DNA of 64,000 bases, from the NCBI GenBank assembly GCA_030141605.1, contig JAQGDQ010000627.1, positions 1-64,000 on the forward strand, written 5' to 3'. This stretch comes from Tubiluchus corallicola (taxonomy: Eukaryota; Animalia; Priapulida). The notes under the pieces are model-generated. The model was given only the letters and a program-made list of their open reading frames with translations, was not told the DNA's origin and did no database searches. How positions within the stretch are numbered: position 1 is the stretch's first letter; every line of letters starts with the position of its first letter. Positions 1-64,000 of the stretch are shown one piece after another. A program made the position numbers and the translations under genes.

Positions 1-64
1 GTAATTACATTTACTGTCAGTATTATTTATACAACATGTAAAATGGTTTATGCTATGTTGAACT

Positions 65-544
65 ATATGTGTGCTTGGATAGCAAAACTGTCCATAAGTC
101 GGAAATTAAGCTTTTCTAGTTATTCACATATCCTGAATCTCCATTTTGCAATGATCATTTTGATACCAAACTTATTGCTCTATGTTATTTCTAAACTGAG
201 ATAATCCACATTGAAGTTAAGGTGCAGGCTACACAGTGAAAATGTAACCTTGAAAAAATCGCTGTTATAGTTAGCCATTGTTTTTTGAAGCGTTTCTATA
301 AAACACTTAGCAACCACACAAATGTTGGTTCCTACGGACTTTGCAAGGACACATTGAAGTTATGTTTAAATCCAGTAAATGGCTCTTCCTGACGAAGATT
401 TGGGCTTGGCAATAGAAAAAAAACGAAGCAAAGTGACTACTCCAACGAACTACTATCGAAATTTGAAAATACAAATTTTTTACAATTGCAGTACTAGTTT
501 TTAGGCACATAAGTAGGTACGCGAATATAAAATTAGATTTTTAG

Positions 545-581
<37 letters not shown>

Positions 582-711
582 AAGTCCAATATATTTAGCA
601 TTTGTTTTTATAAAAAAACTGACATTTGAACAAATTTTTGGTGCATTCTATTTTGAAGCATCGTAACGTAGTTTTGGCTATGCCGACGGTTTTGGTTTGC
701 AAGCATACATA
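65..711 (-). mobile_element. Non-autonomous DNA transposon/MITE family 1, copy A (inverted relative to copies B and C)
   Basis: Reverse-complement similarity to 3024-3690 along its length; termini ATATGTGTGCTTG...CAAGCATACATA; internal (TA)n at ~551-578. Confidence 0.8.
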
Positions 712-797
712 CAAGTGTTTTATACAAAAGTTTTTATTCCACTCATTTATTCTTTTGCATGATTTTTCCTACTTTTATTCATTACATTTCATTGTAG

Positions 798-3700
798 GTC
801 TTTCCGAGTTGGACTCACAATATCTTTTGATTACTGGTGGAACTTGTATGGATTGGAATATGTAAGCATTGTGATGCAACATTTAAATTAAACATATTTC
901 GCCTCATGTAAAAGTTCAAAAGTTGAAATTCAAAGCTGATAATCAAACGTTTACAGACGTATAAAAATTTTCGATCTTGATACACACAAAAATCAACAAT
1001 AGCTAGTTTGTGTATTTCATGAGAAATAAAAGTATGTAGCTTATTTAAGTTTTATTTTATTTTTGTATAAATATCATTTGTACATTCCTCAAGTGCAGAA
1101 ATGTTGATCATAAAATACTATTGATAGGACACAAATGAATATGCTGATGCCATTAAAGCTTGCCACAAAAGGGCTGCTGACAACATCCTCCGAGGTTGCT
1201 TGCAAAACGGCGGTTTATACATTAAACTAGGGCAGGGCTTAGTATCAATGAATCACATACTACCAAAAGAATACACTGACACACTTAGCGCTTTACAAGA
1301 CAAGGCACTTATCCGGAAAACTCATGAGGTAACAGAGTCAGCTTACAAGTTCTGTGTTCTAGTAACTGCTATGTGTTAGTATCTTATGATTTTGTATACA
1401 ATGTTTTTCAGTTTTTTGCTGGGTTGCAATAAGTTATGAATCATCATGGTTTTCGTGGAATAGATTTAGAATGTCTTAGATGGTAATAGGTGATTTAGCA
1501 ATAATAGTAGATTATAAGTAATAATAAATCTTAGGTGATTTAGGTCTTTGCAATTTAAAACACGTGCTACTCCTAACGTATACACGATATAGTTTATGAC
1601 AAAATTAGAACGTGTGAGATTGTATTATGCATAGGATTTGTATTTAATTTGTGTTTAAAGTTAATATGTAAGTTTTTGCAAATGATCATTTGCTAAAAAC
1701 ATCTTGAGGATGTTTTTCTAAATCATGGTTAACTTTCTTTTAAGTCTGTTGATGCTTGTATCCTTTTATACTTATAATAATTAACCCGCTGTCACGAATA
1801 AGGTCGTCATAAGAAACCTAATTAAATCAAAACAGACATGAAGTTTTTGACCATTTTTTGTAGTTTTAGCTTTCCCTGGTCTGTAATGTCTCATGCTTTT
1901 TCTAATTAAAAGGGAACTGACGTGTTATTTTCTTAAAAGCTACCACTTTCTGACTATTTCAATTACAAATTTCAGTTTCAACTTCAAAAAATTTATAAGA
2001 CTTTTTAAAGTTTAAACATAATACTAGTATTGACAATATATTGATGTATATAGATATGTATTATGCACAGGCAGTTCAAGAATAGAGATGGGTTAGAGTC
2101 TAATTTTATTTCATACATTTCCAAGCCTGATAGGTATTAAATAGTACGGCATGATGCTTGCTATATTTGACAAAAGTAAACTGGTTATCATTAATGTCAA
2201 TCAATGTAGGAGAATTGTATTTTTGCAATTTTACACCACTTGGTAACATTTTTAGATTAGCTTTCTGCTCTGACACAGCCTAGGGCATTCGGTTTTGTAA
2301 ATTATGGTGAGTCTCGATACATAGACAGCAGGATAATAAAGTAAAACTTTGACGGATGTAGTGCAAAATTTAACTATTGTACAAATAATTAATCATTTTA
2401 TAATTATTATGGACTGATTTTCTTGCTGTAGGTGGAGCAGTTGTTTTTAGAGGATTTTGGAAAATTGCCTTCTGAAGTGTTTCATAAGTTTGAAGATGAA
2501 GCCATAGCTGCTGCAAGCTTAGCACAAGTTCACATTGGAGAGTTAGAAGATGGGCAGAAAGTTGCAGTTAAGGTTATTATTTTATTTTTGTTACCTGAAA
2601 ATCCCGTGTTCATCGTTTCATCACTGCAAAAGTAATTTTTGTTACTTTGAAGGTTATAATAACAAAGCTATTAAACGAATAAGCAAAGCAGAACTGAAAT
2701 CTCGTTTTAGCACAGCAGACCAAAATTTTGGGCATTTTAATACTTTCTGGATAATCATTGGGCATTTTGACACTTTCTTTTTTGATTATTAAATATTGGA
2801 TGTGAATCAATTGGAATTTTCTTTCTGGTCAGCTGTTGTGCAAAACATCCTGCTTTGGCCTAAGCTGGTCAAACCAGAAGCCTTTTAGGGAATATTTGTT
2901 GCCCCGCAAAAAAGTCTGTTTCTCCCAGAATTACTAATTGCAATCGAATCCTATATTCTCATTGCTGAAATACTAGAATCAGCTACTGTTCCAACCTAAA
3001 TTTTATCGGGTTAGTTGTTTTGCATATGTGTGCTTGCAAACCAAAACCGTCCATAAGTCGGCATAATTGAAACTACATTATGATGCTAAAAAGTAGAAAG
3101 CACCAAAAATTTGGTCAAATGTCGATTTTTTTACTTTTATGAAAGCAAATGCTAAATATATTGGACTTTTATATTCTAGCATCAAATTATCAGAAAAATG
3201 TCTAAAAAATACTAAAATCTAATTTTATAACTCCTTACCCTCTTTTCCATCTAGAAGCTAGTGCTGCATTTGTAAAAGACTCGTATTTTCTAACTCCAGT
3301 TGTAGCGAGTGGAAGCAGCCATTTTGCTTCGGGGTTTTTCTGTTGACAAGACCAGATCTTCATGAAGAAAAGTCATCTACTGGATTTAAACGTAACTTCA
3401 ATTTACTCTTGTAAAGTCCATAGCAAGCACACTCGTACGGTTGCTAAGTGTTTTGTAGAGACGCGAGAAAAAACATTGGCTAACTTTAACAGCGTTTTTC
3501 TCAAGATTACATTCTTCAGTGCGTAGCCTGCACCTCAATTTCAATGTGGATTGTCTCAGCTTAGAAATAACATAGAGCGATGAGCTTGGTATCAAAATGT
3601 TCCTCACAAGATGGAGATCCAGGATATATGAATAACTAGAAAAGCTTAATTGCCGACTTGTGGACGATTTTGTTATGCAAGCACACATATAATTTGCAAA

Positions 3701-6700
3701 AATCTAAACAAAAATATTTTGTAAGAAATAGAAAAATGTGGTTTTAGTGGAAGGTTTAATGGTATTAATTGGTGTTGAAATAAAGAATATTCAACGTAAA
3801 AACCAGTTTAGAAATTTGAACACCAGGTGGTAGCTGATTGTGTAGTTTTTATAGCTACTCTGAATAACGTACATGTTTTATTACTTTTAACAGGTGCAGT
3901 ACATAGACTTAAGAGATAGATTTTCTGGTGATATAAGAACATGTGAGATTTTGTTAGACATCATTGCATGGATGCATCCCACGTTTACTTTCAAATGGGC
4001 ACTACAGGTAAAGTACTTAAATATAAAGGGTGAAGCTTAAAGGGCTCGAAAGCTATGCCCCTCTCTTCTCCCCACAATATTCGTTGCTTTTTTGAAACGA
4101 AATGACTTCATGTGATGTGCTGTTTTTTGAAAATAAAGTTATCTAAATCTAACATCTAAATCTAAATGGAAATGTGAACTAAATTAAATGAGACGAAGAA
4201 GGAAGGTGGGTGAGACTTGTTTTTTTATACGAACAAGGCCTTTTAAGCCACTTGATAGTCTCATTGACTGTGCAAAGAACATGGATAATAGTCTGTAGTT
4301 TGTAAATTTACATTATATTGAACCAAAAATTGTTGCTTAACAAATTGCACTTCAATGCTATTTCAGTCATGCTGTGGCTTTTGTTATTGTCATATTGTAG
4401 TCTATGCTTACAGAAATACAAAAAAGCAGTGAGAAATTGTAAAGGTTATACTTTGATCTACAAATGGAATTTTTTAACCAGCTGTATTCTAAATATGTTA
4501 AACATTTCTAATTTTACACCTAACTTCCTCACCGTGATTGTACAGCAACAATATTAGTGAGCATCTAACAGTAGAAGTCAAATTTAAAGGTTTAGCCTAA
4601 GAGGCACAATTTGTGACTGTGAAAGAATAGATGCTTAAAAGTCACAATCTCCCACTTAATTTATTAAATTTGACTTCCCTTGTTATGCTCATTACTATTG
4701 CTGGTGTACTGTTACTTAGATTTCATAGGGAAATGAAAATTAGAACTTTTTCATGTTATACTTTTTTATAGAATGTGTCCAGGATCCAGGTAATATTTTA
4801 ATGTGGCGAGTCTTAATTCCACAATACAAAATGTTTCCTGCTGACATTTTTCAGGATCTAAAGGGTAATTTAGCAAACGAGTTAGACTTTGAGGAAGAAG
4901 GCAAAAATGCTGAAAGGTGCAAAAGAGAGTTGTCCGACCTGAAATATATTTACGTTCCAAGCGTTATTTGGGAAAAATGCAGTAAGGTAAGCTTATTTTT
5001 CAAATTCTTTGACTTTTCAAGCTGTGTTTCACTTTGTGATGTAATTGATGTTGTGTATAAATCCTGAATGCTAGACAGTGTTCTGAAGATTGCTCTGCAA
5101 TTTCCTGCCTAGGAGATTTGAAAAACACTTTTTTCCAGTAGAGTTTTTGCATTGTGATAAGGTTAGGTGAATTTCTTGAATGGCTTTACAAGCCTTTACC
5201 ACATGAATGTGTTTTCTCAGAACTTTTTTGTAATGGTATTTTATGTCTGCTTTTGCAGCGTGTTTTGACGATGGAATACATTGAGGGCTGTAAAGTTGAT
5301 GATGGGGAAGGAATTGTTAAACAAGGAATTTCTCTGAAAGATGTAAGAACGTGCTTTGGCTTTTCTGATTATTAGTGAAAATTTGCATACAATATTAAAA
5401 TGGTTTCTATGCGGTCCTGCAATTATCCGTTAAAATAATTATCCGTTTTTTTCTTTTTAATTCTTATATTTTAACACCATTGCGGTTGTTACATATAAAA
5501 GAACATTTGCAATGCTTGTTTATGAGGAAAACAATGTGTTTAAGAAGTTAGTAATGCGTAAAGGGAAAGAAAGGGCAAATTGAAAGTATGTCCCAAAAAA
5601 ACTTTCCACACAAAGTTATATTACTTAGCATTATGCTTACCTGTTTGAAATACTTGCATAATTAGAAAAGAGAATTCTTGATAAATTTAAATATTTGTTT
5701 CAATTGATAAAATGTCACTGAATCATCTTTCCAATGTGCACCACATTAAAAAACATGTTTTTAATCTTATTGACAACCTATGGTATATTATACTTTTGCT
5801 AAGTTAGCAAATAGTGTGCTATGAATGCTCTGATTATTTTCCGAAGTTTACGAAATGTTATCTAAACTGGTTTCAAATGACCTACCATAAAATGCCTGCG
5901 CCTAAAGTTCATCTCTGTAAATTTAAATTTACAAACTTTATACAATGTTACTATTAACATAAGCTTTCTATGCAATAAGGCAGCACGTAAGTGATATAAA
6001 ACTTCTAGATGTTTTTTAGCTTTATGTAAGTAAAGGGTTTTCGTTGCTTTAAATATATGCACTGCATTACACCATGTGCTTAACTGTTTCTTCGATGTTT
6101 ATTTTAAGTGTTTTTATTTTTAGGTTGATGAAAAGTTGATAAAGGTATTTGCTGAGCAGATTTTTCATACTGGATTTGTACATGCTGACCCACACCCAGG
6201 AAATGGTAAAAATCTTTTTTATAAATCAATGAGCAGGTAGACTAGACAAACTTTTTTCGTTACTGAAAAACGTGTCAGTTTTTGAAAAAAAATTCTTAGA
6301 AGTGAATTATGAAACTCTTTATTGTGATTGTTTTGCAGCTAAAGTTGATACTTTGACTCCAACTTTTTTCACCAATTTTTTTGCACACTTTCTCTTTCTG
6401 TTTTTGTTTTACTAGTAAGTCCACAAACATGCTCCCTCATACTTCTTTAATGCTAGAAGAAAACAATAGAGATGCCTTTGTGTAGTTTTTCATAATGCTT
6501 CACAAATTATCTGTCTGTTTTTCATAAACTTATTTGTGCGCTTACATTTTCCCAACAAAACTGTTTTTAACATACAATTCATGTAAAATTAAACAAGAAA
6601 GCAACTTTATTTTTTCTGAAAATGTAATTATACGTTTTTAAAAATCTCGTGAGATAAATAATGTAATTTTTTTGTTCATATTTAGTGGCTATTAGGACAT

Positions 6701-9700
6701 TGCGTGTGTGTTAGTTAGCATAATTACATCTATCAATTATGGAATTGCAAAGGGAATTACAACAGTTATAAAAATGGTTGTAGCTAATCTATGATTTATT
6801 GAATTTTTCTTTCAGCTTAGTATTAGGTTAAAATGATTGCAAGATCTTTTGTTGTCAGTATGTTGTGATTTTCAAATTAAATTGCCGTCGTTGCAAGATT
6901 TTTCCTGATATAATGACTGTGAAAGTGTGAATACGTATAACTGAAGTTCATAAGCTTCAATTTCAAGTGTTATTGGAAATGCAAAGGTGCATAAATTTGC
7001 AATAATTTTTTTCCACGTAACAGATAACAATTTCTACGTTTCAGTTTTAGTAAGAAAAGGCAATGACGGTAAGGCTCAGTTGGTGCTCCTTGATCATGGA
7101 CTTTATGACTACTTAAAACCTGAAAACAGAAAGTCATTAAGCAGGTTATGGAAATCCATTGTCCTGAATGATCACAATTTAATGAAGAAGTATGCTGGTG
7201 AACTTGGAGTAGAAGGTACTGTGTATTCTTACAACTGTGATTTACAATAGAAGACCCTTCACAGCTCATACATTTACCTGGTTTAGCTAAAACTTTGTCA
7301 AGTTTTGTGCCTGACTGCAGGTTATAAATACTGTCATCAATTTCTGGGTTTAATTTCTGGACCAAATTCACACATTGGACGACATGTATAACCTTTAGAA
7401 AAATCTATGAATTAACTGTTCGTTTTTAAGTTTTGATTATTCAAATTAATTCTACACAAACTTTAGTAGTTGTACAAATAAAAACGTATCGTACGTATTG
7501 CTAACACCATCCTCACAATTAGTCAATTAAAAAACCTAGGTAAAAGCCTAGTAAAATATTAAGATTTTAAATGTACATACTGTTGATTTAAATGTACGTT
7601 TGTATTTACATGATCTAAATCCAAAATTTATTGCCTGAAATATCTGCTAATGCATTTCATAAGTAGTACACATGTTTGCTGTTACTGTGGTATGGCTACG
7701 TTGATTAGTATGATAAGAAAACATGTTTACAAATTATGACTGGGAGTTTAAGTGTAATATTTTGTTTCTTCTTTTTTATTTTCACATTGTGGTTAACCAT
7801 TTTCTGGACTTTATATCTTTTCAATGCAAAATATTACTCGCTTGAAGTGCCTCAAACTTCTGTTTGTAATTCATTGGTTTATCAAGTTTTTAGCAAGTAG
7901 CATGTTTGGTTTAATGATGATTTCAGAATACTACATGTTCAGCTGCTTACTAGCACACCGTCGTCTTCCCTTTCCGCCGGAGGGCCACAAGTTTCTCCGC
8001 AGGAATCGGGAAGAATACAAAATTATGAGTAAAGCAGACAGGCGAAAGTTGCGGGATGTGGCACTAGAAACTTTCATGCAAGTTCTAAAAGATATGCCCT
8101 CTCCTTTACTACTTATTCTTAGGTATTCTTCACTGGAAATTAATATAGCTATTCTCTGCACAATTGGCAATATTGTATTTCTATTTAAGGTGGAAAGATT
8201 TCTTACTCTTCTTTCCTTAACACTGTCACATTATACCACTAACGGTCTGACCACTTTGTTCGCACTGCAGATAGCCAAGTCCATTTCAGACCAGGTTTGT
8301 GTACAATTCTGCACTCGCAGACTATGTGCATGCACAAAGTCTGTGACAAAGTGACCGAGCTTGCTCTGTAAAATGCAGAAAAGATCAGAAACTGTGCGGC
8401 CCAATGACCAGTCTGTTCCAGTATCTTTTGCTTTCCGGCAAATCACATCAATTTAAAATGTACGACGTTTAATGTGCCATATGTGCATGAATCTGCCACG
8501 TTCATTGTGCATGGCAAAAAAGCATTTTATTTGATTGGCAAGAATGTCGTAAGCACTAGCTTCCAGGACCGGAGACTGGTTTGTGTGTGGAATTCTGTCC
8601 AGAGCAAAGCTGTACCGAGTTTACCCGTTAAAGATGACGAAAAACATTGCTAGTGCAAATCAGACATGAGTCCAATACAGTCCTGGATTGCCTGTTTTGA
8701 AACTGCATTGCGAGAGTTTTGTATTTTATGAAAACTCATTCGACGGAAGTCTGACCATTTTCAGATTATTTCATATTTTCTGAGATGCTGATGCAAAGAC
8801 CATTACATCGCAAAACGGTTTACTTGCCAAATAAGCTCACTGAGAAGGATGTGCAATACATGCGTAAGATGGCAAGCCAACATATGGACCAAATTATGGT
8901 TAGCTTGAAATCGATGCCTCGATCTATGCTACTTGTATTCAGGTAGCCAAGCATTTTGTTCGAATTCCTGTTTTTTTTTGTTAAAATTTTTGCTAAAACA
9001 TTTGCTTTAGAGATTTTGCTTATTCTGCCACAGTTTTTTATAGGCCAGTAGCACAAGATGACTGAATGCAGTTTCAAAATGGGTTTGTTACTTTTTTAAC
9101 TATTTGTTGTGAATCAGTTTGAAAAGAGACTAGATTTGGAGCATTGTTTTGTTAAAAAACATAAAATTATGTCAAGTTTGTTATGATTTCTTGAACACAA
9201 GTTAATAACTATAATCACACTTAGTCTCTTTTCTACATGTGCCAAGAAATTTACCTTTTTTATATTTCTCTTCGCATTTGCATGACTAAATCAACCATTT
9301 TTTTTAAATTCTTTTCTTTTCGCTTGTTTTGTTTTTAGACTTTGGTGACAGTTTGCTCAGGCTTGTTCTTAGATTTAGATTTATTTCTAAGATGTTCATT
9401 CTAAAATTAAAACTAAAAGCCACACAACACCTGTGGATGTTTATTTCACAATTTAAATTATTAAAGTTATTTTCGCTTAGTTGTCAACTTAATGCAGTGC
9501 ATTAAGCAAGTGACACTGTGTTTGAATACAGCAGTGCAGATGTGACTACAGTCACGTGTTATTACACTTTTTGCATAGTATTTTGTGTTAGTTTATGGTG
9601 GTTTTTTAGGAATATCAATACTGTAAGAGCTATCACACGTGAACATGGTAACCCTGTTGATCGATATGTCGTAATGGCAAAAGTGTAAGTAATCTTTTTA

Positions 9701-12700
9701 AAAGTTTTGCTTTCTATTGGGTGAAGTACATAAAAAATGTTACGTGTTATGTAGCTAGCTAATATAAAACTATTGGTTTTAACAATAGTTTAACATTGCT
9801 AAGAATAGCCCTATATCTAAAAATTATTCGAGAAAACTTAGTAACACATATTATAATCTTATGTTGACAGTTTCAGTATTCAAATACATGGAAGAGCCAG
9901 CCGCTAAGAATTAACATGTTGTTTATTAGCGCAGATTATCGTTTCAACAACAACTGTCATTTTCGATGCTATAAATCAAGGCAAAACAAATAATTAGTAC
10001 AATAATGATAATAGTAATAATCGTAGTAATAAAAAATGTGCTAATTATTTGTTTTGACTTGATTTATAGCATCGAAAATGACAGTTGTTGTCGAAACGAT
10101 TGTCTGCACTAATAAACAACATGTTAGTTTCTACATTGTTGTGCAATAGTGCTAGGCCTAAACTTAACTCTAAAAAATGATGTCAAGTCCATTTTACCTT
10201 AATCATTTTTAGCAGTTTTGTCAAAGTGCCTGTAAGCAGCTTATCATTGATAAATTATCAAATGTTTCCCAGTCACAGGAGCAAATACTATAATTACAAG
10301 GACAGTAGCTGCCACAGTTATTCCCATCAATTAAGTCCTTGTACTTTTGCTAGTGCAATTTGTTTGCAGAATTAATTTTTACATCAAATTAAAATTTTGA
10401 AAAAGTAGGTCAAATCTTTTGGCTGCCAGTTATATTGTATATAAGGTTTTTGTTTGTATTGTTTATACTCAGTATTCTTAGATGCCTTTCGTCAAATGTA
10501 TCTATGAAAAGCAAAGTGGCAATAAACTATATTACACAAGAGGTTTCCTTATTTTGCACAAATTGCTGTAGGAAAGCAGTATAAGTAATGTGCAGTAGCC
10601 CGTATGTTTTTGCGTGTTTTGTCATGTATGGGTCTCCCAGCTCACATCAGTATGTAAACTATGTAAAATGTTTCCAAATTGTAAATTTGTGATGTGGGTT
10701 AAACGAAAAAAATAAAAGTTGTAGCAGGTTGTTATTTAGCCTTGGTGTAGTTGTAGCATAATTACTTCAGTATATCTGACCCACTATGTACAGAATTAGC
10801 GTCATGTTTCTCTGAAGTCATTGAGAAATTCAAGAAACTAGCCGACTTCATTGTAAATGTTGCACTGCAATGAAAAAGTTCTGTTTTTTATGGATTAGGG
10901 GATGTCACAACGTCTGTGATTTATTACTAACAGAAATTGTTAAAATTTTATTATCATAAATACAAAAAAATTACTTTATATATTAGTGGGACTATACTTT
11001 TTAAAAATTTTGGCAGTTTATAGAACTTAGTAAAAGAAGGTATTAAGTGTTTTTCATTATTTACTGTATGTGTTCGGTTAGTTCTTTGCTGTACACATAC
11101 ATTATTTTTCTTTACATTTTCACAGGGCTGTGAGAGGAAAATTTGGCAGGAAAAATTTGTCATTTTGCCAGCGATTGTTGACCATTTGGGAAAGTTTGAA
11201 GTTTGAGTATAAACTCAGGTATGTGACATAATTTTAGCATGTAATTTTATTTTTAGCACGTGAATGATTACTGCTGACACATAAGTTTAGCATGTGATTT
11301 TGGCACGTGAATGATTACTACTGATACATAATTTAAGCATGTGATTTTAGCACGTGGATGATTACTGCTGACACATAAGTTTAGCATGCGATTTTGGCAC
11401 GTGAATGATTACTGCTGACACATAAGTTTAGCATGTGATTTTGGCACGTGAATGATTACTGCTGAAACATAAGTTTAGCATGTGATTTTGGCACGTGAAT
11501 GATTACTGCTGACACATAAGTTTAGCCTGTGATTTTGGCACGTGAATGATTGCTGCTGACACATAAGTTTAGCATGTGATTTTGCACGTAAATGATTACT
11601 GCTGAAACATAAGTTTAGCATGTGATTTTGGCACTTGAATGATTACTGCTGACACATAAGTTTAGCATGTGATTTTAGCACGTGAATGATTACTTCTGAC
11701 ACATAAGTTTAGCATGTGATTTTGGCACGTGAATGATTACTGCTGACACATAAGTTTAGCATGTGATTTTGGCACGTGAATGATTACTGCTGAAACATAA
11801 GTTTAGCATGTGATTTTGGCACGTGAATGATTACTGCTGAAACATAATTTTAGCTTGTGATTTTGGCACGTGAATGATTACTTCTGACACATAATTTAAG
11901 CATGTGATTTTAGCACGTGGATGATTACTGCTGACACATAAGTTTAGCTTGTGATTTTGGCACGTGAATGATTACTGCTGACACAAGTTTAGCATGTGAT
12001 TTTGGCACGTGAATGATTACTGCTGACACATAAGTTTAGCATGTGATTTTGGCACGTGAATGATTACTTCTGACACATAAGTTTAGCATGTGATTTTGGC
12101 ACGTGAATGATTACTGTTGAAACATAAGTTTAGCATGTGATTTTGGCACGTGAATGATTACTGCTGACACATAAGTTTAGCATGTGATTTTGGCACGTGA
12201 ATGATTACTGCTGAAACATAAGTTTAGCATGTGATTTTAGCACATAAATGATTACTGCTGAAACATAATTTTAGCTTGTGATTTTGGCACGTGAATGATT
12301 ACTTCTGACACATAATTTAAGCATGTGATTTTAGCACATGGATGATTACTGCTGACACATAAGTTTAGCATGTGATTTTGGCACGTGAATGATTACTGCT
12401 GACACAAGTTTAGCATGTGATTTTGGCACGTGAATGATTACTGCTGACACATAAGTTTAGCATGTGATTTTGGCACGTGAATGATTACTGCTGAAACATA
12501 AGTTTATCATGTGATTTTAGCACGTGAATGATTACTTCTGACACATAAGTTTAGCATGTGATTTTGGCACGTGAATGATTACTGCTGACACATAAGTTTA
12601 GCATGTGATTTTGGCACGTGAATGATTACTGCTGACACATAAGTTTAGCATGTGATTTTGGCACGTGAATGATTACTGCTGAAACATAAGTTTAGCATGT

Positions 12701-15700
12701 TATTTTGGCACGTGAATGATTACTGCTGACACATAAGTTTAGCATGTGAATGATTACTTCTGACACATAAGTTTAGCATGTGATTTTGGCACGTGAATGA
12801 TTACTGCTGACACATAAGTTTAGCATGTGATTTTGGCACGTGAATGATTACTGCTGACACATAAGTTTAGCATGTGATTTTGGCACATGAATGATTACTG
12901 CTGAAACATAAGTTTAGCATGTGATTTTGGCACGTGAATGATTACTGCTGACACATAAGTTTAGCATGTGATTTTGGCACGTGAATGATTACTGCTGAAA
13001 CATAAGTTTAGCATGTGATTTTAGCACGTAAATGATTACTGCTGAAACATAATTTTAGCTTGTGATTTTGGCACGTGAATGATTACTTCTGACACATAAT
13101 TTAAGCATGTGATTTTGGCACGTGGATGATTACTGTTGACACATAAGTTTAGCATGTGATTTTGGCACGTGAATGATTACTGCTGACACAAGTTTAGCAT
13201 GTGATTTTGGCACGTGAATGATTACTGCTGAAACATAAGTTTAGCATGTGATTTTGGCACGTGAATGATTACTGCTGACACATAAGTTTAGCATGTGATT
13301 TTGGCACGTGAATGATTACTGCTGAAACATAAGTTTAGCATGTGATTTTGGCACGTGAATGATTACTGCTGAAACATAAGTTTAGCATGTGATTTTGGCA
13401 CGTGAATGATTACTGCTGACACATAAGTTTAGCATGTGATTTTGGCACGTGAATGATTACTGCTGAAACATAAGTTTAGCATGTGATTTTAGCACATAAA
13501 TGATTACTGCTGAAACATAATTTTAGCTTGTGATTTTGGCACGTGAATGATTACTTCTGACACATAATTTAAGCATGTGATTTTAGCACGTGGATGATTA
13601 CTGCTGACACATAAGTTTAGCATGTGATTTTGGCACGTGAATGATTACTGCTGACACAAGTTTAGCATGTGATTTTGGCACGTGAATGATTACTGCTGAC
13701 ACATAAGTTTAGCATGTGATTTTGGCACGTGAATGATTACTGCTGAAACATAAGTTTAGCATGTGATTTTGGCACTTGAATGATTACTGCTGACACATAA
13801 GTTTAGCATGTGATTTTGGCACGTGAATGATTACTTCTGACACATAAGTTTAGCATGTGATTTTGGCACGTGAATGATTACTGCTGACACATAAGTTTAG
13901 CATGTGATTTTGGCACGTGAATGATTACTGCTGAAACATAAGTTTAGCATGTGATTTTGGCACGTGAATGATTACTTCTGACACATAAGTTTAGCATGTG
14001 ATTTTAGCACGTGGATGATTACTGCTGACACACAATTTTAGCATGTGATTTTAGCACGTGGATGATTATTGCTGACACATAAGTTTAGCATGTGATTTTG
14101 GCACGTGAATGATTACTGCTGACACATAAGTTTAGCATGTGATTTTGGCACGTGAGTGATTACTGCTGACACATAATTTTAGCATGTGATTTTAGCACAT
14201 AAATGATTACTGCTGAAACATGCTTCAGATTAGAAGAGTAGATGATGACTGATCACAACTATGACGAAAACCTGAGAAATACGTATAATTAGACAACCAA
14301 ATCCTACACACAAATAAAAAATAATCAATATTAAAACATTGCAGGTGGTTAATACATAACTTTTAGTAGCTGAAACATGCAAAAATTCAGTGGCATAGCA
14401 ATTATACAGCAGGATCCCACTGTACTGCAAGATCCCTTCCATTTTGGAGAGCCCTTTTTGTCTACAGGTGACAAAACAGAGCATTTACTATCTGGCGGTT
14501 GTATTATGATAACCAACTCAAAGGTGACTATGCCCTTAAACAACTGTCAGAGCTGTTCTGTTTTTTAAGCTCAGTGGCACAGCACCAGCTGGGGAGGTCG
14601 TGTCAAATGGTTGCTGTCCATAAGCATTTAAGTCTGTGCTGCTATCTCAGGTCTGTCTCACTCTGGTAGTAGTAATTATTGAAAGTTAAACCGTACATAT
14701 GCTGAAATAAATTGTCTAAACAGTTTAGATTAATTTGCCTCTTGACTGTAACTCTTGTGTGCATTAAACTGCTACCAAATTTATTGTTTAATGTTAATAC
14801 AATAATTGACTGTCATAACTAAACATAGTAAATAACAACTTCTTTGGCTTATTGATCTAACTTCTCTGACTGCCTGTAAACCACAAATTTGCAAATCTAG
14901 CAGCTTATTTGAGGCAAGAAAAGGGGCAATGAAAATTCTAAAATCAGTCAATACTTAAACCATCTTTGACGTATGCCCACGTATCTGTTGTCTAACTAGT
15001 TAACTTGCTAGGTATTCAGATCTGCTCAGTCAGGGTAAGCTACTAATCTGACTCGAGAAAGTATGTATAAGTTAGCAAAGTACTAGGTTCAAATCCCAAC
15101 TCAATTCACAATTTTTCTTTAACACAAATTAACCGTTAGTTTTATTAAAGCAATAATCTCAAACACGCTTCTGTGAGTAAATTTTTGGTTTGTGGAGAAT
15201 CAAATATATTGTTAACAATAATTAACTTTTATAAATCTGAAGTTTTTAGTTACAACCTAAGCTGATGGAACTTCAAAAACCCTTCTTGCTTCAGCTTAAA
15301 CAAGCAATAGAGAAAAGAAGCCAAAGTTAGACGATATTATTTCACTAATAAGAAAGCTAGGATGATGATGATTTTGGTAATGGTCGGTATGTTACAAGAA
15401 AGTTCTGCGACTGCACTTAACATAAACAACATTAACAACTTCTCAACATAAGCAAATCACATTGTCAAAGATTTATGTCAATTTATGCACAAAGTGTATA
15501 AAAAAGGCTCCTAAAAAAACTCTTAGCTGTATCAAAATATCATATAGAAAATTTAAGGAGCTTCCGTTGTTCTTGCATATATCTGTTCAGGTAGGCAGAG
15601 GGGGAGTGATTTGTGCTCTGCCATCTGGTTAGGATGGGAGGGGATCTCACAGTTGCTGGGGGCCCCACTTAATTTACACCGCTACTAAAAATATTGTATT

Positions 15701-17831
15701 TGATGTATGTAACTCGAATTGAGAGTTACCACATTTGACTGTACTTACTGACCTAACACCAGTTCCTATTAATTTTGTACTAGGCTAATTTAACAAGTTT
15801 TTACAGATTCATACCATTCAAAAGTAGAACATAAATATAACAGAGTCGTTTCACAAGGTTTCTTTATATTAAGTGTAACAGAAGTTACTGCTTAATCATT
15901 TAATATAGTATTTTTATATTTTGTAAATTAAAATGCTTGCCAGTACTGGTTTAGTTATTGACTTAGTAGGCATTAGTTGGTTTTATGCTTTTAATTATTC
16001 CTGTTGTGTTTACTAACACTTGACCGTGGACTGCACAAACAACTTTGATGTATAATGGCGTACGATGTGCTCTAATGGCGACATTAATTTTTAATCACTT
16101 GGCATGCATACAAGTTTTAGCTTAAAATTTGTACACCAAATTTCTCTTCAATTACGAATGTATGCACTCTAAATGCGCCCTATTGAACTCCAAGGTTAAT
16201 TAGTGTGTTAATGCTAGTAACAGATCATTAATATTTCATCATCAGTGCATACAGAAGTCTTCATCTAGAATTCTAGATTAAGGAAAAGCAAATGAAATTC
16301 AGCAGCTGAGTAATGTCTGTTGAGTTAACATATTGTGAGCAGCTGCTAATAAATTATAAATGGCTGGGAGGGTTTCATAATGTGTGTCATAAGCAGTTTT
16401 GAAATGAATGTAAAACTTGTTTGCAAGCAGAAGTGCAAACTTTTTTATTTGTTGCAAATTTGTCCATTCATTTGATAGCCTCTCCCAATAATAATTACTT
16501 CAAAGGGTAGAAAAGGCTATTTTAAAGTATGTCTTAAAAACGTCCCACGCAAAGTTATATTACTTTGCATCACACTTACCTGTTTGAAAGACTTGCATAA
16601 TTAGAAAAGAAAGTTCTCAAATTATTTTAAATATTCGCGCCACCTAGTAAAAGGGCATTGCATTGCTATCCCACTGTGCACCACTCACTCACTAAAAAAC
16701 ACATTGTTGGTGTTACGTTATTGGCAATGTTAGTTAGCAAAGAGTGTGCTACGAATGCTCTTATTACTTTTTCAAACTTTACGCAATGTTATCTACATGT
16801 ATTCCAAATCACTTATTCTGAAAATGGCCGCCTCTAACTGTCTTCGTAGAAGTTTAACTTTACAAGTTTTATGAAGCTGTACTGCTAAAGCAAGCTCTGT
16901 GCACAATAAGAATGGGTATAAGTTATATAAAATTTCAAGACAAATAGTGTTTTCTTGTGCTCTAAAACTAAAGGTGAAAATTTTGACATTTATTTATTAA
17001 TTATTTTACACTGCAAGGTGTTTTCTATTGACCTGATGTCTGATTTAGGAAAACAGCTGTGGAAATATTAAAATACTGGGAAAATCCAAATACAAAGGAT
17101 GGCATTAGAAATTACTTTTGAGTGATTTGAAAAAAATCCCTTTTTAATTTAGCATTAAATTTGATGGATATGTTGGATTTTCATGTTGACGTTATGTACA
17201 AATAAGGTAAATAATAAAAATGTGTCCGGATTATAAAAAGTAGCCATGTAAAATTAAAACCAAATTATAAATATTTTGAGTAGTATTTGACTTAACTACC
17301 GTTTCTCTGAGACTCGTTATTAACACCGTTGATACCAGATATGGTTAGCTGTGAAATATAGCTATTTGCTTGAGGCGCACCGAAATAAAATACTGGAAAT
17401 GGGTAAAAATAAAAAAAGTTAGGAGTGCCCAAAGAACAAATTTTTAAATGAATGGTCAATGTGTGTAAATAAGTAAATTTGCATATGTGGAGTAAACTTG
17501 ACTTCTACTGCCATTCGTTAACACTTGTCATGAAGCGGTAATAAGCAATATATTTTTGATTAATTAATAGTCTGTATGTTTTTTATAGTATTAAGTACCA
17601 AGACTGAAGTGGTGTAACTTGATGTTTATAATTCTTAATAAGTCGATGCTGTCGTATGTTCTAGATTATTATGAATGTGTAATAGTTGTCGAAAAGAATT
17701 AAATAAAAAGTCTTATTTTATGATTCAGGTCTGAGAGCTGGCGAGTTTGGATAGTGTTGACGTACCTGCGAATACTAACGTATTTAGGACGTGCACCTGA
17801 TCTTAGTAAATTAACAACGCAGATGTTATAA
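798..17831 (+). CDS. ADCK5: aarF domain-containing kinase 5 (ABC1/UbiB atypical kinase), 5'-partial, spliced
   Basis: GT-AG exons joined in frame: 798-861, 1128-1328, 2432-2572, 3894-4007, 4855-4986, 5259-5342, 6124-6205, 7045-7215, 8765-8942 (or alternative 7927-8122), 9610-9684, 11126-11218, 17729-17831 (TAA). The translation has the UbiB motifs [44 protein letters not shown] and LLDHGLY, plus ADCK5-type segments [19 protein letters not shown] and RNINTVRAI...PVDRY. Confidence 0.93.
3024..3690 (+). mobile_element. MITE family 1, copy B, ~40-bp terminal inverted repeats
   Basis: Left ATATGTGTGCTTGCAAACCAAAACCGTCCATAAGTCGGCA, right TGCCGACTTGTGGACGATTTTGTTATGCAAGCACACATAT; no transposase ORF. 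Confidence 0.85.
5560..6053 (+). repeat. Interspersed repeat family 2, copy 1
   Basis: Diverged direct match to 16502-16966 (e.g. CAAAGTTATATTACTT..GCAT...CTTACCTGTTTGAA.ACTTGCATAATTAGAAAAGA). Confidence 0.75.
7927..8122 (+). CDS. ADCK5: ADCK5 alternative (duplicated) exon '9A', candidate mutually exclusive exon
   Basis: tttcag acceptor, AG|gtattc donor, 196 nt (phase 1 in, phase 2 out), open frame [16 protein letters not shown]...[16 protein letters not shown], homologous to exon 8765-8942. Confidence 0.75.
8765..8942 (+). CDS. ADCK5: ADCK5 canonical exon '9B'
   Basis: ctgaccattttcag acceptor, AG|gtagcc donor, 178 nt (phase 1 in, phase 2 out), [14 protein letters not shown]...[14 protein letters not shown], matching the vertebrate ADCK5 DYLLFAEMLMQRP...LPRPMLLVLR segment as I recall it. 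Confidence 0.9.
9912..10126. repeat. Long inverted repeat (fold-back element), 90-bp arms
   Basis: 9912-10001 is the reverse complement of 10037-10126 with 6 mismatches; 35-nt AAT-rich loop. Confidence 0.9.
11225..14220 (+). repeat. 47-bp tandem satellite, ~64 units, in the last ADCK5 intron
   Basis: Unit GACACATAAGTTTAGCATGTGATTTTGGCACGTGAATGATTACTGCT; period 47 (e.g. GTGAATG at 11401 and 11448). Confidence 0.97.
16502..16966 (+). repeat. Interspersed repeat family 2, copy 2
   Basis: Diverged direct match to 5560-6053. Confidence 0.75.
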
Positions 17832-17977
17832 CATAGGAAACATTTAGGAAATTCTTATATTGTGAGTTGTTAATATCATAATTCTTTATAAAATCATTAT
17901 AGGCTTTGTTAAACATAGTGATTTTTGTTTCTTTTTTTTTTGTTAGTCATTAGTTAGAAAAAAAACATTATTTCTAG

Positions 17978-18049
17978 TAATAATTATAATAACAATAATA
18001 ATAATAACAGCAACAATAACCACCATCACAACAGCAACAACAATAACAA

Positions 18050-18080
<31 letters not shown>

Positions 18081-18090
18081 AGCAACATCA
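17978..18090 (+). repeat. (AAT)n/(CAA/CAG)n microsatellite in the ADCK5 3'UTR region
   Basis: Direct inspection; lies downstream of the stop codon at 17831. Confidence 0.85.
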
Positions 18091-20299
18091 GGAGTTTATT
18101 AGCCTCAGATATCAAGCACTGTATAGGTTTGATAAGGGAAAGTAACTCTGAAAGATATTCTGGACCAGCACCATTCAAATGCTTATAGGTTAAAAGGAAA
18201 ATTTTGAACTTTCAACATTCAAAATTATACATATTTTTTGTGCTCTTGTTCGTGTTACAAATTAAATTATTGCAGAAAAATGTTTCAGAAAAACTAAAAC
18301 AAATGTCTTATTTAATTGAATGTTCATTTAATTTTGTTTAGAAACCATTTCCTGTTCGTTTTATACAAGGTGCACCCGATAAAGCTAATCCTGTTTATTG
18401 CTAGTCACGTTCCATTTCAGTATAAATTTGCACAAAATTTAATTAAGGAGTGCAAAAATCTGGGATTGTGGTGCACATAATACACTATTGGTCAGTGTTG
18501 TTAAAAATGTACAAAATTTGACAAACAGTTACATGAATACTTATATTCTATTATTAAATAAGTTATTAGACTTAGTTTTATTACTAATTTTACAGGTGAC
18601 AGCAAGTTAATAACAATTGAGTTAACAGCAACTTAAAATTTACAAAATTACAGAAGTACTGCTCAGCAATAAAGGACGAATACCATTTTTAAAGTCTGTA
18701 CATTGATTAACTAGTGTAACAGGACAAAGTTGAATGATAAAGCTTCCTCTGTGCAAGGCTAAGATTATTTCAACTAACTGACTCAGGCTTAGATTAGGCT
18801 TCATTTTTTGGTATTTGTTTTCTTCTAACTACATGTATGTGGCTCTTAAAAACTTTAACATGTATGTGGCATTTCAATAAATATCGTATTTCGTATGCAT
18901 GAAAGAATGGTACACTAAATTAAAGATTTAAGTACAAATTAGATTTTTTTGGCATTCTTGTATATTTACCATTATTATGTACTGAGCTTACTTACTGTGA
19001 CAGTGTAAGTTTATTGCTAAATCTTATCATTTGTGATAAGAGAATATTTGTTTAACTACCAGAAATCACACTCCTATAGCTAGTGTTACTTTTAGATTTG
19101 TTTTGAAGTTAGAAATTAGAAGCTTTTAGCCCTTAGTGTGATTTGTTATTGTGATATACTTTTAAGCATTTAGTGTTAAAGTTTTTATAATATAATTTTT
19201 ACTGTGTTTATCACTATGACCATGTTTAATATTATTATTGTAGTGTTGGCTATTTGCATTTTTATAAGCTTGTTTTTTCTAGTTAAATAAATTGAACAGA
19301 GCTTGCAGTATTTTACTGTAATTTGTTTTTTTAAGTTTTGTGTTCCACTTACAGGTTCAGTCAGCTATTAAGTGTGATTGCTTACTTGCTTTGTTTATGT
19401 TCCATACATGTATGTCTTATGGTTTGCGTTGTTGACTAGCCTACCCAAATTTAGTTTGCAATTGTGCCTGAAATTGATAAACAATTTACATTTCGTTAAA
19501 TGTTTCTTGGTCAACAGACATAACATTAACTTTGTGCTTATTGTTTTCAAACATTTAGAACAATAAAAGTTGGTTCATTTTATTTTCTTTTTTGCACAAA
19601 TGGAATTACTTTAGTATTGTATTTAATGGACGATTGCTAATTTTACTTGTTAAGTTATCTTGGGTCATATAAAATTATAAATGCACTATCTACCTATGAC
19701 ACAGAAAGCATCTTCGACAGAAATTGTGGTGGCTTGAAAAGTGGTAGTGGTTGAACCAACTCGAAGTTGTTTATAAAATTATTTAAGGCTATAATTATTA
19801 ATATTTATAGGTATTCACATTATGCAAATTTGTTTAATATTTGCCTCTGGTTGCTGATTTAGAAAATTGGATTGAAAATTGTGTGACAGCCACAAATAAG
19901 TTTTTGCAAATTTTATTTCTTTTTTAAATTGTTGAACTGTAATAATTTTTCAGATAGACGATAATAATAATTATTGTTACTACTGTGAAAAAATTGAACA
20001 AATTTAATGTTAATGTTTAACTGCATGTTACATTTTCGATAATTTTTAGGTTTTGCTGATAGACATTTTCCACATGGGCCTATTATAACTATGTAAATGT
20101 AACAGATTTTACCACGGACCAAGGTTTTACATAATTATAGAGACTTTACAAACAAATTTTTCCGTTTTTATTTTGTTTGAACATCATGTATATTTTTCTT
20201 AATTAGTTTATGCTTAAAGTTTATCGAAACCTTTAAGAAAATTGATTGTATAAATTCACAAGTCAGGTTTATAGTTTGCCTAGCGCACAAGTTTAAACG

Positions 20300-20500
20300 C
20301 CGCGCGTGCGCACTTAAAGCTATGTGCTACAAGCATAGCTAAACTCTCTCTACACAGCGTCTTGGTCACTATGGAAACAAAGAACAGTACTGCCGACTGA
20401 CAAAATCAATTATGCTGCGTTTATATCAATGTTTATTCCATCGTATTTGTAACCATGGCAACAGCTTGCTTCGTTCCTCTGATTGGCGCATGCGAGTGAT
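20300..20500 (+). promoter_or_regulatory. Putative TPPP promoter: two RFX X-boxes, reverse CCAAT box, NRF1-like sites
   Basis: GTCACTATGGAAAC 20365-20378 and GTAACCATGGCAAC 20449-20462 fit the X-box consensus GTHNYY-AT-RRNAAC; ATTGG at 20482; GCGCGTGCGC at 20302 and GCGCATGCG at 20486; local CpG enrichment in otherwise CpG-poor DNA. Confidence 0.7.
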
Positions 20501-20519
20501 TCGTCAAGTAATTATCCCT

Positions 20520-20600
20520 TTCTACCAGCCTGAGGCAGAGGCGTGAACGAATTTTCCCGATTTCCTGCTCATTACAATCCAGTTTCCAGCGGTTTGTAAG
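20520..20600 (+). other. TPPP: Putative non-coding first exon of TPPP (5' boundary approximate)
   Basis: Consensus donor AAG|GTGAGT at 20600/20601 directly downstream of the promoter motifs; acceptors ttcttcag (22558) and tttcag (22564) lie upstream of the ATG at 22589. Confidence 0.6.
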
Positions 20601-21144
20601 GTGAGTGATTTATTTTGCAGTGAATATTTTATATAACTACTTTGGCAATAAATATTTTACGTTTGAAAATCGGTTAACTGGGGAATTGTCACGTCCTAAA
20701 TTTGGTTATGTGTATGCGTACGTTTACGCACTTTAATAGTAGTTGTCTTCTTAGAACTGTTGATCAATAGACCGCCAGCAATAGTGTTCTAACCTGGAGT
20801 TTGCGCATTTATTTGTTTGTACGACTTGTCTTAGAAAATCGTTTTCATAACTGATGTTTAAGGGTGTGAAAGTTTGCAGTTGCTCTTGCTTGTGTTCGTC
20901 GAAGCTGTGCACAAATCGTTGACACAGCAATTCAATTCAATTTTAATTTATTTATCTCTTCATAATACTACATAAACATGATTAATAAAAGAATCGCTAG
21001 TCAGTTTTGAAGAATGGTTAAAATGAATAGAGAAAGGATAGCGAAAAAACTATGAAGTCACCTAGTCTGCTATCCTTAAAGCAACAGTTGGTTGCATTGG
21101 CTTCGGCAGTACGTTATTAAAGAAATGAATTTTTGTGCTGTGAG

Positions 21145-21559
21145 CACGGCTGGATTACCCTATAAGCTACCATAGGCTACAGCTTAGGCTCCTCAAACTT
21201 TGGCGGCATACTTTGCTTTGCTGAATAGTTCACATAACCTGAAATAATATTTAAACTTTATAAAGAAAGCCACAAAGTCTGAAAATCCAATTTTAAAGCA
21301 GCTTCTCATTTCAGATACAGGATCCCTGTTTGAGGCCATTTAACTGAGACAAAGGGCACTTGTTTGAGATAAAGGCCCCATTTTAAAGCCCATTATTTGA
21401 AATATGGGGCCCCTAGCTATGCAAATGTTATTGAAATATATTTGAAATCACAAGTAAAAATGTTCGAAGTGAGTGTGAGCAAATTAAAAGGTGGTTGCGC
21501 GTCAGGGGCACCATAATTTCATTAGCCTAGGGGCCCCAAAGGGTCATAATCCGACCCCA
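21145..21559. mobile_element. hAT-type non-autonomous element with perfect 8-bp TSD
   Basis: TSD GCTGTGAG at 21137-21144 and 21560-21567; imperfect TIRs CACGGCTGGATTA / TAATCCGACCCCA; internal GGGGCCCC motifs. Confidence 0.75.
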
Positions 21560-22588
21560 GCTGTGAGACCTGTAATTTTTCCAAATGTCAATGAATGAGC
21601 AAACAGTTTTGAGAGTTGACTATGCACCTGAACTCAAACACCTCTTTATACCAGTATTAGGATTCGCGTACCTCGAAATTGCCAAATGTTTACAATGAGA
21701 GTGGGAGGGGCGGGACGAGAGAGAAATATGTAGGAATATGTACGAACGAGCAGTACTGTAAAAGTTAAGATGAGCTAGCCGCTCACTGGGTTTTGTTATT
21801 GGTCATAATATTTATTTTTCTTTGCACTGAGCCTATTCATTTTAACAGCCTCAACTGCTCCTTTATGATGTGGATATACAAGAACCTGATAAAAGTATTA
21901 GAATAGCCACTGTTAATCACCTGAATTGGATACATGCTATTTTAATAAAAACAATATTTTTTGCACTATCGCAGATACCTTTTTCATTAGAGCCACCAAA
22001 TGACTATTGTGGGCATAGATAATGCAAACCACACCGATCGGGCCTTGGAAGTGTATTTTAATAATGAAGTGCACCAGTGGTTGATTGAAATTACTTCATT
22101 AATTAAGTCAATCTAATGTCAATTGGCTTACGTAGTTCGAACTTAAGTGATTTACAACATTTTGAATAATAAATGTTTACTTTTGCTTTCCTTTACCGAC
22201 TTTAAAAATCCGCGAATACGGTAGTTGAATTTATTTGCAGTCAAACTTGCTAGATGTCTTTTAGAGCATCTCAAGAAACTGAGTAGCTTTTCAACTTGTG
22301 CCTGCTTCTTTATTTTTTCTTGTGGTTAATTTAAATCAGTTTGTTACAATGACCAAAGTTGTTTATGTCAGAAGACGGGGAAAAATTGTATGCTGTGATG
22401 CGAAAGTTTATTTTTATTCTTTTTTTAACTTGTTAATTTTCTTTCTGCCTACAATGAGAGGAACTCATATTTTCATCATCATTGTTGCATTTGAAGTTAC
22501 ATTGTTTTGAGATGTTAATTTTTCTAATTGGGGTTGCTGAAAACTGCTATTTCTTCAGTTTCAGCGGTTTAAATTTTCATTAGTCGAC

Positions 22589-25500
22589 ATGGCTGCTGCT
22601 GGAAATGGTCTCCATGGAAATTTCGAGGCTTTTGCCAAATTTGGTGACACAAAATCTACTGGGCAGCAAATAAACACGAAAAATTTCTCCAAGTGGCTGA
22701 AAGAAGCAAAAGTGATTGATGGGAAAAAAGTTCAGTCGACAGATGTTGACATCGCCTTCTCAAAAGTCCTCGGCAAAAAGGCAAAGTAAGTTGCATCATC
22801 TTTAAAAAAGAAACGGTTGCGGTTTTTATCATTTTTCTCCTGTATTGATGTTGTTAATGTTGTTAAATTTTTTTTGTCTCCAATTTATCAATCCCCAAAA
22901 AAATTATATCTATGATAGTGCAAAATTAACACATTACTTATAAGGCTAGTTATTTAATTTTTTAGTGTTAGTGATGATGTTGACAATAACGATGGTGATT
23001 GGTGATGGTGATGATGAAAAAATGTTAACTATGATAATGCAAAATTAATTATAAGGGTATTTAATTTCTAATTTTAATATGGGTGATGATGTTGACAATG
23101 GTGACGATGATGATGACGATGATGATGATGATGAATGATGATGATGATGGAAGGTGATAACTATGATAGTGCAAAATTAACAGATAATTTATAAGGGTAG
23201 CTATTTAATATTTTAATATTGGTGATGATGTTTACAATGATGATCGTGATGATGATGGTGTGATGATGATGATGACGGTGATGACAACGTTGGTGATGTA
23301 AACTGGAGTGCCATTACAATCATGTTGGACATTTTGTGACCTAAAGTCACATATTTAGACACTCCAGAATTAATTCGTCAATAATCATGAGTTTCATTTT
23401 AGGTTATTTTACTTTTATTTTCTGCACCTGCAGTTGGACAATATAATTTCTGTATTATATAATTTACTTGAACAGTACATGTTACATTGTGTTTGTCCAG
23501 TTGTATTTGCCAAGGGATGTATGTTAACTAGAGCTGGCATAGAGAACCTGTATGATTCCAGAGTTCAGGATTAAATTCATCTAGGTAGCCTATACAGCCA
23601 AACCTTGGTATAATGCCCCCTCTTATAATGCCAGTCTCACTTAATGCCCAAATTTTGCAACAATACCTATATTTGCATAGAAATATATGTATTAATAGAC
23701 CTTGTTATATAGCACCAAACTCACTTAACACCAACTTTTTTATAGTCCCAAAGTGGTTGGTATGAAGAGGTTTGACTATACATTAAAAATATTAGTATTT
23801 TTAAGTTAAAATAGTTCTTAGACAAACTATAACAGAAGCTTTATATTCTTATAATGTTTCTTTCCTTTTTTGTACTAATTTTTCAGTTGTGTAATTCTTG
23901 TTAATGCAAGACTAGTGCCAGTCGGCAAATAATTTGAAAATTATGTTAACAGGATTTTATAGTTTCACCAAACATTAAAAATAAGATGAAAAACTTCATT
24001 TTTTCATATGATGATGCTGACAGGGGCTCTAAGATGCTTGATTTTAGCGATTTGGAGGCAGCTTTAGATGAAATTGCAGCCCATGTTGCTAAAACTGAGG
24101 CTAAAAAGTCTGGAAAAGCTGAGGACGAAGTGCGCAGAGAGATGGTGGATGGTATGAAGAAGAAGCTGTCAAGTTGCACTCAGCCTGGAACTGCAGGAGC
24201 CACGGTAAGCATAAAACTAATATTCTAAAGCTACTTTCACACACATACACATAAGGCTGCAGGTATTCCACTGTACATGTATATAAATTGTTTCTTTAAA
24301 AAGTTTATTTGTGTGCTTGCAAACCAGAACTGCCCATAAGTCGGTATAGTTAAAACTATGCTATGAAGAATGCACAATGCAGATCTATGTAGAATACACC
24401 AAAAACTGTGTCAAATGTCAATTTTTTGTTTTTTATAAAAAACAAAGTCTAAATATATTGGACTTTTAATTCTAGCATCAAATTATCAGGAATATGTTAA
24501 AAAAAAATTGTAACCTCTTGCCCGCTTCCTCTTTGTCTAAAAACTAGTACTGCAATTGTGGAAAACTCTGTATTTTCAAACTCCAATAGTAGCTCGTGAT
24601 AGCAGTCATTTTGTTTGCAGTTTTTTTATGTTGCGAAGCCCAGATCTTCATCTGAACTAGCCATCTACTGGATCTAAACGTAGCTTCAATGTGTCCTTGC
24701 AAAGTCCATAGCAACCACACTTTCGTGCAGTTGCTAAGCATTTTTGTAGAGACACAATAAAAACAATGGCAAACTTTAAAAGCAATTTTTTCAAAATTAT
24801 GTTTCAGTGCGCAATATGCACCTTTACTTCAACATAGATTATCTCAGCTTAGAAATAACATAGAGCGATAAGACTGGCATCGAAAATGATCCACATGAAA
24901 TGAAGATTTAGGATATGTGAATAACTAGAAAAGCTTAACTGTGGACTTATGGATGTTTTTGCTATGCAAAGCACATATGTAGACAATATAATCAATGTCA
25001 CAAGGTCTTTCATAAACATAATTACTTAGCCCTGTGTAAATGTGTGTATTAAATTTTTGTATATTAACAAAATTTTTTATGCAATGTTTATCATATTAAC
25101 GAAACTATTGAATACTTTTGCCTGTGAATTTGCAGTATTTTCACTGTTGCCTTAACTCTGGAGAACTTTTTAATTAGATATACTGACGAATTATATAAAC
25201 ACAGTTATGATATACTAAGGATCTGGTACTTTGTAGTGCTACTAATGGTTTTAAAATTTCCATCCTGTGATGAAGATAGCACAATTTTAATGACTTACGC
25301 ATTACAAGTTTATCTACACAAGTGTAGAACTGACTTAGAGTTGTCGGCCTACTGATTTATACAGTCATGTGTGCCAACAATTAGTTAATTAGTCTGAATC
25401 AAAATGTTCAATTGAACATCCATTTGATTTAAAAGTTTAGTCTTGCCATAGCATGTGACAAAAAATGCAATATAGCTACACATCCTTTGATAAATGCTGC

Positions 25501-28500
25501 AGCTGTGATGCTTCTCAATGGAGAAGGAATGTAGGGGCAGGCCCAATATTCCTTTTTTGCTTGTTGCGTTTGTGTTTTGTGCTTGGGCAATGTTTTGTTT
25601 TAGCCGCTTTAAGTATGAATGAGCGTGAATTTCTCTCTGCATCTGTAGTCAAGACGCGAACGTAACTCATAATGGATTACAATGTATAATTAACATTTGA
25701 GATGATCCTGCTGTTGCTTACTGTACTGGCTGAATGTTCAATGTACAATAATGTTATGTACTGAGAATGGTGGGGAAGCATGCAAAAATGAAAGTTTTTG
25801 GAAGACAATTTTTCTGTGGCCAAAAGTTTACCTGGACATAAAATTTGGATAGTGAATTTTAGAAGCTGAGGAGAATCAAGGTAAGGATAACTTTGTTTGT
25901 TCTTTTATATTGTTGTTTGTTATTATTTGCTTCATATTTTATTTGTGCAGATTGTTTTATTTAATTTTTTCTTTTTGTTGTGTTTTAGTTGTTAAAGATC
26001 TCAGCGGTTTTCCTTAGTGGCACCCGATATTCTGCTAGCTCTGTGTATTTCTTTTCTGAAAGTGCACTGTCTGTACGGCATTAAGTATTACACTGTACCG
26101 TACGAATTTTATACTCCTTCTTTCTAATCGGATGTATATTTATTTTTTCTTTTGTTGTTGATACCTTTTTCTTGAACTTTTACTGTTATTTTATTAGAAA
26201 ATTGTGTTAATAAAATGTAACTGTAATCATTAAGAGATTTATGTATTTTTTCTAACATTTATTGTAGCTGCATGGTGGCTTTGATGGACCAGTCATGACT
26301 AATTAATAATAAGATTAGTTTTTGGCTGTAAAAAATTCAATGATAGGCAAGATAATACAAGAAGGTTGGGATTTTGTATTTTTAGTCTAACACCTTCTTG
26401 ATGTAGCTGTCAAATGTACTGGGTTCTACTTTCTTTGCTTTAGTTTAAAGTTAATGATATTCTTCCAGGTTTTCAAATATAGTTTCTATATCAGCACATT
26501 GTTTTAGACATATGTAACAAAATAATACATGATATACATCATTTATGCATACTTGATTCGACTCAGAAAAAGCAGATCTCTAGGCAGTAAAAAATTTAGT
26601 TAGTTTTTAGTAGCTGTGCAGGGACAATGATAATGTCAAAAAGGTTTTTCATAACTCGAGTGGAGTATTGAACAATGAGGAAATTAATTGAAATACTGTA
26701 GGCATTTGGTAGTCTCTTATGTTTTGTGTTATTTTGATTACAGCAAGCTATGAAAGTTGGAGGTGTCGACAGGTTGACGGATACATCGAAATACACTGGT
26801 CAACATAAAGAGAGATTTGATGAAAGCGGTAAGGGCAAAGGCATAGAGGGCCGAGAATATGTGGCAGAAAATGCTGGATATGTCACTGGTTATAAGGAGA
26901 AAGATTCCTACGACACAAAGCATTGAATTCAACTTTGTTGCATATCCGAATCGTACAGCCACAGCTTCTGCTGTTAACAAGACGTAATCCAAAATCAACT
27001 AAAAATGCCTCGGATAATTAAGAACTTGGTTATTTACACTTTCTGGTTAGGAAAGTTTTTATAATCATTTCTGACGTCTTGCTTGTAACTTGTATTAAAG
27101 CACCTTTTTGCAAGAACTATTTTGTTTTTTGACCGAGTGTTTGGGCAAATATATTTTTTTCCTGTTAACTTTAAATCAAGTTTTCAGTTTATTAATATAT
27201 ACCATTTTTTAAGATTTTATTAGTGGTATTATTTTTTTATAAAATTTTAAATAAAATTGTATGAAATTATTATAATGATTGTCTTTGTTATGGTGTGTAA
27301 TGTGTAATATTTGTGATCAAAATTGCAAAAAATGATTGGGCTGTAGTTTTACTCTGTCTCAGATTTGAGTACAGGTGAAAATTTTCAAGAAGTTGGCCCT
27401 TGACTGGCTCAGACATTAGGAACTAGAACTTAGCCAACTCGCGCTCAAGACATATGAGTTCCTCAAGACTTTCTTGGAGACTCCGACATTAACATTGTTG
27501 TGTAAGGCAGTTTTATGATCTTATTGCACTGTCTAGTTATGTTTCTGGTGGGTTTTCTTATTCACTAAATTTGTTGGCATAGCTGTGTAAGCTGTCGCAC
27601 TCTACACAACAAATCAGTTACTACCAGTTTTTATGGATGGAACTTTGCTTTATTATCAACAGTGAATTTGGAAGACTGGATAAAAACCAGGTAAATAGCT
27701 ACAACTTTTTGCCAAATTTTTGCATATTTATTTTTGAACCATATTGTTACTTATGACAGTATTTTCAAAAATTTACTTTGCCTTATATATTTTCATTGTT
27801 TTATGAACTATTTATTTTGTTTTTAGCAGTTGATGATGTATCCAGCTTTTCCCTGGTCCTGAGTTCAACTTCCTTTGTGTGTCTCCATTTTATTAACGTT
27901 GTACATTGTATTTTACCTTATTGCCTGCTATTCATTCTTATTACAATAACATTTTATTATTGTTTCTTCACTTTATATGTAACAAATTTTTGCTCTGGTT
28001 TTCTTAATCTGTTTTATACGTTATGGTGTATAAACATACGTTAGTAGTTTTTGTTTTCTCTATTCAGTCGATTAAAATATTGTGATAAGCCAAACTGTAA
28101 ATTTGTTTATAAATGGTTCAACATTATATTTTTCTAAGATCAATATATTGAATAGGCTTATGTATTAATATGGAGTGGTGCAAATATTAAAGATCATTTT
28201 GTGCAACATTTAATTTACAGGCAAAAATCTGCCTCTGAATTTAATGTAGTAATTTTAGATACTAATAAGTATTTGGTGTGGCTACATTCACACTCTCACT
28301 CGTAATCTGTAATTATATCGTTGTGGTTTACAGCTAATACTCTCTATCTTTAACTTTAAAATTTTCAACCATTTTCATTCCTGGTTTTTGTTTTGCATTG
28401 ATTTAAACACGTGCTGGTTTTTTTATGTATTACAGTGTTAATGAATTGAAATGTAACTCCCACGTAATTCTCGTTTTATAATGATGAAAAAAGATGAAAT

Positions 28501-29977
28501 TAAAATAGTTCATCACACTTTCTACATTTAAAATAAATAGAAACCTAATCTAATTTAGATTACCAAATTGACATAGTATCTTTTTATACAGGTAGTTTTT
28601 TAATGTAATTTTTGTATGTCTAAGTAATATGCATGAGAGTAAACAGACAAAAGTGCTTGCAAAATAGTTGTTCAAAATAATGAACAGAAAGAAGGGTCAG
28701 CTTTAGTTCATTGAAAATAACAAGTAAAAAACATTTGGCATTGTATTAGTTAACATTCACACTCAGTGTATACAGTCTCTATTTTTGGCAAAGTACCTTT
28801 CTATACAGGTAGTTTTTAATGGAATTTTTGTATATCTAAATAATGTGCATTAGATTAAACAGATAAAAGTGTTCACAAAATTGTTATTAAAAATAATGAG
28901 GAGAAAGAAGGATCAGCTTTAATTCACCGAGAATAACAAAAAAAAGACATTTTGGCATTATATTAGTTAAATTCACACTCAATGTAGACAGTTCGTATTT
29001 TTTAAATAATTGTGATATTGCTTTTGCAGCAAGCTGTTAAAGTTGGTGCTGTTGACAGGCTGACAGACACGTCACAATACACAGGTTCTCATAAAGAACG
29101 ATTTGATGAAAATGGGAAAGGCAAAGGAATGTCGGGTCGAGAACATGTAGCAGACTATGCGGGATACGTTACTGGTTATAAGGAGAAGGATACCTACGAC
29201 ACTCAACATTAAATTAGTTTTTTCTCTTTTACAGTGGGCGTGCCATTTCTTATAAATTTTTGTTACTAATAATTCGTTTACAGCTTTTATATTTAGCATA
29301 AATTCAGTTAAGGCTGTTGTTTGAAGGAAATAGATTTGTGAAATCTGAGATACAACTTCATTTATCTTCATAATTAAATTTTGATAATTATGTCTGTAAA
29401 TACAGAACTAATTGTTATGTAAATATCCCCCTTTTTAACATTACGAGAGAAACTGTTAGCTAGGTCCTATATATGTAGTGAAAAAAGTTCTCTTGGCAAT
29501 TAAATCAAGTTTCTAAAAGTATGTGCAAGTTGATGTCAACATTACTGAAATGTAAACAACACCAACCAGAGCTGCTTCAGCTTTGTTAATTGTACCACTT
29601 TATTATGAATTATGAAATAAAACTGAATTGAAATAATTGCATGTGTTAGAGTACTTTCTGCATACTGAAAGATTAGGTAATATAATTAGATTAAAATATA
29701 ATGTATACAAGGTATCTTTACACATGCATAAGTTTACAAACGTGTCATTTATCCAATCCATAATAATGATATCTATGGACAATTATTGGACATGTGAAGA
29801 ATCTGCAGTGAGCTTATCATACGAATGGTGAATCCACGGCTAATTGATGATGCAGCATTCACTGACTGTTCAGTGTTAATCAATGTTTCCTTCCTCCTTT
29901 CACCTGCCTAAATCTGTGATCCCTCATTATGTGAAGGAATCAGGTATCTTTTTCTTTCACTCACACGCTCTACTCTA

Positions 29978-30041
<64 letters not shown>

Positions 30042-30393
30042 CTCTCTCTCTCTTTCTCTCCCTGCCTGTATTGTCTCCTTCTAACATTTGCATTTGCCGA
30101 ATTGCTAATAAAAATTTAATTGGATATTATAAAATAAAATTACTCTGAAACAGTATTAACTGATATTATTGATGTACCAATATAGCACATCATTATTTTT
30201 CCAGAAAACAGCTAAATCAGGCGCTGTGAACCGATTGACAGATACGTCAAAGTATACTGGTGCTCACAAAGAACGATTTGATGCTAGCGGCAAAGGTAAA
30301 GGAAAAGAAGGTCGCGAGTACATTGACGATAAATCTGGCTATGTGACAGGCTACAAAGAGAAGGACACGTATGAAAAGAAAACTAAAAAGTGA
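22589..30393 (+). CDS. TPPP: Tubulin polymerization-promoting protein (p25-alpha family, TPPP3-like), spliced, with three alternative last exons
   Basis: Exons 22589-22785 (MAAAGNG...FEAFAKFGD...[29 protein letters not shown]) and 24024-24204 ([18 protein letters not shown]...PGTAGAT, phase 0 end), then 26744-26926, 29030-29212 or 30205-30393, each with RLTDTSxYTGxHKERFD and GKGKGxxGR; 186-188 aa products. Confidence 0.92.
22908..23300 (+). repeat. Three diverged ~120-130-bp tandem units, each ending in a (GAT)n tract
   Basis: CTATGATAGTGCAAAATTAA-like unit starts at ~22910, 23029 and 23161. Confidence 0.75.
23595..23778. mobile_element. Tc1/mariner(pogo)-like MITE
   Basis: TA-flanked TIRs CAGCCAAACCT ... 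AGGTTTGACTA. Confidence 0.6.
24307..24978 (+). mobile_element. MITE family 1, copy C (TPPP intron)
   Basis: Colinear with 3024-3690 and has the same TIRs (TGTGTGCTTGCAAACCAG...TATGCAAAGCACATAT). Confidence 0.82.
26744..26926 (+). CDS. TPPP: TPPP alternative terminal exon A (partial p25-alpha domain)
   Basis: ttacag acceptor, phase 0; [60 protein letters not shown]; ATTAAA at 27094 and AATAAA at 27250. Not in the supplied ORF track. Confidence 0.85.
28585..29003 (+). repeat. ~217-bp diverged tandem duplication immediately upstream of TPPP exon B
   Basis: 28585-28786 vs 28802-29003; both begin TATACAGGTAGTTTTT and end ...ATTCACACTCA.TGTA.ACAGT. Confidence 0.85.
29030..29212 (+). CDS. TPPP: TPPP alternative terminal exon B (partial p25-alpha domain)
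   Basis: ttttgcag acceptor, phase 0; [60 protein letters not shown]; AATAAA at 29616. Confidence 0.85.
29968..30062 (+). repeat. (CT)n microsatellite upstream of TPPP exon C
   Basis: Direct inspection. Confidence 0.95.
30205..30393 (+). CDS. TPPP: TPPP terminal exon C (most canonical copy)
   Basis: tttttccag acceptor, phase 0; [62 protein letters not shown]; T-rich 3'UTR-like sequence with AATAAA at 31668 and 31731. Confidence 0.9.
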
Positions 30394-33300
30394 CCAACCA
30401 ACATTTTTGGCTAAGCTTTACAGGGACCAATATACTGTTGCTGTCAAGTGCCACTGAAGTTTTCTTGCAGTTTTGCACTTTGTAAAAATGTTAACAGTGA
30501 TCAGGTGGTGTTCTTCTTGGAGATACCCTACTCTGGCATTTAGGGTTCAATTTTGCACCTTTCATTGTTTGGACTACTGTTCTTAGATTGTTAATATTCC
30601 AAAACTACTGCAGCATAACAAACTATTACTGTCAACTTGAGGTCTTCATCTCAAGCTTTATTTAACTAATACTGAATACACCTCAAGGCTCGGGGGGGTT
30701 AAAAAGTGATGCTGATCTAGTCTTATAGCTAATGTTACTTGTGCGAGAAATTGTAGTTCTAGTATTGTAATCCAGCACCCTGCAGTTTAAAATTTAATGC
30801 AGTGGTAGTTTAATTAAAATTACTCTTAAACAAATTGTGCAGCAGAGTTGATAGCTGTGATGCTTTTGGAACTAATATTATTTAGATGCATTAATGTTTG
30901 TAGTAAAAGTTTCCGTCATAACATTTCTTTATAAAATAATGCTAACTATAAACAGACTGTTTTTTATTAACGTAGGTGGTATCTATTTTTTTATTTTAGA
31001 ATATTAGAAGCAGTGCTTAGTGGTGTTGACTTTTTCTCCTTGAGGAAACTTCAACTTGCTTTTGCCCTGTTTAATTTTCACAAAGCTTTGTTCTAGCCAG
31101 TGCACTACGTTTTTGAGTGTACATCAAACTCCTCATCACTGTATTATCATTGTCTGACTGATGACTTGTCCACACTATGCTCCACTCTAATGTGCTAGTA
31201 GACTAGTAGTTGACTGTAGCATGTATAGCTAATTCAAACTGCATTTTCTGATATTTTAGTGCATAATCTTCGACCGCTAGTCACTTAAGTTTATTGTATA
31301 TTGTTTTGTCTTCATGACTTACTACAGTTTGTAGCAATGTTAATACAATACAGTGAGTACATTACGGAACATGTTAGATACTAAAGCTTTCTTTAGGGCT
31401 GTTACAACTCGCAGTTGTTTGACGTGGTCATAAAGTAATGATGAGTAGTGTATTGTTAGTGGCAATTTCAATCACTTAATCAGAGATCTTTTATTTTGCG
31501 CTACGCTTTAGAATTAACTATCTTAATAGCGATGTATTGTGTGTGTGAGTTTTTGTTGTGCCAGTTATGGACAAAGTTGTATATTAAATATATAAAGTTT
31601 ATTTGTATGTCAACAAGTATGTATCTTAGTCTAGACAATAAGTTGAAAATATGATAAATTATACAGTAATAAAACAACTTTTATGTTATGCAAAAAAGTG
31701 ATTTGACATTCATGACACTGTCAGTTATAAAATAAATGTACAGTATTTTTACTCTTGCACATCACAAGCTCTGTAACAGACTTTTTGTAATTTAATAGTC
31801 AATTTATTTTATAGACAAAGGCATGATTATAATACATGAACAGGGAAACACATGACAAAACTGTAAACATGAACAGCTATACCACTTGACTACAATATAT
31901 AAATTATAGACATCTAGATGTCGAGATGCAAGAAATTATTAAAATGATATAATTAATAATCTTGTACACATGACAAACAAGCCAAGTTTGTGACCCTGTG
32001 TTTGATGGATGGCAATTTTTTCCTATGCCGATCACAACTGTCAGCACACCGCCATCATGCACACAGTACCTGACTGGCTGTTTAACATTTAGATCAAATA
32101 TCAGTAGTTACGCAAATGTGAATATGGTGATTGCCGAAAAATTGTTTGTTTGTATTTATCCTCTTTCTTCATGAAGCACCTAAAACAAGTTCATTGAACT
32201 AACAAATGCTCCTCGAAACAAAGGTCTAGAAAACGGCCCACAGCCACGAAATTGGCAATATTACACATTGCACAGTGCCTCTTGTTCACTATGGTTTGTT
32301 GACCCTATTCTAAAATGGGTACACCAGTTAGTAGGGTAAAAATAGCCCACTTTTCTATTTGAAGTTCATCTGTGAAATCCCCAAAATAGGGATGAAGTTA
32401 AAGAAACTGTGTTCACTGAAGTAAGAGTATAAAGGTATTTCTCTCAATGAAAAACAGTTTTGCAAAGTATAGCATCTTCCCCATAGTATTTTAAGATTTA
32501 CCTTCACAGTCACTATAAACAATCCACAACATTCTTTTTACATCAATAATAACTACAAAGATTTTTTGAACTTTTGTTTTGAAAAGACATAGAACAGTAC
32601 CTATAGATATTTCCGAGATGCTCGGTACAAAACGATAAGTTATAAGACGTTAAGTTTACAATGAGTAAAGAACAGCATAACACTTCATTTGTACACAGTT
32701 TATAATATACATACATTTGCAGAAACAGTTGTCCTTAAAATTGAGCCTTGCAGTATGTAAAAAATTTGTGATGCCTGCATTATAATATAGCATGTGTCAT
32801 TGTCATTGCATTTCTATTTTCGCAATCCAGTCTGAAACTGTAAGCATAATGTTCAAATCTATCCACTGTTTCAAAATTTTCTTTAGAGATGTCTCATTTG
32901 GCAAAAAGGCACAATTACAATAACCAGATGCAAATATAGAAACCAGTAAGGCATATCTCTATAAACTACTAAAGCTATTCGTGGGTGAACTAAATTTTTT
33001 CCAGTTGTTGGAACGGTTTGATAATTTTGCTTTCAGAGATACACCATGACACCAGGAATAAACACAACTTGAAAGTTCACTTAATAGAGTTTTCAAGAGA
33101 CAGCAAATTATTTAGAGTTAAGGTTACATGTATTTATAGCAACATGACATATCAATAATTATTAATCACAATACGTACGAGATTTTAAATCGCATGACAA
33201 GATGTACGAACTGTATGTACTGACCACTACTGTGTTAAGTTCTAAATGATTAGTACACTGTAAATGTTACAATATTTCAATTTACATAGCATTATCTAAT

Positions 33301-34387
33301 GTATAATGAACTTCATCATTTGCGAAATCTGCATTTTCATGAGTGGCATTTATAAAAACAATTTTTACGGATACATCATAAAGCAAAAGTTTTACAACAT
33401 ATAGGCAATAATTACTACATGCAATGAAAATTTCACAAAATTCTTATCGAGTTTTTATCAAAGCAAAAGAACTATATCAATGTTAATGTGACATTTAATC
33501 GTCTAATATCATGCATACCATACTGATTATTACAGTAACAAATTCATTTTAAGGTATGAAACAGTTTGATGTTCTTAACAAAAGTCCTTAGTCACACATT
33601 TTAATTTATTATTACAATTAAAATTCAAACTCGAGGGAAACTTCCATTTACATAAATGTTTTACCTTTTTAAAACAATCTAGTGCCAATTTAATATTTGA
33701 CTTAAATTTATAATATTGGATCTACCACGTTAATGAACTGCAACAATGCAGAAGCTGTAGCAAAGTACATGAAGGTACTTGGGTGCTACCCATGAAATGT
33801 TGACCTACTGACACAGTATGTAATATAAACTGTAACCTCACAAATGAAGCAATTGCATGTACAGAGTGTTTTTAGACCGACGTTCAGCAATCAATACCTT
33901 TTATTTACAAATGATTAATATAAACCTCTTAATGACTGCAGGCAACAGTTCACAATTTTTAAATACAAATTGGTGATGTTGATAATTTTACAGTGAACAG
34001 ATGTTTAAATAAAGAGACAAAGAGCCAACACTTGACAACTATATAATAAATACCTTAACAGATATGCTTATATCATTATTTATATACAAGTAGCTGAACA
34101 CCTATAAGCAAAAAGGAAATTTGTATTTGCCTCTCTTAATATAAAACAACAAAACATTTACGGATGAAGAAAAGAAAATATACAGACCCAGGTAATTGTC
34201 TGAAATAGATAATTATAGTAAAACAAGGTTGCACACATACAAAAATATCAATTGGACATAACAATGTTGAAACTTTGTGGAAAACTTATAAAAATATGTT
34301 TAGATGCAAACCGAGTAGTCCTAGCATTGTCATTGTACGGGATTGATATTACATTATGTGTTTGTTGCTAGTTGATTGTAACTGTGG

Positions 34388-60300
<25,913 letters not shown>

Positions 60301-61692
60301 CTGAAAAAAAACAGCAACAGTAACACTCGATTTCGTTATCAAAAAGACTGAAATATGACGATAATAAAATTTGAAAATTGCTATTCTCTTAATGGAAAAT
60401 CTTCTGCCCTGCACAGTGCATCCATTATCAATGCCGAGTGTAATTTCGAAAGACGCTTTGATAAAAAACAACATTTTTACACCATGAAACAAAAAGTCCT
60501 GTCAGTCTCCTTTGCTGTAATAATAATTATGGTTTTCTGGGAACATTTTCTATTTGCAGGTACGTCTAAATTACACTGTACGTTATCAACAAGATACACG
60601 TTGTTGCACATTGAAGCAATCTCTTGTTATATAATTAAAAAATTTAAAAGTATGTATTTTAGTTGAGCAAGTGAGTACTGTCCACTAGGATTTAACAGGT
60701 TGGATAGTACAAACACACAAGACATAAATATTTTTTACAAAACACTAGCCTAAAGAGGGTCATCAACTTACAATAATTTCTTATTCTATTACAAGTTAAA
60801 CTGGAAGCCTTGGAATGATTTATACAATGCGTGGCTCTAGATGACATATATAAATATATATGTATCACGGCAAAGTGTTTGCAATACTTGCAGCCTCAGT
60901 TACAAAAAAATGCTTTTGAAATAACACCTAATGTATCCCGCAGACAATGTTGTACAGGCATGAAAATAATTCCATTCATGAAAAGACTATAAATTTAAGG
61001 CGGTAACTATTCATTATTTGGAATGCTCTCATATAAAGACGCTTCCGTTTCACCTGCGTGGCAATCGCATATATACAGTAGTGAATCCAGAATGCATGCA
61101 TGCATGACAAAGATAAGACTACACGCCATTGTAAAGACATTTACAAAGCCTCTACAGCCAACAGACTTTCCACAGATTTACAATTAAGCAACGTTTGCAT
61201 TCCTTTCAACGCTGTCAAAAGCATAGACGGTTTTTACTTGCTTTAATGAATCTATAGAGAGAGGTTTGCGCAGCAGCAGTAGCTGTAGGAAGCCCGCATT
61301 ATGAAAAATGTCAGAGTTCGGCAGAACATCTCGGCTTTCTTAAGCTGTCAAGAACTGAGACGTTCGCTACATTCAAATGTCAACGTATACCCTGGTGATT
61401 TTAATGCAATACATCAATACTAACTTATAAAATTATGATAAACAGGTCTTCTTAAGTGGCCAGGCTTCATTGTACAACTGTACATTGTCTATTAAGATGT
61501 TTTATGGACCACTAAACTATCGTAAATGATAAAGTTTGTTATCCAAATTTGAGCTACTATTTTTACATACAGGTTTTTAAAATCTAGGACATGCACTATT
61601 TAATTACTATGTGTACGTGTTCACTTGGTCCTGGCTTATACTTCAAAAGATGCTGCCGCAAATATCACAAAAAATGGTGTGATTGTGCCAAA

Positions 61693-61816
61693 GATGGCCG
61701 GTAATAAAGTCACGGGAAAAAAGTCAAAATTAATTTTGGCTAGGGTTAGGGTCATTTCTTTTCCCCGTGCCTTTTTTCCTGTAACTTTTTTATCTGTGAC
61801 TGTATTACCTGGATTC
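61693..61816 (+). mobile_element. Repeat family 3, copy 3 (compact)
   Basis: GATGGCCGGTAATAAAGTCAC...GGCTAGGGTTAGGG...GTGACTGTATTACCTGGATTC. Confidence 0.6.
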
Positions 61817-64000
61817 ATTCCACGTACCACAATGAACATAATAATGGCACTCATTTTACTGCCAGGCTTTTAGGGACGAGTCTTACTTAACAAAGACAGG
61901 CTACATATAATTACAATTTTACAATTATTTAAGCCCACGAATAGATATAAGAAAAAAGTGTAAGCATAGATCCAAAAAAATCTCCTAAGAAGAAAATAAT
62001 GATTCAAGACAAAATAAAGCAACCATGTTTATGCCTTAATGGGTGTTGCCCAACTACTGGAAAATGTTGCATATTGCTTTTAAAAAAGAACCTTGAGAGT
62101 GCTTAGAACTTGGAATGATCGTGAGTGATCATTGGGCCAAGTAAACCTTTAGTTTACACACTCAGTGTTATATGAGTAAGCAGTATGCTTGACAAAAAGT
62201 AAATGAACCCAAGTCCGCTTTATATTAAGCTTTTAGTTCATGTCAACAAGTGTAGTGGTTTGAACAGCGTTATGCATTCAAAAGTTAGACTTTAATCTAT
62301 CATCCAATGACTCTCAAGCAACATTCCAATTGCTTTTTCAAAGTCACGCCAATCGAGGTTTTCCAATCGAAGATGTAGTTTTTAATTAACATAATGTCAC
62401 ATAATTTGACACAGTTTCCGAGAAGACATCATTACGAGATTGGGAACATATTATGAACTCTTCCCTAAGCATTGCTCCTGTTATAATGTCATCCGTTTGA
62501 ATGCAAGTCGAGTAATTAAGCCATGACGGTGACAGTCATCGGAAACTAGGTAAGCAATACAACTAACTCGTCTGATTTCAAAGCAAGCAAAATTTGAATA
62601 CTACCACTAATCAATATCCGCTAATGCAAGGCAGGATTAAGCTGTGGATAGAATGACTCAAGTGTCACAGCTTGTTGTTAAAGGCTTACTGAATTAACCT
62701 AAATCTGCCAAGGAATAATATACATGCACATATATAGCCATTACCAGATGGCAAACGGTCTGCAATAATTATAAACATATATGAGTGAAACAACTTTTTT
62801 AATTACTATGAGGTATTTTACTATTCTTCGCCCGGCTTTTGTTTATTATTTCGTCACATCCATAAATTAATAAATGCATTTTTATCAATTTCCAATTGCT
62901 GTAGCTGCCTAAATAATAAAGTTTTGATTGTACAATCAGACTGATAGGTTTCATAAGCTTCCTATATAATACTTCTCTCATTCTTCTTTTAAAAACGGGT
63001 AGCGCTCATTACAGACCAAGAACATTTGATTGATAATTAGAGACTCCGTCCACAAATCCCTTCAGTAATCAAAATCTGCACAACAGGTTGGCATATTTTT
63101 TATTCCTAGCCCCATTTTTATATGCTAGAATTGTCTGTTGCCCAATGCACCAATCTCGATAGTCTTCAAGATTCCTATCGAGATCCTACAAGGCGTTACA
63201 GACACTACAGAATCTTGCATGCACACATGTTGGAACAATCGCTTATTGCTTATTGCAATGAGTTTCAATGTCTGAGAGGATTTTTTACAGGTCGGTTGAA
63301 TTTGTTAGAAGTACCGTTAATTTCAGTGGCTTTGTTTTACTTTGCGTACCAAAAACCTCTCACATTACTGCTGACATTGTTAGAAGAAATATTTTATTTC
63401 ATTCAATTTGTTAATTGAAGCAAAGGCCATTCGCACATTTCAAGTTTGCTAATGTTGAATTTGTTAACTTCCCACAGCTTCAGTCCTCAGTACACTCTTG
63501 TACAGTAGGTATCACACTCAGTATACGGAAGGGTTTTTCGATCTGCTGCCTTGCATTCCTGCGGGTTTCAGGGACGCAGCGCAGCAGCAGCAGCAGCTAC
63601 AGCACGTTTTAGTGCACTGAATGTACGGTAAACAAGGTCTTTTACAGCTGAGCTTACAGCTTCAGCGAAACCACTGAAAGCAGTAATTGATTATATTACC
63701 GCTGACAATTGACAGGGCTTCAGCAGAGTGAGAAAAATGCTATGTATGTTCTATTATCGCTTCCCTAGTTATTCACGCGCATAAAAATTAGGTAACGCGT
63801 TCTAGGCCTCGCCCAATGTGTTGCCGTAGATGCCTTCCGTTGATGAGAAACCACCAAAAATATGGCTAAACAGAATACAGGGCTTCAAGAGCACAGATGG
63901 TGTAATAACTCCGAGAAATTTACTAAAATAATTATTGTTTGTGACAAGGAAAATGGCAGCGACACGTATGGAAAATTACGGATGCGTATCACCTGCTAAA

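Follow-up and report, generated by a model that had tools for sequence, protein, structure and literature searches.

A conserved pair of alternative ADCK5 exons in the priapulid Tubiluchus corallicola, with predicted RNA stems and a possible link to a lipid pocket

Tandem pairs of alternative exons are a well-known class of splicing event, and one of the closest described counterparts of the pair reported here is found in an ion channel. As far as the available part of that study goes, the Ca-alpha1T/cca-1 gene carries a tandem exon pair that is conserved over the protostomes, being common to arthropods and molluscs and unseen in chordates; ADCK5, in contrast, encodes a mitochondrial UbiB enzyme, and neither ADCK nor CG7616 occurs in the available text of the study or in its supplementary listings of human and fly cases (PMC9741552). 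At the RNA level, a close counterpart is the exon pair 4.1/4.2 of Drosophila serpent, in which, in the available part of the article, a downstream stem holds the second exon in its loop, suppresses it and is needed if the first is to be used (PMC4691838). At the protein level, COQ8A and COQ8B (ADCK3 and ADCK4) and yeast Cqd2 and Mcp2 share the UbiB fold with the ADCK5 models described below at about 19% identity; the parts of the literature covered describe no such switch in splicing for their genes. The mouse Adck5 event in the accessible part of one report is a retained intron (PMC9467408), and the accessible text of an ADCK review (PMC12193262) makes no mention of the pair. No paper on an ADCK5 exon pair was found in the openly accessible literature searched. 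The RefSeq models X1, X2 and X3 of Priapulus and the pairs in Aplysia, Crassostrea, Daphnia, Hetaerina, Tubulanus and other animals have the same slot and the same A, B and A+B products; these isoforms are the output of automatic annotation, and none of the papers found remarks on the pair, on how old it is, on its RNA stems or on where it lies in the structure. The isoforms are present in RefSeq without comment, and the age of the pair, the stems particular to each lineage and the location over a predicted pocket appear to be undescribed. To our knowledge, few UbiB proteins are as poorly understood as ADCK5, and exon pairs spanning the protostomes are rarely reported. The reading favoured below, with a probability of about 0.72, is that ADCK5 carries a tandem exon pair of which each intact protein uses one copy, that the pair is protostome-wide with a likely single origin, and that the switch is predicted to swap C-lobe helices that likely gate a lipid pocket.

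The pair lies within 64,000 nt of contig sequence from Tubiluchus corallicola (the window; coordinates are window positions on the plus strand). The gene is, judged by its sequence relationships, ADCK5, a member of the UbiB/ABC1 atypical kinase family: Pfam ABC1 (PF03109) scores above the cut-off on three exons, the best 120 of 137 matches in a protein search with exon 2 are all named ADCK5 or hypothetical, the ESM Atlas gives ADCK5/ABC1 clusters only, and ADCK5 of Priapulus caudatus is the top-ranked relative over the constitutive exons. Seven upstream exons with approximate ends were placed by a joined-frame test (exons 1 to 4 at 799-861, 1128-1328, 2432-2572 and 3894-4007; exons 5 to 7 at 4855-4986, 5259-5342 and 6124-6205), whereas N-terminal ADCK5 exons were not identified within the window. 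Constitutive exon 8 (7045-7215; PF03109 E-value 1.8e-07; 41/56 residues identical to Priapulus) holds the DHG motif and the two helices after it, and constitutive exon 10 (9610-9684; 17/24 identical) was placed by a frame test. Two further exons follow at 11126-11218 and 17729-17831, the latter being the last exon and holding the stop codon. In the last intron, a tandem repeat with a 47-bp unit runs to about 63 copies and takes up 3 kb (11251-14221), and introns 3 and 6 carry high-copy interspersed repeats (around 3000-3700 and 5590-6000) with a depth of thousands in run X1; a piece resembling these repeats also lies near the window start. Other tandem repeats are located at 38407-39079 (40-bp unit), 28568-29002 (216 bp) and 57111-57263 (26 bp), and probable exons of further genes lie, for example, near 23950-24225 (plus strand) and 42971-43279 (minus strand).

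Between exons 8 and 10 lie two alternative exons, 9A (7927-8122; 196 nt) and 9B (8765-8942; 178 nt), each open in frame with AG/GT ends, a TTTCAG acceptor and a GT donor. The preliminary description had proposed that both serve one slot from phase 1 to phase 2, that either alone keeps the frame and that both or neither breaks it, and translation of the joined exons agrees on every count. Exon 8 joined to exon 10 through 9A or through 9B is open, and the A and B isoforms each remain open over 11 joined exons from 799 to about 11219. Because both lengths are 3n+1, translation stops five codons into 9B on double inclusion and five codons into exon 10 on double skipping. Three exon junctions are located 3´ of the double-inclusion stop. 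Transcripts with a junction downstream of the stop are subject to nonsense-mediated decay; both aberrant stops have such junctions, and their transcripts are therefore expected targets. In the first step of the proposed mechanism, the early stops that double inclusion and double skipping produce would lead to removal of these messages by decay, leaving single-copy products. A third copy of the exon was not found in the 64,000 nt.

The peptides of 9A and 9B are 31% identical, and each has its own counterpart in Priapulus caudatus: 9A matches the X1 exon at 37/64 positions (58%) and 9B the X2 exon at 38/58, with the remaining exons between 45 and 89% identical. On a profile built from 28 alternative-exon (A) peptides of other animals, 9A scores 31.8 bits, compared with at most 8.4 bits for 500 shuffles. 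The B profile gives 26.8 bits to 9A and 98.1 bits to 9B, and the scores of each exon on the other's profile (25-27 bits) stand well above shuffle maxima of about 6-8 bits. A profile of arthropod A peptides does not favour 9A over 9B (17.6 bits for 9A and 17.9 for 9B). A full-library search with 9A gave two matches, a 73-residue sequence (P0145) that is 58% identical and a further relative of 9A, and a repetitive 1707-residue protein that was disregarded; word-based searches with 9A alone and with 9B alone gave no matches. The expectation that 9A, strongly diverged yet open and with good splice sites, is an old and maintained duplicate is supported by its retention in Priapulus and by the wide spread of its counterparts, which points to a greater age than the sequence by itself could show.

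In the annotated Priapulus caudatus gene, model X1 contains A, X2 contains B, and X3 contains both in a shifted frame (XP_014669950.1, XP_014669951.1 and XP_014669952.1). Nineteen protein pairs were picked by hand among the matches, and the 18 that could be assigned to species come from five protostome phyla, which we take to be one priapulid, ten molluscs, one annelid, one nemertean and five arthropods; Priapulus, Aplysia, Crassostrea, Owenia, Tubulanus, Hyalella, three Daphnia and Hetaerina are among them. The members of each pair differ only in the exon-9 slot: they agree at 147-150 positions of the 150-residue stretch ahead of it, the slot itself differs, and past the slot 15 of the 18 pairs are near-identical, the A form being truncated in the other three. 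Independently of annotation, two spliced, intron-free metagenome contigs from one animal, L001 (with B) and L002 (with A), share 99.7% identity across the 1572 nt that precede the slot and 100% across the 322 nt that follow it. Frame logic, the single-form products of 18 species and this contig pair together support the proposal of mutually exclusive exons. Genomic counterparts were taken from a metagenome scan of 80 loci. In locus L050, which has an exon 8 peptide matching that of Daphnia, an A exon of 244 nt precedes a B exon of 184 nt, both 3n+1; in L011, L016, L042 and L044, A consists of two exons (149+140 = 289 nt) and is followed by a B exon of 190 nt, both lengths again being 3n+1. The slot, the A-then-B order and the phases are alike wherever they are readable. 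The group of animals with small introns (L011, L015, L016, L042, L044 and L058; for example L044 5395-6193) presents the case of a two-exon A cassette alternating with a single B exon. The sampled proteins of amphioxus, two hemichordates, one coral, beetles and a cockroach are all of the B type. Conversely, all five of the Lycorma models examined that contain the slot (among P0085 and P0131-P0135) are of the A type, and the transcript-like sequences L003, L004, L007, L009 and P0104 show the A form only. Next to the B-type proteins of beetles and cockroach, these A-type sequences hint, at the level of what was sampled, at lineage-specific loss of either exon. Two further variants were observed near the slot or upstream of it: Priapulus X4 (P0125) is missing a segment of exon 5, and Biomphalaria X3 (P0028) has a six-residue insert directly before the slot.

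A single duplication near the protostome common ancestor is likely and is the simplest reading of the slot peptides. In a tree of 70 peptides, the 30 A and 40 B sequences are split by one branch with support of 97/97, accompanied by a long-branch warning, and the best trees unite A with support of 97/97, 98 and 84. All eight arthropod A peptides prefer the lophotrochozoan A profile over the B profile, with 20/20 in the reciprocal test, and a duplication confined to arthropods is rejected (p-AU 0.0009, 35-row subset). A glutamate in the first helix occurs in 37 of 40 B peptides and in none of the 30 A peptides, all of which share an aromatic/K-E helix pattern. Mean identity over 18 pairs is 33% within A vs 52% within B, and 9A appears, by these sequence comparisons, to be the derived and quicker-evolving copy and 9B the ancestral-type copy. 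The priapulid 9A probably belongs to this one duplication. The strongest competing account accepts mutually exclusive exons but derives the priapulid 9A from an independent duplication that converged on the pair of molluscs, annelids, nemerteans and arthropods. A clade of priapulid A and B is not rejected by the AU tests (p-AU 0.09 in the 35-row subset; 0.45 with outgroups), 9A is shorter than the other A peptides (66 vs 70-84 residues) and modestly A-like (31.8 vs 26.8 bits), and convergent exon duplication is common according to the available part of one survey (PMC9741552). Against a separate event stand the shared slot, order and phases, the loss of the B glutamate together with the common helix pattern in 30/30 A peptides, and the union of A in the best trees; a second, priapulid duplication is accordingly judged improbable.

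It had also been suggested that motifs in 9A recall ADCK1 and that one gene may encode ADCK1-like and ADCK5-like enzymes, 9A retaining an ancestral ADCK1-like state. The profile comparison lends this no support. On a profile of eight protist sequences, which were labelled by a motif and which we assume to be ADCK1-like, 9A scores 5.1 bits and 9B 22.6 bits, in line with means of 7.2 for A exons (n=30) and 22.2 for B exons (n=40). Trees in which A is forced to join these protists are not rejected (p-AU about 0.68) and score above the free quick tree, so that phylogeny leaves the idea unsettled. Both A and the protist peptides are without the glutamate, and the resemblance likely arises because A exons have lost a residue carried by 37 of 40 B exons. 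Moreover, A was found in protostome-type sequences alone, whereas the sampled coral, hemichordate and amphioxus proteins are B, and the rest of the protein is common to both isoforms, which means that one eighth alone is swapped. An ADCK1-like enzyme produced through 9A is very unlikely on this evidence.

Exclusion of one copy by the other appears to be leaky. Nine of the 11 truncated models examined, from nine species, fit a reading in which A runs on into B with the frame shifted; the fit extends over 58 positions in Priapulus X3 and over 1-6 positions in the other eight, where the tails have 0-5 residues, while truncated models of Biomphalaria (P0019) and Daphnia magna (P0110) do not fit double inclusion. 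These models would also suit a mainly regulatory 9A: transcripts that contain 9A together with 9B would act as poison products through which decay adjusts ADCK5 levels, with the A protein playing a minor part. Such a role is hard to reconcile with the 58% protein identity and open frame kept relative to Priapulus, with the full-length A transcript L002, with the uniformly A-type Lycorma models, from which A alone seems to yield a working enzyme, and with the stop of Priapulus X3, which is away from the position found elsewhere; it is given little credence. A conserved poison stop in double inclusion was ruled out as a candidate, X3 reading on past it. That 9A is a dead copy in Tubiluchus corallicola is hardly credible, with its frame, length and splice sites intact and its sequence conserved in Priapulus and P0145 (58%).

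A run search with a 9-kb stretch listed no RNA run. In run X2, which is guessed to be RNA and is about 94% alike in 9B, one contig joins exon 8 to 9B with a short side of 29 letters, below the bar of 31, and a contig of the run joins 4007 to 4855; 9A is not covered, which counts neither for nor against its use. A 200-nt contig of the same run has a piece of 9B (8803-8829) before a piece of the upstream intron (8646-8719), in reversed order, and may go back to a local duplication in that relative, to a circular product or to an artefact of assembly.

The introns around 9B contain a strong predicted RNA stem of 20 bp. Its 5´ arm (8690-8709) is located in the 9A-9B intron and its 3´ arm (9065-9084) in the intron between 9B and exon 10, and pairing of the two would loop out 9B. 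The stacking score of -31.9 kcal/mol was equalled in none of 100 shuffles (mean -20.8, sd 2.1) and is the strongest among 12 exon flanks (next -23.8) and 85 window tiles (next -28.7), and the pair probability is 0.96 in a 2.6-kb ensemble fold. Inner helices (within 8710-8993: 8710-8748 with 8954-8993, and a hairpin at 8928-8947), which had pair probabilities of 0.70-1.00 and no separate control, are predicted by the fold to cover the likely branch-point region of 9B and its donor. The 451-nt region around 9B as a whole is moderately stable (z -1.82; 3/100 shuffles). Around 9A, no significant stem was found in the window (77/100 shuffles equally strong), and none in L050 (156/200). An upstream stem of the serpent type, looping out the first exon, was thus found in neither locus, and the stem model accounts for the skipping of 9B but not for that of 9A in the B isoform. 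L050 has an unrelated stem of 17-20 bp around B (0/200 shuffles). The small-intron group, in contrast, has long stems around A, with 0/200 shuffles in four loci and 3/200 in L016, where both arms are altered in sequence and still pair; L044 alone hints at both stems (0/200 and 8/200). Alignment folding of six small-intron loci recovers the A stem, but double changes are few (7 of 104 pairs) and the covariation term is unfavourable, and this stem is partly CA/TG repeat pairing, for which shuffles are a poor control. Rfam gave no match in 7000-9800.

The likeness to serpent lies in the two exons, the frameshift on skipping and a downstream stem with the second exon in its loop, with the difference that the ADCK5 stems are predictions and that serpent, in the available portion of the source, has competing upstream and downstream pairings (PMC4691838) whereas in ADCK5 a single significant stem was found for each species, enclosing B in the window and L050 and A in five other loci. 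By analogy with serpent, the second step of the mechanism would have 9B as the default, and formation of the 8690-8709/9065-9084 stem would loop out 9B and allow 9A to join exon 10. Two other routes to exclusion were rejected. Steric hindrance operates where the intervening intron is too short to splice, and the 9A-9B intron is too long for it (642 nt in the window, about 157 nt in L050). Incompatibility of the two spliceosomes involves U12 donors on both exons and a U12 branch point before the next exon; the 9B donor is not U12-like, and no U12 branch motif precedes any acceptor. The 9A donor (8123-8131), which differs from the U12 consensus at one base, can pair over 9 bases with 8010-8018 within 9A, a pairing absent from the ensemble fold.

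The effect of the switch on the protein was modelled with Priapulus caudatus X1 and X2 as stand-ins (pLDDT 81.5 and 85.4; alignments of 32 and 42 rows). Both isoforms adopt a UbiB/COQ8 fold and best match COQ8A structures (Z 29.2, rmsd 3.3, 346 aligned residues), and in both the slot starts at helix 414-422 and ends in a long helix running into exon 10. The A model departs from B in that its loop is modelled with less confidence (block means 77 and 63), a further short helix is present, and a single long helix takes the place of two in B. The proposal that the swap rewrites the helical C-lobe is supported by these models; its placement just after the DHG motif is loose, since exon 8 adds two helices between. 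In the third step of the mechanism, both forms would keep the fold and the catalytic motifs, with a longer, less ordered loop, the extra helix and no conserved glutamate in A. The position of the slot on COQ8B was bracketed from both sides: the DHG motif lines up with D340 and the end of exon 8 with L377, and the last positions of the structural alignment pair model residues 511-512 with COQ8A 644. An ungapped register would place the last slot residue at a conserved arginine, COQ8B R444, so that the slot likely corresponds to about COQ8B 381-444 by register and bracketing rather than by residue-level superposition. A profile of the C-lobe alone gave chance helical matches against the PDB and did not recover COQ8.

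This position is relevant to an ATP-gated C-lobe pocket for CoQ intermediates, described for COQ8B, another family member, in the available part of a single preprint, which involves alpha14, V396, R431, H443 and Y355 (bioRxiv 10.64898/2026.02.03.703536). By analogy, V396, R431, H443 and the gating helix alpha14 would fall within the slot and Y355 outside it. With pocket residues and alpha14 likely to lie within the slot, the fourth step of the mechanism would have the isoforms differ in lipid or quinone handling, not in ATP chemistry. In the accessible parts of two reports, yeast Cqd2, a putative ADCK1/5 orthologue, affects CoQ distribution and moves CoQ out of mitochondria (PMC8346625), and over-expression of fly and human ADCK5 alters mitochondrial shape (PMC6553794). 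A difference in lipid handling between A and B is suggested by the models and is perhaps somewhat less probable than its absence. More tentative still, and rather unlikely as a whole, is the wider proposal that protostomes have kept for more than 0.5 billion years a splice switch that swaps the lipid-pocket lid of a mitochondrial quinone-handling ATPase, with differing cargo or gating, with stems rebuilt around B or A in each lineage and with A or B fixed in some.

Catalogues based on human and fly, in the available part of the one consulted (PMC9741552), miss the ADCK5 pair. A natural swap of 60-80 residues kept in five phyla marks an evolutionarily tunable segment of the enzyme and provides matched pairs with which binding in the C-lobe pocket may be probed. 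The compact loci with strong flanking stems would likewise serve as small models of RNA-structure-guided exon choice.
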